Shown: positions 1 through 64,000 of the stretch, one piece after another
How the letters are laid out: each line of letters opens with the position of its first letter
How positions within the stretch are numbered: the first letter of the stretch is position 1
Assembly: GCA_963760615.1 (NCBI GenBank)
Contig: CAVXDX010000012.1
Span: forward strand, 8,308-72,307
Direction of reading: 5' to 3'
DNA: 64,000 nt
From: an uncultured Candidatus Micrarchaeota archaeon
Lineage (GTDB): Archaea; Micrarchaeota; Micrarchaeia; Burarchaeales; Fermentimicrarchaeaceae
The notes under the pieces: generated by a model
The model's database searches: none
What the model saw: the letters and a program-made list of their open reading frames with translations, nothing else
What the model was told of the DNA's origin: nothing
Made by a program: the position numbers and the translations under genes

Positions 1-402
1 ATTTGTGGGCTATGTGACACTGTGCAGGTCGGCATAAGGGACATGAGCCTGGAGGAGGCGGAGTTCGTAAAGAAAAATAAGCTCAAAATATTCTATGCAA
101 GGAATGCGCCAAAGCCGAGCGAGGTTGTCTCGCATTTGAAGAGAGATGTGTATGTTTCCATAGATTTGGATGTGTTTGACCCTTCCGAGGTTCCTGCAGT
201 GGGAACCCCACAGCCCGGGGGGCTGCACTGGCATGACGTGATTGCTCTTCTCAGAGAAGTCGCTTCAAAGAGAAACGTTGTTGGATTTGATGTAGTGGAG
301 CTCTGCCCCATAGAAGGAGACATCTCTTCCGACTTCCTGGCTGCGAGGCTTGCTTACAAGTTTCTGGGCTATCTTTTTAAGCCACGCCCCCAAAGGCTAT
401 AG
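1..402 (+). CDS. speB: Agmatinase/arginase-family ureohydrolase, 5'-truncated by window edge
   Basis: VQVGIRD, VYVSIDLDVFDPS..PAVGTPQPGGL and VVGFDVVEL motifs; frame open from base 1. Confidence 0.85.
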   Translation: MCGLCDTVQVGIRDMSLEEAEFVKKNKLKIFYARNAPKPSEVVSHLKRDVYVSIDLDVFDPSEVPAVGTPQPGGLHWHDVIALLREVASKRNVVGFDVVELCPIEGDISSDFLAARLAYKFLGYLFKPRPQRL

Positions 403-404
403 TT

Positions 405-1595
405 ATGGACTGGGTGGCTGCTTATCAGGATGCATTTGCCTATGCTCAGAGGAATATTGTCAGAAACGCCCTTTTTGCTTATAACGTGAATATCGATGCA
501 GTGAAATACCTTAAAGGTGGCGAGAAGTTTCCTGCAAAAATCGCAAAACTGCTTAAAAGATGTGTCAGGAATGGCAGGGAAAACGAGGTGAAAATAGACC
601 AGAAAACCCTGCAAATTCTTATGAGGAAGGTGGGCTACGATGAGATGCGGATGGGAGGGCAGGCAGGGAATATGAGCAACGTTGTATCCTCTCTTGGAGT
701 CCTCTGCTACACCCATGTTCCATCAAAATGCAGGGAGCAGATGAAGCTTTTCGAGCACCCTGGGAACATCCTGATTGCTGACGGCAGTTTCAAAACTCCT
801 GAGAAGATAAACAGGAAGTGCGATGTGCCGATTCATTTCGTTATGGAGTTCGGCAAAGGTTATAAATTCCAGAATGCAGAGGCACCGGCTCCAAACAGGC
901 TCATTGCATCCTTTAACCCACCCTGCGCAGTCTTGGAGATAGATGATGAATTCAGGAGGCTTGCGCCAAGAATCATTGACACCGTAAGCAGGGCGGTCAT
1001 ATCCGGCTTCCACAACCCCACTATTGGAGCTGACTTCAGGGATAGGATAAAGAACGTCAGGACGAACATGGAGGAGCTGAAAGGGATGAATCACAGTTTA
1101 AAGATTCATGTCGAGCTGGGAGACTTTCAGAACCTCAAAGTTCTGAAGGAGGTCACCGAACAGATTCTGCCAATGTGCGACAGTGTTGGTTTCAACGAGA
1201 ATGAGCTGGAACAGATTAGAAAGGTTACCGGGATTAAGGAGGATGCATGGAAAGCGTGCGACAGGATTTGCAGTGAATTCTGCGGTGCCGTCTTCCACCG
1301 CCCGCAGTTCTCCTTCCTCGTGACAAAGGAGGAGAGTTGCGAGAGCCCATTGCTGTTCGGTTCCCTCCTCGCAGCTCACAGGGCAGCAAACGGAAGAAAT
1401 GCCTCATTCAAAGAACTGGAGGAATTCGCGAAGAGCGTTAAGGTGAATGCCGAGGGAGTTGAAAAATACAATGAGTTCAAGAAGGTAAAATTCAGGAACA
1501 ACGCTTATTTTGCTCCTTCTCTGGATATTGGGGAGCCCAAGATGACAGTGGGATTAGGGGACTGCTTCACGGCTGGTTATTTCCTGACAAAATAG
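405..1595 (+). CDS. pfkC: ADP-dependent glucokinase/phosphofructokinase
   Basis: RMGGQAGNMSN and C-terminal TVGLGDCFTAG motifs of the ADP-dependent kinase family. Confidence 0.85.
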   Translation: MDWVAAYQDAFAYAQRNIVRNALFAYNVNIDAVKYLKGGEKFPAKIAKLLKRCVRNGRENEVKIDQKTLQILMRKVGYDEMRMGGQAGNMSNVVSSLGVLCYTHVPSKCREQMKLFEHPGNILIADGSFKTPEKINRKCDVPIHFVMEFGKGYKFQNAEAPAPNRLIASFNPPCAVLEIDDEFRRLAPRIIDTVSRAVISGFHNPTIGADFRDRIKNVRTNMEELKGMNHSLKIHVELGDFQNLKVLKEVTEQILPMCDSVGFNENELEQIRKVTGIKEDAWKACDRICSEFCGAVFHRPQFSFLVTKEESCESPLLFGSLLAAHRAANGRNASFKELEEFAKSVKVNAEGVEKYNEFKKVKFRNNAYFAPSLDIGEPKMTVGLGDCFTAGYFLTK

Positions 1596-1668
1596 TGCGA
1601 CCGCCGGGATTTGAACCCGGGTCGTTGGCTTGGAAGGCCAAAGTCCTACCAGGCTAGACTACGATCGC
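1596..1668 (-). tRNA. tRNA-Gly(TCC)
   Basis: Cloverleaf: acceptor GCGATCG/CGGTCGC, anticodon arm TTGGC-CTTCCAA-GCCAA, GTTCAAATC T-loop; no encoded CCA. Confidence 0.97.
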
Positions 1669-1671
1669 AAG

Positions 1672-1821
<150 letters not shown>

Positions 1822-1866
1822 GCGAGATAATTGTATCATGTGAATTTAATAATCCTTTTCGTGCGG

Positions 1867-2310
1867 CTAGATTAGGTGGTTGAAGTCCTCCTTCACAACA
1901 TTCAAGACAAAATGCGTATTTGTCTTCTCAACTCCTTTCATACCCAAGAGGTGTTTTACGAATCTGTTCATCTCCTCCCTATTTTTGAATTTGGCGATCA
2001 CTATGGCGTCACAAGCTCCGGTTGCATCATACACTCCCATCACATGCGGCAGCTGTGCTATCTCCTTCTCCGCCTCAACTAACTTGCCTTTCCTCGCCAT
2101 AATCTCAATTATTGCTGTGAGTTCATAGCCTAGTTTTTCATAGTCAAGTAGGATTGAATACCCCTGTATCACACCATTTCTTTCCAATCCCCTGACCTTT
2201 TGAATCACAGTTGAGGTTGAGACTCCCAATTTTTTCGATAATGCCCTGAAGGATATTCTTGAGTCCTTACTGAGCTCTTGGATTGTCCTCAGACTCATTT
2301 CATCAAACAT
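1867..2310 (-). CDS. Lrp/AsnC family transcriptional regulator
   Basis: N-terminal HTH (DSRISFRALSKKLGVS..VRGLERNGVIQGY) and RAM domain (VYDATGACDAIV); divergent from glnA. Confidence 0.9.
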   Translation of the reverse strand: MFDEMSLRTIQELSKDSRISFRALSKKLGVSTSTVIQKVRGLERNGVIQGYSILLDYEKLGYELTAIIEIMARKGKLVEAEKEIAQLPHVMGVYDATGACDAIVIAKFKNREEMNRFVKHLLGMKGVEKTNTHFVLNVVKEDFNHLI

Positions 2311-2461
2311 ATGTTCACCTCTATTTCGTTTTTATGGTATTTTTTAGATGAATATACTTTAAAAATATGTTATTATGGACATTTGTCCTATTTTTTAGTA
2401 TAGGAACAAACTTATATATATTTGAGTGGCTAAAACTAGCTACTCATTGGAGGTGAACGCG

Positions 2462-3799
2462 GTGAGTGAAAATGAGTTGAAGGAAGGGATACTCAAGAAT
2501 GCAAAAAAGAACGGATTGAAGTTCGTGAGTCTGCAGTTTGTAGACATCTTTGGCGTTGCCAAAAACTGCGAGATAACCAGGGATAAACTGGAGGATGCAC
2601 TCAACTCCGGTCTGTGGTTTGACGGCTCCTCCATTGAAGGGTTTGCTAGGATTCATGAAAGTGACATGCTGCTCAAGCCAGACCTAAAAACCTTCTGTTT
2701 TCTCCCGTGGACAGAGAATAAGGTTGCTAGGATAATGTGCGATGTTTATACAATCGATGAAAAACCTTTTGAAGGGGATCCAAGGGGGAATCTAAAACAT
2801 TCTTTGAAGAAACTCAAAGAGGAGGGGTTTGAGTACAAGGTTGGACCTGAGCTTGAGTTCTTCTTTTTTAGGATGACGGACGGCCTTGCTCCGAATCCCG
2901 AGCCCCACGATGCTGGAAGCTACTGGGACCTGAGTCCGCTGGATTTGGCCGTGGATGTAAAAAGAGAGGTTATTGAGCAGATGGACCGCATGGGTTTGAA
3001 CATAGAGAGAGGCTCACATGAGGTTGCCCCTGGACAGCATGAGATAGGTCTTGGATATGGTGATGCACTTTCAATAGCAGATAACGTTCTCACGTATAAG
3101 AATACTCTTAAGATGATAGCAAAGAAATATGGGCTTTTTGCATCCTTCATGCCGAAACCAATTTTTGGGATAAACGGTTCTGGGATGCACACCCACCAGA
3201 GCATATGGAAAAACGGTAAGAATGCATTCTTCGACGCTGATGATAAGTACGGCCTTTCAAAAATTGCGCATCAATTCATCGCAGGCCAGCTCCACCACGC
3301 CAGACCGCTGGCTGGTGTTGTCGCACCAACAGTCAACTCATACAAGAGGCTTGTTCCAGGCTATGAGGCACCGGTATACATCTGCTGGGCTCGGATAAAC
3401 AGGTCTGCTTTGATAAGGGTGCCCAAATCGATAAAGGGTAAGAGGGAAGCAAGCAGAATAGAGCTCCGATGCCCAGACCCGTCATGCAATCCGTACTTGG
3501 CTTTCGCTGCCATGCTCTCTGCAGGTTTTGACGGAATCAAAAACAGGATGACTCCACCAGAACCGCTGGAAGAAAACGTATATCATTTTGATGACAAGAA
3601 ACTGGAAAAACTTCGGATAGGAACGCTGCCTGCATCCCTCAGTGAAGCAACTACGGAGTTGGGCAGAAGCAGAGTTATGAGAGAAGCACTGGGCGAGTTT
3701 ATATTTAACAAGCTGATTGAGATTCAGGAGAAACAGTGGGATGCCTACAGGACGCAGGTAACTCCTTGGGAGATAGAGAGGTATCTACCAATCCTCTGA
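2462..3799 (+). CDS. glnA: Glutamine synthetase type I
   Basis: FDGSSIEGF, HEVAPGQHEI, FMPKPIFGINGSGMHTHQS, NRSALIRVP, RIELRCPDPSCNPYLA; start moved to GTG 2462 behind SD GGAGGTGA. Confidence 0.97.
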   Translation: MSENELKEGILKNAKKNGLKFVSLQFVDIFGVAKNCEITRDKLEDALNSGLWFDGSSIEGFARIHESDMLLKPDLKTFCFLPWTENKVARIMCDVYTIDEKPFEGDPRGNLKHSLKKLKEEGFEYKVGPELEFFFFRMTDGLAPNPEPHDAGSYWDLSPLDLAVDVKREVIEQMDRMGLNIERGSHEVAPGQHEIGLGYGDALSIADNVLTYKNTLKMIAKKYGLFASFMPKPIFGINGSGMHTHQSIWKNGKNAFFDADDKYGLSKIAHQFIAGQLHHARPLAGVVAPTVNSYKRLVPGYEAPVYICWARINRSALIRVPKSIKGKREASRIELRCPDPSCNPYLAFAAMLSAGFDGIKNRMTPPEPLEENVYHFDDKKLEKLRIGTLPASLSEATTELGRSRVMREALGEFIFNKLIEIQEKQWDAYRTQVTPWEIERYLPIL

Positions 3800-3800
3800 G

Positions 3801-3872
3801 TGGGCCCGCCCGGGATCGAACCGGGAGTTTTCACCGTGTAAGGGTGACGTCTTACCATTCGACCACGAGCCC
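3801..3872 (-). tRNA. tRNA-Val(TAC)
   Basis: Anticodon arm TCACC-CTTACAC-GGTGA, acceptor GGGCTCG/CGGGCCC. Confidence 0.97.
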
Positions 3873-3928
3873 GTTAACTGCGGATATTAACGAATTTCAA
3901 TTTAAAATACGTTTGGCAATTCAGGTGT

Positions 3929-5332
3929 TTAGGCAACTTCCTTCCCATCTCCTTTCTCAACTCTTCCGTACTCGCTCATGCCCGCCCTCCACAATGAGCC
4001 GTACCTCTCGTTCATCTGCTCCTCAATTGTTTTGCCTCTCTTCACTGCAACCTCAACATGCTTCTTCTCTATGAACTCGCTTCCCTCCACAGAGGCAATG
4101 TCTCCTGCAAGCTTTATTATCCCGCTCACTCCCCTCAGGCGCAGGGTTAATGCAGCAACATCGTCTATTGTTTTGGCCCTCTTCCTCGCCTCGCTTATTA
4201 TCGCCTGGATTGCGCCTGCATCTGCATGCGGTATTCTGCCGTCCTTCACTATCTCCTGCGCCACGAACTGCACCATTTTCATCTGGTTCTCTTCAGTGTC
4301 ATCCATATATGTTTTCAGCAGAACTTCGTAGCCGTTGCCTGTCATCCTTGACCTCAAGGGCGGGAGCAGCGAAGGCAAATCGCTCATGTTCAATGCAGCA
4401 ACAAGTATGAAGTCGCATGGAACGGCATCAACCCTCACAGATGCTCCTGTGCTCGACTCATTTCTTCCAGTCACTGGGAACTTCTTCTCCTGCATTGCTG
4501 TGAGTATGAACCTCTGCAGATAACCAAGATTCGCTATTTCATCTACGAAAAGCACTCCCTCATGCGCCTCGTGAATCGCCCCTGGGACAACCCGCATATA
4601 GGGCAGCGTGCCTACCTCAGGATGCCCTCCGTATGGGTCGTGCCTCACGTCTCCGAGCAGCTCAGTCTCTGATGCGCCTGTTGCCTGCACAAATGTCTCC
4701 CTCTTTAGGGGCACTATTACCTTCCTAGGTCTCACTTCTGAATCAATGACCTTTGTGAGCGACTTCTGGTCATACACTCTCACCTTGTCCCCGTCCGCCC
4801 TCTCGTATACCATTATCTCCTCCTTCCCATCCGGGCATTTCCTCGTTGCATATACACGGTCCTTTGTCTTTGTTGCATTCGTTGAGACAAAATCCTCAAA
4901 TGGGGATACGCGCTTCATCTGCTTGTCAGAGCCGCAGTTGGGGCACACCTGAGGGTTCGTGCTGAGCACTCCGCACATTTCGCACCTGCAGCCCAGTTTC
5001 TCTGCAATATACTTTGGAATCTTGGAAACGGGAACTACCACGCCCTCCTCCCTGCTGCCTGAGCATGGCTTGAACTCCCTCACATCCAGCATAGGTCTTT
5101 CAGGGTTTGAGAAGTTGTGCAGCACTGCCACCTCTTGCTTCGGCGGGGGTATCAGATGGGCCAGAGACTGGGCTATCATGCTCTTTCCGGTTCCCGGAGG
5201 GCCAACGAGAAGAAGATGTCTCCTCTGCCTTGAGGCTATTCTCGCTGCCTCAACTGCGCCACCCTGTCCTATTATCATTTCAAGCGGATCCTTGGGCAGA
5301 GCAACGTCTTTTGTGCTCCCCGGTAGGTCCAT
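3929..5332 (-). CDS. Archaeal LonB-like AAA+ ATPase lacking the protease domain
   Basis: IIGQ, Walker A GPPGTGKS, LGDVRHDPYGG, GAIHEAHEGVLFVDEI; ends soon after the ATPase lid with no Ser-Lys protease domain. Confidence 0.85.
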   Translation of the reverse strand: MDLPGSTKDVALPKDPLEMIIGQGGAVEAARIASRQRRHLLLVGPPGTGKSMIAQSLAHLIPPPKQEVAVLHNFSNPERPMLDVREFKPCSGSREEGVVVPVSKIPKYIAEKLGCRCEMCGVLSTNPQVCPNCGSDKQMKRVSPFEDFVSTNATKTKDRVYATRKCPDGKEEIMVYERADGDKVRVYDQKSLTKVIDSEVRPRKVIVPLKRETFVQATGASETELLGDVRHDPYGGHPEVGTLPYMRVVPGAIHEAHEGVLFVDEIANLGYLQRFILTAMQEKKFPVTGRNESSTGASVRVDAVPCDFILVAALNMSDLPSLLPPLRSRMTGNGYEVLLKTYMDDTEENQMKMVQFVAQEIVKDGRIPHADAGAIQAIISEARKRAKTIDDVAALTLRLRGVSGIIKLAGDIASVEGSEFIEKKHVEVAVKRGKTIEEQMNERYGSLWRAGMSEYGRVEKGDGKEVA

Positions 5333-5389
5333 AGAGTAGCTTTTGATGCTACATTTTTATATTGCTTTTGAAAGGAAAAAAGAAAAAAA

Positions 5390-6676
5390 TCAGAACTTTG
5401 TGGATATCAGCATGTCCTCAGGCCTTCGGAATATGTTGCCCAACTTCACTCCAAGAAGTATCTTCGCCCCCTTGTTCTCAGCTAAATCAACAAGCCTCTG
5501 CGTGATTATCCCATCCAACACAACTGCATATATTGGTGCCGTGTCAGTGAGCGCCTTGATCAAATCCCTCACAGGAACTTCAAACTTGAGGGAAAGTTGC
5601 TCGTCATATATCCTTGCCCTCAGTGTATTCTCCAGCTCAGTCAGGCTTGTGAGCAGCATCTGCGGGGGCTCAACCTCTGTGCTTATCTTGGTTATATCTT
5701 GCAGGGCAGACTCCTCCACTTTTGGTGGCGCGGGCTGCATCTCAGGAGGGCGGTACTGCTGCCTCTCTTCCTGTCTTTGTGGATACTGCTCTGGCTTCGG
5801 CTGGTACTGCTCCTGCCTAGGCTGGTATGAAACTTCCTGCTTTGGCTTGGCGTTCTCCGTCACCTGCTCTATTGGAACCTTGCCTCTCAGACATTTTATT
5901 ATCTCCTTTCTAGTGAGTTCCTCCACCTCCTTCCCTGCGGGCGCTCTTGCAATGTAGTCAATCTCAGCCACCTGGGAGAGCTCCTTGAGTATGATGTCCC
6001 CTCCCCTATCCCCGTCCAAGAAAACAGTGACCTCCTTCTCCTTGCACAGTGCTGCAAGAGTTCTAGGCACATTGGCGCCTCCTACTGCAATCACATTGTT
6101 TATGTCGTTCTTGAGCAGGTTTATCACATCTGCTCTTCCCTCAACTATGATTACTGAGTCGTATGTAGTTATGTTTGGACCGGAAGGCAGCTTCTCAGGC
6201 CCATACTCGGAAACCTCGGCAGTCTTCACCTCCTGCCTAACAAGCTGCGAGATCTCCCTGCTCTCAGGTATCTCGGTTGCAAGAAGCGTTTTCAGCAAAG
6301 ACTTGGCCCTGTCTACAACCACTTTTCTCTTTGCATTTCTTGTATCTTCTATCTTCTCAACATTCACCCTTGCATCACAGGGGCCCACCCTGTCAACGGT
6401 TTCCAGGGCAGCTGCCAGTATGCTCGTCTCAACCATGTCCAACGAGGATGGAAGCATTATCTTTCCCACGCTCCTGCCTCCCCTCACCTGTATGTCAACC
6501 TCTATCCTGCCTATCCTGCCGTTCTTCTGCAGCTCCCTCAAGTCCAATTCGTCTCCTAGAAGACCTTCAGTCTGTCCGAAGACTGCTCCAACGACATCGG
6601 GCTTCTCCACAAGCCCCCCTATCTCAATATTCGCGGATATCACATATTTCACAGTGTCAATATACGTCTTAGCCAT
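5390..6676 (-). CDS. dnaG: Archaeal DnaG primase-like protein
   Basis: VVGAVFGQTEGLLGDELDLRELQKNGRIGRI, TOPRIM VEGRADV and DGDRGGD; start MAKTYIDT at 6676 behind SD GGTGAT. Confidence 0.93.
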   Translation of the reverse strand: MAKTYIDTVKYVISANIEIGGLVEKPDVVGAVFGQTEGLLGDELDLRELQKNGRIGRIEVDIQVRGGRSVGKIMLPSSLDMVETSILAAALETVDRVGPCDARVNVEKIEDTRNAKRKVVVDRAKSLLKTLLATEIPESREISQLVRQEVKTAEVSEYGPEKLPSGPNITTYDSVIIVEGRADVINLLKNDINNVIAVGGANVPRTLAALCKEKEVTVFLDGDRGGDIILKELSQVAEIDYIARAPAGKEVEELTRKEIIKCLRGKVPIEQVTENAKPKQEVSYQPRQEQYQPKPEQYPQRQEERQQYRPPEMQPAPPKVEESALQDITKISTEVEPPQMLLTSLTELENTLRARIYDEQLSLKFEVPVRDLIKALTDTAPIYAVVLDGIITQRLVDLAENKGAKILLGVKLGNIFRRPEDMLISTKF

Positions 6677-7094
6677 TTGGATCACCCTCAATTTTCTTTT
6701 TGAATTCCTCCAGTTTCCTGTCAATCTCCTCGAAGTTGTACACCCCGAGCAGATACCTCAGTTTCCTCCTTACTTCAGTGTCAGGAAGCACATTGTATGA
6801 ATACAACGCTTCCTCAACTCTCTTGCACAGCTTCTCTCCAGTCTCATCGAAATCGGTGAGAACCACCGCCTCGTCAGCAATTTTTGCAACTCTTTTGCAC
6901 AACTCATCAGGGGTTAGGTTTATCAGGAATATCCTGTTCCTCACCCCTATGCGCTCAAGGGCTGCCTTGTCCCTCTTTCCCTCCACCAGTATCGGCTTTC
7001 CGCTTTCCTCCAGCTCCCTCAGAACCCTGCGGAGCAGCTTCTGCTTCCTCTGAAGCTTCCTCATCCTTAGAGGAGTGAATTTCTTCACTTTCAT
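6669..7094 (-). CDS. Small TOPRIM-domain protein (RNase M5-like)
   Basis: ILVEGKRDKAAL and VVLTDFDETGEKL; overlaps the dnaG start. Confidence 0.85.
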   Translation of the reverse strand: MKVKKFTPLRMRKLQRKQKLLRRVLRELEESGKPILVEGKRDKAALERIGVRNRIFLINLTPDELCKRVAKIADEAVVLTDFDETGEKLCKRVEEALYSYNVLPDTEVRRKLRYLLGVYNFEEIDRKLEEFKKKIEGDPNG

Positions 7095-7233
7095 CACTTG
7101 CAACTTTGTAGGTGTAGAGAATAAGAGTAGAAGTGTACTGTGCAATGTTGACCGAATTTCATTGATCGGCTTTCTCCATCAGCCATCCTTTGCACAGCAG
7201 TTATATTTTGAATAAACCCCTATATAAGCTTGA

Positions 7234-7779
7234 TTAAACTGACTCCTCCTCTACACACTCCTCGCAGGCAAGCTTGCCACCGCTCTTCTTCAGTGTCTCC
7301 GAATAGTTGCCGCATATCTCGCAGTTGCCCGACACAAATTCAGAAGCACCAAAATTTTCCAGCTCTGTTTTCTCGCGTATTATCTCGTAGAGCCCTGGCG
7401 ATATCCTCACTATGTCCGTCTCTCCTATGATGCCTATGAGTTTCCCCTTGTCATTAACCACAGGCAACCTCTTTATCCCCTCATCCCTGAGTATCTCTGC
7501 AACCTTCTCTATCATCTCATCAGGCCCTACTGTCTTGAGTTTGGAGTGCATAATTTCCTTCATGAGAGTCTCCCTGGGGTCTCTCCCCTCTGCAACCACT
7601 TTATAGGTTATATCCCCCTCCGTCACTATTCCCACTAGAGCGTCATCCTTTAGTATTACTACGGAGCCTATCTTGTTTTCCCTCATAAGCTTCGCTGCTT
7701 CCATAGCTGTGTTCTCTTCCTTGAGGGTTACAACCTCCCTCTTCATACAGTCTCCTACTCTTATTTCCTTTACCTTCAT
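7234..7779 (-). CDS. CBS-domain protein with C-terminal zinc ribbon
   Basis: Two CBS repeats (LVGIVTEGDI; LIGIIGETDI) plus CEICG...CEEC. Confidence 0.88.
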   Translation of the reverse strand: MKVKEIRVGDCMKREVVTLKEENTAMEAAKLMRENKIGSVVILKDDALVGIVTEGDITYKVVAEGRDPRETLMKEIMHSKLKTVGPDEMIEKVAEILRDEGIKRLPVVNDKGKLIGIIGETDIVRISPGLYEIIREKTELENFGASEFVSGNCEICGNYSETLKKSGGKLACEECVEEESV

Positions 7780-7836
7780 ACACTATGCTTTTGCACTAGT
7801 AATTTTATAAAACTTCGCCGAGCAGCTTATAATGGT

Positions 7837-8226
7837 GTGGATTTGCTGAGGTATGCAAAGGGTGCACGGGGCGAGAGAGAGCTGATCAACATATTCCATG
7901 AGAATGGCTTCTCGGTGATACGGGCAGCCGGGAGCGGAGTCAGCTCCCTGTGCCCTGACATGCTTGTCTTCAGGAAGGGTTTGCAGTATGCATTCGAATG
8001 CAAGGCGTGGAACTCCGGAAGCTTGAGCATAGAGAAGGAGAAGTTCAAAGCACTCAAGGAGTGGGAGGACAACACGGGCATAACCACATTCATTGCTTGG
8101 AGGATGAACAGGGTGGGCTGGAGGTTCATTTACCTCAGCGAGCTTGAGGAGAACCCGAGGAGCTACACTGTGACAAGGAGCAGGGCATTGGCAATAGGTA
8201 GGGTGCTTGACAAGCTTCTGGGATAG
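7837..8226 (+). CDS. hjc: Holliday junction resolvase Hjc
   Basis: KGARGEREL, VIRAAGSG, PDML, FECK nuclease motifs. Confidence 0.92.
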   Translation: MDLLRYAKGARGERELINIFHENGFSVIRAAGSGVSSLCPDMLVFRKGLQYAFECKAWNSGSLSIEKEKFKALKEWEDNTGITTFIAWRMNRVGWRFIYLSELEENPRSYTVTRSRALAIGRVLDKLLG

Positions 8227-8265
8227 GTTTTTTAATGAAGATAGGCAATATGTAACAGGGGTTCA

Positions 8266-8652
8266 ATGAAGGAGCTTCTTGTACTGGCGAAGGACAGAAT
8301 AGGGCTTCTGGCTGACTTATCCTACATACTGGGCCAAGCAGGCATCAACATAGAGTCTATCTCAGCTGATACTCTTGGAGACAAGGCTGTGATACACCTG
8401 ATTGTTTCCGATGACAAGCAGGGGAAGGAATTGCTGGAGAGGGGGGGCTTCATAGTGATGAGCTCGGATGCCATTGTCATAAAGGTGAAGGAGAGGCCTG
8501 GCGAGTTTTCAAGGGTCACCAGGGTGCTGGCAAACGCAAGGATAAACATAAAGAGCACTCAACTGCTCACAAAGGAGGGCGGACTTGCCTTATACACTCT
8601 GAGAGTTGATAATGTAAAGAAGGCAGCAGCCCTACTCAAGGACTATATGTGA
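8266..8652 (+). CDS. Tandem ACT-domain protein
   Basis: DRIGLLADLSYILGQAGINIESI and ERPGEFSRVTRVLANARINI. Confidence 0.85.
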   Translation: MKELLVLAKDRIGLLADLSYILGQAGINIESISADTLGDKAVIHLIVSDDKQGKELLERGGFIVMSSDAIVIKVKERPGEFSRVTRVLANARINIKSTQLLTKEGGLALYTLRVDNVKKAAALLKDYM

Positions 8653-8653
8653 T

Positions 8654-9130
8654 TTGATGAGAAAGCTCAAATCCTTCCGCTCTGAAAGCAGGAACTCGCT
8701 TCTTAATTGGCATAGAGTGAAGAACCCACTGAGAGTTTCTCTGAATTTTCTTCTAATATACACTGCAAGATACATGCCTTCACTCAGTGTGAAGAATTTC
8801 CTTTACAGGCTTACTGGGATGAAGGTTGGGAAGGATGTCGCTGTAGGGCTGGGGGCAGTTTTTGATATATTCTTCCCTGAGCTCATAGAGATTGGGGATA
8901 ACTGCATAATAGGCTACGGGGTGACTGTGCTGGCACACGAGTTTCTCATCAAGGAGTGGAAGACTGGGAGGGTGAAGATAGGCAGGAATGTCCTCATAGG
9001 AGCTAACACAACGGTGCTTGCCGGGGTGAGCATAGGCGACAACTCAACAGTATCGGCATGCTCTCTGGTGAATGACAGTATACCGGCGGACTCCTTCTAC
9101 GCAGGAGTCCCGGCAAAAAAGGTGAAGTGA
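8654..9130 (+). CDS. Hexapeptide-repeat O-acetyltransferase, YvoF-like
   Basis: Left-handed beta-helix repeats; KNFLYR..GMKVGK, DIFFPELIEIGDNCIIGY, LAHEFL, VLIGANTTVLAGV. Confidence 0.75.
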   Translation: MMRKLKSFRSESRNSLLNWHRVKNPLRVSLNFLLIYTARYMPSLSVKNFLYRLTGMKVGKDVAVGLGAVFDIFFPELIEIGDNCIIGYGVTVLAHEFLIKEWKTGRVKIGRNVLIGANTTVLAGVSIGDNSTVSACSLVNDSIPADSFYAGVPAKKVK

Positions 9131-9813
9131 GTTTGATGAAGAGGAGTCTTCTTATCATCTCTTTGATAATACTCGTAGACTTGATAGGGATAGCCTATGG
9201 GTATTACTACTATGCAGAACAGCTGGGCTCATCCCCTCTTTACCTCTGGCTGTTCATACCCGACTGCCCCTTCTATGTCATGGTGTTTACAATTGCACTA
9301 CTGCTTGCAATCTTTGGATTTGAGAGCAGGCTCTTCAGCTACATAGCTGCAGTTGGTATGATGGAGTATGGCCTGTGGACTGCAACAGCGCTGGTGCTAT
9401 TTGGGGATTATTTTTTCTCAAGTAAGCTCTGGCTGATGTCCTCCGTCCTCTTCATACTCCATATTGGAATGTTCGCGGAAGGCCCGCTGCTCATCCCTAA
9501 AAAAATTGGCAGAAGGCACCTGGGTGTAGGCTTGCTGTGGTTCTTCATAAACGATTACATTGACTACTTCTATGGCTACTTGAACACGGCAGGAGCGTAT
9601 GTTCTAGGAACGCACCCAATTCTTCCTTCAGCTGACAGACTTCCTCTCATGATGGTTCTGACCTTCATTCTCACTATACTCTCTAGCTTCTTCGCCTACA
9701 GGTGGTCGCAGACCTCCGCAAGCTGGCCTGCGAGGAAAGAGCTAGAGGAAGTGGAGGGTTACTTTCAGACAGTAAGGAAAACAAGCAGGGGAAGGAGAAG
9801 CAGCAGGAAGTAA
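9127..9813 (+). CDS. DUF1405-like membrane protein
   Basis: GYYYY..QL, LWLFIPDCP, YGLWT, NDYIDYFYG..HP; multiple TM helices. Confidence 0.75.
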   Translation: MSLMKRSLLIISLIILVDLIGIAYGYYYYAEQLGSSPLYLWLFIPDCPFYVMVFTIALLLAIFGFESRLFSYIAAVGMMEYGLWTATALVLFGDYFFSSKLWLMSSVLFILHIGMFAEGPLLIPKKIGRRHLGVGLLWFFINDYIDYFYGYLNTAGAYVLGTHPILPSADRLPLMMVLTFILTILSSFFAYRWSQTSASWPARKELEEVEGYFQTVRKTSRGRRSSRK

Positions 9814-10445
9814 TCCGCAGGGCTGAATCTGATGTCGACTGCTACACCTATGTTTTCAGGGTCAAAGCCCCGCGACTCCAGCGATATGGCAAGCTCGCTG
9901 GCACGCTTCAGCGATGAGTGTAGGAGAGGCACTAGGAGGGGAATGGGAAGTGAGAATGGGGCAAGCTCGTAGCCTCTCACGGCCTGGGATATCCTTATTC
10001 TGCCAAGCTTCTCCTGCATGATGGGGAGGAAGCGTATGGACACTGTGAGCATGAAGGCGAACTCGCTTGGCACCTTGAAGAAGACAAGCGCCTGCAGTAT
10101 GGATTTGACTTCAGTTGTGTATATGCCTAGCATGGTGAGGAGTATTATGTTCAGCGTGAAGAGGGAGCCCATGATTCCAGAATACAGGCCATTTCGCGGG
10201 TTTATGAGCAGATTAAGGAAGATTGGCAGCATGATGAAAAGCCAGCCCGCCCCCAGGTCGCGCAGAGGCTGGGTCAATTGTATGCGGCCCAGCGCATAGA
10301 GAAGCAGTGTGAGCAGTGAGCAGAGGATAAGCACTACGAGGTTCTGCCTTACTATGAGAAGGAGAAATAAGAAGAAGAGGTAGAGTATTTTCACCCTTGC
10401 ATCAACGCTGTGTATCGGAGAGCTTTGGGGAATGAACGCTATCAT
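9765..10445 (-). CDS. ecfT: ECF transporter transmembrane (T) component
   Basis: SPIHSVDARVK, IRFLPIM, SQAVRG, LAISLESRGF. Confidence 0.9.
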   Translation of the reverse strand: MIAFIPQSSPIHSVDARVKILYLFFLFLLLIVRQNLVVLILCSLLTLLLYALGRIQLTQPLRDLGAGWLFIMLPIFLNLLINPRNGLYSGIMGSLFTLNIILLTMLGIYTTEVKSILQALVFFKVPSEFAFMLTVSIRFLPIMQEKLGRIRISQAVRGYELAPFSLPIPLLVPLLHSSLKRASELAISLESRGFDPENIGVAVDIRFSPADYFLLLLLPLLVFLTV

Positions 10446-11218
10446 TCACCCACCTGCAGAGGTTTTTTTAATTTTTTCCTAAGCGGATAGGGAACTTTCA
10501 GCCCGTAGCGCTCAATCTTTGGATTTGAGAGCACGCTCTTCGTAGGACCATCAAGCTCTATCCTGCCACCCTTCACAACCACAACTCTTTCTGCATTATT
10601 CAGCAGCATCTCCGTGTCATGCTCAACCACAATTATCGTCCTCCCCATCCTGCTTAGGTTTCTCAGCATCCTATAAAGCTCATTAGCACTGCCAAAATCA
10701 AGGTTTGAGGAGGGTTCATCCAGCAGTATTATCTCAGGCTCCATGGCAAGGGTTGAAGCAACGGTGAGCTTCTGCTTCTGGCCTTCTGATAGGTTGTTCG
10801 GGTTCTGGTCCTTCATAGACTCCAGCCCGAAGAGCCTGAGGTATTTCATAACCCTGGTCTCTATCTCTTCCTTGGGGAGCCTTCTGTTCTCAAGGGCAAA
10901 TGCAACCTCGTCCCACAGCTTCAGCGAGAATATCTGCGAGTTGGGGTCCTGCAGAACTATCCCTATGCCTTTTGAAAGCTCGCTCACGCTGGTTTTTCTG
11001 GTATCCCTGCCGCGCACGAGTACCTCACCCTCAAACTTTCCTTCTATGAGGTGCGGTATGACGCCGTTCATCGTGAAGAGCAGGGTGCTCTTGCCGCTTC
11101 CCACAGGCCCTATCACCCCAACAAATTCGCCCTTGCCAATTGAGAGGTTTAGATTCGACAGGACTTTCTTTTCCCCGTAGGAGAAGCTGAGGTTGCTTAT
11201 CTGTATAAGCTCTACCAT
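10442..11218 (-). CDS. ecfA: ECF transporter ATPase
   Basis: GPVGSGKST, LQDPNSQIF, LSEGQKQK, LLDEP; start MVELIQ at 11218. Confidence 0.92.
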   Translation of the reverse strand: MVELIQISNLSFSYGEKKVLSNLNLSIGKGEFVGVIGPVGSGKSTLLFTMNGVIPHLIEGKFEGEVLVRGRDTRKTSVSELSKGIGIVLQDPNSQIFSLKLWDEVAFALENRRLPKEEIETRVMKYLRLFGLESMKDQNPNNLSEGQKQKLTVASTLAMEPEIILLDEPSSNLDFGSANELYRMLRNLSRMGRTIIVVEHDTEMLLNNAERVVVVKGGRIELDGPTKSVLSNPKIERYGLKVPYPLRKKLKKPLQVGE

Positions 11219-12048
11219 TTCATGTACCTCTCGATGAACCCAAACCTGAATGCCAGGGTCCATGCTACTGCAACTTCCATGAACCCCTGAAATGCATTCC
11301 ACAAGAATATCAGGTACCAGGGAACTTCATTCATAAAATCGCTGGGCGATATGCGGAAGAAAAGCGGCCCTGCGAAGTAGTAGTTTGAGATTATCATGGC
11401 TATGCCGCGGACGATGACGCTCAGGGACGTGACTATGAGCATTGCATCGGCATTGGAGAAAATGAGGGGACTTACATCCTTGGAGTACCTGCCCCAGAAG
11501 TGCAGCACAAGAAGCGAGAATACTGTTATTGTTGCAATTGGCAGTAAGCCAAGGAGCAGGTCCGATGCTCTGACATTTGTCTGAGTATTATTCAGGTAAT
11601 TGACGCTGGGGACTGTGTACATTATATCCGAAGACGGCGGGACATAGGGCTGAGCAGCGAGGTTTGTGTTTATCGACAGGATGAAAAGCATCATGGAGAT
11701 GAAAAGCGCGAAGAATACATTGATGAGAAGCTTGCCCAAATCGAAATTCTTCTTTATCGAGAGAAGGTAGAATGCGGGCACGAGGAACATTGGGACTGTA
11801 GCAGTGAACTTCATTATGGCGCCAATCCACGAGGTGGGGGCAACGAGGGTTATGATGAGCGCGGTAAGGAGGGCTGTGTACATCGCCGCATCGAGCCCGA
11901 AGAGTAGGAAGCCAAGCAGAATGGGAACTCCCACAAGATCAACCGTCATCCCGAAGCCGCTGGGCACCCCTATAACTCCATTGGAAACCTGCAGAATTGC
12001 CGCCACGCACGAGAGCATTGCTACTGCGGTTAGTTTGTATGTTTTCAT
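11212..12048 (-). CDS. ECF transporter substrate-specific (S) component with insertion
   Basis: Hydrophobic, first gene of the S-A-T operon, VDLVGVPILLGFLLFG motif. Confidence 0.7.
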   Translation of the reverse strand: MKTYKLTAVAMLSCVAAILQVSNGVIGVPSGFGMTVDLVGVPILLGFLLFGLDAAMYTALLTALIITLVAPTSWIGAIMKFTATVPMFLVPAFYLLSIKKNFDLGKLLINVFFALFISMMLFILSINTNLAAQPYVPPSSDIMYTVPSVNYLNNTQTNVRASDLLLGLLPIATITVFSLLVLHFWGRYSKDVSPLIFSNADAMLIVTSLSVIVRGIAMIISNYYFAGPLFFRISPSDFMNEVPWYLIFLWNAFQGFMEVAVAWTLAFRFGFIERYMKW

Positions 12049-12170
12049 AGAGAGAGATTTGCTTTTTACTCTTTTAAATGTATTTACTCAAAAATAGTTA
12101 TTATGAGTAGGCAGCCACTGGTGCCTTGCCCTAGGGAATATTTTTAAATGAGAGGATAGAAATCTAGAGT

Positions 12171-12647
12171 ATGGGTATGAAAGGACAAAGCGGGGTAGAA
12201 TACCTGACAATGTATGCCATGGCATTCATGATTCTGCTAGTTGTCCTCGCAGGAATTTATTATGTGATGGTGTATTCCACTCCAGTAACTTCTCACTGTG
12301 ATTTCCCACTGGATTTGCAATGCACTGACTATTATATTAATTCTACGGGTAACCTCACCCTAATTATAAAGCAGGAAACGGGCCACCCCATAACAATAAC
12401 CCAGTTCAACTGCACCAGCAATGACAACCTCGCTGGGATTACCTCGCCACTGCCAAACCCCGTGAATATCAACAGTGGCATGCAGGATTATTTGTCGAAT
12501 GGAACCCCCTGCTACAGGCCAAACGGCGATGTCGCAAAGGGACGCGTGGGCAGTTACTACACCGGAAAGCTTTTTGTTAAGTACAACGAGACAGACACTG
12601 GTTTTGTTCACGTGCTGACGGGAAACATAGTTGTTAAATATGAATAA
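12171..12647 (+). CDS. Class III signal peptide (pilin-like) protein
   Basis: KGQ-SGVEYLTMY plus hydrophobic stretch; Cys-containing beta domain. Confidence 0.8.
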   Translation: MGMKGQSGVEYLTMYAMAFMILLVVLAGIYYVMVYSTPVTSHCDFPLDLQCTDYYINSTGNLTLIIKQETGHPITITQFNCTSNDNLAGITSPLPNPVNINSGMQDYLSNGTPCYRPNGDVAKGRVGSYYTGKLFVKYNETDTGFVHVLTGNIVVKYE

Positions 12648-12687
12648 ATTTATAAAGAGTCCTATGACAAATAGAATGGTGAAGCGG

Positions 12688-13203
12688 ATGAGAAAGGCAC
12701 AGGCTGCAATGGAATACCTCATAACATATGGGTGGGCGGTGCTGGTAATGCTGATTGTTGTTGGAGTTCTCTTCTATCTAGGGATATTCAGCCCCCATAC
12801 AATAATGACATGCACCTTCCAGAATCCGGGTTTCAGCTGCGCTGCATACAAGCTGACTTCGAATAGTGGGGGTGAAGGCGGCATCATACTTGACCTAGGC
12901 CAGTCTACTGGGCGTGACATAAAGGTTGTCGGTTTCAACTGCACAACCGCCAGCAGCTTCACAGTAATTGATTTTAATGGAGTGACTGCAAACAATGTGA
13001 CCGTTCCCACTGGAGGTCATGCGCCCCTTAATGGGACTGCTGCAGCCATGAAACCCCTTCCATGCTACAAGAACGATGGCAGTATGCTGGGAACTGCGGA
13101 TGCAGGGAGTTATTACAAAGGGAAGCTCTACATCCATTACTGGGATTTGGAGACCAACCTTGACCACAAGGTTACGGGCGACATAGCCGGAACCGTGGAA
13201 TGA
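12688..13203 (+). CDS. Class III signal peptide (pilin-like) protein
   Basis: RKAQ-AAMEYLITYGWAVLV; paralogous to the preceding gene. Confidence 0.8.
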   Translation: MRKAQAAMEYLITYGWAVLVMLIVVGVLFYLGIFSPHTIMTCTFQNPGFSCAAYKLTSNSGGEGGIILDLGQSTGRDIKVVGFNCTTASSFTVIDFNGVTANNVTVPTGGHAPLNGTAAAMKPLPCYKNDGSMLGTADAGSYYKGKLYIHYWDLETNLDHKVTGDIAGTVE

Positions 13204-13231
13204 CTACTTCTTTGCGTTTGAGAGTGATAGT

Positions 13232-13864
13232 ATGCTGAAATCCAGCTTTTCGGAATTCTGCAACAGAGTAAGCATAAGGCTCGGAATGGTATTCTCAAAG
13301 ATTCCCATTTCTGCCAATGCCTGGACTATACTCTCGCTCCTTCCGGCAGTTGTGGGGTTTGCATTTCTCGTGCAGAGGCAGATGGAGAATGCGCTCGTTC
13401 TCTTCGCAATCTCAGCCATCTTGGATGCGGTAGACGGGGGCGTTGCCCGAGTCACGGGAACGGTTAGCAACCTTGGAGCCTATCTTGATGGCATGATGGA
13501 CAGAGCAGTTGAGGGGCTCCTCTTGATAGGGATAATGCTTCACGGGATACCTGACTTGGTTATTTGGGGCTACACAACTCCCGCATTCCTGTGGATTGCG
13601 CTCCTGCTGTTTTTTGGTTCTGCCATGGTGAGCTATTCAAGAGCATACGCAGTTTACAGAAGAGTCCTGAGGGATGATAAGAAAATCTCGAAAATGCCAG
13701 GTGTCATGGAGAGGGCTGAAAGGCTCATCCTTGTGTTTCTCGGCATGCTGCTCTATCCCTTCAACCCGCTCTATCTGACTTGCGCAATAGCTCTCGCTGC
13801 TGTGCTTTCGATTGTGACGGTTATGCAGAGGATGCTTTACACCATAGGAAAGGCGGAGTACTGA
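13232..13864 (+). CDS. CDP-alcohol phosphatidyltransferase (archaetidylinositol-phosphate synthase-like)
   Basis: DAVDGGVAR......GAYLDGMMDR signature; MERAERL. Confidence 0.9.
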   Translation: MLKSSFSEFCNRVSIRLGMVFSKIPISANAWTILSLLPAVVGFAFLVQRQMENALVLFAISAILDAVDGGVARVTGTVSNLGAYLDGMMDRAVEGLLLIGIMLHGIPDLVIWGYTTPAFLWIALLLFFGSAMVSYSRAYAVYRRVLRDDKKISKMPGVMERAERLILVFLGMLLYPFNPLYLTCAIALAAVLSIVTVMQRMLYTIGKAEY

Positions 13865-13868
13865 TTCA

Positions 13869-14516
13869 ATGAAGGTGGACATGCACATCCACACCGTATA
13901 CTCCGGGGATGCCACATGCAAGCCTTCTGGAGTTATGGAAGCGGCAAGAAGGAGGGGTCTTGACGGCATTGCTGTGACAGACCACAATACGACTAAAGCA
14001 TGGAAAGAAACGCTTGCAGAGGGCAGAAAACATAGCATAGCAGTAATCCTCGGGGAAGAAATTTTAGTGGAATATAAGGGAAGACAAGTGGGAGAAGTGC
14101 TGGGCTATTTCATGAATGAGGAGATAAAAAGGGGGGATGTATACGAAGTGCTGGATGCAATTGCAAGCCAGGGGGCGCTGGCTGCTCTTTCCCATCCATT
14201 CTGCTTCTGGAGGGGCTTGAGGATGGATGCAGCTGAGTTAGTTGACAAAATTCAGGCAGTTGAGGTTTTCAACTCCAAGATGTATTTTAATTACCACAAC
14301 CGCAAGGCGCTTGAGTTTGCAAGAAAGCACAAACTTGCCGAAGTTGGAGGCAGTGATGCGCATAGCGAGCATGAAGTTGGCGATGCATATACCCTTGCAG
14401 AAGCAAGCAGTATAAAGGAATTCAGGAGGGCAATGGAGAAAAGGAAAACAAAGGCTGAAGGAAATATTTCAGGCTACCTTCCTAGGTTATTTTCAAAGCT
14501 TGCTAGTTTGGGATAA
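13869..14516 (+). CDS. PHP-domain metal-dependent phosphoesterase
   Basis: DMHIHT..SGD, AVTDHN, HPF, GGSDAH. Confidence 0.9.
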   Translation: MKVDMHIHTVYSGDATCKPSGVMEAARRRGLDGIAVTDHNTTKAWKETLAEGRKHSIAVILGEEILVEYKGRQVGEVLGYFMNEEIKRGDVYEVLDAIASQGALAALSHPFCFWRGLRMDAAELVDKIQAVEVFNSKMYFNYHNRKALEFARKHKLAEVGGSDAHSEHEVGDAYTLAEASSIKEFRRAMEKRKTKAEGNISGYLPRLFSKLASLG

Positions 14517-17030
14517 TCAGCCTCCTTTCTTTATAATTGATTTACCTCTTGGTGTGAGTTTGTAGAACACCCACTTCCTACCATCAACTTCTATTTTCTC
14601 GACAAGGTCCGCCTCCCGCAGCTTGTCAAGATGCTCCACTATTGTTGCTTTGCTCTTGTTGAGCTTTGAGCTTATGTCCGTCGGAGTCCTCTCCCCCTCA
14701 AGAAGAGTATTCAGAATCTCCATTCTCGTCCCTGATGATAGCGCGCGGTACACATCTGCATCACCAGGCTCCTTCTGGGCTGGGGCTCTCCTCAGCATAC
14801 TCAGGACGACGAAAATGGTAAAAAGAACAAGAACTACTGCCACTGGTACTATTAAGTTTGAATTCGAAGGCTCGGTTCCAGTTGCTGGAGGTGACTGCTG
14901 GTTTGCGTTCTGAGGGGGTGTCTGACCGGTTGATGCGGGGGTGATTCTTACGACACCTCCCGCATTGCATAACAGCGCATTATCCCCAACAGAGAGGTAG
15001 TTTGCAGTTTTTTCATCGCTTATCAGGCTCAGGTATTCCTGCGAGCCGAACTGAACATTCCTCGTTGGCTCCATGCCATTGCATCCTGTGTCCTCCCATA
15101 TGCCGCCGACAGAGACGAATGTTTTGTCACCGATAACCTTTGTTTCCGGAGCCTGGGAAGTCTGCTCTGCCATGCTGCTTGTTGCCTTGTATGCATTTGC
15201 CACTCCGTAGGAACCACCAGCAACAGTTGCTGCCATTGGAGCTATATCCATATTTCTTCTTATCTCATTCCCCTCTGGTGATTTCACAAGGTAGGATGTG
15301 TAAGGGGTAGGTATTCCATATTTTACGGCAAGTTCAGTAACCTGCTGCTTGAGTTCTGGAGTCTCCCCATCCAGAGTTATCTGGTCAAGCAGATAGCCAA
15401 CCTTCCTCAGAGCCCATGTTCTCTCCACGAAACTGTTTGATGAAGTCTGAGGGAAGCTTACATCGTACTTCAGCTCCTTCTGCACCCCACCTACGGAACC
15501 TTTCAGCCTGACAGTTGCGTCTCCATAGCCGCTGTATCTGCCAGCAACTACCAACTGTGTTCCAAGGAATATGTCCGGTATCCTCTTTGGGAGGAGATCA
15601 TATGTCGAAACTGCACCTTCCACGCCAACGCATGCTGTGCTACCCATCTCGCATACTACCGGAGCTGAGGAGGGGGTTATGGTGAGCCGCACATCTGAAA
15701 GCACCGGAGTTGAAACTCTGTCATAGAAAGACTTGAGTGTCATCTCCAAATCCGCTTCATTCTTTATGTATGTGGCTATTCCATCCCCGAATTCGTTTGA
15801 AAGCTTGTCGAGAAGCTCAAAATCTACGTCTTCGCCTACTCCAAACACGAAGAGTTTGAAATTCTTTCCACTTCCGTCTGCGCTGCCAGTCAGGGCCTTT
15901 AGTATATCTGTATTGGAGTGCCCCGTGGTGTCCCTGCCATCTGTGAGTATTATGACTAGGTGCATCCTGCTGTCGTTCTGGAACCATGCGATGGATTGCG
16001 CAAGAGGATCCTGTAGGTCTGTTGCGCCTTCCGCGGACATACCATCGACGAAATTCTTTGCGCCCTGGACTGAGCTTACACTCTGCAGGGTATCCGCATA
16101 CCTCTTTGTAGTGCTTGAGAATGAGATTATGTTGAACCTATCCTCTCCGTTCAGCCTGTCCAGCCCGTACTTGAGAGCACTTTTCACCTGGTCAAGCTTG
16201 GTGCCCTCCATGCTTCCGGAGGTGTCAATAACGAAAACGACATCCTTCGGAATTGTTGTCTGGTTGACAATGGAGGGGTATATGAAAAGCAGGAAGTAGC
16301 CGCTCTCGTTGCTTTTTTGAGCCAGCAGCTTCACATCGTAATCCCTATTGCTTACACCATAGTAAAGCTGGAAGTCCTTATCCGGCAGTACTTTCTCCTC
16401 GTAGTAGGATACGACTGCCTTGCCGGTCTCTCCTCGCTGCACCGTTATGTTGTGCGTCGGCGAGTATATGAAACCCAAAGTGCCAGGTGCGTTTATGTTT
16501 ATTGTTATATTCACCGGGTCTATAGGCTTTGTTGAATACCTCTCAGGGCTTAGGGGGTACATGTAGGTGTATAGCCCTGCGCTGGATGAGATTATCTGTT
16601 CGTAGGTTATCACGACCTTGACTGTTTTTCCTCTTGGGAGCACAATGCTTGAGGAGAAGGCATCCCTTCCGACATACTCCAAGAGAGATGCATCCCTCCT
16701 CTCAAGGACATACTGCTGGTAGGTTTTCTTTGCTTCCTCGCTTCCAAGAAGTGTTCCCTCAAGGGTTTTGCCATCAACTATAAGCTTGACATCCCTCACA
16801 CCGCCTCCTGGGACTGGGAACATGTATACTCCTTCCAAATCCCTGTAACCGTCATTCCTGAACTCCTGCTCCACTCTTGTACGGGCGTACGTGTCATTTA
16901 TTGTTACTGTAACATAGTGATTCAGTATGAGGGGGTACTGGTCCTCATGATGGATGGGTATGATCACTCCATCTGAATGAACGAAGCCTAGCAATAAGAA
17001 AAGCATCAGAATTGCAAACTTTGTCTTCAT
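14517..17030 (-). CDS. Exported VIT + vWA domain protein with TM helix and cytoplasmic ArsR-type HTH
   Basis: Signal peptide; VIT (ARTRVEQEFRN...EGVYMFPVP); vWA MIDAS DTSGSM, LTDG; TM VPVAVVLVLFTIFVVLSML; HTH RALSSGTRMEILNTL..ERTPTDIS....KATIVEHLDKL. Confidence 0.85.
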   Translation of the reverse strand: MKTKFAILMLFLLLGFVHSDGVIIPIHHEDQYPLILNHYVTVTINDTYARTRVEQEFRNDGYRDLEGVYMFPVPGGGVRDVKLIVDGKTLEGTLLGSEEAKKTYQQYVLERRDASLLEYVGRDAFSSSIVLPRGKTVKVVITYEQIISSSAGLYTYMYPLSPERYSTKPIDPVNITININAPGTLGFIYSPTHNITVQRGETGKAVVSYYEEKVLPDKDFQLYYGVSNRDYDVKLLAQKSNESGYFLLFIYPSIVNQTTIPKDVVFVIDTSGSMEGTKLDQVKSALKYGLDRLNGEDRFNIISFSSTTKRYADTLQSVSSVQGAKNFVDGMSAEGATDLQDPLAQSIAWFQNDSRMHLVIILTDGRDTTGHSNTDILKALTGSADGSGKNFKLFVFGVGEDVDFELLDKLSNEFGDGIATYIKNEADLEMTLKSFYDRVSTPVLSDVRLTITPSSAPVVCEMGSTACVGVEGAVSTYDLLPKRIPDIFLGTQLVVAGRYSGYGDATVRLKGSVGGVQKELKYDVSFPQTSSNSFVERTWALRKVGYLLDQITLDGETPELKQQVTELAVKYGIPTPYTSYLVKSPEGNEIRRNMDIAPMAATVAGGSYGVANAYKATSSMAEQTSQAPETKVIGDKTFVSVGGIWEDTGCNGMEPTRNVQFGSQEYLSLISDEKTANYLSVGDNALLCNAGGVVRITPASTGQTPPQNANQQSPPATGTEPSNSNLIVPVAVVLVLFTIFVVLSMLRRAPAQKEPGDADVYRALSSGTRMEILNTLLEGERTPTDISSKLNKSKATIVEHLDKLREADLVEKIEVDGRKWVFYKLTPRGKSIIKKGG

Positions 17031-17196
17031 TATATCACCAAGATAGTTAGGCAATGAGGATATTTATAGCCTATTCGTTTTTGTTAGGCGCTTGCCGAAC
17101 AATTCCCTTACACCTCGTCAATGCGCCTATTGAAAGCAAAAACGGTAATGTTAAATAGAATTGCAGTGCAAATGTTCTCCGCAAGAGGAGGTTGAA

Positions 17197-18714
17197 TTGG
17201 AAGGCGGTTATTTCAGGTATGACAAGCTGCAGCCCAGAGAATACCAGCTCAGGATAGCTGAGAACGTTCTGAAAAAGGGCAATTCCCTAGTCATACTGCC
17301 AACCGGGCTGGGAAAAACCGCAATAGCACTGCTCGTTGCTGATAAATATCTCCAGCAGGGTAAGAGAGTGCTCTTCCTCGCACCAACAAGACCCCTGTGC
17401 GAGCAGCACAGGAAGAGCTTTGAGGAGCTTATGAAGCTCCCGAGTGAGGACATTCTGCTTATAACTGGCAAATTTGGGGCGGGGGAGAGGGAGGATTTGT
17501 GGAATACTGCAAAGGTTATTGTCGCAACCCCGCAGTGCGTGAAGAATGACTTGAAAAAAGGCAAAATGAAACTGGAATTCGGACTTGTTGTGCTTGACGA
17601 GGTGCACAGGGCAGTTGGCAATTATGCGTATACTTTCGTTGCAGAGGAGTGCAGGAAAGTTGGGCTTCACCTGCTCGGTCTGACTGCATCACCTGGAAGC
17701 TCCAAGGAGAAGATTGAGGAGATGAGCAGCCTTCTTGGAGTTAAGAATATAGAGATACGGGATGAGGCTGATGAAGATGTGAAGGAGTATGTCCAGCCTC
17801 TTGACATCCACTGGGAGACCGTTGATTTTCCAGCTGAGATGGATGAGGTGAGAAAGCTTCTGGAAGATGCAATGGAGGATAGGCTGGAGGTGATGAGGAA
17901 GTTCGGGTGGATAAATGCCAAGAGCTTCCGCTCCCTGGGGAAGAAGGTGCTCCTGCTGGCCAGGAGCAAAATTGAGAGGACTTCAGGAGGAGTAAAGTAT
18001 ATGGGTCTGTCGCAGTATGCCGCGCTGATGAATCTCACTCACGCGCACGAGCTGCTTGAGACTGAGGGCGCTTCAACTTTCCTGGAGTTTTTCAAGAGAA
18101 TGGAAGCCCGCGAGCAGAAGAGCAGGGCGGTTGTCAGAATATTGAAGGATTACAGGGTTGTGCAGGCTTTGGAGAAGGCTAGGCAGCTGAAGATTGACCA
18201 CCCGAAGCTGGACAAGCTGCGCCAGCTCATAGAGGGGAGGAAGGACAGGATATACATAATTTTCGTGCAATTCAGGGACCAGGTTAAGAAAGTGGTTGAG
18301 GAGCTAAACAAGATACCTGGAGTGAAGGCTGAGAGGTTTGTTGGAAAGCGTGATGGTGTAACACAGGAGGAGCAGAAGGATACTATAGAGAGGTTCAGGA
18401 ACAGGGAGTTCAACATACTTGTGGCAAGCTCTATAGGGGAGGAAGGGTTGGATATACCTGCCGTGGACTGCGTCATCTTCTACGAGCCAATACCGAGCGA
18501 GATAAGGAACATCCAGAGAAGAGGCAGGGCCGGGAGGACCAGAGCCGGGGAAGTGATAATACTCATAACAAAGGACACGCGGGATGAGGCGTACTACTGG
18601 GTTTCAAGAAGCAGGGAGAGGAAGATGAAGAGGATAGTAAAGGGAATGCAGAACAGGTTCGGAGGAGAAGTTAAAAAAGTAAAGGGGCAGAGCAGGCTAT
18701 CTGACTTCGGCTGA
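17197..18714 (+). CDS. hef: Hef/FANCM-like SF2 helicase without nuclease domain
   Basis: PREYQ, LPTGLGKT, DEVH, TAS, GEEGLDIP, QRRGRAGR; C-terminal PIP-like QSRLSDF; start TTG 17197 behind SD GGAGGTT. Confidence 0.88.
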   Translation: MEGGYFRYDKLQPREYQLRIAENVLKKGNSLVILPTGLGKTAIALLVADKYLQQGKRVLFLAPTRPLCEQHRKSFEELMKLPSEDILLITGKFGAGEREDLWNTAKVIVATPQCVKNDLKKGKMKLEFGLVVLDEVHRAVGNYAYTFVAEECRKVGLHLLGLTASPGSSKEKIEEMSSLLGVKNIEIRDEADEDVKEYVQPLDIHWETVDFPAEMDEVRKLLEDAMEDRLEVMRKFGWINAKSFRSLGKKVLLLARSKIERTSGGVKYMGLSQYAALMNLTHAHELLETEGASTFLEFFKRMEAREQKSRAVVRILKDYRVVQALEKARQLKIDHPKLDKLRQLIEGRKDRIYIIFVQFRDQVKKVVEELNKIPGVKAERFVGKRDGVTQEEQKDTIERFRNREFNILVASSIGEEGLDIPAVDCVIFYEPIPSEIRNIQRRGRAGRTRAGEVIILITKDTRDEAYYWVSRSRERKMKRIVKGMQNRFGGEVKKVKGQSRLSDFG

Positions 18715-18723
18715 GTTCAGGTA

Positions 18724-19026
18724 CTAAAAACTGATTTTCACTCCTAAGAGCATTAGGAGGAGTATAGTTGCCAGTCCCGGAAGACCGAATAATGCCACAG
18801 GCACTATGGTTGGCCATATGGGGATAGCTTGTAGGGATTGGATGTGCAAAGATGTCCCTATTATATTGAGTAGGAAGAGGCATACAACCCCCACTATGGA
18901 GTTGAGTATGATTGTTAGGAGCCACTTGAATCCCACTCTTGCCAGCTTGAAGAAAAGCACTATCCCAATTACTAAAAAGAATATGAATACCAATGAAGTG
19001 CAGATTAACGCAATGTCAAATGCCAT
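18724..19026 (-). CDS. BofA-like small membrane protein
   Basis: NSIVGVVCLFLLN...IPIWPTIVPVALFGLPG pattern. Confidence 0.65.
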   Translation of the reverse strand: MAFDIALICTSLVFIFFLVIGIVLFFKLARVGFKWLLTIILNSIVGVVCLFLLNIIGTSLHIQSLQAIPIWPTIVPVALFGLPGLATILLLMLLGVKISF

Positions 19027-19075
19027 AATACCACCTAGGAGTTATCTCAGATGGGGTTTAAAAGTTTGACGCATT

Positions 19076-19474
19076 CTATTCAGTTGTTCTGCCGTCAAAC
19101 TCCTCCGGGCTTGCAATTGCCTCTGCCTTTGTCTTCCTCACTACTTTGTCTTGGTGCTCGGGAGGGGAGTAAATGGTGTAGAGCTTGAGCTCCGAAGTTT
19201 TGGATGTATTGATCACGTTATGCTTTGCGCCCGCAGGGACTATTACTCCATCCCCATCCTTGACAGGGTATTCATTTCCGTCAATAACCACCTTTCCCTC
19301 TCCTGCTTCAAATCTGAAGAACTGATCCCTATCCTTGTGCACCTCCATGCCTATCTCTTCCATGGGCTTGAGGTTCATCAAGACCAGCTGGCTGTTCTTC
19401 CCGGTGTACAAAACTCTGCGGAAATCTGAGTTTTTCCTAGTCTCCTTTTCAAGAGCTGTTGCATACCCTTTCAT
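19076..19474 (-). CDS. Cupin-domain protein
   Basis: EIGMEVH...DQFFRFEAGEG and VPAGAKHNVIN; LYTIYSPPEH. Confidence 0.85.
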   Translation of the reverse strand: MKGYATALEKETRKNSDFRRVLYTGKNSQLVLMNLKPMEEIGMEVHKDRDQFFRFEAGEGKVVIDGNEYPVKDGDGVIVPAGAKHNVINTSKTSELKLYTIYSPPEHQDKVVRKTKAEAIASPEEFDGRTTE

Positions 19475-19617
19475 ATTCGTCACCTCTCAGTTACGATTTC
19501 AGTTTCAAGGTATATTAATATTGACTATATTCGAGTAAAGCTAGCTTGAATATTTAAAAGAGATACATACGCCAGTTTGGGACAGACTCTGTTTCTTTAG
19601 GTTTTATAAAGACAAAA

Positions 19618-19628
19618 AGGCATAATTT
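19618..19628 (+). promoter_or_regulatory. AGGCATAATTT promoter-proximal element
   Basis: 7 nt after TATA TTTATAAA, 4 nt before ATG 19633; recurs at 20528 and 23965. Confidence 0.65.
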
Positions 19629-19632
19629 AACC

Positions 19633-20505
19633 ATGCCAGAAAACGTCAAATTTACGGAAGAGCGAAACTCGGAAGAAAAGGTACCGAGAAGGGAGCACCT
19701 CCAGCCTATCAAGGAGATTATCCACCAATTACATAAAAAGAAATTTGTCGAGCCAAGTTCAGTGAAAGCTGTGCTGCTGTATATAGAAATGGATTGGGGG
19801 AGCGGTGAGCTGCAGAAATGGGCTGATGAGGTTGAACGGAAAAAAGAGAGACTAGAAAAAAAGTTTAAGGTAAATGAGAAGCTCACCACTGAGATAAAAA
19901 GCATAATTGAGAGAGTGGGCACAGGTGTTCTAAGCGAGGATGAAATGAAAGAGGCTGAGAGGAGATTCAAAGGAGCGAAATATGCGTGGAGCCGCTATTC
20001 CATTATCCCTCTTATTGTCAAGGGTGGGCAAACAGCAGGCCATATTGAGCTGCTTAGAACTGCCCCGTTATTGGATGAGGTAGCGAGTTACGGGATAAAA
20101 CTTCACGAGTCCGCCCATTTTATTCATCTTTTCATAGTTGAGAAGCGCCTTGAGAGCGGGGATATCAAAGACCCGATAATGAAAAGGCTTTATGAGTACA
20201 TGCACGGGAAATATAGCAACGAGATAATTGATGCCGCGGTGCGCGGCTATATCGGCCCGCGATATCAGGAGACCGTGGCGGAGGCTCTCATGTACTGCGT
20301 GCTGCACAAGGGCGAAACACCTGACAAGCACAGGGATTTCAGGGTGGCTGACGAATTCAGGCTGCTCGGACATGACGTCAAGGAGCTGGGAAACCTTTTC
20401 AAAAGCAACCCTGAGACATTCAGAAAGCTCGTGGAAAACCCCTCATGGTGGGTGGAAGCTGGCAGCGTTGAAAAACTTGTTGAAAAGTTGAAGGAACCGG
20501 GCTAG
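19633..20505 (+). CDS. Orphan protein with HExxH zincin metallopeptidase motif
   Basis: LHESAH and downstream ETVAEAL candidate third ligand; no signal peptide. Confidence 0.6.
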   Translation: MPENVKFTEERNSEEKVPRREHLQPIKEIIHQLHKKKFVEPSSVKAVLLYIEMDWGSGELQKWADEVERKKERLEKKFKVNEKLTTEIKSIIERVGTGVLSEDEMKEAERRFKGAKYAWSRYSIIPLIVKGGQTAGHIELLRTAPLLDEVASYGIKLHESAHFIHLFIVEKRLESGDIKDPIMKRLYEYMHGKYSNEIIDAAVRGYIGPRYQETVAEALMYCVLHKGETPDKHRDFRVADEFRLLGHDVKELGNLFKSNPETFRKLVENPSWWVEAGSVEKLVEKLKEPG

Positions 20506-20527
20506 TGACAATCTTAAAAAGGAGAAA

Positions 20528-20538
20528 AGGCATAATTT
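20528..20538 (+). promoter_or_regulatory. AGGCATAATTT promoter-proximal element
   Basis: 7 nt after CTTAAAAA, 5 nt before ATG 20544. Confidence 0.65.
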
Positions 20539-20543
20539 AGGAT

Positions 20544-21509
20544 ATGCCAGCATACAAGAAAGAGAAGGCGGAGGGCATATCAGAAAGCCACCCTGCTTCG
20601 AAAGTTGACGTCTTCCCAGACCACCTAAACACCAAGATTGGGGATTACAAAGTTCGCATAGACAAGGATGGGGTAAAAGCAAGGAAGGAAGTAAAGGACC
20701 TGACGGTTCAACTTGCGCGGATGGATTATGAACAGTGGTATTACCCGTCGTTAGGTCCGAATTTTGTAGATAAGAAAGAAATTAAGGTGCCTTCCATTGA
20801 TCTTGTCGTATCGTTCAGTTTTGAAGACCTATCCAGTATAGCCGAGTTGAAGCCTAATGAGCTTAAGGGATATCCTGAAAGGACCTCCCAAAATTGGATA
20901 AATGTGAACGTTTCTGCAAAATTCCTTATTGACGATAGGGAGATGGATATGAAAGGATTCACCAGGGGAGTTGTCAAGCATTCAATGCCTCGTTGGCTTA
21001 CTGACGCCAAGGAATCCAAGCTTCGTGATGCCATTATTCTTGATGATGATTTCCGCGGCAAGCTTGCCGGTGACATCAGGATGCTTGCCAGGAAGGTTGA
21101 CTGGATGCTGAAATTCGACCCAAATGCCTCTGTGTCATTCAAAGCGCTAATGGCTGCAAAGAAGGCGGGGATAGAAAACTTCGACAGAGAAGTCGAGAGT
21201 CTGACAATACAGGTTTTGGAAATATCAGAGAAATGCGATGTTTTCAAGAACCCGGACGCCCTGCTTCAACTGGCCGTTAAGGCAAGGGAACAGGAAAATG
21301 GCGAAGCCATAGTTCTTAAACTTGGCGTCGACCTTTTCATGGCAGCCCAATTCATCCGAGATGAAGCTAATAAGACGACTGACCCCGCTGCCAAGGCTTT
21401 CCGGGAAAACCAGGCAAAAAAACTGTATGCGCTTAGCCAGCTATTCCATGATTACGCTCTAAAGGACTTGAATGAAAAGAGAGACAAGAAGTCCAAGAAG
21501 GAGTCATAG
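20544..21509 (+). CDS. Hypothetical protein (orphan)
   Basis: 321-aa ORF with own promoter; beta-rich N-half, helical C-half; no motif recognised. Confidence 0.75.
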   Translation: MPAYKKEKAEGISESHPASKVDVFPDHLNTKIGDYKVRIDKDGVKARKEVKDLTVQLARMDYEQWYYPSLGPNFVDKKEIKVPSIDLVVSFSFEDLSSIAELKPNELKGYPERTSQNWINVNVSAKFLIDDREMDMKGFTRGVVKHSMPRWLTDAKESKLRDAIILDDDFRGKLAGDIRMLARKVDWMLKFDPNASVSFKALMAAKKAGIENFDREVESLTIQVLEISEKCDVFKNPDALLQLAVKAREQENGEAIVLKLGVDLFMAAQFIRDEANKTTDPAAKAFRENQAKKLYALSQLFHDYALKDLNEKRDKKSKKES

Positions 21510-21561
21510 ACGTTTTTCTGACATTTCTGAAATCATCTAGGCTTTCTTCTGGTTGAGGTAA

Positions 21562-21577
21562 TGTAACTATGGTTACA
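21562..21577. promoter_or_regulatory. Palindrome TGTAAC-TATG-GTTACA (candidate operator)
   Basis: Inverted repeat upstream of the 21642 promoter; same arms at 23927 and 27723. Confidence 0.65.
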
Positions 21578-21641
21578 CAAACTACATGGAAAGGAAGTCA
21601 GTTTCTTTATGGTTTATAAGCTTAAAACGAGCAATTTTAGC

Positions 21642-22943
21642 ATGCCAGAAGCGCACAAGAAAGCAGTCTATACGCAGTCCTTGATAGACAACCCTAAGCT
21701 TTCAGAAGACAAGGTAACCGGTGAGTTCAAGGGATTCCCACTAGAATACAGGAACGGCGTGATATACCTAAGCAAGGAATACCACCACATACATGCAATT
21801 ATAGAGTGGTGGGATGAGGGAACGAAGGATTTTATCAAGAGACCGGTGGTATTCGATTCAGTCAAGGTTACTGCGGAATTCAGGGGGAAGGAATTCGCAC
21901 ATGGATTCTACGGGGAGGATATAACAATTGACTGCGGTTACGCCACTGCGGAATTCAAGCTTGACGGGAAGAAGTACAAGGTGGATTACGGCATATTTGA
22001 AGGCGACAATTCTAGTTGGTATCTGAACTACTACTCGGACTTCGACAATGACAAGAAAAGACTGTATTTCATGCGTCATTTCAACAGCAGAGTCATGGAT
22101 GATTTCGTCCCATTCAGGGACCATGGGCTTGTGGATGTCCTCAGGTTTGACAAGCATGTTGCTCCGCTCTTCGAAATTGAGCTGGAAACAAGAAAGAAAA
22201 AGCATGAACTGGTTGAAGACTTGAAGCTGGAGGCGCAACAGATTGGCAGGCAATACGACATAGAAAGAAACCCCCTTCCTCTGCAGCCGATATTCAAGAG
22301 GGCCAAGGAAGCAGGGGTGGTTGATAAACTCATAGGCGGACTGAGGAGGTGGGCCATGGACAGAAGAGAGCACATGTCAGATTGGGGAGAGGAGACGAGG
22401 TGGGTTTCGATTGAAGAGATTGCAAGCGGAAGGAGAAGGGAGAGCTTTGAGGACTTGGCAAGGAGGACTCAGGCAGAGAGGCTTGACAAGATAGCAGATG
22501 CGCTTCAGAAGTTCAACCAGAAACCCACTAAACAGCAGGAGAAGGAATCTGCGGAATGGCTTGCCTTCGACAATGCGTTGAAGAAGGTTGATGGAATGAT
22601 GGCTGAGGAAAAGGACTGGAGCAGGGATACTGGTAAATTTGCCGCTCGTGTCATTGAGGAGATAAAGCCCATATGCGAGCCGAGAAAGTTTGCGGAAACC
22701 CTGAAAAGACTCATGGAGTTCAAGAAGGATGATGGAGTGGTTGAGCAACTCTCTGCACTTTACAGCCCTATGTATTTCAGGAACTTCATCAGAATGATGG
22801 GTGGGGATATCAGCAATGAGGAACTTGAGGAGCTGTTCGGAAAGGGAAAGGAGCGCCTGGGAGAGTATGTGAGAGGCGTGGCTGATGAGACCAAGGGGAG
22901 GGAGCTTCTTCTTTTGAGCGAGGAGATTCTGAAGAGATGCTGA
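21642..22943 (+). CDS. Hypothetical protein (orphan)
   Basis: Long ORF; start MPEAHKK chosen from TATA (21613) geometry; no motif recognised. Confidence 0.75.
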   Translation: MPEAHKKAVYTQSLIDNPKLSEDKVTGEFKGFPLEYRNGVIYLSKEYHHIHAIIEWWDEGTKDFIKRPVVFDSVKVTAEFRGKEFAHGFYGEDITIDCGYATAEFKLDGKKYKVDYGIFEGDNSSWYLNYYSDFDNDKKRLYFMRHFNSRVMDDFVPFRDHGLVDVLRFDKHVAPLFEIELETRKKKHELVEDLKLEAQQIGRQYDIERNPLPLQPIFKRAKEAGVVDKLIGGLRRWAMDRREHMSDWGEETRWVSIEEIASGRRRESFEDLARRTQAERLDKIADALQKFNQKPTKQQEKESAEWLAFDNALKKVDGMMAEEKDWSRDTGKFAARVIEEIKPICEPRKFAETLKRLMEFKKDDGVVEQLSALYSPMYFRNFIRMMGGDISNEELEELFGKGKERLGEYVRGVADETKGRELLLLSEEILKRC

Positions 22944-23064
22944 ACAGCCAGCACACGGGCTCCTGACAGGAAGTTTGGGAGGGGGCAGCAGACGATTAGC
23001 GGAAAGTTACCCCTTGCCAATGTTTTTAAACGACAAACCTAGTATCAATACAGAGGCGGGGTAA

Positions 23065-23511
23065 TTGGATGTTCTTTTAGATACAAATGTCTACCTGGCG
23101 CATATAAAAGGTGAAATGCAGGGCTCTCATGCAAAAATTATACTGGAAAGGGTGGCAGCAGGGGAGCTTGCCCTTTGCTACAACGGCATAATCCGGATGG
23201 AAATAGAGAGAAAGTATGGGTATTACCTAGAACCGTTTTGCGCCATACTCGAAGAGCTGAGAAAATTAGGCAGAGTTGTGGATGTTGAAATCACAAATGA
23301 GATGAGTGAAAAGGCAATACAACTCGATAGGAAGCTGATAAAATACAGAAGAGGAAAGGAAGAAAGATTCGGAAAGATTGATTGCTTGCTGATACTTCTT
23401 GCAAAGAAACATGGATGCATGCTTGTGACTATTGAGAAAGAATTAATTGAAGCCGCAAGAGAAGAGGGAGTCAAGGCAGTCAGTCCAATGGATCTAGCGA
23501 TGAGTTTCTAG
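23065..23511 (+). CDS. PIN-domain (VapC-like) ribonuclease toxin
   Basis: VLLDTNV, IRMEIE, GKIDCLLILLA, LVTIEKEL. Confidence 0.82.
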   Translation: MDVLLDTNVYLAHIKGEMQGSHAKIILERVAAGELALCYNGIIRMEIERKYGYYLEPFCAILEELRKLGRVVDVEITNEMSEKAIQLDRKLIKYRRGKEERFGKIDCLLILLAKKHGCMLVTIEKELIEAAREEGVKAVSPMDLAMSF

Positions 23512-23823
23512 GTTCGCTTCCTTTATGAGCATGCCCAGAGCTTTACGTTCATTGTTATCCGCCCTCTTTAGAAAATCTTTCCACAACGATTTTCTGGCTG
23601 CCCTTCCTAGTTTTGCTGCGCTCTTTGCTCTATCTCGTTTAACACTCCCGAAAGTCTCCTCAATAATCTTTAATGCCCTTTGTCTTAAAAGTTCAGTCTT
23701 TCCTAATTTACTCATATCTTTTACGGCCTCACTTCTAGAGGTATAGTATCCTTCTTTAACCAGAATATCTATCTCCTCAACGTCTTTTACTGCATACCGA
23801 ACTGGTACGACAATGGATTTCAT
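23494..23823 (-). CDS. Ribbon-helix-helix (CopG/VapB-like) protein
   Basis: IVVPVRY..KDVEEIDILVKEGYYTSRSEAVKD; convergent with the PIN gene. Confidence 0.8.
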   Translation of the reverse strand: MKSIVVPVRYAVKDVEEIDILVKEGYYTSRSEAVKDMSKLGKTELLRQRALKIIEETFGSVKRDRAKSAAKLGRAARKSLWKDFLKRADNNERKALGMLIKEANLETHR

Positions 23824-23843
23824 TGTATACTAAAGCGTATACA
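23824..23843. promoter_or_regulatory. Inverted repeat TGTATAC-N6-GTATACA, likely RHH autoregulatory operator
   Basis: Lies between the TATA box and ATG of the RHH gene. Confidence 0.55.
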
Positions 23844-23926
23844 GTATTTAAAAGCTTTTGCTGTTCGTATTAAGCCGAATTGTTATTTCATCAAGATTGA
23901 TAGAATGACCAAGAGGGACGGGGGAA

Positions 23927-23942
23927 TGTAACCCGGGTTACA
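23927..23942. promoter_or_regulatory. Perfect palindrome TGTAACCCGGGTTACA
   Basis: 7 nt upstream of TATA CTTAAATA of the 23981 ORF. Confidence 0.65.
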
Positions 23943-23964
23943 AAGCAGGCTTAAATATCGGGAA

Positions 23965-23975
23965 AGGCATAATTT
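23965..23975 (+). promoter_or_regulatory. AGGCATAATTT promoter-proximal element
   Basis: 7 nt after CTTAAATA, 5 nt before ATG 23981. Confidence 0.65.
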
Positions 23976-23980
23976 AAGGC

Positions 23981-24148
23981 ATGACAGAGGCAAAAAAGCC
24001 GGCTGCCAGCATGAGAAAAGATATAGAGCGGCAGCAGGAGAAGATGAGGGAGCTGTTCGACGAGCTCAAAGAAACCGTGAGCAAACCCAAATGGGATGAG
24101 AAGCCGAAGGGGTTCTTCACCGCGCTTGAGAAAAAGCTCGGCAACTAA
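23981..24148 (+). CDS. 55-aa charged protein (absent from ORF track)
   Basis: MTEAKKPAASMRKDIERQQEKMRELFDELKETVSKPKWDEKPKGFFTALEKKLGN; has the shared promoter and palindrome. Confidence 0.6.
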   Translation: MTEAKKPAASMRKDIERQQEKMRELFDELKETVSKPKWDEKPKGFFTALEKKLGN

Positions 24149-24350
24149 CCTTAAGGCAACGGATATAATACACTTTGTCACGGCGGGTGAATCAAAATGT
24201 AACATTATACTGACTTCAGATGATGACTTTATTTCAGAAGGTACAAGATTTCTAAAGATGAAAAAAGAAGATGACAAGCTAAAGTTCTGTAAGCCTATCG
24301 AAAAGAATGTGCTAGATGCAGTTGATAATCTCACTAAAAAAGTTCCTTAA
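24147..24350 (+). pseudogene. C-terminal remnant of a PIN-domain gene
   Basis: LKATDIIHFVTAGESKCNIILTSDDDF matches the PIN C-terminal half; no N-terminal DTN motif or credible start. Confidence 0.6.
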
Positions 24351-24385
24351 AGTATATAGATTTTTGTGTATAATATAGCATCCGT

Positions 24386-24658
24386 GAATCACTCGAAACC
24401 GTCCGGTTTTGCCAGAAAAAGCAAAAAAAGCGGTAAAATCCGGCAGAACAGGCAGTATCTCTCCAACTTCTTCAAAAATCCTGAAAAGCCAGCCTAGACC
24501 GGAGAAGCCGGCTCAGGCGTAAGCCTCTTCCGGCTGCGCCAAAGCGCAGCAAGTGTTAGTTTGACCGTTTCACGATGAAGAGAAAAAGCAGGTGAAACGG
24601 TAACCGATGCTGCTCAGACGTAAGCATATTCCGAACTGCCTACCGTTTCGACCGATTC
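24386..24658 (+). ncRNA. Candidate structured ncRNA of unknown family
   Basis: Seven nested helices including 10-bp ACCGTTTCAC/GTGAAACGGT, AGGCAGT/ACTGCCT and GCTGCGC/GCGCAGC; A-rich loops; TATA-like sequence upstream. Confidence 0.5.
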
Positions 24659-24746
24659 TACAGACGTGTTTTATACCCTAGCAGAAATTTGAAAAAAAGC
24701 AGAAAGCTTACGCTATACTCGCAGTCAATGACTACTGCCCACCTCC

Positions 24747-24938
24747 CTACTTACTCAGAGCTTTTGCTATTACTATCAGAACTGGTGTTATGATTGTCAG
24801 TGCTACTGCAGCTGTTATAACTTGTAGTATCTGAGAACCTAGTGGATTACTGGTTGTTATTAGATAGAGTGCTGCTAGTACGATGATTGCAACTGTTCCA
24901 CTTGCAATTCCAATTCCAAATATCTTCAGTGAACTCAT
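24747..24938 (-). CDS. 63-aa two-helix hydrophobic protein
   Basis: SD GGAGGTGAA then ATG; MSSLKIFGIG...IITPVLIVIAKALSK. Confidence 0.65.
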   Translation of the reverse strand: MSSLKIFGIGIASGTVAIIVLAALYLITTSNPLGSQILQVITAAVALTIITPVLIVIAKALSK

Positions 24939-25267
24939 GCCTTTCACCTCCAGCCCTTACTCGCTAGAAAGGTTTTTAAATCGCCTCTTACAAAACTAGT
25001 AACAGTTATGTAAGAGGTGGTAGCGGGAGAGGTCATGGTTACACGTGTACCCTCCCCCATCTCTTTCTAGTTTTCAAAACTGCTATAATTTTGGAAGTAA
25101 AAGTTTTAATAACATATTGTCCAACAAATTCAGTCGCTCCGACGAGAAGATGCCGGAATGTGAGTTCTGCTGGTTCAATCGAAGTATTTTATACCCGAAT
25201 TGAAGATGCTGGTTTTTGTGCGAGTTGAGAGGCAGATATTTAAACCGAAAAATGCATAACTTATTCC

Positions 25268-25509
25268 GAGTGATGAGCCGGCAGCTTTCCCGCAAGGGAG
25301 GAAGTTCCACCCATCGCGAAGGCTGAGGGAACCTAAGGTTCGGACGGGAACAGAAACGAGACTGGCCGATTCAGATGAGGATGAAGCAATGAGATGGGTC
25401 GAGCCGGGTGAAACGCGCCCGTCGCAAAAGCAGGATGTGCGATGCAAGGCCTTTGAGCCGCTTAGTCCAATGCTGTCTAAAACAAAAGGTGGGCTATGGC
25501 TCGTCACTC
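25268..25509 (+). ncRNA. rnpB: RNase P RNA (type-M-like)
   Basis: 12-bp P1 GAGTGATGAGCC/GGCTCGTCACTC; GAGGAAGTTCCACCC and AACAAAAGGTGGGCTA (P4); P2 GGCAGC/GCTGTC; ACAGAAAC and GGTGAAAC conserved regions. Confidence 0.93.
25463..25509 (+). repeat. 47-bp direct repeat copy 1 (3' end of rnpB; att-like)
   Basis: TAGTCCAATGCTGTCTAAAACAAAAGGTGGGCTATGGCTCGTCACTC identical to 26703-26749. Confidence 0.95.
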
Positions 25510-26019
25510 TTTCTGCTTGCTTGGCTTCTTTATGACAGGTTTTTCCTCTGGCTTTGTTTTCTGTAAAGTAAGCGCAAGCGACCATCCGATGGTTACTCCG
25601 CAGACCCACAAAAACCCGAAGATTATAGGACTGATGTCGGAATGGTATATCGGGCACGCATCCAAAATTCCAAATAGGGGTTTGTTGTATGGCCTTCCGG
25701 AGGTGCAGTGGAAAATGAATGGTATCAGCGCCAGTATGGCAATGAAGAAAAGGAAAGTGAGAATCCCGCTGGCAATCAGATCTATTGAATCCAGATGGTA
25801 TATTCTCACCGCAGCGTAGCCGCCGCTGATAAAAATGATAAGGACAGCCAGCAGATACCCGAAGTAAAAGTTGCTTCCAAATGCAAATTGAGAGTAGCCC
25901 GGGAGAGAATCGTACATGGGCTCGGTTATTGCGTATATGAGAAATATCAAAGCCACTGGAATAAGCGATGCTTTCAGCATTTTCTTCCATTCCATGAGAC
26001 CACCCATCAGATATGCCAT
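25504..26019 (-). CDS. Hypothetical membrane protein (island cargo)
   Basis: Several TM segments; TATA TTTATAAA upstream; stop codon lies inside the rnpB repeat. Confidence 0.7.
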   Translation of the reverse strand: MAYLMGGLMEWKKMLKASLIPVALIFLIYAITEPMYDSLPGYSQFAFGSNFYFGYLLAVLIIFISGGYAAVRIYHLDSIDLIASGILTFLFFIAILALIPFIFHCTSGRPYNKPLFGILDACPIYHSDISPIIFGFLWVCGVTIGWSLALTLQKTKPEEKPVIKKPSKQKE

Positions 26020-26040
26020 TCCGAGATTTATAAAGTTTCA

Positions 26041-26061
26041 CACCGGGGGCTTTTTTTCCAG
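26041..26061. repeat. Element E copy 1, CACCGGGGGCTTTTTTTCCAG
   Basis: Matches 27700-27719 except for one T; both copies lie 5' of a minus-strand cargo gene. Confidence 0.8.
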
Positions 26062-26071
26062 CAGAATGCGC

Positions 26072-26383
26072 TTATAACTCCGTATGGATTACCTTGAGGA
26101 GCAGACCGTCCTTTATCTTTTCGAACAGCACAAGGTCCTTGTCATGAATCTTCTCCTCCTCAACCAGCTTCTCAGGCAGTGTGACCACTTTTGAATGCCC
26201 CACCACCCTCACCCTCCTGGCCAACGACTTCCTCCTGCCGGTCAGGACTTCCCACCTCAGCATTTCGCTTGAGGGAAAGAAGGTCTCGGAGCAGCCCTGG
26301 CACTTCCATCCTCTAATCCTGACGCCTTCGCTTACTTCCGTGTATTTTTTCAACGGTCCTTTGCAGATTGCGCATCTTTCCAT
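26072..26383 (-). CDS. YgiT/MqsA-type zinc finger + AbrB/MazE domain antitoxin-like protein
   Basis: CAICKG...GWKCQGCSETFF and RRVRVVGHSKVVTLPEKL. Confidence 0.78.
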   Translation of the reverse strand: MERCAICKGPLKKYTEVSEGVRIRGWKCQGCSETFFPSSEMLRWEVLTGRRKSLARRVRVVGHSKVVTLPEKLVEEEKIHDKDLVLFEKIKDGLLLKVIHTEL

Positions 26384-26388
26384 AAACA

Positions 26389-26634
26389 TCACCTCACAAG
26401 CTTCAGATGAATTAATATAATCTCCTTGTCAGTTTCGGCATAGACAAGCTCCCAAACTCCATTTTTTGCTTTCCTCTCAACCCTTACCTTCTCCTTGGAT
26501 TCCTTCTCATGCTCTCCTTTCTCCAGGATTTCCAGAACAAAATCCAGATTTTTCCTGTATATGTTGTAAAGTTCATTCTTGAAATGCCCTGTCTCAATCA
26601 AATCTTTGTTCTTGAATCGCAGCTCTTCAGGCAT
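26389..26634 (-). CDS. RelE/MqsR (DUF4258-like) toxin-like protein
   Basis: 81 aa, TGHF N-terminal motif, C-terminal beta strands WELVY...IILIHL; overlaps the start region of the zinc-finger partner. Confidence 0.6.
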   Translation of the reverse strand: MPEELRFKNKDLIETGHFKNELYNIYRKNLDFVLEILEKGEHEKESKEKVRVERKAKNGVWELVYAETDKEIILIHLKLVR

Positions 26635-26702
26635 ATATCTCAACTGAGTAAAGTATATACTCTTGGATATTTATATATCTTTCTATAATTGAGGCTTTGC
26701 TG

Positions 26703-26749
26703 TAGTCCAATGCTGTCTAAAACAAAAGGTGGGCTATGGCTCGTCACTC
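26703..26749 (+). repeat. 47-bp direct repeat copy 2 (duplicated rnpB 3' end)
   Basis: Identical to 25463-25509. Confidence 0.95.
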
Positions 26750-26766
26750 ATTATTGTTTATTGTGT

Positions 26767-27627
26767 TCAGGCGATTCCGTACTGTTTTTTTATCTCCTCG
26801 AAAGTAGGCAGGGCAAACTCCTTTCTTGCTTTTACTACTTCCTGAAAATCCTCAGGATTGACCCCGAGCTTCTTGGCTATGTCCTTCACATCTAACAGCT
26901 TAACCTTTGAAAGCTTTACTACTCCGAACCAGTGCATCGCCCTCACGTCATCCCAGAGAAGCTCGCCATTGGGGTTTTTCGCCAGCTCTTCTATTATCTC
27001 CTTCCTGGCTGCATAAATCTTGTCGTCATCCCCGAGAATCCTGTTGTTGAAAAAAAGAAAGATTTTCGCAAACGTGACTTCCTCCATGTCTTCAGATTTT
27101 TTGCTGCCATCTGAAGGTTTGAAATTTCTTATTCTCTCTTTTGTTTCCTCAAGTTCGAAGATACGACCTCTGAGTTTCATGTTTTCATCTCCAAACTCGT
27201 GCATCACCAAGCTCGTTTCATGGTTATTGCTCTCATCCCTCAGTAGGACATGCACATCAACATCGCTCCTTGCCCCTGCGGTTCCTTTTGCCCAGCTCCC
27301 CATAAATGAAAGTCCTATAAACTTGTCCCCGTTAATGAATTTTAGCGCTTTCTCAGCTCTCCCCAGCAGCTCTATGAGTTCTTCATAGCGCTGTTTTTCC
27401 AAAGCAGTGCCCTTTCTACCTATAAACTCCGGGTATTCGGCTGACTTGAGGACTTCCGCCCTTGCGGCCTGCTTCAGCTCATTCTTGAATGACTTCGTGA
27501 GAAACTTTTCAGCAGCAGCCCTTTCGTCATCTGACAGGATGCTTTTCTTCAGGGCTTCCTTGAAGTCTGAGCCTATCTCATCCCTGAGTTTTTGCTCTAT
27601 CTGCTTGTCCTTTGAAATTTTCTGCAT
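26767..27627 (-). CDS. Pol-beta superfamily nucleotidyltransferase-domain protein
   Basis: LSFMGSWAKGTAGARSDVDVHVL (GS..G...SDxD); start MQKISK inferred from TATA-N7-ATGCCTAATCT-N4-ATG geometry. Confidence 0.75.
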   Translation of the reverse strand: MQKISKDKQIEQKLRDEIGSDFKEALKKSILSDDERAAAEKFLTKSFKNELKQAARAEVLKSAEYPEFIGRKGTALEKQRYEELIELLGRAEKALKFINGDKFIGLSFMGSWAKGTAGARSDVDVHVLLRDESNNHETSLVMHEFGDENMKLRGRIFELEETKERIRNFKPSDGSKKSEDMEEVTFAKIFLFFNNRILGDDDKIYAARKEIIEELAKNPNGELLWDDVRAMHWFGVVKLSKVKLLDVKDIAKKLGVNPEDFQEVVKARKEFALPTFEEIKKQYGIA

Positions 27628-27699
27628 GTCTAGATTAGGCATTTCTTTCTATTTAATCTTGCCTCCCCCCCAACAACCAAATTAACCAGTAAGATTTCC

Positions 27700-27719
27700 C
27701 ACCGGGGGCTTTTTTCCAG
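27700..27719. repeat. Element E copy 2, CACCGGGGGCTTTTTTCCAG
   Basis: Matches 26041-26061. Confidence 0.8.
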
Positions 27720-27722
27720 TTA

Positions 27723-27738
27723 TGTAACCATGGTTACA
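27723..27738. promoter_or_regulatory. Perfect palindrome TGTAACCATGGTTACA
   Basis: Third copy of TGTAAC-N4-GTTACA, upstream of the NTase gene. Confidence 0.65.
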
Positions 27739-27818
27739 TTGCCTTGACACGGATTTATTTTGTTACAGTAACAAAAAATGCCTCTTTTCGTGCTGATTTT
27801 GTTATAATAACAAATTAA

Positions 27819-28091
27819 CTAGTCCGCCCCGCACCAGAATCCGCCGTACTTCTTTATGTACTTCTCCTCCTGCTTGAAATGCTTCCTGCAGAGGTAGCTC
27901 CATCCCGAGTCCTTTCCGATGTGGTAAACCTCCTTGAATGGTTCATCGGTGCAGCCCTTATAATCGCAGAAATGCCCCTCCATGTATCTTCTGGCGCATT
28001 TCTCGGAGCAGAACTCGCCGTATTTCTTCAGGGAGACTGCCTTCCTGCCCGTTTTTCCATCGCACCATCTGCACTCTCTTTCTCTACGCAT
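27819..28091 (-). CDS. Small double zinc-finger protein (TRASH/YHS-like)
   Basis: CRWC...FCSEKC and CDYKGC...YLCRKH; ATG overlaps the stop of the HTH gene. Confidence 0.6.
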   Translation of the reverse strand: MRRERECRWCDGKTGRKAVSLKKYGEFCSEKCARRYMEGHFCDYKGCTDEPFKEVYHIGKDSGWSYLCRKHFKQEEKYIKKYGGFWCGAD

Positions 28092-28443
28092 GGTATGCAA
28101 CTGCCTTTATCGATTTCCTATGGGCCGCTCCTTCACCGACGGATTGTCTTATCAGCGCAAGCTCTATCTTCTTTATTTCTTGCACTATTGGGCTTGCCTC
28201 GTTGAGCTGGTAGAGCTTTATCCTGCCAATCTGCCTTGTCACTTTCATTATGTTCCTTTCCTCAAGCCTGTCCCAGTATTTGTACAGGGTCGTCCAGCCA
28301 ACTCCCGAGCCATTTGCTATTTCCTTCTTGGTGAAATCCCGCAGTCTGTTCTCCAGTAGGAAATCAATTATTCTGAATAATGGCGTGTCCCCGAAAAATT
28401 CAAGAAGAAGGGAACTACCACCGCTAGGGTCGCCAAGACTCAC
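28084..28443 (-). CDS. Winged-HTH DNA-binding protein
   Basis: FFGDTPLFRIIDFLLE..DFTKKEIA..SGVGWTTLY...TRQIGRIKLYQLN; SD GAGGTGAT. Confidence 0.8.
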   Translation of the reverse strand: MSLGDPSGGSSLLLEFFGDTPLFRIIDFLLENRLRDFTKKEIANGSGVGWTTLYKYWDRLEERNIMKVTRQIGRIKLYQLNEASPIVQEIKKIELALIRQSVGEGAAHRKSIKAVAYHA

Positions 28444-28589
28444 TTATATCACCTCTAAGCATTATTATTAACAGTTAATAGTTAACACACAAAAGTATTT
28501 AAATGTTCGCTAATAAATATATGAGCATTCTTCAAAAAGAACAGTTGGAGAGTAGTCTGAGGTGACCGTGACTCCAACGGAGAATACGT

Positions 28590-28880
28590 ATGAGTGAGAT
28601 TGACAGGGCATATTCAAAAGAAGAGCTTAAGGCGCACATTCTCTATAAGCTTGCAAGGAGGAGGATGTGGGGAGGCAAACACCTCCCGATTATGTATGTC
28701 CGTTCTGGAATTCCTCAGAAATATTTGAGTCAGTTAGATGAGATTGCGAAGGAACTTATAAATGAAGGACTTCTCATTCAAGCTCCGAAAACAGGCCAGC
28801 TTCATGTCTCACTCAATCCGCGTATGAAGAGGGAAATAATTGAGCTGATTGAAAGACATTTCGGAAAAGTTTACTGGTGA
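28590..28880 (+). CDS. Small winged-helix-like protein with WGGKH motif
   Basis: ILYKLARRRMWGGKH...KELINEGLLI...HVSLNP. Confidence 0.7.
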   Translation: MSEIDRAYSKEELKAHILYKLARRRMWGGKHLPIMYVRSGIPQKYLSQLDEIAKELINEGLLIQAPKTGQLHVSLNPRMKREIIELIERHFGKVYW

Positions 28881-28933
28881 AACACGAGCCACTCACCCTT
28901 TTAAATTTTCTATTTCACAACTAATACGCCAAG

Positions 28934-29057
28934 GCCAAGGTAGCTCAGCTTGGTTAGAGCACCAGACTCATAAGCTCAGCTTCATGAGTGATGAGCGCTA
29001 TGCGCGATGATATGCTGCGTAATCTGGGTGTCGCGAGTTCAAATCTCGCCCTTGGCA
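28934..29057 (+). tRNA. tRNA-Met(CAT), probably elongator, with 49-nt intron (28973-29021) at 37/38
   Basis: Acceptor GCCAAGG/CCTTGGC, anticodon stem CCAGA/TCTGG around CTCATA^A, T-loop GTTCAAATC. Confidence 0.9.
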
Positions 29058-30299
29058 CTATTTCTTCTGTGAATGAGACTCCAGCCAGTCATTGAACTCC
29101 TTCTCCAAGTCCTCATGCACCTCTGGAGGAGCTGCTGGCGGCTGGGCTGGCGGGGCTGGAGGAGGCGGCTTGGGTGCTTCCTCCTTTCTGGGCTGCCTCT
29201 TTACAAACGGCAACGCAACAATAACCAACGCGACAATAACGAGCAGGACAACGAACGCGCCTCCAAGGACAAGGAGGGTGTTATCGCCTCCTGAAGAAGT
29301 CTGGTTTGAGGAGGAGTTCGTTGAATTATTTTTAACAGGTATGATGACTGATTTATTAGGTGCACTGACTGGGCACTTCCCAATGGAGTTCACCGATGAG
29401 TGTATTGAGCTGTTGGCATCTCTGAGCTTTGAGAATGCGACTGTATAGTCATCCGAAGCCAGAGCCTGCGCTGCCTCACTGACAGATTCATTGGCGCTGC
29501 TGAGCTGCGACTCTGAGAGGGTGACATTTGAGCCGCATTTCCTACCCTCTAGGATGACTTTCGCGACAGACGCAATTCTGAGCGCAGTGTCGTTTATGAG
29601 GGATACCACAGCGCTGCAGTTTTTCTTCAACAGCATGAGAGACTCATTTGCAGCGTGAATTGAATTGGATGCGTCTATCATGTAACTCCATGAGGAGGAG
29701 AGCTGGCATTGCCTGAGGGAGGTATTCGCTGCGGAGAGGTTCTGCAATGCACTTCCAAGGTAACCCTTCACTGGAAGCATGCCGCAGCATGAGCTGCCGT
29801 AGCAAATTCCCCCAAGCGCATTGCTCACCTGTTTGAAACCATCTTCCGTGCTCTGCATTCTGGAGAGAACATTCATTTCATAGGGCGAGGTATGATAGCT
29901 CATAAAGATATCAAAAGATGTCGTGTAGTTATAACCCCCATTACTGCCGATGACTATCACGTTTGTGGGTGAGGAGCCGTTCAGGCCTCCCATCATGGTG
30001 TATACCCTCAGCGTGCATGAAGCTGTGCTGGATGATGGCAGTACATTGTTGGTGCCTATGCACCTAATCAAGCCACCATCCCTGTAGAAGCCGATGCTAG
30101 GGTCGTACCACTCATAGGAGAGTGTGAGGGGGCGCGAGGAAGGATTTATGACTGCTATGCTGAATTCCACAGGATTGGGGTTGCCGTCTCCCCTGCAGTT
30201 GCAGCCGCTGAATGATACTGTGCCTGTCTGGTAGGCAATAAGCTGCTGCGCACTAGCCATGCCTATGAAAGCCAGCAGGATAATCAGCTTTAACTTCAT
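29058..30299 (-). CDS. Exported membrane-anchored protein with Pro-rich cytoplasmic tail
   Basis: Signal peptide [17 protein letters not shown], Cys pairs, [12 protein letters not shown]. Confidence 0.75.
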
Positions 30300-30361
30300 C
30301 AGTTCACCACTATAAATTTTGGGCGGGAGAGTATTTAAGGTTTATTTTTCATATCACTAGC

Positions 30362-31090
30362 GTGATACCCGAGAACCACCCGAGGAGGAAATCCCTCCTT
30401 TTGAGGGAGAAGCTTATTGAGGGGTACAAGAAAGGGCTAGTATCCGATGAGGGGCTCATAGCCCATGGTAGGGGGGAGGCTTTTTATTACCTTCTCGGAG
30501 AGAGAACGAGGGAACCTGCTAAGAGAGCAATAAGGGCAGCTGCGGCAGCGCTGCTTCTCGCAAAGAATCCTGTGATTTCTGTGAACGGCAACGTTGCTGC
30601 GCTTGCAGCAGAGAGCGTCGCCGAGCTTGCAAGGGAGATTAATGGCAAGATTGAGGTGAACCTATTCTACAGAACGCGGGAGAGGGCGGAGAGGATAGGG
30701 GGACGCCTCAAGCATGCGGGTGCTGAGAATGTTCTGGGCGTGAATGACGCCTATGCTCGGATACCGGAGCTGTTCAGCGAGAGAAGAAAGGTGAGCGTGG
30801 AGGGGATTTACCTTGCAGACTGCGTGCTCATCCCTCTTGAGGATGGGGACAGGTGCGAGGCGCTTGTGAAGATGGGGAAGAGGACTATTGCCATAGACTT
30901 GAACCCTCTTTCAAGAACCGCAGTAAAGGCACACATAACAATAGTTGATGAACTGACAATGGCCCTGCCCTTGCTTATCAAGGAGGTTAAGAACCTTAGG
31001 GTGAAGGATGATGCTTATTTGGAATCGATTCTTAAGAGCTACAACAACAAGAAAGTGCTTGCGGATATGAGGAAGCTGATAAATCTATAG
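30362..31090 (+). CDS. pps: Phosphopantothenate synthetase (4-phosphopantoate-beta-alanine ligase)
   Basis: [48 protein letters not shown]. Confidence 0.93.
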
Positions 31091-31107
31091 TCTGCAAATG
31101 TCCGCTA

Positions 31108-32400
31108 TCAATAAATCTTTGACTGCATGGGCTGGCTGTACACTATTTTTCCTCTTGAGATTGTCATCACAGGCACTCCAACAGTCTGGAAGCCTTCGAA
31201 AGGAGTCCACTTGCACTTTGTGTACAACTCCTTGGCATGTATCTCCCGCTTCTTGTTCAAGTCAACAACCACTATGTCCGCATCACTCCCCTCTGCAAGC
31301 ACCCCTTTCTGTGGATACAAGCCCATCCTCTTTGCAGGGTTGATGCTGAGCAACTTTGTAAGCTTATAGAGGTTTATCCACCTCCTTTTCACAGCAGTCA
31401 GCATGAGAGGAAGCATCGTCTCTATGCCCGGAACTCCTGCGGGAGCCTCCCAGTAGGGCTTCTTCTTCTCATCCTTGGTGTGGGGTGCATGGTCGCTTGC
31501 AACAATGTCAACAACACCTGTTTTTATGCCCTTCCAGAGAGCAGCCTGGTCCTCCCTGCTTCTGAGAGGAGGGTTCATCTTACCGAAGTTCCCAAGCTCC
31601 TTCATATTCTCTTCGGTGAGGAATAGGTGGTGTGGCGTGACGTCGCATGTCACATCCATCATCCGCTTCATGCTTCTCACAAGCCTCAGAGACTCCTTTG
31701 TTGAGAGGTGAGTGAGGTGCAGCTTGACACCCGCAGCCATTCCGAGCTGCAGTGCAGTTGCAACTGCAACAGATTCTGAGAGCGGCGGGCGTGCTGCCGG
31801 ATGCAGGAGAGGGTCGTTCCTCTTCTTCAGCTTCTCCCTGAAATATGAGTTTATATCCGCATCCTCAGCATGCGTTATGGCAACCTTCCCAGTCTTTGTT
31901 ATCTCCTCATAGGCCTCAAGGAGCTCATTCTTGCTAACCTGCAGCTCCCCGAAGGACTCGCACATGAATATCTCGCCGAAAGCCCCTACTGCATTGGCCA
32001 TGCCTGCAAGCTCGTGTATATTGCCCTTCCTCACTCCTCCGCATATTCTGTAGTCTATCACGCATTTTGAGCTTGCCAGCCTGCTCTTCTCCTGAATCCT
32101 CTGCAGGGTGGTTGTAGGTGGCATGGTATTCGGCATTTCAAAAACTAGAGTTACACCTCCGTGGGCAGCAGCTTTGCTGCCGTTCTCCCAGTCCTCCTTG
32201 TACTCCATCCCTGGCTCGCGGAAGTGCGCGTGTATGTCAATCACGCCAGGCAGCATCACCTCCTTCTTGAAGACAAATGTCTTCTCAGCTTCCTCGAGGT
32301 GCCTGCCAACCTTAGCTATTTTCCCCTCGCTTATTCCAAGCTCGCATTCCACAAGCCTCCTATTCAGCAATGCGTGCCCGGCAAGCTTTAGCTCGTACAT
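31108..32400 (-). CDS. pyrC: Dihydroorotase
   Basis: DIHAHFREPG, DVTPHHL, KMNPPLR, SDHAPH, GVPGIE. Confidence 0.88.
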   Translation of the reverse strand: MYELKLAGHALLNRRLVECELGISEGKIAKVGRHLEEAEKTFVFKKEVMLPGVIDIHAHFREPGMEYKEDWENGSKAAAHGGVTLVFEMPNTMPPTTTLQRIQEKSRLASSKCVIDYRICGGVRKGNIHELAGMANAVGAFGEIFMCESFGELQVSKNELLEAYEEITKTGKVAITHAEDADINSYFREKLKKRNDPLLHPAARPPLSESVAVATALQLGMAAGVKLHLTHLSTKESLRLVRSMKRMMDVTCDVTPHHLFLTEENMKELGNFGKMNPPLRSREDQAALWKGIKTGVVDIVASDHAPHTKDEKKKPYWEAPAGVPGIETMLPLMLTAVKRRWINLYKLTKLLSINPAKRMGLYPQKGVLAEGSDADIVVVDLNKKREIHAKELYTKCKWTPFEGFQTVGVPVMTISRGKIVYSQPMQSKIY

Positions 32401-32437
32401 ACGACCACTAATTTATTAATGGCACCCATTTAAATTT

Positions 32438-32962
32438 ATGGATGTTGCCACGGCACTTGGAGTCGCAAGCAATGCAATGGGTCCTGTAACAAGCTTCATG
32501 GCCAGCCAGAATATCGGCATTCTCACTACATTTTCACTCTTCGCAGACCAGTACACCTACGCAGTGCTGCCTGCATTGATTATAGTTTTCTACAAGAAGC
32601 TTGGGAGGAGAAGGGTGGCATCTCTTGCACTGTGCATGCTACTGCTTTACATATCCGTAACATCCCTCAAAATATTTTTCCACGAGCCAAGGCCATGCAA
32701 TGAATACCTCAAGACAAGCTGCCCTGAGGATTACTCCCTTCCGAGTGGGCATGCGTCGGTTGCTTTCGCGTTTGCATTCTTCTCTGTCGGCACGGTTGCC
32801 TTCCCATTCTATTATGTGAGCGCCTTCCTTATTGCACTGAGCAGAATCTACCTGGGGGTGCATACGCTCAATGATGTTGCGGGCGGAGCAGTTGTAGGCA
32901 TTTTCAGTTATTTTGTTTCCGAAAAGGTGGTTGGAGCATGCTTGAGATACGTAGGAGGTTAA
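32438..32962 (+). CDS. PAP2 family phosphatase
   Basis: KIFFHEPRP, PSGH, SRIYLGVHTLNDV. Confidence 0.9.
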   Translation: MDVATALGVASNAMGPVTSFMASQNIGILTTFSLFADQYTYAVLPALIIVFYKKLGRRRVASLALCMLLLYISVTSLKIFFHEPRPCNEYLKTSCPEDYSLPSGHASVAFAFAFFSVGTVAFPFYYVSAFLIALSRIYLGVHTLNDVAGGAVVGIFSYFVSEKVVGACLRYVGG

Positions 32963-33498
32963 TCCACATATCGGTTGGGTTGTTTATTATAGCAGCTCTC
33001 TCTATCTGGGGGGCTGGCTACTATGAATACGTAGAGGGAACACTTTTTGCGATGTTCCTTGTTGGGCTGTGGATAACTGACCAGAAGCTGAAGAGGAGGA
33101 AGCTGCCTGTTGTGGATTACATGCTTGAGATGTTTGAGAGACCGCATGCTCTCCCAACTTATGGGGCTTTCTGGTATGGGATGGGCGTGCTGCTGTTGTT
33201 TTCATTCATGAAGGACTTGAACTACATACAAGCAGGAATAGGCATTCTGGCCATAGGGGATGGCATAGCAACATTGGTTGGCAGGAGCGGGAATATAAGA
33301 ATTTTCTACAACCCGAACAAAACCATTGAGGGGACTGCTGCTTTCTTCATTGCCAGCTCCCTTGTTGCATATATTTTCCTTGGAAGCGCAGGAGTTATGC
33401 TCTCCCTGCTCTGCTCGCTTGCGGAGAGTGTGGACTGGGGAGTGGATGACAATTTCATCATTCCTTTAACATGCGTGCTGTTCTATCTTTTAGTATAG
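32938..33498 (+). CDS. Polyprenol/dolichol kinase-like membrane protein
   Basis: RRLIHI, LAIGDGIATLVG, KTIEGT, DDNFIIP. Confidence 0.85.
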   Translation: MLEIRRRLIHISVGLFIIAALSIWGAGYYEYVEGTLFAMFLVGLWITDQKLKRRKLPVVDYMLEMFERPHALPTYGAFWYGMGVLLLFSFMKDLNYIQAGIGILAIGDGIATLVGRSGNIRIFYNPNKTIEGTAAFFIASSLVAYIFLGSAGVMLSLLCSLAESVDWGVDDNFIIPLTCVLFYLLV

Positions 33499-33523
33499 AA
33501 ACTATGCAGTTTTACAGTATACT

Positions 33524-36500
33524 TTAGCAAGCACAGTATAAAGTACTACACGCGGTAACGCATTGGTAGTCGGTTCCCGTGTGGCAGAAGTTATCGCAGT
33601 TGCAACAGACCTGAGACCCAGGACAAGTACCAGTTGGATGTGCGTTATCACAAGCGCCAGCTGCTGACTGACATGTTCCTCCGCTGCATGTACCTGATTG
33701 GCATACTCCAGGGCATAGGCATGCTTGCCCGTTTGCTAAAGAACCTGCGGTTATGCAGTATGAAGCACCTGTACCTCCTCCCTTGCACATATTGGCGCAC
33801 TTATAGTTGTTGGTTGCGCCGCATGCTACTGCATTGCAACTGTTTGAACTGCAGGTACCACAGACTGCACAGGCAGCTGTTGATGAAACTGCAGTGCATG
33901 ATGGGGTTGATGTGGTGGTAGTGCAGCCTACTGTTGGGAAATAGTGGGTTGCGTCGCAGTTTGTGATTGGGTTGGATGAGCAGGTGGCGAGAGTGCCAAA
34001 GTAATAGCCGCAGAGACTGGGTGTATTTGCGTAGTATCCTTGGCATACGCCGGGGTTACCCGAACATGCTCCTGAAGTGCACATTCCAGCGCAGTAGCAG
34101 GTTGCTCCTGTTCCGCCTTTGGCTACGCAGTTTCCTCCACCTGTTCCTAGACCATTGCATACACTGGGACTAGTACAGCCATAGCCGTTTGTTGTACCGC
34201 ATGATTTTGTACCGCAGGTATCACCAGTGCCGGTGCAGTCTCCGCATACCGCGCAATAGCCTGAAACACATGATAGCTGAGCGCCTAGTATGCAGGTTGG
34301 TTGTGATGCGCTGACTTTATAGCCTGATGCGCAGAATGCATTTGCGGGTCCGCATGAGGCAGAATTTCCATAGTAATAGCCGCAGAGATTTGGTAATGAC
34401 TGGTAATAGCGTGAGCATTTATGGGTGGTGGTATTGCAGACCAGCCCACCTGTGCACATTTCAGGACAGTAACAGTCAGCTCCCTCAGTGCTGGATGGGG
34501 GTACGCAGTTTCCTCCACCTGTTCCTAGACCATTGCATACACTGGGACTAGTACAGCCATAGCCGTTTGTTGTACCGCATGATTTTGTACCGCAGGTATC
34601 ACCAGTGCCGGTGCAGTCTCCGCATACCGCGCAATAGCCTGAAACACATGATAGCTGAGCGCCTAGTATGCAGGTTGGTTGTGATGCGCTGACTTTATAG
34701 CCTGATGCGCAGAATGCATTTGCGGGTCCGCATGAGGCAGAATTTCCATAGTAATAGCCGCAGAGATTTGGTAATGACTGGTAATAGCGTGAGCATTTAT
34801 GGGTGGTGGTATTGCAGACCAGCCCACCTGTGCACATTTCAGGACAGTAACAGTCAGCTCCCTCAGTGCTGGATGGGGGTACGCAGTTTCCTCCACCTGT
34901 TCCTAGACCATTGCATACACTGGGACTAGTACAGCCATAGCCGTTTGTTGTACCGCATGATTTTGTACCGCAGGTATCACCAGTGCCGGTGCAGTCTCCG
35001 CATACCGCGCAATAGCCTGAAACACATGATAGCTGAGCGCCTAGTATGCAGGTTGGTTGTGATGCGCTGACTTTCTTGCTTGCTGGACAACTTGTGATTG
35101 GGTTGGAGGAGCAGGTGGAAGAAGTTCCATTGTAATAGGCGCAGAGATTTGGTAATGACTGGTAATAGCGTGAGCATTTATGGGTGGTGGTATTGCAGAC
35201 CAGCCCACCTGTGCACATTTCAGGACAGTAACAGTCAGCTCCTTCGATGCTGGATGGAGCAGCACAGTGGCTTGCTCCGGTTCCCACTCCATCGCAGACA
35301 TTACCACTTGTTGAGCATCCATATGTAGTTCCACAAGCAGCAATCCCGCAGGTATCCGTCCCATCACCAACACAGTCTCCGCAAGTTGCACATGAACCAG
35401 ATGAAGTTTCTGGCTGGCAGAATTTATAGCCTGATGATAAACAGTCTTGAATTGGGAAGTACTTTCCTGAACTGCAGTAGGTTGTAGTAAGTCCAGAACC
35501 GCATCCACCCGTTGTTGTTGACTGATAACCACAGAGGTTGGTGGTGTTCCGGTAGAAGTAAGTTTGTGCTGTGCAGATACCACCCACGCATGTCGTTCCA
35601 CCGGTGCAGACATTGCCGCAGTATCCGCAGTTGCTGTCGTTTGTATTCAGGTCAGGAACCTCGCATGCATCTGATGAATCATTATTGCAGTTTACAGAGG
35701 TGCCAGGGCAGTTAGTATAAATTCCGCCAGTGCAGTAGAACATATTTCCACAGTCATCTATTGATCCTGTGCAGCATTGAATCTGGTAGTTGATTCTGCC
35801 ATCGCTGCCGCCTGTTGAGTTTGAGCATATACGGGTGCCTTTTGAGATTTTATCACATGCCGGCCAGAATGTTAGGGTATTGGGAGGACAGCCATTTTGA
35901 CCTAAGCAGGATGCATTGCATATGCCGTTAAATGTGCAGGCTGCATTGCAGGCAGCAATGCATTGGCCTCCCTGACATGCAGTTCCCATCGGGCAGACAT
36001 TGCCGCAGTGTCCGCAGTTGCTGTTGTTTGTAAGCAGATTCACCTCGCATGCATCTGATGAATTATAATTGCAGTTTGCAAACCCAATTGAACAACCAGT
36101 GCAACTGCCACTGCTGCAGTATGATGTGTTCCCGCAGCTTGTTATCGCCCCGTTGCAGCATGAAACATTGTAGTTGATTGTGCCTGTTGTTCCACCTGAC
36201 GAGTCTGTACACAGTTGAACATTGGCACCAACATTGCCATTGCAGGCTGGGAATATTGAGGAACAGCCGGAACAGGTTGCATTGCATTTGTTGTTAAATG
36301 TGCAGTCTGGCATGCATGTGTTGGTGCACGCAGCGCAGTCACTTGGGCAGTTGACGCAGCTTTCTCCATTCGCAGTATCGCAGTGGGTATCTCCGCACCA
36401 GCCAATTGTTGTTGATGTATCCTGATAACACCTGTAACCTGGAGGTGCTGTGCCTCCTGTTGAATTTGGAAGGGACCTTGGCGCCCCGAGGCAGCATGTA

Positions 36501-37657
36501 ACATAATAGTTGAGGAGAGGAGGAGTGCCTTCGGGTGCTGTGCCTCCTATTGAATTTGTGCATTTCTGGGAGTTTAGAGTATATGTATCGCAGACAGGCT
36601 GCGGGAACTGGTTCCACGCCCCGCAACCGGAAGAGCTGCAGGAAGAATTGCACGGCAGGTTGGGATTGCCAGTTACACCAAAAGTACAGTCTGAGAAGCA
36701 GTGCGGGATGCCAGTACACGGTGGGCAGTCAGCTGGGCAGTTGCTGCAGTTCTTTCCATGCACCTGGGCATTAGCACTGCAGTCGCCATCCCCGCAGTAG
36801 CCAATAGTTATTGGGGTGTTCTGGTTGTTCTGGTAGCAGTTTGTAGCATTGTTCAGTGCTCCATTGCAGCATTGAACATAGTAGTTCAACGCACCGGATA
36901 TAGCCCCTGACGAGTCTGCGCACACCTGAGATTTGTTAGAATTGCCATTGCAGGCTGTTTGGAAGCCTAAGCAACCATTAACCCCTATGCAGGATTGGTT
37001 GCATACACCATTAATTGAGCAGTCCGAAAGGCATACTGGACCGGCGCATGGACCGCAGTCAGCAGGACAGCTGCTGCATGTCTCCCCTGCTGTGCACACC
37101 CCATCCCCGCAATAGGATGGCGTGCCAGCTGGGCGCGCCTCAAAGGTGGCGGTGATTGCTCCATGGGAAGTCCTGTTCAACCCTCCAACGCAGCTGTTTG
37201 GGTAGTTTGGAGAAGTTTCGCAATCAACATAGTTCAGAGCCACATCAAATTTGACATTCTTGTTTATTGATGGAATCACATCAGTGTCTGTTATATTGAA
37301 GGAGCAGTATACAGTGTCACCCTCCCTTACGATGGTTCCAGTGCCCCAGCAGTATCCGGCGTAGCTGTTCGTTCCTGTCTTGCCGACATTTGTGACGTTT
37401 ACTGTCTGGGTTCCATTGAAGGTTATTACCTTCCCCATGCCGTTGTTCAGCTGGAATACAAGCCTCATCCCTCCGCTGCTGTTTTTGAAGAACTTGAAGG
37501 TCTGGCAGGGCATACCAACCCCGAAGTTGCACTGGGGCGCAGGCTGCTGCGAAGAGAGGTAGTAGAATGCCACAAAGGCTACGAGAAGAATAAGCAGGAA
37601 GGCCCAGCTGTAAGCGGTTATAAACTCAATAGCCGACTGTGCCTTCTGGACCACCAT
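33524..37657 (-). CDS. Giant class III signal peptide protein with cysteine-rich repeats
   Basis: KAQ-SAIEFITAYSWAFLL, pilin-like head, CGDGVC..GETCSSCPADC and DACEV..TNNSNCGHCGNVC repeats, 126-aa 18-Cys repeats. Confidence 0.85.
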   Translation of the reverse strand: MVVQKAQSAIEFITAYSWAFLLILLVAFVAFYYLSSQQPAPQCNFGVGMPCQTFKFFKNSSGGMRLVFQLNNGMGKVITFNGTQTVNVTNVGKTGTNSYAGYCWGTGTIVREGDTVYCSFNITDTDVIPSINKNVKFDVALNYVDCETSPNYPNSCVGGLNRTSHGAITATFEARPAGTPSYCGDGVCTAGETCSSCPADCGPCAGPVCLSDCSINGVCNQSCIGVNGCLGFQTACNGNSNKSQVCADSSGAISGALNYYVQCCNGALNNATNCYQNNQNTPITIGYCGDGDCSANAQVHGKNCSNCPADCPPCTGIPHCFSDCTFGVTGNPNLPCNSSCSSSGCGAWNQFPQPVCDTYTLNSQKCTNSIGGTAPEGTPPLLNYYVTCCLGAPRSLPNSTGGTAPPGYRCYQDTSTTIGWCGDTHCDTANGESCVNCPSDCAACTNTCMPDCTFNNKCNATCSGCSSIFPACNGNVGANVQLCTDSSGGTTGTINYNVSCCNGAITSCGNTSYCSSGSCTGCSIGFANCNYNSSDACEVNLLTNNSNCGHCGNVCPMGTACQGGQCIAACNAACTFNGICNASCLGQNGCPPNTLTFWPACDKISKGTRICSNSTGGSDGRINYQIQCCTGSIDDCGNMFYCTGGIYTNCPGTSVNCNNDSSDACEVPDLNTNDSNCGYCGNVCTGGTTCVGGICTAQTYFYRNTTNLCGYQSTTTGGCGSGLTTTYCSSGKYFPIQDCLSSGYKFCQPETSSGSCATCGDCVGDGTDTCGIAACGTTYGCSTSGNVCDGVGTGASHCAAPSSIEGADCYCPEMCTGGLVCNTTTHKCSRYYQSLPNLCAYYNGTSSTCSSNPITSCPASKKVSASQPTCILGAQLSCVSGYCAVCGDCTGTGDTCGTKSCGTTNGYGCTSPSVCNGLGTGGGNCVPPSSTEGADCYCPEMCTGGLVCNTTTHKCSRYYQSLPNLCGYYYGNSASCGPANAFCASGYKVSASQPTCILGAQLSCVSGYCAVCGDCTGTGDTCGTKSCGTTNGYGCTSPSVCNGLGTGGGNCVPPSSTEGADCYCPEMCTGGLVCNTTTHKCSRYYQSLPNLCGYYYGNSASCGPANAFCASGYKVSASQPTCILGAQLSCVSGYCAVCGDCTGTGDTCGTKSCGTTNGYGCTSPSVCNGLGTGGGNCVAKGGTGATCYCAGMCTSGACSGNPGVCQGYYANTPSLCGYYFGTLATCSSNPITNCDATHYFPTVGCTTTTSTPSCTAVSSTAACAVCGTCSSNSCNAVACGATNNYKCANMCKGGGTGASYCITAGSLANGQACLCPGVCQSGTCSGGTCQSAAGACDNAHPTGTCPGSQVCCNCDNFCHTGTDYQCVTACSTLYCAC
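34124..35074. repeat. Perfect 378-bp tandem repeat (~2.5 copies) plus diverged flanking copies
   Basis: Units start at 34124, 34502 and 34880; the ORF track shows identical shadow ORFs 378 bp apart. Confidence 0.92.
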
Positions 37658-37695
37658 AAAATAGGGTTTTGGCAAGGGAATATATAAAACTATAG

Positions 37696-37869
37696 CTATT
37701 TCTCCCTCAAAACAACAAGGGGTATGACTCCCTTTTCAAACTCCATGTAGGCAATTTTAACTGGATTTATCAGCTTTTCAGGCAATTCTATGATTGGGGG
37801 TGCGCCTGATGCAAGCTGCAATGCTCGCGCACCGATGACTCTTGCTTTCTCAAACCTGGTCAATTCCAT
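37696..37869 (-). CDS. rpoK: RNA polymerase subunit K (Rpo6), 57 aa, absent from ORF track
   Basis: MELTRFEKARVIGARALQLASGAPP...IAYMEFEKGVIPL; SD GGTGAT. Confidence 0.95.
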   Translation of the reverse strand: MELTRFEKARVIGARALQLASGAPPIIELPEKLINPVKIAYMEFEKGVIPLVVLREK

Positions 37870-37878
37870 TATATCACC

Positions 37879-39060
37879 TTATACTAATGCACCCAGAACC
37901 TTTAATAGCTGAGGCCTCTTAAGCAGAACCTTCTGGACAACTGGCTTGTAGTCGCCCTTTATGAGCTCATCCAAATCCTTGTCAGTGAGGTTCTCAAAAA
38001 TTGCATTGAAGTCGTCATCATCAAGCTTCTCAAGCACCTTCCTCAAACGCAGCCTCCTCATGAGCTTTGGCTCCACCTTCCTCCTCCACCTGCTCTCATA
38101 CTCATAGAGGCTCTTCCTGTCTGCCTTCCCCTCAGCTGCGCACTTTGCTGCAACCTCGCCTGCCATACCCCCTGCCTCCATGGCAAGAGCCATCCCACCC
38201 CCGTGGATTGGGTCAACTTGGTGCGCTGCAGTCCCAACAATCATCAGCCCATCTGCAACAAGCTCCTTCAAAGGCTCTCCAACTGGTATCAGACCTCCTT
38301 TTATTGCAACTGTCTGAGCTCCTTGGAAACGCTCGTTGTTCTTTATGAACCTATCCAAGTATTCAACCGCATTGCCCTTCTCCAAGCCGCCTATGCCCAC
38401 TCCCACATTGGCAACATCCTTGCCCTTCGGAAACACCCACACATATCCTCTGGGGGCTGCACTCTTGCTGAAGTATATCTCAATCAAATCCCGGCATTCT
38501 ACATTCACCATCTCGTACTCTATGCCGAAGTCCGTATCGTAAAGAGTAGCAGTTGAATCCACTCCTGCCATTCTCGCAATTGTGGACTCCCCTCCATCTG
38601 CAGCTATGAGCACCTTGCAGTTTGCCTCAAACTTCTCCCCAGCGCAGTTTGCTTTCACCCCGCAAACCTTTCCATCCTTCTTCATGACCTCATAAACTTC
38701 TGTCTTGGCAATGACTTCTGCTCCAGACCTTCCTGCATCAATTGCCAAATCCTTGTCGAAGACCTTCCTGTCAATAACATACCCCCTTGTCTCCGGGTTC
38801 TGTATCTTGACCTCCCTCTTCATATTGGGCGAGTATAAAACTGAGCCGCTTATTTCAGCTGATATTGCTTTTGGTGATATTTTCAAGCCAAGCTCATCCA
38901 GCCAGTGGGAACCAAGTCCCTCACCGCAGCGGACTGGAGCTCCGAGCTCCTTTCTCCTGTCAATAAGCAAAACTGAAGCACCTGCTTGGGCAGCTTTCTT
39001 TGCGGCAAAACTGCCTCCAGGTCCTGCTCCAACAACTATGACATCATAATCTGTTTTCAC
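37879..39060 (-). CDS. Digeranylgeranylglycerophospholipid reductase (GGR family)
   Basis: VVGAGPGG, PVRCGEG, PRGYVWVFPKG, QVDPIHGGG. Confidence 0.92.
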   Translation of the reverse strand: MKTDYDVIVVGAGPGGSFAAKKAAQAGASVLLIDRRKELGAPVRCGEGLGSHWLDELGLKISPKAISAEISGSVLYSPNMKREVKIQNPETRGYVIDRKVFDKDLAIDAGRSGAEVIAKTEVYEVMKKDGKVCGVKANCAGEKFEANCKVLIAADGGESTIARMAGVDSTATLYDTDFGIEYEMVNVECRDLIEIYFSKSAAPRGYVWVFPKGKDVANVGVGIGGLEKGNAVEYLDRFIKNNERFQGAQTVAIKGGLIPVGEPLKELVADGLMIVGTAAHQVDPIHGGGMALAMEAGGMAGEVAAKCAAEGKADRKSLYEYESRWRRKVEPKLMRRLRLRKVLEKLDDDDFNAIFENLTDKDLDELIKGDYKPVVQKVLLKRPQLLKVLGALV

Positions 39061-39064
39061 ACAA

Positions 39065-39244
39065 TCACTTCCTGAACTCAATAGCCTTCATGGGACACGC
39101 TTTGGCGCACACACCGCAGTTTATGCACTTCTTCTCATCGTACTCTATGAAAGTTTCCTTAAGAATAAGAGCAAGTTTTGGGCACACGCCCACACACGCC
39201 CCGCAGTAGATGCACCTGTGCCTGTCTATCTTTATCAAACTCAC
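39065..39244 (-). CDS. 2x[4Fe-4S] ferredoxin, 59 aa, absent from ORF track
   Basis: CIYCGACVGVCP and CINCGVCAKACP; directly upstream of GGR. Confidence 0.9.
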   Translation of the reverse strand: MSLIKIDRHRCIYCGACVGVCPKLALILKETFIEYDEKKCINCGVCAKACPMKAIEFRK

Positions 39245-39313
39245 ACCTTTGGCTCTTGAATTATAGCACTAAGCTAATAAAAAACTAACTGAAGCCTGAC
39301 ATACAGTTTATTC

Positions 39314-39583
39314 CTAGCAAACTGATAAAATGGTAGTGGCCAGGAGTGCTGCTAGAATTATAACTAACGGTAGAGAAAGAATTGGATTTTGGGATGATAC
39401 GATAATGAGAGTTATAAACATGTAAAAGATTATGATGTAATATAATTGTGGAGTTGCACAGTGATTGGGTTCCGCATAAGCCATAAAAAGAAATCCCAAA
39501 ATAAGTATTGTTGTCAAAATTTGGAGCAGTAGCCTATACTTCCTTTGATTATCTGGTTTATTTAATTCACCTTTCTTTGCCAT
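39314..39583 (-). CDS. Small AT-rich membrane protein
   Basis: Three hydrophobic segments; visibly lower GC than flanks. Confidence 0.55.
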   Translation of the reverse strand: MAKKGELNKPDNQRKYRLLLQILTTILILGFLFMAYAEPNHCATPQLYYIIIFYMFITLIIVSSQNPILSLPLVIILAALLATTILSVC

Positions 39584-39594
39584 CCAACCACCCA

Positions 39595-40245
39595 TCACCA
39601 CTCATTATACTCAGTATCATTGAACTCATAAACAATTTTGTTCTCCTCATCCTTCTCCGTTGATATCTGGGCTTCCAGAATCTCCTTGCTGCCTGCAAGG
39701 TTTATGTCATGCACCGGGTCAAAGAGGTAATACCTGCTGCCGAAGCTGAACATGACGAAGGCGTGCTTCAAGCCTCCCTTCGTCTCCACAACCACCTTTG
39801 CGCTTCTATTGCCGAGAGCTATGAGCAAGGAACACAGCAGTATTGCCTTGTCCATCTCGTCAGCTGCACTCAGCTCGAGTATGTCCCTCGGGCTGAGCCA
39901 GAACTCTATGTTGACGTGCTCATTCTTAATCTCATCCTTCACAAACTCGAAAGACTTCTGGGAAGCAGCGAGGAAATCCCTCTCATAATCATAGGGCTTG
40001 AACTCCCTCGTCAGCTTGTCCCTCAGCTCTATAACCGCAGAGCTCTGCGGCTTCACCAGGCTTCTCAGCTCAGGGATGGATTTGCTCTCCCCTGCTTCTA
40101 TGAGCTCCCTGTAGCGCTCTATTATCTTCTTGTAGATTAGTTCGCGCCTCTTCAAAACCTCGAGCTCAGATTCGCATTCTTTGGCCGCCTCATCAGGCTC
40201 TGGCTTGGGCTCTGGCGCCTCCCTCTTCCTGAGGAATGGGATGAT
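39595..40245 (-). CDS. Transglutaminase-like protein, probably inactive; start uncertain
   Basis: DEMDKAILLCSLLIALG (Cys position is Glu), HAFV, LFDP; frame open upstream of TTG 40155 to about 40270. Confidence 0.6.
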   Translation of the reverse strand: MIPFLRKREAPEPKPEPDEAAKECESELEVLKRRELIYKKIIERYRELIEAGESKSIPELRSLVKPQSSAVIELRDKLTREFKPYDYERDFLAASQKSFEFVKDEIKNEHVNIEFWLSPRDILELSAADEMDKAILLCSLLIALGNRSAKVVVETKGGLKHAFVMFSFGSRYYLFDPVHDINLAGSKEILEAQISTEKDEENKIVYEFNDTEYNEW

Positions 40246-40324
40246 GTTGGCGGCAAATATTATTATATATACCCACTATGTATCTACTTATGACGAATTG
40301 TTAATAAATGGTTAAGGTGATTTA

Positions 40325-41623
40325 ACGAATATAACTTTTTTTGGCGGTGCTGGTGAGGTCGGAAGGAACTGTATACTGGTTGAGGATGGAAGGTCAAATC
40401 TTCTGCTTGATGCCGGCGTGAAGCTGGGGGAAACTGACGAATACCCGCTCATACGCGATGAAGAGGTAAGGACGCTGCACAGGATAGCAATAAGCCACAC
40501 TCACTTGGACCACATGGGCTATCTGCCTTACATGTACGCAAGGGGGTGCAGGGCGACAGTATACTCGACAAAACCAACTCATGACCTGAGCCAGCTGCTG
40601 CTCGCGGATTACCAGAGGATAAACAGGGGTATGAAGTTCAGCAATAATGACATAATAAAGGCAATGAAGATGTGGAAGATGGTCGAGTACGGGGAGGTTG
40701 TCGGCGAAGGGCTAAAGTTCTCCTTCCACAAATCAGGTCATATACTTGGCAGCTCCATGGTGCTTGTGCAGGGCGACAGCAGACTGCTCTTCAGCTCTGA
40801 TGTCAACGATAGGGAGACCAAGCTGCTCGACCCGGCAGAGAGGAACATTGTTGCAGAGAACCTCATAATTGAGAGCACTTACGGGGCTCCTGGGGATGAG
40901 CACCCTACTCTTAAGAACGCATCAAAGATGCTGTGCGACAGCATAAACAGGACAATCAAGAAAGGGGGAAAGGTTATCATACCGAGCTTTGCTGTGGGGA
41001 GGGCGCAGGACATACTTTTCGTCCTTGAGAGCTACATGAGTTCCGGAGTACTAGAGCATGTGCCGATATTTGTTGACGGGATGATACTGAAGGCAAACAG
41101 GATATACAGGCAGAATGTGATATATGCCAGAGATGAGATACAGAAAAGGATACTCATGAGCGATGACGACCCGTTCAAGAGCAAGTTCTTCCACACTCCG
41201 CACACAAAGGACAGGAGCGATGTGATTGAGAGAGGTAGCGCAATAATTGTATCCACCTCAGGAATGCTTACAGGAGGTCCTGTGCTGCACTATATGGAGA
41301 AGCTTGCAGGGGATAGCAGGAATTTGCTCATCTTCGTTGGCTACCAAGCAGAAGGAACTCTGGGGAGGAAGCTGGTTGAGGGGCAGAAGCATATGACCAT
41401 AGACGGCAAGGAAGTTGAGATTAAGATGGGGGTTGAGCAGCTGTCTTTCAGCGCCCACGCGGACTATAAGGGTCTGCTTGACATAGTGAGGAGCACAAAG
41501 AAGCTGAAGAGGGTTTTCGTCATACACGGGGAGGGGGACAAGCCGAGGGAGCTTGGAGAGGCCATAGGGAAGATGGGATATGAGGTTGTTATACCCAGGA
41601 ATGGAGAGAGCTTCAGGATTTAA
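40325..41623 (+). CDS. beta-CASP metallo-beta-lactamase ribonuclease
   Basis: ITFFGGAGEVGRNC, LLDAG, SHTHLDHMG, SGHILGS, ESTYG, SGMLTGG, FSAHAD; inferred ACG start. Confidence 0.88.
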   Translation, partial: TNITFFGGAGEVGRNCILVEDGRSNLLLDAGVKLGETDEYPLIRDEEVRTLHRIAISHTHLDHMGYLPYMYARGCRATVYSTKPTHDLSQLLLADYQRINRGMKFSNNDIIKAMKMWKMVEYGEVVGEGLKFSFHKSGHILGSSMVLVQGDSRLLFSSDVNDRETKLLDPAERNIVAENLIIESTYGAPGDEHPTLKNASKMLCDSINRTIKKGGKVIIPSFAVGRAQDILFVLESYMSSGVLEHVPIFVDGMILKANRIYRQNVIYARDEIQKRILMSDDDPFKSKFFHTPHTKDRSDVIERGSAIIVSTSGMLTGGPVLHYMEKLAGDSRNLLIFVGYQAEGTLGRKLVEGQKHMTIDGKEVEIKMGVEQLSFSAHADYKGLLDIVRSTKKLKRVFVIHGEGDKPRELGEAIGKMGYEVVIPRNGESFRI

Positions 41624-41654
41624 TATTTAAATTAAGGGATGCAATTCTAATTGT

Positions 41655-42971
41655 ATGGAATCCGCTTTTCTCAAGAGGTGCCAGGAAGTCAGAAAATGCA
41701 TAGAGAGCTTCAGCAAGCCCCTTATTGTGCACCACTACGATGCAGATGGAATGGCAGCGGGCGCGCTGGTTGCAAAGGCGCTGAGGAAGAGGGGAATTAT
41801 GTATAACATGCTGACTCTGCGCAAGCTGGAAGAGAGAAACGAGATAAAGGAGGCAAAAGAGCTGATTTTTGTCGATTTTGGCGGGGTTGAGGAGGCGCTG
41901 GGGGAGGCGCTGAAGGGGAAGAAAGCTGTCATAATAGACCACCACCCGGGGGGAGAGGGCAGTTTTCTGCAGGCCAACCCGCACCTCTTCGGGTTTGACG
42001 GGGGAAGCGACATAAGCTCAGCAGGCACAGCTTACATGGTGTTTGGAGATGTTGAATTTGTTGATTTGGCTCTTGTTGGCGCTGTCGGGGACATGCAGTT
42101 CCCCCTGAAAAGCTTGAACAGGGAGATTCTCAGGGAAGGGATAAAGAATGGAATTGCCAGGTGCGATATTGATTTGGGCATCTTCGGGAGGGTTAGCAGG
42201 CCTCTTGTCTGGTTCCTCTCCTACTGCACAGAGCCCTTCCTGCCAGGTCTAACTGGGAATGAAAAGAGCTGCTACAGGTTTCTTAGCGAGGCGAGCATAG
42301 AGTTGAAGCAGGAAAATAGATGGAGGAAGTATTTTGAGCTCAGCATGGAGGAGAGAGTGAGGCTCATCTCGGCTCTTGTTGCCTACCTTTACTCAAAAGG
42401 AATTGGAGAAGTTGCCAGCGAGCTCATTGGGGAGGTTTACATTCTTACAAAACAGCCTGAGGGAAGCGAGCTGAGCGATGCCAAGGAGTACAGCACTTTA
42501 CTTAATGCATGCGGGAGGCATGACAGGCCTGACATAGGCATAAGAGTATGCCTTGGGGAGGAGGGGGCTCTGGAGGAGTCCAGAAAACTGCTCTATGAGC
42601 ACAGGAGGCAGCTGAGGGAGGGGATGTTCTACGCAATATCCAAGTACGAAAACTACGGGAAATTCTATTTCCTTGATGGGAGAGACCACATAGAAGACGG
42701 CATCATAGGCATAATCGCAGGCATGCTTTACGGCGGGGCTCTTGCCAGCGACAAGCCGATAGTTGGGATTGCAAATGATAGGGGAGGAAAGATAAAAATT
42801 TCCGCAAGGGCGACCAAAAAGCTTGTTGAGAGAGGGATGAATCTTGGTGAGGCTCTTGGGAATGCATGCAGAGGGATAGGAGCAGGAGGGGGGCACAACA
42901 TAGCTGCAGGCGCAACAATAGAAAGCAACAAGCTCAATGAATTTTTAATAAACTTCGCAAAAGAGCTATAG
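41655..42971 (+). CDS. RecJ-like DHH/DHHA1 exonuclease
   Basis: HHYDADG, FVDFG, IDHH, GAVGDMQ, GGGHNIAAG. Confidence 0.9.
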   Translation: MESAFLKRCQEVRKCIESFSKPLIVHHYDADGMAAGALVAKALRKRGIMYNMLTLRKLEERNEIKEAKELIFVDFGGVEEALGEALKGKKAVIIDHHPGGEGSFLQANPHLFGFDGGSDISSAGTAYMVFGDVEFVDLALVGAVGDMQFPLKSLNREILREGIKNGIARCDIDLGIFGRVSRPLVWFLSYCTEPFLPGLTGNEKSCYRFLSEASIELKQENRWRKYFELSMEERVRLISALVAYLYSKGIGEVASELIGEVYILTKQPEGSELSDAKEYSTLLNACGRHDRPDIGIRVCLGEEGALEESRKLLYEHRRQLREGMFYAISKYENYGKFYFLDGRDHIEDGIIGIIAGMLYGGALASDKPIVGIANDRGGKIKISARATKKLVERGMNLGEALGNACRGIGAGGGHNIAAGATIESNKLNEFLINFAKEL

Positions 42972-43847
42972 TATTCTACATCCTACTATTTCGAATAAGG
43001 CCATGAGGATGAATTGCGCCACAAGATTGGCTACCATGGGCAGCACGGCAGTTGCACCAAAAAGTTTTAGTACTATGGCGAAGGACAGCATGGCATTCTT
43101 GACGCTGGTTGCAACGAAAAACGTCACTGCTGACTTCTTTCCATACCTCTTACCAAATAGGTAGGCCAGCACACCACCAAAAAGAAGCATGAAGAAAATT
43201 ATGACAGTCTGCTGGAGGAACATCTGCTCATTTCCCGCTATGACTCCATAGCTCACACCAATTATGCTTGAAGCGAGGAGGAACATGACAACAAGCTGGT
43301 AATCCTTGTGTGTGTTTATGCTTTCAACCAGTTTTTTGAAGAGTTTTTTTGAAAGTAGAGCTACGAGTATTGGGATTACTATGACTTCTATGAGAATTGT
43401 GAAAATTTTATTATTGTCAATTGAGCCTGAAGCTCCACCCAGCAGGTATACGGTAAGAGGAAGCGTGACTATTGAAAGAAGCGATGCTATGAAGGATATT
43501 GCAACTCCGAGTGCAATATCCCCTCCCAGAAATGATGTGAAGAATGCTGTTGCCGCTGCGCTCGGTGACGCCAGTGCGAAAAGCACCCCTAAGAAAGTCA
43601 TGGAGTCTGAAAGCTTGAACGGCAAGGCAAGCAGAGGCATCAAAACAAAGACAAAAAGCAGAAGGACCAGCAGCTGCCTTGGGTTGGCCTTTTCCAAATC
43701 TTTCTTTTCCACCCTCAGCGCAGAGAAAAACATCAGGAGGGCAAGAAGGAAGTTCTGGTAATCCTTCCAAAGCAGTGTAATATTTGGGAACAGTAGTCCG
43801 CATGCTATTGAGAGAAATATTACAATTGAAAATAGGTATCTACTCAT
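42966..43847 (-). CDS. Bile acid:sodium symporter family transporter
   Basis: Multi-TM; ASPSAAA..FFTSFLGGDIAL, VKN motif. Confidence 0.82.
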   Translation of the reverse strand: MSRYLFSIVIFLSIACGLLFPNITLLWKDYQNFLLALLMFFSALRVEKKDLEKANPRQLLVLLLFVFVLMPLLALPFKLSDSMTFLGVLFALASPSAAATAFFTSFLGGDIALGVAISFIASLLSIVTLPLTVYLLGGASGSIDNNKIFTILIEVIVIPILVALLSKKLFKKLVESINTHKDYQLVVMFLLASSIIGVSYGVIAGNEQMFLQQTVIIFFMLLFGGVLAYLFGKRYGKKSAVTFFVATSVKNAMLSFAIVLKLFGATAVLPMVANLVAQFILMALFEIVGCRIL

Positions 43848-44496
43848 CCGCATCGAACTCGCTCAGCTTCCTCTGCTTCAGCTTGTCAATTGTTTCCCAT
43901 TCCTTCCTTATGTACTTGTGAATTTCCGGCCTGTGGAAGTTCTTCTTCAGAAAATCTATCGTCCTGTCATCGGAGCTGTAGCCGCTCCCAAAATTGCAGC
44001 AGAGCTCCTTCTTTATCTCCTCAATTACTGCATCCCTCTCCACCTTTGCTATGATGGATGCAGCCGAGCATATGGGGTAGTTGAAGTCCGCCTTGTGCTC
44101 GCAGATGAGCTGCTCATCGCCAAGGTGGTATTTCCTTATCCTCGTGCAGAACCTATTGGCAACAGTATCCGGCGAGTCTATGTAAACAACCTCTGGAGGA
44201 GTTTTTAGGAGGGAGAGGGCTTTCCCAAGCTCCATGGCCTCAATTTCATTCAGGCTGTGCTTCTTCATCTCCTCATTCAGCGAGTTTGCGGTCGTCTTCA
44301 TAACCACAAACTCTCTGCATAGGGAGGTCATCTTTCCGTAGAGGTGCTCCCTCTTTTTAGGTGTGAGGAGCTTTGAGTCCTTCACGCCAATCTTCCTGAG
44401 CTCCTCCTCCTTCTCCTTTTCGATGGTTGCAAGGCATATGACAAGCGGGCCGAGCACGCACCCCCTGCCAGCCTCGTCTGCCCCTCCTATGAGTAT
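43840..44496 (-). CDS. rnhB: Ribonuclease HII
   Basis: LIGGADEAGRGCVLGPL, VKDSKLL, YIDS, EHKAD..YPICSAASIIAKVERD, FGSGY, PIP-like QRKLSEF; inferred ATA start. Confidence 0.93.
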   Translation of the reverse strand: MLIGGADEAGRGCVLGPLVICLATIEKEKEEELRKIGVKDSKLLTPKKREHLYGKMTSLCREFVVMKTTANSLNEEMKKHSLNEIEAMELGKALSLLKTPPEVVYIDSPDTVANRFCTRIRKYHLGDEQLICEHKADFNYPICSAASIIAKVERDAVIEEIKKELCCNFGSGYSSDDRTIDFLKKNFHRPEIHKYIRKEWETIDKLKQRKLSEFDADE

Positions 44497-44543
44497 GGTA
44501 CCACCTCTTTAAACTAAAGAAACAGAATGAGAAAGGGTAAAAA

Positions 44544-44795
44544 TCAAAGCACTTTCTTGTCAAGTATTATGTGGTCCGAAACAGCGAGCACTGCAGAGTA
44601 TGGGATGAGGAGCATTCCCTCCTCTCTCTTCATCTTTCTCACCGTCGGGTTGTCCACATTGGGCTCAACAATCAGCGACTCTATCTTTCCAGTGACCTCG
44701 CTGACGTAGGCATCAACGAATTTCCCTATCTCTTCCCCGTCATTTGTTATCAGCTTCTTGCCAGCCAGCTGTTTCGCAATAACGAATTTTCCCAT
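44544..44795 (-). CDS. PRC-barrel domain protein
   Basis: LAGKKLITNDGEEIGKFVD...IPYSAVLAVSDHIIL. Confidence 0.85.
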   Translation of the reverse strand: MGKFVIAKQLAGKKLITNDGEEIGKFVDAYVSEVTGKIESLIVEPNVDNPTVRKMKREEGMLLIPYSAVLAVSDHIILDKKVL

Positions 44796-44840
44796 CGATA
44801 CCACCTTTCAATCTCAAGAGACTTTTATCTTCTAGGTTAT

Positions 44841-45290
44841 TTAAATAGCTTTCGTATAGTCGCGCCAGAAGAGCGGAATTAGACCTGCGATGAAAGCTAA
44901 GGTGACGATTATTCTAACTTGTTTTTCATCGCTAATGCCGAAGTATAACATGCCAAATACAGCTGCCAGCACAATTATGAGCATTATAATCAGCTCCTTG
45001 AAAGGCGGGTGCAAAATATGATGTAGAGGTGTCCCTAGGATATCACGTGTCTTTTCTGCCTCTTCTCTAGATATCTTAGATTCTTTGATTTTTTTATCAA
45101 GTTCATTCCCTCTGTGGTATAAATATGGGAAGACAAGTATTGCTCCGATAAGAAAAGCTACCCAAGGATTAACATTAAAAATAACGGATAGGGTAAGTGT
45201 TATTGCAACGAAAACGAACCCTCCTACATATTGTATTTTTTTAAGCTCTTTCGCAAAACTTTCTATTTTCCTTCTTTCTGCTTGGCTCAA
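44841..45290 (-). CDS. Hypothetical AT-rich membrane protein
   Basis: Four TM segments; SD GGTGGT then TTG. Confidence 0.6.
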   Translation of the reverse strand: MSQAERRKIESFAKELKKIQYVGGFVFVAITLTLSVIFNVNPWVAFLIGAILVFPYLYHRGNELDKKIKESKISREEAEKTRDILGTPLHHILHPPFKELIIMLIIVLAAVFGMLYFGISDEKQVRIIVTLAFIAGLIPLFWRDYTKAI

Positions 45291-45298
45291 ACAACCAC

Positions 45299-46459
45299 CT
45301 AGGGCTGCTCCCACTCAATCTCGTAATACTCGTACTTGCTTCCCGGCAGCTCTATCCTCCTCACCCTGTAGTATGTTACAGAGGTTTCCCTATCGCTTAT
45401 TGCAAGAATCAAATCCAACCCCAGCTTCTTTGCACTTTCAATTGCCTCTGCCAGCTCAGCACCGCCAATCTGCTCCTCCTCGCTGAGTGACAACATAATA
45501 AAGCTAGGGTCATCCTTGCCGGGAACTTCCACCCCTCCATTTTTTCTGTGGTAGAGCAGAAAATCCAGCTTCGCCTTTGCCTTCCTCTTCGCACCGGGTA
45601 TGGCAAGTATGAATGTCTTCCTCACGCTGTGCGCCACCCTTATTGCCCTGGCCCACTCAGAAATTAACATTCTGCTGCTTCTTGGAAATACATGTATGAC
45701 ATGCTTGGAGTGCACCCACTCCTCACCAGTCTTAGTTGGAGATGCCTTTGGGAAGTACACTCTGAAATGCGTGCCGAATTTGAAGCCCGTCTTGAGTATG
45801 AAACCCCTCAGCCTCCAGTCCTCGTATACATCATACATGTAGTGCAAATCAGGCCTGCTCTTCTTTGCGTATGCCTTAACCCTCCTCTCGCTTGAATTTT
45901 TCAAATGCAGCCCGCAGTGCTCCAGCATGAAAAGAGTTTCGTAAACATCCAACTTTGAGAGCTTGCCCCTCTGCTCTGCCTTGTAGCTGCCAAACTGCCC
46001 CAGCCAGTAGTTTTCATACAGTTCCCTTCCAACCTCCTCATCATCAATGATTGTAATCAAATCGTCCGGAAAGAACAATCCTTCAATGCTGTATTTCGGG
46101 GATGTGAATTTTCCTGAGGGGTATTTCTTTATTGGGCTCTTTCCATAACTCCCCCTTGCCTCTTCAATATTCCTCACCATGAGGCCCCTGTCCCTCCAGT
46201 CTTTATAGGTGAAATACCTTGCCATGAGCTTCTTTGAGTATAAGAAATGCGAGAGGTCATTGAATCTCAGCTCGTTGCCCTTCTCATCATAACATTTGGC
46301 ATTCCTTATGTCCATGAAGTATAACGCCTCTTCAGGGAAAAGGTAAACAACTCCTTTTCTCATCACTCCATAATGACCGTTCTGCAAAGAGCTGACAGAC
46401 TCTGGCTCGCTAACTGTGAGCTCCTTGCTCTGAATGTTGAATGAAATTGTCACTGGCAT
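45299..46459 (-). CDS. endA: tRNA splicing endonuclease, epsilon2-like
   Basis: LFPEEALY, YKDWRDRG, KTGFKFGTHFRVY..HSKHV, RVAHSVRK; ~387 aa with repeated endonuclease units. Confidence 0.88.
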   Translation of the reverse strand: MPVTISFNIQSKELTVSEPESVSSLQNGHYGVMRKGVVYLFPEEALYFMDIRNAKCYDEKGNELRFNDLSHFLYSKKLMARYFTYKDWRDRGLMVRNIEEARGSYGKSPIKKYPSGKFTSPKYSIEGLFFPDDLITIIDDEEVGRELYENYWLGQFGSYKAEQRGKLSKLDVYETLFMLEHCGLHLKNSSERRVKAYAKKSRPDLHYMYDVYEDWRLRGFILKTGFKFGTHFRVYFPKASPTKTGEEWVHSKHVIHVFPRSSRMLISEWARAIRVAHSVRKTFILAIPGAKRKAKAKLDFLLYHRKNGGVEVPGKDDPSFIMLSLSEEEQIGGAELAEAIESAKKLGLDLILAISDRETSVTYYRVRRIELPGSKYEYYEIEWEQP

Positions 46460-46511
46460 CTGTTTCACTGAATATAAATATGTCTATATATAAATTTAAA
46501 TTGGTACCACA

Positions 46512-47483
46512 ATGCCATACATACCTGAAGCTCTTGCAATTCAGCTGAGGAAGCAGCAGTATCATATTGTTGGCAGCCATTCCGCTGTGAAGAGCTGCAA
46601 GTATCTGAAGGAGGGCATACTGGGAAAGAGGCTGTGCTACAAGAACACATTCTACGGGATAGACAGCTGGAGGTGCCTGCAGTGCTCCACCATGGTGAGC
46701 TGCAACCTCTCCTGCCGCTTCTGCTGGAGGATATCCCCCGAGGATGTGGGGTTAAGCTGGAACGAGATGAGCACTCCTGAATGGGATGCTCCCGAGCTGC
46801 TTGCTGACGGGTTTCTTAAAGAGCAGAGGAGGATAGTCTCAGGTTATAAGGGGAATCCCAAGGTTGACAGGAAGAGGTGGGAGGAGGCGAACACGCCTGC
46901 CCATGTCGCAATAAGCCTTGTTGGTGAGGTGACGATGTATCCCTTCCTCTCAGAACTCATGGATATATTCCACCAGAAGGGTATGAGTACTTTCATTGTG
47001 ACAAACGGCACGCTTCCCGAGAAGCTCAGCAGCCTGAAGACATTGCCGACGCAGCTCTACATGTCCCTTGAGGCACCAGATGAGGAAACATACCTCAAGA
47101 CATGCAGGCCAAAGGTGAAAGACGCCTGGGAAAGCGTGAACAGGACTCTTGAGCTCTTTCCCTCTCTTAAAACAAGAAGAGTTCTAAGGCTCACCCTTGT
47201 CAGGAGATTGAACATGTTCAAGCCTGAGAAGTATGCAAAGCTCATTCTCAAGTCAGAGCCGGATTATGTTGAGCCCAAGAGCTTTGTTTTTGTGGGCGGC
47301 GCAAGGTATAACAGGGGCTTGGAGCTCGGGGACATGCCGAGCCATGACGATATAAGGGAGTTCGCAAAGAAACTTTCTGAGGAGACGGGCTACATAATAT
47401 CTGATGAAAGGACTGACAGCAGGGTTGTGCTTCTCTGCAAGGATAAGGGTGCTGAGAAGAAAAGGTTCATTCAGAAGAAGTAG
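46512..47483 (+). CDS. taw1: tRNA 4-demethylwyosine synthase (radical SAM)
   Basis: HSAVKSC, CYKNTFYGI, CNLSCRFCWR, HVAISLVGE, VTNGT. Confidence 0.92.
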   Translation: MPYIPEALAIQLRKQQYHIVGSHSAVKSCKYLKEGILGKRLCYKNTFYGIDSWRCLQCSTMVSCNLSCRFCWRISPEDVGLSWNEMSTPEWDAPELLADGFLKEQRRIVSGYKGNPKVDRKRWEEANTPAHVAISLVGEVTMYPFLSELMDIFHQKGMSTFIVTNGTLPEKLSSLKTLPTQLYMSLEAPDEETYLKTCRPKVKDAWESVNRTLELFPSLKTRRVLRLTLVRRLNMFKPEKYAKLILKSEPDYVEPKSFVFVGGARYNRGLELGDMPSHDDIREFAKKLSEETGYIISDERTDSRVVLLCKDKGAEKKRFIQKK

Positions 47484-47767
47484 GTATTCCTGTCCCGCTC
47501 CTTTGCTTTCACTTCCAAGACTGCGCTCTTCAGCTCATTCTGGGTTGGAACACCTACAAAGGTTAACCTGCCATTTATCAGTATCGCAGGAGTTGATTCC
47601 AGGCTTAATTCATCTGCCCTTGCCTGCCCCTCCTCTGTGATTATGCTTGACTCATGGACTATGACGGGGAACTTGCATTTTGAAACGAAGGTACTGGCAA
47701 CTCTCAATGCCTTTGGTGAATGAGGGCAGTTTGGAGAGGTTATAACTTCGATGTATATTGGGTCCAT
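47471..47767 (-). CDS. Thioredoxin-fold protein with CxxS motif
   Basis: TSPNCPHS, TPAILING..FVGVP. Confidence 0.75.
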   Translation of the reverse strand: MDPIYIEVITSPNCPHSPKALRVASTFVSKCKFPVIVHESSIITEEGQARADELSLESTPAILINGRLTFVGVPTQNELKSAVLEVKAKERDRNTYFF

Positions 47768-47811
47768 GATTATTTTTTGTTGCTCGTTATATAAAAACCC
47801 CTAGTAAAAGG

Positions 47812-48519
47812 TTAGGCGGGTCTGAGAAGCCCAAGTTTTCTCTCACTCCTGAAAATCCTGATTTTTGAATTCGGCTTGACTCCGTGAATGAACTGCCCGT
47901 CTATGACGAGGTCTGCATTGCCTGCAGTGACGCTCATCTCGCATCTTGCTGAGTCTGGAAGCACCACAGGCTTGAATTCCCTCCTGTGGGGTGCTATTGG
48001 AACAACCTCATATCTCCTTGCCAGCGGGCTGAGCTGCGGCGCACCTGCGGAATATGCATACGCACTTGAACCGGTTGGAGTTGAGAAGAGCACCCCGTCT
48101 GCCCTGAATTTCCTGCTTCTGCCGCTGAAAGAAAGTGAAACGTCAATGACTCTGTGGTCTCTGCTCCTGATGCATATTTCATTCAGGGCATTTTCGTAAA
48201 CTCTGCCAGAAATGCTGCAGCGGAGCATGCTCCTCCACTCAATTCTTGAGCTGCGCAGCACTGCGGAGAGCATCTTCCTCCAGTTCTTGAAGTTTGACTG
48301 GCAGATGAAGCTTCTTTCACTTCCGATTCCAAAAATAGGCTGCGTGTATCTGTCCTTGTTGTACAACATTGTCCCGTCCCCGCCGATGGTTATTAGGACG
48401 TCCCCTCCTCTTTTTAACTCAACCCCATGCTTCTCAAGGAAGCCCTCAACTTCTTTTTTGAGCTCAACGGCTATTCGTTTATCCGGATTCGGGGTGACAA
48501 AGGCGCTTCTTATCTTCAT
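47812..48519 (-). CDS. nadK: NAD kinase
   Basis: GGDGT, ALNE, DGVLFSTPTGSSAYAYSAG. Confidence 0.92.
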   Translation of the reverse strand: MKIRSAFVTPNPDKRIAVELKKEVEGFLEKHGVELKRGGDVLITIGGDGTMLYNKDRYTQPIFGIGSERSFICQSNFKNWRKMLSAVLRSSRIEWRSMLRCSISGRVYENALNEICIRSRDHRVIDVSLSFSGRSRKFRADGVLFSTPTGSSAYAYSAGAPQLSPLARRYEVVPIAPHRREFKPVVLPDSARCEMSVTAGNADLVIDGQFIHGVKPNSKIRIFRSERKLGLLRPA

Positions 48520-48523
48520 CCAA

Positions 48524-48922
48524 TCACTGAGATTTTAGTATACTTATTACTATCTCCCTGTCCGACCTCGGCCCATCAAGCTCGCAGAACATTATCCTCT
48601 GCCATGTGCCAAGTGCAAGCTTACCCTCCTCTATGGGTATTGTCCTCCCGCTCCCGAGCATACCACTGAGCAGGTGGGCGCGTGCATTATTGTCTATGTG
48701 GTCGTGCGAATAATCCATTTGGGGCAGCATTTTTTCAAAAACCTGCTCAAAGTCTCGCTGGAGGTTTGGTTCAAACTCATTTAGGACTATTGCAACGGTT
48801 GCATGGGGCGCATGCACCACGCATGCTCCAAATTTCACACCGCTTTTCTCTACGGCATACTCAATCTGGCTGGTTATGTCGACCAGCTCAATCTTCTTCT
48901 TTGTCGATATGGAAAACCTCAT
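48524..48922 (-). CDS. yjbQ: YjbQ family protein
   Basis: HATVAI, HDHIDNNARAHL, LGTWQRIMFCELDGPR. Confidence 0.9.
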   Translation of the reverse strand: MRFSISTKKKIELVDITSQIEYAVEKSGVKFGACVVHAPHATVAIVLNEFEPNLQRDFEQVFEKMLPQMDYSHDHIDNNARAHLLSGMLGSGRTIPIEEGKLALGTWQRIMFCELDGPRSDREIVISILKSQ

Positions 48923-49281
48923 TACATCACCCTCATCCTGCAAAGTTCGGCAGTATCATTATCCTGAATAAGCCTGCATACAAGTGAGCTGTTGACCTTC
49001 AGGCCCATCACGACATGCACGCACTGTTCCCTGAGGGAGGTTTCAGCTGCACAGTCCGACTCAGAAAGTGTTGAAATTGCTACTCTCATCACGCAATACT
49101 CCCGCAAGGTGGCATTCTGAACCTCCGCGCACGTTGTGGTATTGCCATCCCTCAAAGCCAGTGTGGAGAAGCAGCTGTCCCTCACACCTGCATCCAGGGA
49201 ATTCTCGCATATGGTGCGCATATCGGTTAGATTGGAGCATCCAAGCAGCAGAATGGACAGCAGAAGGATTTTGAAATTCAT
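48922..49281 (-). CDS. Small lipoprotein-like protein with Cys repeats
   Basis: LLGC lipobox; repeated RDSCF/REYCV/REQCV units. Confidence 0.65.
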   Translation of the reverse strand: MNFKILLLSILLLGCSNLTDMRTICENSLDAGVRDSCFSTLALRDGNTTTCAEVQNATLREYCVMRVAISTLSESDCAAETSLREQCVHVVMGLKVNSSLVCRLIQDNDTAELCRMRVM

Positions 49282-49373
49282 ATAGAGTATAATGCAGCTG
49301 AATTATTTAAAGCCTATAGCGCTATTTGGTATTGAGAAGGAGTCCAGATTTTCACTGGCAAGCATGTCACAGG

Positions 49374-50114
49374 CTATATGAAACGCTGTAGCGCTTCCTC
49401 CTCCATGAAGTGGAGCTTGCCCGGTATCACCAGTATGAAAGGCGGCTTCCCAAGCTGCTTTTTAGTAAGTTCCTCCGGCTTTCCATATGTTATCTTCTGC
49501 CCCTTGCTCCCAACCCTACTCAGCACTACTGCATGGAATTCACCAAGCCTCTTTTTTTCTTTCTCAATTGCAAGCAGTTGCTGGAGCGCTTCTGATGCCT
49601 CCATGCACCTCTCCTTGATATCGAGGAAGACAACAGAATGCAGCCCCCTCTCCCTGTTCTCGGCTATAACCTCATAGCTGCTTGTGGGCTCATAGCCCTT
49701 GCTCCAGAGGGCGATGGTGCACGGCTTTCCAAGCTTATATGCCTGGAGGCCGCACTCGCCAATTGCAGCTGTGAGTATGGATGAGGAGTGCACCACGGCG
49801 GTTTCTATTCCTCTCTTCTCCGCGGAGAGCTTCAGCGATATGTGAGTTGTTGAGATAAGAGGATCGCCAGGAACAAGGAGTGCAACCTTCTTTGAGAGAG
49901 CCTCACTCAGTATCCTATCCTCCCCCTCAACCTCCTCCCTGTTGAGGATGGTTATTTTCCTGCCCACAAGCTTCTCCAGCCTCTTGAGCGAGCCCTTCTC
50001 TCTGCTGCCAGTGTACTGCTCTGCAAATACAACGTCGCAGCCCTTCAGCTCCTCCAGTCCCCTGAGGCTGACGTCTTTCTCGTCCCATATCCCCATTCCA
50101 ATGAGCAGCAACAT
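49374..50114 (-). CDS. dph5: Diphthine synthase
   Basis: LIGMG, EQYT, LVPGDPLISTTH, SSILTA, GLHSVVFLDI. Confidence 0.92.
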   Translation of the reverse strand: MLLLIGMGIWDEKDVSLRGLEELKGCDVVFAEQYTGSREKGSLKRLEKLVGRKITILNREEVEGEDRILSEALSKKVALLVPGDPLISTTHISLKLSAEKRGIETAVVHSSSILTAAIGECGLQAYKLGKPCTIALWSKGYEPTSSYEVIAENRERGLHSVVFLDIKERCMEASEALQQLLAIEKEKKRLGEFHAVVLSRVGSKGQKITYGKPEELTKKQLGKPPFILVIPGKLHFMEEEALQRFI

Positions 50115-50993
50115 TCACACACCAGCAAGCAGCCTCAGGGCATCCCTCACCCCTGGTGCCAGACCGAATATTATGAGTAGAAGCAGGATATAGATTTTCT
50201 CATCCCTCTGGTCATCTGAGGTTTCGACAACCCAAACGGCAAGGGTTGAGAAGAGCACCTTCACAACATAGAATGCGAACATCGTCCCGAAGACTGTCCC
50301 CAGTGCCCCGCTGACGACATGCTGCTCAAAATAGTTTCCGTTGAAAAGGTCTATCGCCACGTAGGAAGCAGCACCATCAAGCGAGTGGGAGAATATGACG
50401 AGAAGCTGCGACAGGCCAGCCTTCAGCTTCACCCTTTCCAGTAGGAGCTTGCCGGAAAACAGGCCGATAAGAGAGAGCACAACAATGAGCAGGAAGTGCA
50501 GCCAGTTTTTCATGAGCGGCATGAGAAGTATGATGTGCGGAAGGAGCAGCACCAGCGCAAACAGCGGGAGGAGGTCCATCCTCTTTATTCTGTTGAAGAA
50601 GATTATTGAGAGAAATGTCAGCACACCTATGACAACGTATATGCCTGGAGTTGCAGTGAGAAAGCCGTAGTCGTATACATGCAACCCGCCAACAAACCCG
50701 TACAGGCCAAAAAGTGCCGAGCTGTTCTGCAGGAACTGATTTGGAAGGCCTGAGAAGACTCCCCCAGTTGCATCGGTTACTACTCTCACAACAGAGCCAA
50801 GGATTATGAATGGTATGACGCGGAGGACAAATCTATCATCCAGCTTGACTTTCTCCCTCTTGAGGATTTTGAAGAAGATGAACGCAAAGAACAGCGCAAT
50901 GACTGCATAAACTAGAGTGTTGATTACATTGTAGCCAGTCCTGTCGTAAACCGGCTTTATGAAATATGAGTCAATGAATTCTACTACATCCAT
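50115..50993 (-). CDS. DUF63-like membrane protein
   Basis: GYNVINTLVY, TPGIY, HSLDG, EQHV, GLAPGVRD. Confidence 0.85.
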   Translation of the reverse strand: MDVVEFIDSYFIKPVYDRTGYNVINTLVYAVIALFFAFIFFKILKREKVKLDDRFVLRVIPFIILGSVVRVVTDATGGVFSGLPNQFLQNSSALFGLYGFVGGLHVYDYGFLTATPGIYVVIGVLTFLSIIFFNRIKRMDLLPLFALVLLLPHIILLMPLMKNWLHFLLIVVLSLIGLFSGKLLLERVKLKAGLSQLLVIFSHSLDGAASYVAIDLFNGNYFEQHVVSGALGTVFGTMFAFYVVKVLFSTLAVWVVETSDDQRDEKIYILLLLIIFGLAPGVRDALRLLAGV

Positions 50994-50994
50994 A

Positions 50995-51507
50995 TCATCG
51001 CTCCCACATCTCTATGAACCTATCCACTATTGCATCAAGGAAACTGGTGCGGTAGGTGATTATCGCCTTTGCAATCTCATCTGGCTTCGCGAGGGAGTAC
51101 AATACCTCCTTTCCAATTCTTTTCTTCCTTGCAAGTTTTGACTCCAGCATCTTGTCAAGGTACCAGGAGGTGGTAGCGGGTGAACGCTTGAGCTCTTCTG
51201 CTATTCTCTTGTGGTTGAGCTCTTTGTCTGTAAGAAGCATAATTGCAATATGTCGTATGGGTTTCTGCCTCAGGAGAGAGAGGAGCATCTTTTCCCTTTC
51301 TGTGAAAATTCCTATGGCATAATACCGCACATACTCCCCATCCTTCTTCTGGATTACCATGCTATCGTGGAGGAGGTTGGTGAGGTGGTACTGCAGCGTG
51401 CCCACAGGTAGCTTTAGATGCCGCTGTATTTCCCTGAAATGGCTTCCTGGGAAATGCAGGACGTGCTCATATATCTGCTGACGCTGCTCCAGACCCTGAA
51501 CTCTCAT
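50995..51507 (-). CDS. Double winged-HTH transcriptional regulator
   Basis: PGSHFREIQRHL...GTLQYHL; second HTH SPATTSWYL. Confidence 0.82.
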   Translation of the reverse strand: MRVQGLEQRQQIYEHVLHFPGSHFREIQRHLKLPVGTLQYHLTNLLHDSMVIQKKDGEYVRYYAIGIFTEREKMLLSLLRQKPIRHIAIMLLTDKELNHKRIAEELKRSPATTSWYLDKMLESKLARKKRIGKEVLYSLAKPDEIAKAIITYRTSFLDAIVDRFIEMWER

Positions 51508-51510
51508 ACT

Positions 51511-51780
51511 CTACTCCCTCACCACAGCAGAGAATATCAGGGCCAGCGTCAGAAAATCGAGTAGATTGGAAAGCAACATTGCGAATATGGACTGCTCACT
51601 TGTCAGTTTTATTAGGGTTCTTGCGAAATAGGCAACAAAAGCAAGCGAGACAAACAGTATAGTCCTCCTCCTGTTCTTCCTGTATGCCAGAAGTGATATG
51701 ACAGCCAGCCCAAGGGCAAAGATGACTGTTGATACCTCCACCAGCAGGTTAAAGCCAGTTATGTATTCTTCCATATTCAT
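51511..51780 (-). CDS. Small three-TM membrane protein
   Basis: LLAYRKNRRRTILFVSLAF; adjacent to the regulator. Confidence 0.7.
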   Translation of the reverse strand: MNMEEYITGFNLLVEVSTVIFALGLAVISLLAYRKNRRRTILFVSLAFVAYFARTLIKLTSEQSIFAMLLSNLLDFLTLALIFSAVVRE

Positions 51781-51804
51781 CCCTCCAAAACGTTAACAAT
51801 TTCC

Positions 51805-53238
51805 TCACTCAAACTTCCAGCTCGTTCCCTCCTTTTCATCGTTGAGGGCCACTCCCGCCTTCTTGAGCTCAGCTCTTATTTCATCTGAAGCCTTCCATTC
51901 CCCTTTCTTTCTGAGCTCCTCCCTTGCCTTTATGAGGATTGCCATCATCTTTTCAACCAGCTCTCCCCCAGCCCTCTTCTCCTCTGTGAGCTTCAGCCCG
52001 AGAATTCCGCCAAGCTCCTCAAACATCTTCAGAATCTTTTCCTTCAGCTCAGGACTCATTGAATCATTCTTTGATGTGAATGAATTCAGTTTTGTTGAGA
52101 ACTCGAAAAGAGAGGCCAGCGCACTTGGTGTGTTGAAGTCGTCATCCATTGCCCTCTCAAACTCCTCTCTTATCTTTTTAATAAGCTTTTCTAACTCCTC
52201 ACTCGCTGTTTTTGAAGGCTTGAGCCTCTTAAGAAGCAGGATGGAATTCTTCAAGCTCTCCAAGCTCCTCCTTGCCTGCTCCAGGTTCTTCTCGCTGTAG
52301 TCTATTGGGCTCCTGTAGTGCGTTGATGTGAAGAAGAAGCGCAAAGTATCCGCGTCATATTTCTCAAGCGCCTGGCGCAGCGTCACATAGTTACCCAGCG
52401 ACTTGGACATCTTCTCTCCATTTATTGTGAGGAATTCGGTGTGGAGCCAGTACTTAACAAAGGGTTTCTTCCCAGTAAGTGCTTCTGCCTGCGCTATTTC
52501 ATTCTCATGGTGCGGGAACTTCAAATCCCTCCCCCCTCCATGAATGTCAAGCTGCTCCCCGATGTACTTTGCAGACATCACTGAGCATTCAATATGCCAG
52601 CCTGGGAAGCCCTCCCCCCATGGGCTGGGCCACTTGAATGGGTCACTTTCCCTGGCTTTTTTCCACAGTGCGAAATCCTCTGGGTTTCTCTTGCCGGGAT
52701 GCACCTCAAACCTCGTCCCTGCAGCCATCTCCCCCGGGTTTATCTTTGAGAGTTTCCCATAATCCTTGAACTTGGAGACATCGAAGAAGACATTGCCGTC
52801 AACCTCGTAGGCATACCCTTTCTCAATGAGCTTCTGCACTGCCTGAATCATGTCTATGATGTGCCCAGTCGCCCTCGGCGAGATGTCCGGCCTGATGACA
52901 CCAAGGCTGTCCATATCCTTGAAATACTCCCGTATGTACTTTTCAACAAGCGCCATTGGCTGAATTTTCTCTTCGGTGGATTTCTTCCCGATTTTATCCT
53001 CTCCAGTATCCTCCCTCAGGTGGCCTACATCTGTTATATTCTGTATATATGTAACTGAGAATCCCCTGTGCTTGAGCCAGCGCAGGATTATGTCAAACGC
53101 TATGTACGTTCTTGCGTGTCCTAGATGCGCCCAGTCATAGACTGTGGGGCCGCATACATACATCCCAACCCTTCCCTTCCTGAGAGGTATGAACTCCTCC
53201 AACTTTCCACTTAGGCTATTGTGCACTTTCAACGGCAT
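51805..53238 (-). CDS. cysS: Cysteinyl-tRNA synthetase
   Basis: [40 protein letters not shown]; start MPLKVHN at 53238. Confidence 0.96.
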
Positions 53239-53250
53239 CTGCTCACCCAG

Positions 53251-53321
53251 AGCCAGGAAGGGGAATCGAACCCCTCTATGCCGGTCTGCAGCCGGCCACA
53301 TGGCCACTCTGTCATCCTGGC
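53251..53321 (-). tRNA. tRNA-Cys(GCA)
   Basis: Acceptor GCCAGGA/TCCTGGC, U73, anticodon arm GCCGG-CTGCAGA-CCGGC. Confidence 0.96.
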
Positions 53322-53353
53322 GCGGAGTATATTTTGGTTAATTTGTTATTTAA

Positions 53354-54637
53354 TTACGTGCCCTCCTCCCAGGAGCGCGCATACCTCTCCTGCTCCTTGC
53401 TGGGCTTGGAGAGTTTTATTCCCTTTGCTGCGAGGGCAAGCTCCGCAACTACGTCGTCTATGCTTCTGGGAACCGAGATTACCTTTGCAGGAAGCTTTTT
53501 TTTCAATATGAACTCCAGGCTCAATGCCTGAATTGCGAAGCTTCCATCCATTATTTCTATTGGGTGGCCCTGCCCTGAAGGCCTTGCAAGGTTGACGAGC
53601 CTTCCCTCAGAAAGCAGGTACAGCTTCTTTCCATTCTTCAGGGTGAAGCGCTCCACGTTCTCCTTAACTCTCTCCCTCTTTTCAGAGAGCTGCTCCAGCC
53701 CCTTTAGGTCTATCTCATTGTTGAAATGCCCTGCGTTTGCGAGTATTGCGCCATCCTGCATCTTCTCGAAATGCTTCTTGGTTATGACATCTACATTTCC
53801 AGTTGAAGTTATGAAGAGCTCTCCCTCTCCCGCTGCCTCATCTAGGTTCATCACCCTGAAGCCACTGTAAAGAGCTTCAAGAGCCTTGTGCTGCCCTGCG
53901 GGACCCTCCTCTTTTCCAAGCCTGCCAGAAACTTCAACAACTATAACATTTGCGCCGAGGCCTCTCATCCTTTCGCTTATGCCTCTTCCGCACCACCCAA
54001 AGCCAATCACGACAACAGTTTTTCCTGCCACTAGCTTGTTAGTTGCGCGCATTATTGCATCAGCTGTGCTCTGGGCTGTGCCAAACCTATTGTCAAAAAG
54101 GAATTTTGAGTAAGCGTCATTCACTGCAACAACTGGAAGCTTCAGTTTGCCCTCCCTCTCCATTGCCCTGAGGCGTGTCACCCCAGTTGTAGTCTCCTCG
54201 CAGGCACCCCTGATCCTCCCAAGCAGCTCCTTCCTCTTTGTGTGCACCATGAATATCTGGTCGCACCCATCATCAATCAACAGGTCGGGCTTGCGGTCAA
54301 GCACGCTGTTTATATTTTCGTAGTATTCCTTCTCATTTTCACCAGCCCATGCATAGACATGCATGCCTTCCCCAGCAAGCGCAGCAGCCACTCTGTCGTC
54401 AGTAGTCAGCGGATTGCAGCTTGCCGCAGCTATGCTTGCACCTCCTTCCTTGAGAGTTTCAAGTAGCACGCCCGTCTTCTTCTCAAGGTGCAGGCACACC
54501 CCTATGGTGATTCCCTTGAATGGCTTCTCCCTCTCAAACTTCTTCCCTATAATTGAAAGGAGAGGCATGTTCTCTCTGGCCCACTCCAGCTCCTCCCTGC
54601 CTTCCTTTGAAAGCTTCGCATCTTTTATTCTGCTCAT
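53354..54637 (-). CDS. ahcY: Adenosylhomocysteinase
   Basis: CLHLEKKT, SCNPLTT, DDGCD, EETTTG, FDNRFGT, GHFNNEI, EGRLVNL. Confidence 0.96.
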   Translation of the reverse strand: MSRIKDAKLSKEGREELEWARENMPLLSIIGKKFEREKPFKGITIGVCLHLEKKTGVLLETLKEGGASIAAASCNPLTTDDRVAAALAGEGMHVYAWAGENEKEYYENINSVLDRKPDLLIDDGCDQIFMVHTKRKELLGRIRGACEETTTGVTRLRAMEREGKLKLPVVAVNDAYSKFLFDNRFGTAQSTADAIMRATNKLVAGKTVVVIGFGWCGRGISERMRGLGANVIVVEVSGRLGKEEGPAGQHKALEALYSGFRVMNLDEAAGEGELFITSTGNVDVITKKHFEKMQDGAILANAGHFNNEIDLKGLEQLSEKRERVKENVERFTLKNGKKLYLLSEGRLVNLARPSGQGHPIEIMDGSFAIQALSLEFILKKKLPAKVISVPRSIDDVVAELALAAKGIKLSKPSKEQERYARSWEEGT

Positions 54638-54769
54638 ATCCACCCTCCAATATGTTTATACGTTCTATTCTAAAAACTTCTCTCTCACTATAGACAATGT
54701 TATATACTAGCTCAAATATAACCGAGTTTTATTTAAAACTGTTTGTTCAAAAATAACTTGGGTGACCCT

Positions 54770-55147
54770 ATGATGATGCCATGCGAGGTTATAGTGCGCT
54801 ACTACCTGCCTGCGATGAGGTACAGAATAGCTGATGAGCTTATGGAGAACTACGGCTGGACGCAGGTTGAGGTTTCTGAGAGGCTGAGGATAACGCAGGC
54901 TGCAGTGAGCAAGTACATGGGAGGGAAGCTCGATGAGAAGGCAAAGGAATTCTCCGAGATGAAGGAAGTGAAAGATGCAGCCAGGAGAATTGCAAAGGGG
55001 ATTGCAGAAGAGAAACATAGGTCTGACTCCATAGCAGAGCTTTGTATTGTATGCGGCAACCTGAGAAGAGAGGGGAAGCTGTGCAAGATGCATCTTAGCA
55101 TGAAGAAGTTGAAGGAGTGCAACTGTAATATATGCATTAGCAGGTGA
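54770..55147 (+). CDS. Predicted XRE-HTH transcriptional regulator with Cys cluster
   Basis: MPCE....LPAMR, TQVEVSERL.ITQAAVSKY, CIVC..LCKMH. Confidence 0.82.
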   Translation: MMMPCEVIVRYYLPAMRYRIADELMENYGWTQVEVSERLRITQAAVSKYMGGKLDEKAKEFSEMKEVKDAARRIAKGIAEEKHRSDSIAELCIVCGNLRREGKLCKMHLSMKKLKECNCNICISR

Positions 55148-55151
55148 ATGC

Positions 55152-56021
55152 TTGAAGCGCAAAAAGGATGGCAGTGAGGTTCTGGGGCTGGTATTTCACA
55201 TATGCTTCTTCCTAGTTTCTGTATATCTATTGCTGGTGCTACTCTCTCCGCTGCTCATCCAGTCAGACAACAGAATTCTCCTTGGGATGGGCGCAGTGAG
55301 CTACATCTCCAATGTTTTGATGTGCCACCAACTCCCAGAGAGGAGCTTTGAGCTCTTCGGGCAGTACATGCCAATATGCTCAAGGGATATAGGTCTTTTC
55401 CTCGGGGTGTTTGTAGCATGCATCGTATCATTTGCCAGCAAGCTTCCAAACTTCCTGAAAAGCAGCTGGCTCGCCATCCTAAGCGTAGTTCCTCTCGGCA
55501 TTGACGGAGTGATGCAGCTCCTCGGCTTCTGGGAGAGCACAAACGAAATTAGACTCGCAACCGGGCTCCTTGCAGGCTTCTGCATCTCTTACTATGCAAT
55601 AAAAGTTTTCATTGGCCAGCCCACGTGGGATAGGGGCGCATTCACCGCACTACTGCTGCTCCTGCCTTTCCTTGCCATTCTGCTTGGAGCATCAATCTAT
55701 ATTGGGGGCAACTACCGAACAAAAGCGGAAATATTATCTAGAGCAAAAGCAATAAATAACGCTACGGACATAAATATATTCTACATCGCGCCGAGAGCTT
55801 TCAGCTCCAGCATAGCCAGGGATGAGTACCTGAGAGGGTACAACGACACTGTGCTGGGCGATGTTGCAAGGATGAGAGGCGGCTCAAACCCGCAAGGGGT
55901 GTGGGTTGCAGTTGCTTCAAGCACCAGCAGTAACGGGAGGTATGTTTTCGCATCTGGGAACGGAAGCAATTATTTTTATGATGCTATGAGTGGGGAGCTC
56001 ATAGCAGAATTTGAACATTGA
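55152..56021 (+). CDS. DUF2085-like membrane protein with C-terminal soluble domain
   Basis: CHQLPERSF....MPICSRD.G, DGVMQ..ESTNEIRLATG. Confidence 0.8.
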   Translation: MKRKKDGSEVLGLVFHICFFLVSVYLLLVLLSPLLIQSDNRILLGMGAVSYISNVLMCHQLPERSFELFGQYMPICSRDIGLFLGVFVACIVSFASKLPNFLKSSWLAILSVVPLGIDGVMQLLGFWESTNEIRLATGLLAGFCISYYAIKVFIGQPTWDRGAFTALLLLLPFLAILLGASIYIGGNYRTKAEILSRAKAINNATDINIFYIAPRAFSSSIARDEYLRGYNDTVLGDVARMRGGSNPQGVWVAVASSTSSNGRYVFASGNGSNYFYDAMSGELIAEFEH

Positions 56022-56030
56022 GGTGAAAAT

Positions 56031-57653
56031 ATGAAGTATAAGAAGGGAACACATGAGAAACATGTTAAGCACGCAGCTAAGGAGATGCCTGTTGAACAGA
56101 CCGCTCCAAAGAGTATGTTTGGGGAGCCTGTGACACTTGCATTGATTCTGGTTATAGTGGCATTGCTGTTGTACATAGGCTACAATGACTGGAGTAAACA
56201 ACAAATACCCCCTGGCGGAAACAATACGGGCATCACGAATCAGACCCAACTCTCCAGGAAGGCAAATGTCACGCTTGAGCTCTTCGTAATGAGCAAATGC
56301 CCATACGGAGTACAGGCTGAGAGCACTGCGAAGAAAGTTATTGATGAGTTTGGCGGTGAGGTAAACCTTAGCCTGCACTTCATTGCAAGCAAGAATGCGG
56401 ATGGGACATTCTCAAGTCTGCATGGAGACACTGAGGTGCAGGAGGATTTGAGGCAGGTCTGCATAATCAAGTACTACCCAGACAGCATTGTCAATTATAC
56501 CGCATGCGTCGCCAATGGATACCCGAATATTGAGAATGTTTGGGAGAGCTGCGCATCGCAGAATGGCATTGATGCGAGTAAAATAAAAAGTTGCAGCACC
56601 AGCAATGAGGCGCTGGGGTTGCTTGGGGATAACATAAAGAGAACGGACGAGCTGAATGTCCAATCCTCTCCAACAATCTACCTCAACGGCAAGCTGTATA
56701 ACGGCGCCGCAAGCGAGGGGTCGCTCACCAAGGGCGTATGCACGGTTATACCAGGAAGCAACACATGCAAGAACCTTCCGCCCGAAGTTGCAGTGGGGCT
56801 TACTATTGTGAATGATAAAAACTGCATTGTCTGCGACACAAGTCAGATAGTTGGAGTGCTTCAGAGCAGATTTGAGATGAGCAATCTAACAGTTACAAAT
56901 GTGGATTACTCAAGCGATGAGGGAAAGGCATTGGTGCAGCAATTCAACCTCACAGGTGTCCCCGCCTATATTTTCAATGCCTCCATTGCAAGTCATAGCA
57001 GTTACAGCAGCCTGAGCCAGTACTTGCACAATGTGGACTCTTCATATGTCCTCCTGGTGCAACCCGTCAAGCTTGTGAACGTGGTTGAGAGCAACAACAC
57101 CCTCTCGCTATTCGTAATGAGCTGGTGTCCTTACGGCAATCTTGCGGAGAACGCAACGAAGGAGCTGCTCAGCGCAATACCAGATTTGAAGTTCACTGGC
57201 CTGTACTTCATTGCAAGCGAGAGCGGCAACGGGACCTTCACGAGCCTGCACGGGCAGGGTGAGGTTGAGGAGGATTTGAGGCAGGTCTGCGTGATTAAGT
57301 ACTACAACAGCAAGCTGTTCGACTACCTGATGTGCATAGATGTATCCTCAACTAATTCGGCAAGCATCTGGCAGAAATGCGCCACAGACAATGGCATTGA
57401 TGCAGCGAAGATTGGAAACTGCTCCACCAGTGACGAGGGTGTTGCTCTCCTAAAGGACAACATAAAGCTCTCAAACTCCATGGGCATCTACTCCTCGCCA
57501 ACGCTGATACTGAACAACAGCACCATATTCAACTCGGTATCTGCGGAGCAGATGAGGCAGGTGGTGTGCGGCTACAACCCAGCTTTAACGGGCTGCAACA
57601 AGACGTTGAGCGGCCAAGGGAATACAGCGACCCCAAGCGCTGGTTGCGGCTAG
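56031..57653 (+). CDS. Membrane-anchored protein with tandem GILT/thioredoxin-like domains
   Basis: Two repeats FVMS(K/W)CPYG...SLHG..EV.EDLRQVC.IKYY...SSPT; N-terminal TM. Confidence 0.72.
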   Translation: MKYKKGTHEKHVKHAAKEMPVEQTAPKSMFGEPVTLALILVIVALLLYIGYNDWSKQQIPPGGNNTGITNQTQLSRKANVTLELFVMSKCPYGVQAESTAKKVIDEFGGEVNLSLHFIASKNADGTFSSLHGDTEVQEDLRQVCIIKYYPDSIVNYTACVANGYPNIENVWESCASQNGIDASKIKSCSTSNEALGLLGDNIKRTDELNVQSSPTIYLNGKLYNGAASEGSLTKGVCTVIPGSNTCKNLPPEVAVGLTIVNDKNCIVCDTSQIVGVLQSRFEMSNLTVTNVDYSSDEGKALVQQFNLTGVPAYIFNASIASHSSYSSLSQYLHNVDSSYVLLVQPVKLVNVVESNNTLSLFVMSWCPYGNLAENATKELLSAIPDLKFTGLYFIASESGNGTFTSLHGQGEVEEDLRQVCVIKYYNSKLFDYLMCIDVSSTNSASIWQKCATDNGIDAAKIGNCSTSDEGVALLKDNIKLSNSMGIYSSPTLILNNSTIFNSVSAEQMRQVVCGYNPALTGCNKTLSGQGNTATPSAGCG

Positions 57654-58472
57654 TCAGTCTATTGCCTCCTCAATCTCGCTATCTACTTTTATTTTTTTAT
57701 TGAACTTCTCCAGAGTGAGCTTTGCTGCCTTCACGCCGCTTATGAGCATCGCTCCGTACAGCGGGCCCATTCTAGGCAGACCGCCAATTGAGTTGGAAGC
57801 CATCCCGCAGACAATCAATCCCGGGTAGACTTCCCTCGTATTCTTTATTGTTGCCTTCTCAGCTTCCGCAGCCCACATGGAACCCTCCTTGGGGAATGGA
57901 ATCTGTAGGTTGAGCTTCTCCCTCGCAATCCTCGCAACCTCCGCTCTGTGTCCAGTTGCATCTATGACCACCTTTGATTTCAGGGCAAGCGGGTCGACGC
58001 ATGTTATGAAGTCTGGAAGCATGCTCACTGCATGCCAGTTCACCACGACTCCGTTTATGCCGTTCTCCCTGTATATTACATCCTTCACTTCCATCGAATT
58101 GAAACACTTGGCTCCTGCATCAAGGGCCGCCGCCAGCAACTTAAGTGAAACATGGGGCGAATCACTGACATAGACTCCTTTCTCATACTCCTCCATCTTA
58201 AAGCCGGTTTCCTCAACAAGCTTATGCGCTGGAGCTTCCACAACCATCTTGGGGAAGAGCATTCCTCCCTGCCACATCCCTCCACCCATCATTATGTTCC
58301 TCTCAATAATGAGCGTCTTCAAACCTCCTTTTGCAAGGTACCTTGCAGCGGTGATTCCGGCGGGACCGGAGCCAACAACTATCACATCGGATTCAACATA
58401 TTTCAGAAAATCCTTCATGAATTCTCCAGCAATAGCTCGAGTTATCGTGGACTCGTCTACTTCTTTCATCAC
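57654..58472 (-). CDS. thi4: Thi4 family thiazole synthase
   Basis: VGSGPAG, GGGMWQGG, CVDP, DATGH, RMGPLYGAM..SG. Confidence 0.92.
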   Translation of the reverse strand: MMKEVDESTITRAIAGEFMKDFLKYVESDVIVVGSGPAGITAARYLAKGGLKTLIIERNIMMGGGMWQGGMLFPKMVVEAPAHKLVEETGFKMEEYEKGVYVSDSPHVSLKLLAAALDAGAKCFNSMEVKDVIYRENGINGVVVNWHAVSMLPDFITCVDPLALKSKVVIDATGHRAEVARIAREKLNLQIPFPKEGSMWAAEAEKATIKNTREVYPGLIVCGMASNSIGGLPRMGPLYGAMLISGVKAAKLTLEKFNKKIKVDSEIEEAID

Positions 58473-58494
58473 AGTCTCACCTCCAATGAGAACT

Positions 58495-58674
58495 CTATAA
58501 GCTTATCGCGTGCACAGGGCAGTTGTCAGCTGCCGCCTTACAATCGCATTTCTTGCATCCCTTTGGGTTGTATGCTTCGGACTTGCCATCGCTGCCAATT
58601 CGGAATACATCTGGGCAAAGCGAGACGCAAGCTCCGCAGCCTATGCATGTTTCCTTGTCAACTTTCACTGCCAT
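58495..58674 (-). CDS. Single-cluster ferredoxin
   Basis: CIGCGACVSLCPDVF...AADNCPVHAI; SD GGAGGT. Confidence 0.9.
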   Translation of the reverse strand: MAVKVDKETCIGCGACVSLCPDVFRIGSDGKSEAYNPKGCKKCDCKAAADNCPVHAISL

Positions 58675-58771
58675 CGGATTACCTCCATATTTAAATATAA
58701 CTGAGTTATATATATCTGACAATATTTCTTATGGATGAATGTTTTTAAAAGGATTGGTGGGAAGTGAGCTT

Positions 58772-59962
58772 ATGAAAAGAATATATCTGGACCATTCGGC
58801 AACGAGTCCGCTTGACAAGGATGTTTTTGAAGAGATGAAGCCCTACTTCAGCTTGAAGTTCGGCAACGCGTCAAGCCTCCACTCATTTGGGAGGGAAGCA
58901 TACGAAGCGGTTGAGCAAGGGAGGGAGAGAGTTGCAAAAGTTCTGAACTGCAAGCCAGGTGAGGTTTTCTTCACATCAGGCGGCACGGAGGCTGATAACT
59001 GGGCACTGAAGGGTGCTGCTCTGGCAAGCAGAGGTAGGGGAAAGCACATCATCACAAGCTCCATAGAGCACCACGCAGTGCTGCACACCTGCCAGTACCT
59101 GGAAAAGAATGGCTATGCGATTACCTACCTCCCTGTTGATAGGTATGGAGCTGTGAAACCTGACGATGTGGAGAGTGCAATAAGGAAAGATACGTTCATC
59201 ATTTCAGTGATGCATGCAAATAATGAGATAGGCACTATTGAGCCCATCGAGGAAATAGGCAAATTCGCCAAGGAAAAAGGAGTGTATTTCCACACTGACG
59301 GGGTTCAGAGCTTCTGCAAGATTCCCACTGATGTGAATAAGCTCAATGTTGATATGCTCTCAATTTCTGCCCACAAATTTTATGGACCGAAAGGAATTGG
59401 CGCTCTTTACATAAGGGAAGGAACGAAAATAGAGCCGCTGCTGCACGGAGGGGGGCATGAGAGGGGCATGCGCTCCGGCACTGAGAATGTGCCTGGTATT
59501 GTTGGGCTTGGAGCAGCTGCCGAGCTTGGCCTGAAGAGAATGGAGAGGGATGCAGAGAAGATGACTGCTCTACGGGACAGGCTGATAAAGGAGACTCTGA
59601 AAATAAAGGACTCCTGGCTCAACGGCCACCCAGTGAAGAGACTGCCGAATAATGCTCACTTCTGCTTTGGTTTAATTGAGGGGGAGTCGCTCATACTTTA
59701 TTTGGATGAGAAGGACATAGCGGCCTCAACTGGCTCTGCATGCTCTTCCAAGTCATTGGAGCCGAGCCATGTCCTGCTGAGGATCGGCCTGAAGCACGAG
59801 GAGGCCCATGGTTCTCTAAGAATCACGCTGGGAAGGGAGAACACAAAAGAAGAAATGGATTATGTGCTCAAAGTTCTGCCCGAGCAAGTTGAGAGGCTTA
59901 GAGCCATCTCACCATTCAAAACAAAAAAAGAATTGTCCTCTTTCAAATCAACAGAGGAATAG
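58772..59962 (+). CDS. iscS: Cysteine desulfurase
   Basis: YLDHSATS, GNASSLH, FTSGGTE, HTDGVQ, SAHKFYGPKG, STGSACSS. Confidence 0.95.
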   Translation: MKRIYLDHSATSPLDKDVFEEMKPYFSLKFGNASSLHSFGREAYEAVEQGRERVAKVLNCKPGEVFFTSGGTEADNWALKGAALASRGRGKHIITSSIEHHAVLHTCQYLEKNGYAITYLPVDRYGAVKPDDVESAIRKDTFIISVMHANNEIGTIEPIEEIGKFAKEKGVYFHTDGVQSFCKIPTDVNKLNVDMLSISAHKFYGPKGIGALYIREGTKIEPLLHGGGHERGMRSGTENVPGIVGLGAAAELGLKRMERDAEKMTALRDRLIKETLKIKDSWLNGHPVKRLPNNAHFCFGLIEGESLILYLDEKDIAASTGSACSSKSLEPSHVLLRIGLKHEEAHGSLRITLGRENTKEEMDYVLKVLPEQVERLRAISPFKTKKELSSFKSTEE

Positions 59963-60004
59963 ATTTAACGTTACTATTATATTCCCAATTAGTGAATACC
60001 CTTT

Positions 60005-61219
60005 ATGCGAAATTCATTTCTTGTGCTGTTTGTAGCTGTCATCGTACTGATGGGTTGCTGCAACCTCACGCTGCCAGCTAGCAACGAAACACAGAATACT
60101 CTGCCTTCTTACACCTGCCCGGATGGAGCAGTGGTTACATACTCTTCCGAGTGCCAGCCTAAGATGGTGCAATGCCCTGACGGAAGCAAAGCCACAAGCC
60201 TTTCCAAATGCCCGCCCATGGAGTTGACTAAGCCAGGCAGGTACATATGCAATGAATGGTCGAATTACGCTCCATGCGATACATACCTTCAGGTTTACTG
60301 CGACAAGTTCTCCCCAACTGACTTGACTGTGAGGGAAGCAGCTTCGGCGGCTATCTCAAACAATCCCGGTGCATTTTCAATAAACCAGCTGCTTGACATC
60401 TATGACTGGGTTCACACAAATGTGTTCTACCAGAATGTGCCCGTGAATTTCACCTACCAACCCTATTACCCAAATGAGACGATTAAAATAGGGTCAGGAG
60501 ACTGCAAGAATCAAGCTGTGGTCATTGCATCCATGGTTGAGGCAATAGGTGGCACGGCGCGCGTTCTTATCATCCCGGACTGCCAGCATGCTTTTTCGGA
60601 AGTTTATGCGGGGAACATAAGCAACAAAGATATAATTGAGAATGCCGTGTGGGCTCACTACCCCAGGGCTTCCGGCAAGGATATAACGTGGGACAGCTAC
60701 TCCGGGGAGAGGAACGGAACAGAGGCCTGGTTCATTTTCGACACTGCAGGCGGAGAGTTTCCCGGCCAGACTATTGAGGACTGCTACAATGCATCGCAGG
60801 TTTTCTTTATCTACGACTGCGCGAATTTGAGTAAGCATGCGCCTGCTTCCCAGGGAACGGCATACGGGCCGAAGGTGATTATAGATGATACGGACATAAT
60901 ACGGGCCGGCGGGTGGTGGCTTTATCATTCCGTGAACCCTGCGGACAAGATTCCCAGCCAGTATAAGTGGTGCCATTATGACGTGGATGTGGAATCGCTT
61001 TCAGGGCCAATGGATTGGTATGTCACGGATCAAACTGGGTACAACAACTACAAGAGCGGCGCGAGCTTCCGCTACTACTATGGTGAAGAGCAGGTGCAGG
61101 GAGGGACTTACCAGCTCGACTGGACGCTGCCTAGCAAATTCTATATTCTGACTATGAACAACGGCAGAAATTCAATAACAGTGAAAACGCATGTAAACGA
61201 GACATGCTACAAAGGCTGA
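60005..61219 (+). CDS. Transglutaminase-like exported lipoprotein
   Basis: LMGC lipobox; GDCKNQA...HAFSEV...FDTA Cys-His-Asp triad. Confidence 0.75.
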   Translation: MRNSFLVLFVAVIVLMGCCNLTLPASNETQNTLPSYTCPDGAVVTYSSECQPKMVQCPDGSKATSLSKCPPMELTKPGRYICNEWSNYAPCDTYLQVYCDKFSPTDLTVREAASAAISNNPGAFSINQLLDIYDWVHTNVFYQNVPVNFTYQPYYPNETIKIGSGDCKNQAVVIASMVEAIGGTARVLIIPDCQHAFSEVYAGNISNKDIIENAVWAHYPRASGKDITWDSYSGERNGTEAWFIFDTAGGEFPGQTIEDCYNASQVFFIYDCANLSKHAPASQGTAYGPKVIIDDTDIIRAGGWWLYHSVNPADKIPSQYKWCHYDVDVESLSGPMDWYVTDQTGYNNYKSGASFRYYYGEEQVQGGTYQLDWTLPSKFYILTMNNGRNSITVKTHVNETCYKG

Positions 61220-61269
61220 TTCTGCAAAGGTATTTATTCAGTATCATCCAATTATAACAGGGTTATATT

Positions 61270-61650
61270 ATGTATTCCGAGAAGCTGATGAAACTGTTCA
61301 GGAAGCCGCACAACTTCGGCAAGATAAAGAATCCAGATGCGGTTGGGAAGGTCGGGAATCCAGTGTGCGGTGATGTGATGTATTTATACCTGAAAATTAA
61401 GGACAACCGAATAAAGGATGTGAAGTTTGAGACCTTCGGCTGCGCTGCTGCCATTGGGACGAGCAGCATCATCACAGACATGATTAAGGGAAAGACAATT
61501 GAGGAGGCATTGAAAGTCAGCAAAGAAGATATTGCCAGCGAGCTCGGCGGGCTGCCACCGATAAAGATGCACTGCTCTGTACTTGCAACAGAGGCGTTGA
61601 AGAAAGCTGTTGAGGATTACAGAATAAAAGAGAGGGGAAAGAAGAAGTAA
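61270..61650 (+). CDS. iscU: Fe-S scaffold IscU/NifU
   Basis: GNPVCGD, FGCAAAI, LPPIKMHCS. Confidence 0.95.
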   Translation: MYSEKLMKLFRKPHNFGKIKNPDAVGKVGNPVCGDVMYLYLKIKDNRIKDVKFETFGCAAAIGTSSIITDMIKGKTIEEALKVSKEDIASELGGLPPIKMHCSVLATEALKKAVEDYRIKERGKKK

Positions 61651-61723
61651 ACTGCAGGCACATAATTCTAATTCTGTTAAGTATGTTTAAATATTCAAAA
61701 TGAGCAAGTTATACGTTGGTAAT

Positions 61724-63079
61724 ATGGACTTCCATAAGCTGCTACACAGGAAAGCAGAGGAACAAAGGACATCAGAGGAGGCAAAGCCTGCTTTTGAAGT
61801 AATTCCACCTCTCAAATCAACTTCCGAAATGCCTGCAAGACTCTTGGAGCAGAAAGTCGGCAGAATTCATGGGAGTCTGGTTTATTTTAATGATGAAATG
61901 TTCCCGCATCTCGCGGGCTCAAAGGTTGACTTGGCAAACCAGTTCTGCGTCTTTGCAGACCGTGCCGGGGCTTTGAGCGATGGCAGAACCAAGGCTTACA
62001 GCAACTTCGAAAATCTTGTCATGCCCTGTAATATAACAGACAATGAGGGGCGCACCTGGCATTTTGCAGAAATTCTTGGGGGAGGACTGCCCACGGACTC
62101 TGTTTACGGAACCCGCACCTCAGTGTGCACTGGTCCTGGAGACAACAACCCTATACACTATGTCGGGGAAGGCAGTGAAACCTGGGGCCTGTTTGATAGA
62201 AGGGAGGCCGAGGCGGACAGGGATTTCAGCCTTAAAGTGCTCGGAAGAGGGGGGCATACATCAATACCATTCATGATGCTGGAACCTGACAAGATTATAA
62301 CTGAAAGCGGAGAGCTGAGACCCATAAAAGAGCTGCAAGGAGAGGGCAAAGTTTCAAAAACCATTGAGTACAGAGATGAGACGACTTCCTATCAACCCGT
62401 GGTATACGTCAGGCTGTCCTCGGAAGTCAGGCGGGTTTTTGATGCGGAGAAAAGCGATTTTGAGGAAATCACAAAGAAGAATGGAATTAGCATTGAAGCG
62501 TTCAGGCGTCAGTTAACAGAAAGGGCAGCTAAGACTCTCGCTATAATGCATGATTTTGGCGTGGTTAAGCCAACTATATGGCACGGTATCACTCTTGACG
62601 GCAGCATTGTTGACCATCACTACAATATTAAACCGGATAGAATCTGGGGGGCTGCTAAAGATGTCGTAGAAGCTGTTCAAACAATATGCAAGGCGATGCC
62701 CATACTCGATGAGAAGTATGCCGATAGCCAGTTCCAAGCCGGTCTTTTGCTTTCGGACGAAAACTTGAGCATCAAGAGCCGCAATAATATAGAGAGCCAG
62801 GTGAGGGACATAACATCGCTTTTCCTGAAGGAATATCTAGCCAGTCGCAAGAACCTTTCAGAGAGCGAGCGGCTGAAGATGCTAAAGGAATTCAACAGTA
62901 AAAAGATTGAATTCACCGGCTTGGATATAGAAATTATAGGGACAGTGGAATTCGTAGATAAGCCGAAACCCAGACGAGGCAGTTTAAACGAAAAAGCTTT
63001 AGAGGCACCCTCGGGTGAGACAGGCGCTCAGGAATCAAAGAAAGCCGAGGGTGAAGAGAAGAAAAAGGCGAAGAAATAA
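61724..63079 (+). CDS. Orphan protein with degenerate SelO/YdiU-like kinase fold
   Basis: NQFCVFADRAGALSDGR, VYVRLS..VRR, RAAKTLAIMHDFG...ITLDGSIVD; start moved to ATG 61724 by TATA geometry. Confidence 0.55.
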   Translation: MDFHKLLHRKAEEQRTSEEAKPAFEVIPPLKSTSEMPARLLEQKVGRIHGSLVYFNDEMFPHLAGSKVDLANQFCVFADRAGALSDGRTKAYSNFENLVMPCNITDNEGRTWHFAEILGGGLPTDSVYGTRTSVCTGPGDNNPIHYVGEGSETWGLFDRREAEADRDFSLKVLGRGGHTSIPFMMLEPDKIITESGELRPIKELQGEGKVSKTIEYRDETTSYQPVVYVRLSSEVRRVFDAEKSDFEEITKKNGISIEAFRRQLTERAAKTLAIMHDFGVVKPTIWHGITLDGSIVDHHYNIKPDRIWGAAKDVVEAVQTICKAMPILDEKYADSQFQAGLLLSDENLSIKSRNNIESQVRDITSLFLKEYLASRKNLSESERLKMLKEFNSKKIEFTGLDIEIIGTVEFVDKPKPRRGSLNEKALEAPSGETGAQESKKAEGEEKKKAKK

Positions 63080-63248
63080 GCAAGGGGAGATTAGAAGGGA
63101 CCGGGAGGTTCCTCTTGTAAAACACCATAAAACCAGTAAAATTCGCTTTTTGAGATTTTCAGTTGTAATAAATACCTCTCACTAAGCTTCTGCATCATGC
63201 AGTATGTATTCTCCTGAGAGGTTCAAAAATAAGGAAAAAGAAAAAAAA

Positions 63249-63944
63249 CTAGGTGTAGCTCACAAGTTCCATCGTTGAGGCGCCGTTGTCGTATGCTATC
63301 TTCACAGGCAATGGAACGCCAGTTGCTACCCAGAATGTCGCCCCTTCGAGAGAATACTTGCTGCAACTGAAAGTCCCTGCAGGCACTGTTACGCTCTCGA
63401 TTCCGATATATGTCAGCTGCGGGGTCTCCGTTCCTGAAGCCGAATTCGGTCCTGTGGTCGGGCACGGGGTTTGCTGCTCGATTGTCTGACCATTGTATGT
63501 CATTACACTCATAATCTCCAGGCACTTGTATGTCACCTTGTCCAACCATGTCTTTGAAGTCACCACTGTGCCCTGCACTGTTATATCAGTCTGCTGCAGC
63601 CATGCTGCGGTCCCGTTGACAGTGTCTGATGAGATAGTTGTGCTCAGGTTCGTGGCTGTTCCAGATGCGATGAGTTCATATGTAAAGCTGTGCAGTGTTC
63701 CGTATTGGTATATACTACTCAGGTCAACAGTTGTTGGCTGGGCAGGCGGTGGCGAAGGCGGGGTTTGGTTTTGCGGGGCAGGCGGAGGCGGAGTTTGGTT
63801 TAGCTGCGGGCTTGGGGTTTGGTTCTGCGGGGGCGTGGTTCCTGGACCTGGCGTGGGGCCCTGCGAAGGCGGCTGCTGTTGCGCGCAACCCATTACGAGA
63901 ATTGCACTCACAAAAAGAATCAAAAACAATGTTTCCATCTTCAA
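63249..63944 (-). CDS. Lipoprotein with Pro/Gln-rich linker
   Basis: LVMGC lipobox, PPPPAPQNQTPPSPPP linker, ESVTVPAGTFSC motif. Confidence 0.75.
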   Translation of the reverse strand: MKMETLFLILFVSAILVMGCAQQQPPSQGPTPGPGTTPPQNQTPSPQLNQTPPPPAPQNQTPPSPPPAQPTTVDLSSIYQYGTLHSFTYELIASGTATNLSTTISSDTVNGTAAWLQQTDITVQGTVVTSKTWLDKVTYKCLEIMSVMTYNGQTIEQQTPCPTTGPNSASGTETPQLTYIGIESVTVPAGTFSCSKYSLEGATFWVATGVPLPVKIAYDNGASTMELVSYT

Positions 63945-64000
63945 AACATCACCTCTTATGTTTCAGCGAGATGCGAGTTTATAATACTGAGCTTAGATCT

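Follow-up and report, generated by a model that had tools for sequence, protein, structure and literature searches.

A genus-restricted, multicopy family of structured non-coding elements with two mutually exclusive conserved pairings in Candidatus Fermentimicrarchaeum

Orphan families of structured non-coding RNAs are known from comparative genomics, some of them multicopy, and one such family, HEARO, was later shown to be the omega-RNA of IscB. The Correia (CREE) elements of Neisseria are hairpin repeats of the MITE type with promoter or terminator signals, the attC sites of integrons are 57-141 bp long, have RYYYAAC/GTTRRRY cores and stand one after every cassette, and attenuator-type leaders consist of four segments, of which 1 pairs with 2 and 3 with 4, or else 2 with 3. 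DPANN archaea have tiny genomes, and we know of no lineage-specific non-coding RNA that has been described from them. The element considered here lies on the + strand at positions 24368-24678 of the window, which is the whole stretch of 64,000 nucleotides that was analysed, and it includes the stretch 24386-24658 that an earlier note had singled out as a highly structured RNA candidate. Judged by its sequence, it is one paralogue of a genus-restricted multicopy non-coding family with units of about 270-310 nt. The family is undescribed and confined to one genus of tiny Micrarchaeota archaea.

Like the orphan RNA families of the HEARO kind, the element has a length of a few hundred nucleotides, covarying helices, GNRA loops and conserved unpaired motifs, and it also shares with them the several copies per genome, a patchy and mobile-like distribution, and neighbours that reveal no function. 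In those families the sequence is preserved from genus to genus and a single stable fold is adopted, whereas the copies of this element are barely alignable in sequence, belong to a single genus, have two exclusive pairings, and lack an adjacent gene for a partner protein. As in attenuator leaders, one arm (P5b, the 3' arm of a helix termed P5) has two conserved partners that exclude each other, and U-runs follow the distal alternative, but unlike such leaders the element has no consistent downstream gene, leader peptide or ligand pocket. To our knowledge, hairpin-dependent termination is not established in archaea.

The element folds far better than expected by chance, as the earlier note had proposed, with a minimum free energy on the + strand of -90.9 kcal/mol against -71.1 +/- 5.2 kcal/mol in dinucleotide shuffles (z = -3.8). 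The minus strand of the same stretch folds equally well or better (z = -4.95), and among 16 copies the mean z is about -3.4 on each strand, with every copy beyond chance. That the RNA belongs to no recognisable family also holds: with the Rfam 15 covariance models, no family was found at gathering score, nor at E <= 10 (SRP RNA, RNase P, self-cleaving ribozymes, OLE, GOLLD, ROOL and HEARO included), where the best match had 20 bits against a threshold of 52. With no Rfam ribozyme match and nothing else pointing to a ribozyme, this suggestion of the earlier note finds no footing. A search of the literature brought up nothing on the element. The window does carry an archaeal RNase P RNA gene (rnpB), 600 nt downstream of the element, and an intron-bearing tRNA. 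A divergent SRP RNA was considered as well and rejected, as the genome has its real SRP RNA on contig C8.

By BLAST the element appeared to be present only once in its own genome, with one 80%-identical copy and two short weak matches in sister genomes. The weak matches, when read, are diverged homologues with the same ends, and two further, much-diverged paralogues came to light when the source genome was searched for the 5' word GTATAATATA, which is invariant; the single-copy claim was thus overturned by reading the other GTATAATATA sites and by a covariance model. A search with a pattern of the two ends brought more copies from metagenomes and GTDB genomes. The covariance model, R1, was made from the 3' 120 nt of the element and has 7 matches in the source genome (G000), including one remnant at 25098-25196 of the window, and 4, 3, 2 and 2 matches in four of the five sister genomes, with none in the fifth. 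The element itself was the top-scoring copy of the genome search with 112.6 bits (E = 3.6e-24), a match by construction because this copy is in the seed alignment; ten copies outside the seed scored 26.8-103.7 bits. R1 had no match in four other genera of the same family (Fermentimicrarchaeaceae) and in 0 of 145 other genomes of the class, and among viral contigs, scanned twice, there was nothing or only chance matches, none of them matching R1. The RNA that had seemed unique is thus a multicopy family, with 2-7 diverged copies per genome in five of the six genomes of Ca. Fermentimicrarchaeum and about 18 copies in the genus. The RNA is dispensable: one genome of the genus lacks it, it was found in none of the other genera searched, and the intergenic regions with which it travels are variable. 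That a reduced genome of 1.1 Mb has up to seven diverged copies with the same helices and spacings points either to a real function or to an unusual mode of propagation.

The features of the element and its immediate surroundings are as follows.

24351-24358, + strand: TATA-like box AGTATATA with a putative promoter function, separated by 8 nt from the -10-type element downstream
24367-24377, + strand: 5' boundary motif TGTATAATATA, resembling the -10 element of the lineage, G[CT]ATAA[CT]
24386-24399, + strand: 5' arms of the closing helix P1, X1 GAATC (24386-90) and X2 TCGAAAC (24393-99), pairing with 24645-58
24403-24410, + strand: candidate P2 5' arm CCGGTTTT, with its partner GAAGCCGG at 24504-24511, from RNAalifold of G000 and G004
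24511-24526, + strand: motif M1, GCTCAGGCGTAAGC, with the hairpin AGGC-GNRA-GCCT; YCAGRCG stands at the matching place in other copies
24533-24550, + strand: hairpin GCTGCGC-CAAA-GCGCAGC, seen in the sequence
24564-24601, + strand: P5, a 10-bp helix (24564-73 / 24592-601) with an 18-nt loop (24574-91), supported by covariation
24607-24627, + strand: hairpin P6, ATGCT/AGCAT, variable
24612-24625, + strand: motif M2, GCTCAGACGTAAGC, in the P6 loop, its C[AC]GACG core nearly invariant across copies
24642-24658, + strand: 3' arms of P1, X2-prime ACCGTTTCGA (24642-51) and X1-prime GATTC (24654-58); in the alternative pairing X2-prime joins the P5 3' arm
24661-24667, + strand: motif M3, CAGACGT, conserved in all full copies
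24669-24678, + strand: 3' motif of the family, TTTTATACCC, conserved in all full copies
25098-25196, + strand: second 3' domain of the family in a decayed state, with another TTTTATACCC at its end (25187-96), R1 score 26.8 bits, E about 4e-4 to 3e-3

All copies follow one plan. At the 5' end there is the motif G[TC]ATAA[TA]A[TC]A, a promoter element of the GTATAATATA type (invariant as GTATAATATA in 11 copies, with the variants GCATAATACA, GCATAAAACA and GTATAAAAAG in others), followed after 5-6 nt by two A-rich arms, X1 and X2. The interior of 130-165 nt is variable and usually contains a CCGG hairpin and YCAGRCG (M1), often with another X after it. P5 then has an X-prime arm before and an X arm behind its 18-nt loop, the start of which is mostly CUCGGAGAG, and about 20 nt further on come the near-invariant C[AC]GACG (M2), two U-rich X-prime arms, CAGACGT (M3) and TTTTATACC, with UUUUAUACC as the 3' end of the plan in every copy. 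The element has this whole 3' series that defines R1, from the X-prime, 18-nt loop and X of P5 through C[AC]GACG and the two X-prime arms to CAGACGT and TTTTATACC. Beyond TTTTATACC, many copies carry one more X and a zone rich in T with additional X-prime words. Each copy has three repeats of the YCAGRCG motif at fixed places, and the 14-mer that had been noticed twice in the element, at 24511 and 24612, is indeed there. The conserved motifs are direct repeats, and the conservation runs directionally past the 3' motif. Copies that BLAST fails to connect can be aligned nearly without gaps over the stretch that runs from P5 to the end.

The X word differs among copies, even in one genome, being GAAAC in the element, AAAAC or UAAAC in the C3 and C8 paralogues and UAAAU in G001 and G002, but within any one copy the same word is used in all arms. 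Such words are repeated 6-10 times, in either orientation, and some of them lie downstream, outside the unit. As X1/X2, P5a, P5b and X2-prime all share the one copy-specific word, P5b can pair with P5a or with X2-prime.

P5, which the earlier note had reported as a perfect helix, is strongly supported by covariation. Its cells are paired in 88.9% of cases as compared to 69.6% in shuffles and 33-45% in slid controls, both sides have changed in seven of the ten pairs, and the covariation score is 0.44 versus 0.14, with none of 500 shuffles reaching as high; the loop is 17-19 nt long in 19 of 21 rows. The alternative helix, in which P5b is paired with the distal X2-prime (A6 columns 53-62 with 101-110), is 87.5% paired, and here both sides have changed in eight of the ten pairs. 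P5b thus covaries with both P5a and X2-prime, which indicates two mutually exclusive conserved folds. In addition, the first nucleotides of the P5 loop (CUCGGAGAG) can pair with the M2 region, through a core of 5 bp that is 80% paired, with 12 compensated base pairs in one copy and an exchange of G-C to U-A in another; in the element itself this pairing is weak. One copy has a T6 run inside the P5 loop, which speaks against a + strand transcript.

P1 is a two-part closing helix that joins the complementary 5' and 3' ends and is present in all full copies, and its two parts GAATC/GATTC (24386-90 / 24654-58) and TCGAAAC/GTTTCGA (24393-99 / 24645-51) are found in the element just as the earlier note had placed them. 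Compensatory changes are seen between G003 (AUUCA/UGAAU) and L021 (AUCCAG/CUGGAU), in the other part between G000 (UCGAAAC/GUUUCGA), G003 (GUGAAAC/GUUUCAC) and G001 (GUAAAU/AUUUAC), and between two 93%-identical copies, where U-A has become C-G and A.A has become G-C. The complementarity of P1 is not clearly copy-specific, as duplexes within a copy have -14.8 kcal/mol and those across copies -12.7 kcal/mol, a difference that is not significant.

The remaining helices are not conserved between subfamilies. The hairpins AGGC-GTAA-GCCT (24515-26), GCTGCGC-CAAA-GCGCAGC and ATGCT/AGCAT (24607-11 / 24623-27) of the earlier note are all present. The loop of the first is GUAA in G000, GAGA in L022 and GUGA in G004, in each case a GNRA loop. 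The second is invariant within its subfamily, so that it is uninformative with regard to covariation, and it is not recognisable in other subfamilies. The third, P6, has 6 bp in L022, 7 bp in G003 and 5 bp in G001, and is absent in L025. Candidate P2, in which a U.G pair has become C-G in G004 and L022, has weak support and pertains to a subfamily only. Other pairings that had been drawn do not survive the comparison, as the closest homologue has lost the GTTTTGCC/GGCAGAAC helix to a 10-nt deletion and AGGCAGT/ACTGCCT as well as CCGGA/TCCGG are broken in G004 and L022.

TATA-like boxes flank both ends, as had been noted. At the 5' end, the putative box AGTATATA (24351-58) is followed after 8 nt by the -10-type element GTATAAT at 24368-74 and then by about 7 nt to the predicted start. 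The same lineage-type element G[CT]ATAA[CT] precedes the start by 6-7 nt and follows a TATA box by 6-9 nt at rnpB, the SRP RNA gene and three leaderless cassette genes, and for comparison GGCATAATTTA is found 4-5 nt ahead of the leaderless ATGs at 19633, 20544 and 23981. This geometry (TATA box at 24351-58, 8 nt, GTATAAT, about 7 nt) suggests a transcription start at about 24382-24384, just ahead of P1 (24386). A TATA-like octamer at the expected distance is present in only 9 of 16 copies. The TATA boxes of rnpB, SRP RNA and tRNA genes are of a different type, TTTWAAAT. If GTATAATATA itself were the TATA box, the transcript would begin downstream of the P1 5' arm and would be unable to form P1. 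Archaeal RNA polymerase terminates at oligo-T, and by this general rule transcription likely stops at or after the U4 run at 24669-72, 10 nt past P1, which would be the 3' end. As a side observation, the core-promoter geometry is fixed in the window at 19603-19633, 20514-20544, 23951-23981 and 25237-25268, with leaderless cassette genes, rnpB and SRP RNA being alike in this respect.

We infer that the transcript is read from the + strand, and this is based on the promoter geometry, the asymmetry of A- and T-runs and the directional conserved motifs. On the + strand of 11 copies, 36 runs of A5 or longer are found versus 2 runs of T5 or longer, and the minus strand is consequently full of oligo-T terminators. 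Folding z-scores, SCI and wobble counts give no preference for one of the strands, and the claim that G-U pairs favour the + strand did not hold up, with 5 G.U versus 6 A.C cells in P5 over 21 copies and a P1 duplex that is more stable on the minus strand.

It is on balance an even call that the family consists of structured RNAs some 290 nt long, in which YCAGRCG motifs are repeated and two alternative folds are conserved, and this is the best explanation at hand; each unit is then probably an independent gene for a structured RNA that is read from the + strand. Transcription would begin at the lineage-type promoter and end at or after the U-run, P1 would close the complementary ends of the RNA, and the body would hold P5. 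P5b may exchange P5a for X2-prime, which would make the RNA a conformational switch. Two of the YCAGRCG motifs, in the P6 loop and in the 3' tail, are predicted to be single-stranded, and together with A-rich linkers they might, speculatively, form a scaffold or a decoy for a protein that reads the motif. A role as protein scaffold, decoy or switch is a guess. If the family acts as RNA, it would be a natural example of two conserved alternative folds that arise from a copy-specific word, and if it acts as DNA, it may explain the movement of accessory cassettes in genomes that have no obvious recombinases. For now its importance is moderate, given the range of one genus and the absence from one genome of that genus.

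A less probable but serious alternative is that the family is a foldback or mobile DNA repeat of the MITE-like or REPIN-like kind, in which hairpins matter in the DNA, for example in single-stranded intermediates or as recombination substrates, and the apparent covariation is due to selection for transposability or to a correction, by template switching or gene conversion, of inverted and direct repeats against one another. The earlier note had already named a mobile-element RNA or MITE-like DNA, and the part of this that stands comprises the inverted-repeat ends, the truncated copies and the scattered positions. The ends are imperfect inverted repeats of about 35-45 bp, GGTATAA...TTATACC plus the X/X-prime arms, truncated 5' and 3' fragments of the family exist, and the copies lie at different positions in different species, in variable islands. 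A multicopy family that is restricted to a genus and missing from one of its genomes is what would be expected from a mobile repeat, as is folding without strand preference, and the direct X repeats in two copies are identical in 13 of 13 positions, which goes beyond the need of pairing and fits DNA-level copying. The part that does not stand is target duplication, near-identical copies and a link to a transposase: 17 copies have no direct repeat in their flanks, identity reaches about 80-87% in the closest pairs of any one genome, and no Y1 transposase and no recurring neighbour gene were found, TnpB elements being abundant but having unrelated ends. In addition, the arm words differ among copies of the same genome, so that there can be no single transposase site, and the gapless 3' domain, the directional motifs and the asymmetry of A- and T-runs are unexpected for decaying DNA repeats, as is a conservation that extends past the right "end". 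In the same way, the element resembles the Correia elements in being non-coding, multicopy and intergenic, with inverted-repeat ends that are promoter-like and folding into long hairpins, but differs from them by the lack of target duplication and near-identical copies, by its copy-specific arm words and gapless 3' domain, and by the conservation past the right end.

Specific mobile systems were also considered. Hairpin ends of the IS200/IS605 type were rejected, since no IS200/IS605 Y1 transposase was found in G000-G005. An omega-RNA or reRNA of TnpB was rejected as well, because no tnpB is located beside the element and the right ends of the local TnpB elements (...CATGTCAC) have no similarity to it. 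TnpB-like (PF07282) genes number 6-14 per genome of about 1 Mb in G000-G005. A comparison with empty sites failed to define the DNA ends of the C3 and C8 paralogues, whose flanks have no conserved counterpart in the sister genomes.

Integron attC sites share with the element inverted repeats that are variable in sequence and conserved in structure, short motifs at the ends, a location in cassette-rich regions and strand-specific folding. In contrast to attC sites, the element is about 300 bp long, its arms of the GTGAAAC/GTTTCAC type differ from the cores, and a six-gene island contains only one or two units. It is a rather doubtful idea that the paralogues form a new, two-state class of archaeal structured RNA. 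A private X word in at least four interchangeable arms would let each of them toggle between a closed fold (P1 and P5) and a two-hairpin fold, and each would present three YCAGRCG protein-binding sites, serving as a decoy or scaffold that can be switched and spreading together with accessory islands. In a DNA-level version of the same idea, single-stranded DNA with this fold would be a structure-specific recombination site, like attC but giant, and would underlie the cassette arrays without recombinase that these genomes have at RNA genes.

It is unlikely that the element is a DNA control region, either with convergent promoter-like modules (a TATA box or -10 element plus A-rich X boxes) of which the inverted right copy would be a T-rich terminator, or as an iteron- or origin-like array for protein binding. 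The reverse complement of the right end does mirror the promoter module of the left end, the X words recur in both orientations as described, and one paralogue lies directly upstream of an Orc1/Cdc6-like gene. In several copies, however, the mirrored module has an oligo-T run no more than about 10-15 nt behind it on the minus strand, a variation of the X words among the copies of one genome does not suit a binding array, no cognate binding protein is encoded nearby, and only one of the seven copies in G000 is beside an Orc1/Cdc6 gene, these genes being on contigs other than that of the element. The nested and pseudoknotted complementarity with its compensatory changes also fits a folded single strand better than a control region. 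A chromosomal origin with ORB repeats beside orc1/cdc6 was rejected, as the Cdc6_C matches are on contigs C3 and C8 and do not adjoin the element. The paralogue in question (C8:57815-58090, in locus L077, G000:C8:56314-59324) is located between a Shedu (SduA_C) defence gene and the Orc1/Cdc6-like AAA+ gene and is the only copy beside an initiator-like gene.

The earlier note had considered an RNA antitoxin. That the element would serve the adjacent PIN/RHH toxin-antitoxin remnants in this way, or regulate them otherwise, is very improbable: a PIN remnant (24096-24350) does precede it closely, and an intact PIN gene and an RHH gene are in the vicinity, but other copies have unrelated neighbours without a recurrent toxin, the closest homologues are beside a Schlafen-like helicase or beside rnpB only, and neither tandem repeats of the type III kind nor the constant toxin linkage of type I/III systems is found. 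The 37-aa basic ORF (24384-24497) is open in this copy, but as a real small gene it can practically be dismissed, because deletions inside it, of 10 nt in G004 and of 8 nt in L022, interrupt the frame, which is not conserved in other copies.

Returning to the family as probable RNA genes, its genomic neighbourhoods are diverse. Around 12 copies, ORFs were clustered all-against-all for a partner protein, and no recurring family was found. Neighbours of the other copies are a Schlafen-like helicase, GluRS, D-aminoacyl-tRNA deacylase, a tRNA gene, the Shedu/Orc1-like pair and a glycosyltransferase, which are unrelated to each other. The element is directly upstream of rnpB only in G000, G001 and one metagenome contig, and an obligate linkage to rnpB was rejected for this reason. 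In G004 and G002 the island that carries the element is missing, and the cupin-like gene abuts the rnpB promoter there. This island (19559-25230 of the window, 5.7 kb) holds leaderless cassette genes, PIN/RHH genes and the element, and it lies between the rnpB promoter and the conserved flank with the cupin-like gene (18188-19558, 84% identical to G004). Downstream of the element in G004 and G002, a small and very basic Cys-bearing protein of 71-119 aa without a Pfam match is encoded (L026:3256-3468 and L025:4780-5136), which has its own TATA box and leaderless start; used as a query, it was not found in the other four genomes of the genus (G000, G001 and G003 included).

Next to the element, the decayed second 3' domain sits just upstream of the rnpB promoter. 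The motif TTTTATACCC has only two exact occurrences in the window, which bracket 508 bp (24669-25196), and it looks like 24669-25196 is an insertion into the 3' end of the element. The 508-bp insert contains a membrane ORF of 66 aa (24747-24947, minus strand) and the decayed domain. One locus that was brought up by the pattern, L016:3118-3415 on metagenome contig ODNI01001434.1, is a chance match unrelated to the family and an apparent CRISPR array with a repeat of about 36 nt beginning with ATTATACCCTTGAGAGAGATAATAGGG. A short variant in G002 (L103:1440-1640, G002:C1:635.5k) has no 5' motif and contains three identical 13-nt X words about 90 nt apart; it begins right after a stop codon and stops 120 nt short of an intron-bearing tRNA gene.

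What the first reader, a model, noticed from the sequence alone, without database searches (positions are those of the whole stretch)
25463..27719. RNase P RNA 3' end used as an integration site for tandem, integrase-less gene cassettes
The last 47 bp of rnpB are duplicated perfectly 1240 bp downstream, the signature of site-specific integration normally seen at tRNA/tmRNA genes. A second ~20-bp element E (CACCGGGGGCT6-7CCAG) is also duplicated. Read on the minus strand the order is E - NTase gene - rnpB repeat - TA pair - E - membrane gene - rnpB end. Two unrelated cargo genes therefore sit in the same E...att frame, and one stop codon lies inside the att. No recombinase is in the window, so mobilisation would be in trans. 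This looks like a cassette-capture array anchored on rnpB and stabilised by an MqsRA-like TA module.
Basis: partly seen in the sequence, partly recalled or inferred. Interest (0 to 1): 0.82.

Follow-up and report, generated by a model that had tools for sequence, protein, structure and literature searches.

The report
Mini mobile elements docked in rnpB
In this tiny symbiotic archaeon (Micrarchaeota, genus Ca. Fermentimicrarchaeum) the end of the essential RNase P RNA gene is a docking site where small, integrase-less DNA units, each carrying a toxin-antitoxin pair plus one cargo gene, have piled up in tandem; this is the pattern known from tRNA genes, seen here at an unusual target.

Summary
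The last 47 nt of an intact archaeal RNase P RNA gene (25268-25509) recur exactly at 26703-26749. The 20-21-nt element E recurs at 26041 and 27700. Both occur nowhere else in the 1.14-Mb genome.

Comparison with 12 related rnpB loci (genus Ca. Fermentimicrarchaeum and one sister genus) shows a real integration hot spot:
- Two loci are empty, with rnpB about 33 nt from tRNA-Met.
- Three carry cargo with no second copy in the sequence available.
- Seven others carry one or two displaced rnpB 3' copies of about 16-47 nt, bounding units of about 1-2 kb.

In five unit types, a toxin-antitoxin operon (five different families) lies beside the distal or only rnpB copy, and a variable gene lies next to rnpB. 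None of the 13 loci has a recombinase.

The same genome has equivalent integrase-less units behind tRNA-Glu, next to a 20-kb element with a tyrosine integrase, and behind tRNA-Asn.

Best reading (about 0.6): tandem site-specific accretion of att-flanked mini-elements, mobilised in trans. E is a real conserved junction element, but its role as a recombination site is unproven. The TA pair is a RelE-fold toxin with a Zn-ribbon/AbrB antitoxin, so it is only loosely MqsRA-like.

Earlier notes of this scan report rnpB insertions in other lineages. I found no paper describing this target.

The parts
25268..25509 (+). Intact RNase P RNA gene (rnpB); target of integration
   Evidence: Rfam RF00373, 86.3 bits, model 1-288. 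88-96% identical to rnpB of relatives.
25463..25509 (+). att1 (attL-like): last 47 nt of rnpB, covering J15/2, the P2 3' strand and the P1 3' strand
   Evidence: Exact 47-nt repeat. Structural position from the Rfam alignment.
25504..26019 (-). Cargo X of unit 1: 171-aa multi-pass membrane protein with no known family; its stop codon lies inside att1
   Evidence: ORF. No Pfam, PADLOC or NCBIfam hit. A homologue sits behind a different att copy in contig L046.
26041..26061 (.). E1: conserved junction element between the X promoter and the TA operon
   Evidence: Lies outside the TA block found elsewhere and outside the X block shared with L046.
26072..26383 (-). Putative antitoxin, 103 aa (106 from the upstream GTG): N-terminal CxxC...CxxC Zn ribbon plus an AbrB/MazE-type domain
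   Evidence: PF04014 E 0.005 and TIGR02609 E 5e-4, both below the curated cut-offs. Always paired with the 81-aa gene in other contigs.
26389..26634 (-). Putative toxin, 81 aa, RelE/ParE-superfamily fold
   Evidence: AF2 model with pLDDT 76. All top Foldseek PDB hits are YafQ, HigB2, YoeB or RelE, E about 0.04, TM about 0.5. Six close homologues only.
26635..26691 (-). Promoter region of the TA operon; left edge of the portable TA block
   Evidence: The block 26691..26057 is 84-88% identical in nine other contigs, where it has neither att nor E.
26703..26749 (+). att2 (displaced rnpB 3' end): distal boundary of unit 1 and proximal boundary of unit 2
   Evidence: In G002 the NTase homologue follows the native rnpB end just as it follows att2 here.
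26767..27642 (-). Cargo X of unit 2: 291-aa nucleotidyltransferase (Pol-beta/MNT-type)
   Evidence: PF01909 E 1.3e-5. PADLOC PDC-S09 E 1e-7. A homologue lies directly after rnpB in G002.
27700..27719 (.). E2: second copy of the junction element
   Evidence: E2 and the palindrome that follows it (27696-27743, 49 nt) are 98% identical in G001, between different genes.
27722..27739 (.). 18-bp perfect palindrome ATGTAACCATGGTTACAT; likely an operator
   Evidence: Seen directly in the sequence. Conserved next to E in G001 and L043.
27757..27819 (-). P block: promoter with two palindromic operators. In relatives it drives a HEPN-MNT operon and abuts a 24-nt rnpB copy
   Evidence: About 91-95% identical in L042, L044, L045, L046 and G001. 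Followed by att24 in L042, L044 and L045.
27819..28880 (.). Backbone of unit 2: Cys-rich 93 aa (-), winged-HTH 119 aa (-), 96 aa (+)
   Evidence: 80.5% identical block in L043, where it ends at a 17-nt rnpB copy. Only weak HTH hits.
28883..28894 (+). Possible degenerate remnant of the distal att of unit 2 (CACGAGCCACTC); uncertain
   Evidence: Same position as att17 in L043. It overlaps the conserved tRNA-upstream CACTCAC motif, so chance is not excluded.
28934..29057 (+). Intron-containing tRNA-Met(CAT): the ancestral right neighbour of rnpB
   Evidence: Rfam tRNA 57.6 bits. ARAGORN with introns allowed. About 33 nt from the rnpB end in the empty alleles of G003 and G004.

Best explanation
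The rnpB 3' end of Ca. Fermentimicrarchaeum is an attachment site (attB) into which small circular elements have integrated one after another by Campbell-type site-specific recombination.

Each element carries a copy of the last 16-47 nt of rnpB. Integration therefore rebuilds an intact rnpB and pushes the old 3' end, together with older elements, towards the neighbouring tRNA-Met gene.

The window holds two units:
- Unit 1 (25510-26749) consists of a membrane-protein gene, E1, a RelE-fold toxin with a Zn-ribbon/AbrB antitoxin, and att2.
- Unit 2 (26750 to about 28890) consists of a nucleotidyltransferase gene, E2 with its palindrome, promoter block P, a small regulator cluster and a decayed distal att.

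The units encode no recombinase, so they are att-flanked passengers, like the cis- or trans-mobilisable elements of bacteria. The catalyst is supplied in trans. The best candidate is the family of 401-403-aa tyrosine recombinases with a C-terminal Zn ribbon found elsewhere in the genome. The toxin-antitoxin operon beside the distal att keeps the unit from being lost.

What is shown: the repeats, the empty and variant alleles, the unit architecture, the absence of a recombinase, and parallel arrays at tRNA-Glu and tRNA-Asn in the same genome.

What is inferred: circular intermediates, the identity of the recombinase, a crossover within the last ~16 nt (the P1 3' strand), and the addiction role of the TA pairs.
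For: (1) Exact 47-nt duplication of the gene's 3' end with an intact proximal gene.

(2) Empty alleles. In G003 and G004 the rnpB end lies about 33 nt from the tRNA-Met upstream region. rnpB followed closely by a tRNA is also seen in three other genera.

(3) Independent events. Nine displaced rnpB 3' copies occur in 8 of 13 loci, with lengths 47, 46, 37, about 30, 24, 17 and 16 nt. All share the exact gene end and all are in the gene's orientation. L045 has three copies in a row.

(4) The distal copy in L042 is followed by the same flank (ACTTCGATTTAAG...) as the native gene end in the empty G004 allele. That is what a displaced attB half should look like.

(5) Left parts of distal copies carry foreign rnpB alleles: position 6 C/A in L041, and a divergent hairpin in L046. 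The last ~16 nt are identical, which places the exchange there.

(6) Unit structure. The conserved backbone, a TA operon plus att, is 83-95% identical between contigs and ends at att, while the rnpB-proximal gene differs. Five TA families are used.

(7) The same genome has, behind tRNA-Glu(CTC), a 20-kb element with a tyrosine integrase. This is followed by four integrase-less units of 1.05-1.8 kb, each bounded by copies of the last 11 nt of the tRNA. It also has a 1-kb single-gene unit bounded by a 19-nt duplication at tRNA-Asn.

(8) Three paralogous tyrosine recombinases are the only recognisable recombinases in the genome.
Against: - No integrase lies in or next to any of the 13 rnpB loci.
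- No free or plasmid-borne copy of the att was found in viral contigs, in 10 family genomes or in the metagenome scan.
- No integrase locus carries an rnpB-like att. The link to the Zn-ribbon recombinases rests only on their presence and on a shared 9-mer (CTATGGCTC) with the tRNA-Glu att, which is weak and post hoc.
- G002 and G006 carry cargo without a second att, so some insertions either lost their attR or arose in another way.
- The TA block of unit 1 also occurs elsewhere without any att. The 5.7 kb upstream of rnpB is also variable and has no att. So a more general gene-module shuffling acts on this region too.
- Mobility of the present units (excision, circles) is not demonstrated.
Confidence: 0.6

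Rival explanations
1. Homologous recombination only. DNA taken up from related cells carries a stretch of the rnpB 3' end and inserts by single crossover through 16-47 nt of homology. Later exchanges between repeated sequences (att, E, P, promoter cassettes) shuffle the modules. No dedicated recombinase is involved.
For: - No recombinase at any rnpB locus.
- Block boundaries coincide with short conserved sequences: att, E, P and TATA-box regions.
- Variable repeat lengths.
- The region upstream of rnpB is also variable without att.
- The TA block moves without att.
- An earlier follow-up in this genome reported gene gain and loss between conserved promoter cassettes (e1-1158849).
Against: - It does not explain how the first rnpB fragment came to lie on the incoming DNA.
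- It does not explain why every copy ends exactly at the gene's 3' end.
- The same scar pattern at tRNA-Glu in this genome is physically linked to a tyrosine integrase.
- 16-17 nt of identity is short for efficient homologous recombination.
Confidence: 0.2
2. Decayed remnants. Each unit is what is left of a larger integrase-bearing element after internal deletion. The units are fixed scars, no longer mobile, and the TA pairs survive because they resist deletion.
For: - The tRNA-Glu array has its integrase-bearing 20-kb element proximal and the short units distal, that is older.
- TA modules are expected to outlast their neighbours.
- Unit 2 has a decayed distal att.
Against: - Unit sizes fall in a fairly narrow range (about 1-2 kb) and the units are complete: promoter, intact ORFs, att.
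- The two att copies in the window are 47/47 identical, although rnpB differs by 4-12% between species. This argues for a recent event.
- The same backbone occurs with different partners and at different array positions.
- No integrase fragment was found in any unit.
Confidence: 0.12
3. A dedicated cassette platform, integron-like. rnpB acts as the fixed insertion site. E and att are two recombination sites that frame an exchangeable gene slot, served by a specialised trans-acting recombinase.
For: - Six instances of 'E - promoter - gene X - att' with unrelated X genes.
- E is 20/20 identical between units. E2 and the adjacent palindrome (49 nt) are 98% identical between species while both flanks differ.
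- E belongs neither to the X nor to the TA block.
- X stop codons lie inside att in several loci.
Against: - E is absent from about half of the units (L042, L044, L045, second unit of L046).
- It has no fold.
- It is unique to this locus.
- No integron integrase or any adjacent recombinase is present.
- No cassette is seen with E on both sides.
Confidence: 0.06
4. Assembly artefact or chimeric contig at a short repeat.
For: The genome is a metagenome-assembled genome. Contigs of relatives break inside rnpB: G003 C37/C14, and L043 starts inside the gene.
Against: - A 47-nt repeat is shorter than reads and than the usual final k-mer.
- Seven independent contigs from other samples show the same type of structure with different content.
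- Synteny on both sides of the array is conserved.
Confidence: 0.02

Closest known systems
Genomic islands and proviruses integrated in tandem at the 3' ends of tRNA and tmRNA genes by tyrosine integrases (Islander/TIGER class; PMC4383910, PMC12424338)
   Same: - Direct repeat made of the target gene's 3' end.
- The gene is regenerated and the displaced fragment marks the far end.
- Tandem arrays with the newest unit next to the gene.
- Empty alleles in relatives.
   Different: - The target is the RNase P RNA gene. I found no paper naming it as a target.
- Units are only about 1-2 kb and encode no integrase.
CIMEs (cis-mobilisable elements) and integrative mobilisable elements of bacteria: att-flanked elements without their own recombination module, accreted next to ICEs.
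   Same: - Flanked by att sites and lacking an integrase.
- Found in tandem accretion. In this genome, at tRNA-Glu, they lie next to an integrase-bearing element.
   Different: - Archaeal (DPANN) host, much smaller units, TA-centred architecture.
- No helper is present at the rnpB locus itself.
'Gene capture' at archaeal tRNA genes by SSV-type integrases, whose gene is split on integration (PMC7253208, PMC8371274)
   Same: Archaeal, stable-RNA gene 3' end as target, trapped elements left behind.
   Different: - No SSV-type integrase (PF16795) in the genome.
- No split integrase halves at the unit ends. The genes abutting att are membrane proteins, NTases and PsbP-like proteins.
Chromosomal integron cassette arrays (including the archaeal integrons reported in 2022; from my own knowledge)
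   Same: Arrays of about 1-kb promoter-poor or single-gene units, rich in toxin-antitoxin pairs, inserted at one fixed site; stop codons run into the recombination site.
   Different: - No intI next to the array.
- No attC-type folded sites.
- The recombination site is a copy of an RNA gene end.
- Each unit has its own promoters.
MqsRA and HigBA type II toxin-antitoxin systems
   Same: Toxin gene first; toxin with a RelE-superfamily fold; antitoxin with an N-terminal Zn-binding module.
   Different: The antitoxin's DNA-binding domain is AbrB/MazE-like, not XRE-HTH. There is no sequence-level match to MqsR or MqsA.

Membership tests
Integrative element at a stable-RNA gene (tRNA/tmRNA-island class) | Direct repeat consisting of the 3' part of the target gene; proximal copy completes an intact gene | tested here: met
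   47/47-nt repeat. The proximal copy is part of a full-length Rfam match.
Integrative element at a stable-RNA gene (tRNA/tmRNA-island class) | Empty (uninterrupted) site in related genomes and variable content between att copies | tested here: met
   G003 and G004 are empty. There are ten different occupied configurations, counting the window, in the 13 loci compared.
Integrative element at a stable-RNA gene (tRNA/tmRNA-island class) | Element encodes its own integrase next to an att site | tested here: not met
   No integrase in the window or in any of the 13 rnpB loci. Pfam on the cargo proteins gave no recombinase, apart from one IS6-type transposase beyond the array in L046.
Integrative element at a stable-RNA gene (tRNA/tmRNA-island class) | Excision and circularisation, or integration catalysed at a defined crossover | not testable with these tools
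   Needs reads or experiments. Indirect evidence only: foreign alleles occur only to the left of the last ~16 nt.
CIME-like / trans-mobilised att-flanked element | Flanked by att sites, no recombination module of its own | tested here: met
CIME-like / trans-mobilised att-flanked element | A cognate integrase-bearing element uses the same att site | tested here: not met
   No integrase-bearing element with an rnpB att was found in G000, 10 family genomes, viral contigs or the 7 metagenome contigs. The analogous situation is met at tRNA-Glu in the same genome.
Integron | intI integrase gene adjacent to attI and a common promoter | tested here: not met
   The nearest tyrosine recombinases are on other contigs.
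Integron | Cassettes end in attC sites that fold as imperfect hairpins | tested here: not met
   E and the att regions fold no better than shuffles, z +0.2 to +1.0. Att is an RNA-gene fragment.
SSV-type (type I) archaeal integration | Integrase ORF contains attP and is split into two halves at the element ends | tested here: not met
   PF16795 has no hit in the genome. The genes abutting att are unrelated to integrases.
MqsRA toxin-antitoxin | MqsR-type RelE-fold toxin encoded upstream of the antitoxin | tested here: inconclusive
   RelE/ParE-superfamily fold at modest confidence: pLDDT 76, best Foldseek E 0.036, TM about 0.5. The best hits are YafQ, HigB2 and YoeB, not MqsR.
MqsRA toxin-antitoxin | MqsA: N-terminal Zn-binding domain plus C-terminal XRE-type HTH | tested here: not met
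   A Zn-ribbon motif is present, but the C-terminal domain matches AbrB/MazE (PF04014, TIGR02609), both below cut-off, and no HTH.

The most novel reading that the evidence does not exclude
The rnpB 3' end works as a fixed capture platform for a population of TA-stabilised mini-cassettes in Micrarchaeota. A trans-acting Zn-ribbon tyrosine recombinase inserts units that mimic the ends of stable-RNA genes (rnpB, tRNA-Glu, tRNA-Asn). A second conserved site, E, allows the gene next to rnpB to be swapped. This would be an integron-like gene-exchange system that has no dedicated integrase at the platform.
Probability: 0.2. Interest if true: 0.85.

Novelty: new variant of a known kind. Interest (0 to 1): 0.62.

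Why it matters
- Integration into the 3' ends of tRNA and tmRNA genes is textbook. The RNase P RNA gene is not a recognised target in the papers I could search.
- Here it is used repeatedly within one genus, with clean empty alleles and several array states. That makes the system directly testable: which recombinase acts, where the crossover lies, and whether circles exist.
- It shows how ultra-small DPANN genomes with very few mobile-element genes still acquire accessory genes, as ~1-2-kb units built around an addiction module.
- It gives a simple search rule for finding such units elsewhere: look for displaced 3' ends of stable-RNA genes.
- Because the incoming DNA replaces the P1 3' strand of an essential ribozyme, the target itself may limit host range to close relatives.

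Tried and rejected
- E as a displaced tRNA 3' end: no tRNA of the genome ends like E. No match to AWTCCCRCCGGGGGC in 29 genomes of the order.
- E or att as folded, attC-like sites: no structure beyond shuffles.
- E in viral contigs: 26 hits to a 16-mer in a very large collection. I estimate this is about the number expected by chance; not followed.
- Free or viral copy of the att: none in viral contigs. The P block was not found in viral contigs either, and only in G001 among species genomes.
- rnpB 3' duplication in 16 other genera of the order within up to about 8 kb downstream (less where the contig ended): none, apart from one 12-nt match of no weight.
- Integrase near any rnpB array, or rnpB-like att near any integrase of the family: none.
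- Serine recombinase, IS6 transposase, SSV-type integrase in the genome: none.
- Sequence searches of the 81-aa and 106-aa proteins against PDB chains: nothing significant.
- Source of the divergent middle part of the att copy in L046: not found among relatives.
- Literature searches for rnpB as an integration target: nothing relevant.
- One Rfam call failed on size and was repeated with the gathering threshold.
Full report
**What is in the window**

Rfam finds one full-length archaeal RNase P RNA gene at 25268-25509 on the + strand (86.3 bits, gathering score 84, model 1-288). Its last 47 nt (25463-25509) recur without a mismatch at 26703-26749. A 20-21-nt element, CACCGGGGGCT(6-7)CCAG (E), recurs at 26041-26061 and 27700-27719. 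Shuffles never give two matches for either. In the whole 1.14-Mb, 16-contig assembly both sequences occur only at these places.

All genes between rnpB and the next conserved gene lie on the - strand, except one 96-aa ORF:
- a 171-aa membrane protein, whose TGA stop lies inside the rnpB end;
- a two-gene pair;
- a 291-aa nucleotidyltransferase;
- a Cys-rich 93-aa protein;
- a 119-aa winged-HTH protein.

The next conserved gene is an intron-containing tRNA-Met at 28934-29057.

**Who it is and what relatives look like**

Exact-pattern scans name the closest public genomes as Candidatus Fermentimicrarchaeum / Micrarchaeota MAGs. I compared 13 rnpB loci: the window, five species genomes (four of the genus and one of a sister genus in the same family) and seven metagenome contigs.

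- The flanks are syntenic. A helicase and a cupin gene lie to the left, tRNA-Met and the following genes to the right.
- In G003 and G004 the rnpB end is followed after about 33 nt by the tRNA-Met upstream region. These are empty sites.
- rnpB closely followed by a tRNA is also seen in three other genera of the order, so the empty state is probably ancestral.
- G002 has only a homologue of the nucleotidyltransferase between rnpB and the tRNA.
- G006 has a HEPN/NTase pair. G001 has a 297-aa gene, E and a HEPN-MNT pair.

The seven metagenome contigs found with the last 31 nt of rnpB all carry extra rnpB 3' copies: 46, 37, about 30, 24 (three times), 17 and 16 nt. All are in the orientation of the gene and all end at its exact 3' end. 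L045 has three copies in a row. Sixteen genomes from other genera of the order show no such duplication within up to about 8 kb downstream.

**Why this is integration and not chance or artefact**

- The proximal copy always completes an intact gene, and the distal copies are bare fragments.
- The distal copy of L042 is followed by the same short flank that follows the native gene in the empty G004 allele. That is expected for the displaced original half-site.
- Distal copies carry foreign alleles only in their left part: a C/A difference in L041, and a different hairpin in L046. The last 16-17 nt, the 3' strand of helix P1, are identical. This places the exchange there.
- The 47-nt repeat is shorter than a read, and the structure recurs with different content in independent assemblies, so an assembly artefact is very unlikely.

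**Architecture of the units**

Pairwise comparison shows conserved backbone blocks, 83-95% identical between contigs, that end at a displaced att. The gene next to rnpB (X) differs.

In five unit types the backbone is a toxin-antitoxin operon whose promoter abuts the distal or only rnpB copy:
- a RelE-fold 81-aa protein with a Zn-ribbon/AbrB 103-aa protein (window);
- RHH with a ParE-like protein (L041, L046);
- wHTH with a RelE-like protein (L040, L045);
- HEPN with MNT, driven by a 54-63-nt promoter/operator block P (G001, L042, L044, L045, L046);
- PaREP1/HEPN with an NTase (G006).

The backbone of the window's unit 2, shared with L043, is a small regulator cluster rather than a recognisable TA pair. 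X genes are membrane proteins, PsbP-like proteins, nucleotidyltransferases or orphans. Several X ORFs end inside att.

The window contains two units:
- Unit 1 is 25510-26749.
- Unit 2 runs from 26750 to about 28890. Its right part is 80% identical to a block in L043 that ends in a 17-nt att copy. In the window only a doubtful remnant is left at that position.

**The two-gene pair**

The 81-aa protein has six close homologues, always followed by the 103-aa partner. Its AlphaFold model (pLDDT 76) matches only RelE/ParE-superfamily toxins at the top of the Foldseek list, with weak scores (E about 0.04, TM about 0.5). The partner has a CxxC...CxxC ribbon and sub-threshold AbrB/MazE hits.

So it is a plausible type II toxin-antitoxin pair with the toxin gene first. 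In organisation it is 'MqsRA-like', but it is not a member of that family.

Its 635-bp block, from the TATA region to about 12 nt past the stop, occurs at 84-88% identity in other genomic contexts with neither att nor E.

**Element E**

- E occurs six times in the 13 loci, always between the promoter of X and the backbone. On the - strand it reads GGAAAAAAGCCCCCGGTG, followed either by a BRE/TATA or by a further ~20 conserved nt.
- It is part of neither the portable TA block nor the X block shared with L046.
- E2 and the palindrome that follows it (49 nt in all) are 98% identical between the window and G001, although both flanks differ.
- It has no fold, is not a tRNA fragment, and is missing from about half of the units.
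- On the + strand it is a G+C-rich stretch followed by T6-7. That could stop read-through from rnpB before it runs antisense into the TA operon. This is my inference and is untested.

Its conservation makes it functional in some way. That it is a recombination site remains a minority reading.

**Who does the recombination**

No recombinase lies in the window or in any of the 13 loci. The genome has no serine recombinase, IS6 transposase or SSV-type integrase.

It has three paralogous 401-403-aa tyrosine recombinases with a C-terminal Zn ribbon. The family is multi-copy in the genus.
- One closes a 20-kb element at tRNA-Glu(CTC), bounded by a 27-nt repeat. It is followed by four integrase-less units of 1.05-1.8 kb, each bounded by the last 11 nt of the tRNA. 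One of these units carries a Fic/DOC gene.
- tRNA-Asn has a 19-nt duplication around a 1-kb single-gene unit.

The rnpB array is thus one instance of a genome-wide habit, and at tRNA-Glu that habit is physically tied to an integrase. This is the main reason to prefer site-specific recombination in trans (confidence about 0.6) over pure homologous recombination (about 0.2) or decayed larger elements (about 0.12).

A shared 9-mer (CTATGGCTC) between the minimal rnpB att and the palindrome in the tRNA-Glu att is noted only as a lead. No integrase locus carries an rnpB-like att, and no free att copy was found.

**Comparison with what is known**

The scar pattern is that of tRNA/tmRNA islands (PMC4383910). 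The lack of an integrase and the accretion resemble bacterial CIMEs (my own knowledge). Archaeal 'gene capture' by split SSV-type integrases (PMC7253208, PMC8371274) is excluded here. Integrons are excluded by the absence of intI and attC.

I found no paper that names rnpB as an integration target.

Earlier notes of this scan (unchecked AI notes) report rnpB-end insertions in an Asgard, a Bathyarchaeia, a CPR and another Micrarchaeota genome, the last also with a toxin-antitoxin cassette. So the scan has seen the phenomenon before on other DNA.

**Verdict**

- The feature is real and well supported as a hot spot of tandem insertion.
- It is a new variant of a known kind: new target, integrase-less TA-centred mini-units, DPANN host.
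- The cassette-platform reading with E as a second site is possible but unproven.

Noticed in passing
G000:C14:55248-80925 (loci L116, L117): tRNA-Glu(CTC) is followed by a 20-kb element that ends in a 403-aa tyrosine integrase and a 27-nt att repeat. After it come four integrase-less units (1.05-1.8 kb), each bounded by the last 11 nt of the tRNA. One unit encodes a Fic/DOC protein.
   Followed up: partly
G000:C8:138641-139750: tRNA-Asn has its last 19 nt duplicated 1022 nt downstream, around a single 245-aa secreted or membrane protein gene with no integrase. Contig C9 carries a second copy of this arrangement.
   Followed up: partly
window 19544-25226: About 5.7 kb immediately upstream of rnpB is absent from G002, G003 and G004, where the cupin gene abuts rnpB. 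It holds three orphan ORFs of 290, 321 and 444 aa, a PIN/RHH pair and a PIN fragment. Parts recur upstream of rnpB in L041, L044 and G001. No att-like repeat bounds it.
   Followed up: partly
G000:C8:48553-49758, C8:73177-74382, C14:74300-75511: Three paralogous (52-66% identical) tyrosine recombinases with a C-terminal Zn ribbon. One lies directly after tRNA-Leu(CAG). One is flanked by a 27-nt direct repeat 13.6 kb apart (C8:36195 / 49822) whose target gene I did not identify.
   Followed up: partly
loci L101-L109: The window's 81-aa/103-aa gene pair with its promoter is a portable 635-bp block, found at 84-88% identity next to an SMC gene and in other contexts. Its edges lie at the TATA region and about 12 nt after the stop codon.
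   Followed up: partly
G003 contigs C37 (end) and C14 (start): The assembly of a sister species breaks inside rnpB: the two contigs overlap over rnpB positions 62-191. Contig L043 also starts inside the gene. This is consistent with strain-level variation downstream of rnpB in those populations.
   Followed up: no
window 27722-27739, 27757-27819 and 23922-23949: Palindromes TGTAACC-N2-GGTTACA and TTGTTA(C/T)A(G/A)TAACAA sit upstream of island genes. In relatives the latter pair forms the promoter/operator of a HEPN-MNT operon. They are probably operators of the small regulators encoded nearby.
   Followed up: partly
L046:622-1455 (- strand of the locus): A 277-aa IS6/IS240-type DDE transposase with an N-terminal Zn ribbon lies just beyond the rnpB array in one metagenome contig, followed by a methionyl-tRNA synthetase fragment in place of tRNA-Met synteny.
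   Followed up: no
G004:C2:9377-9392: A one-mismatch copy of E (CTCCGGGGGCTTTTTT) lies near the end of a short contig of a species whose rnpB site is empty.
   Followed up: no
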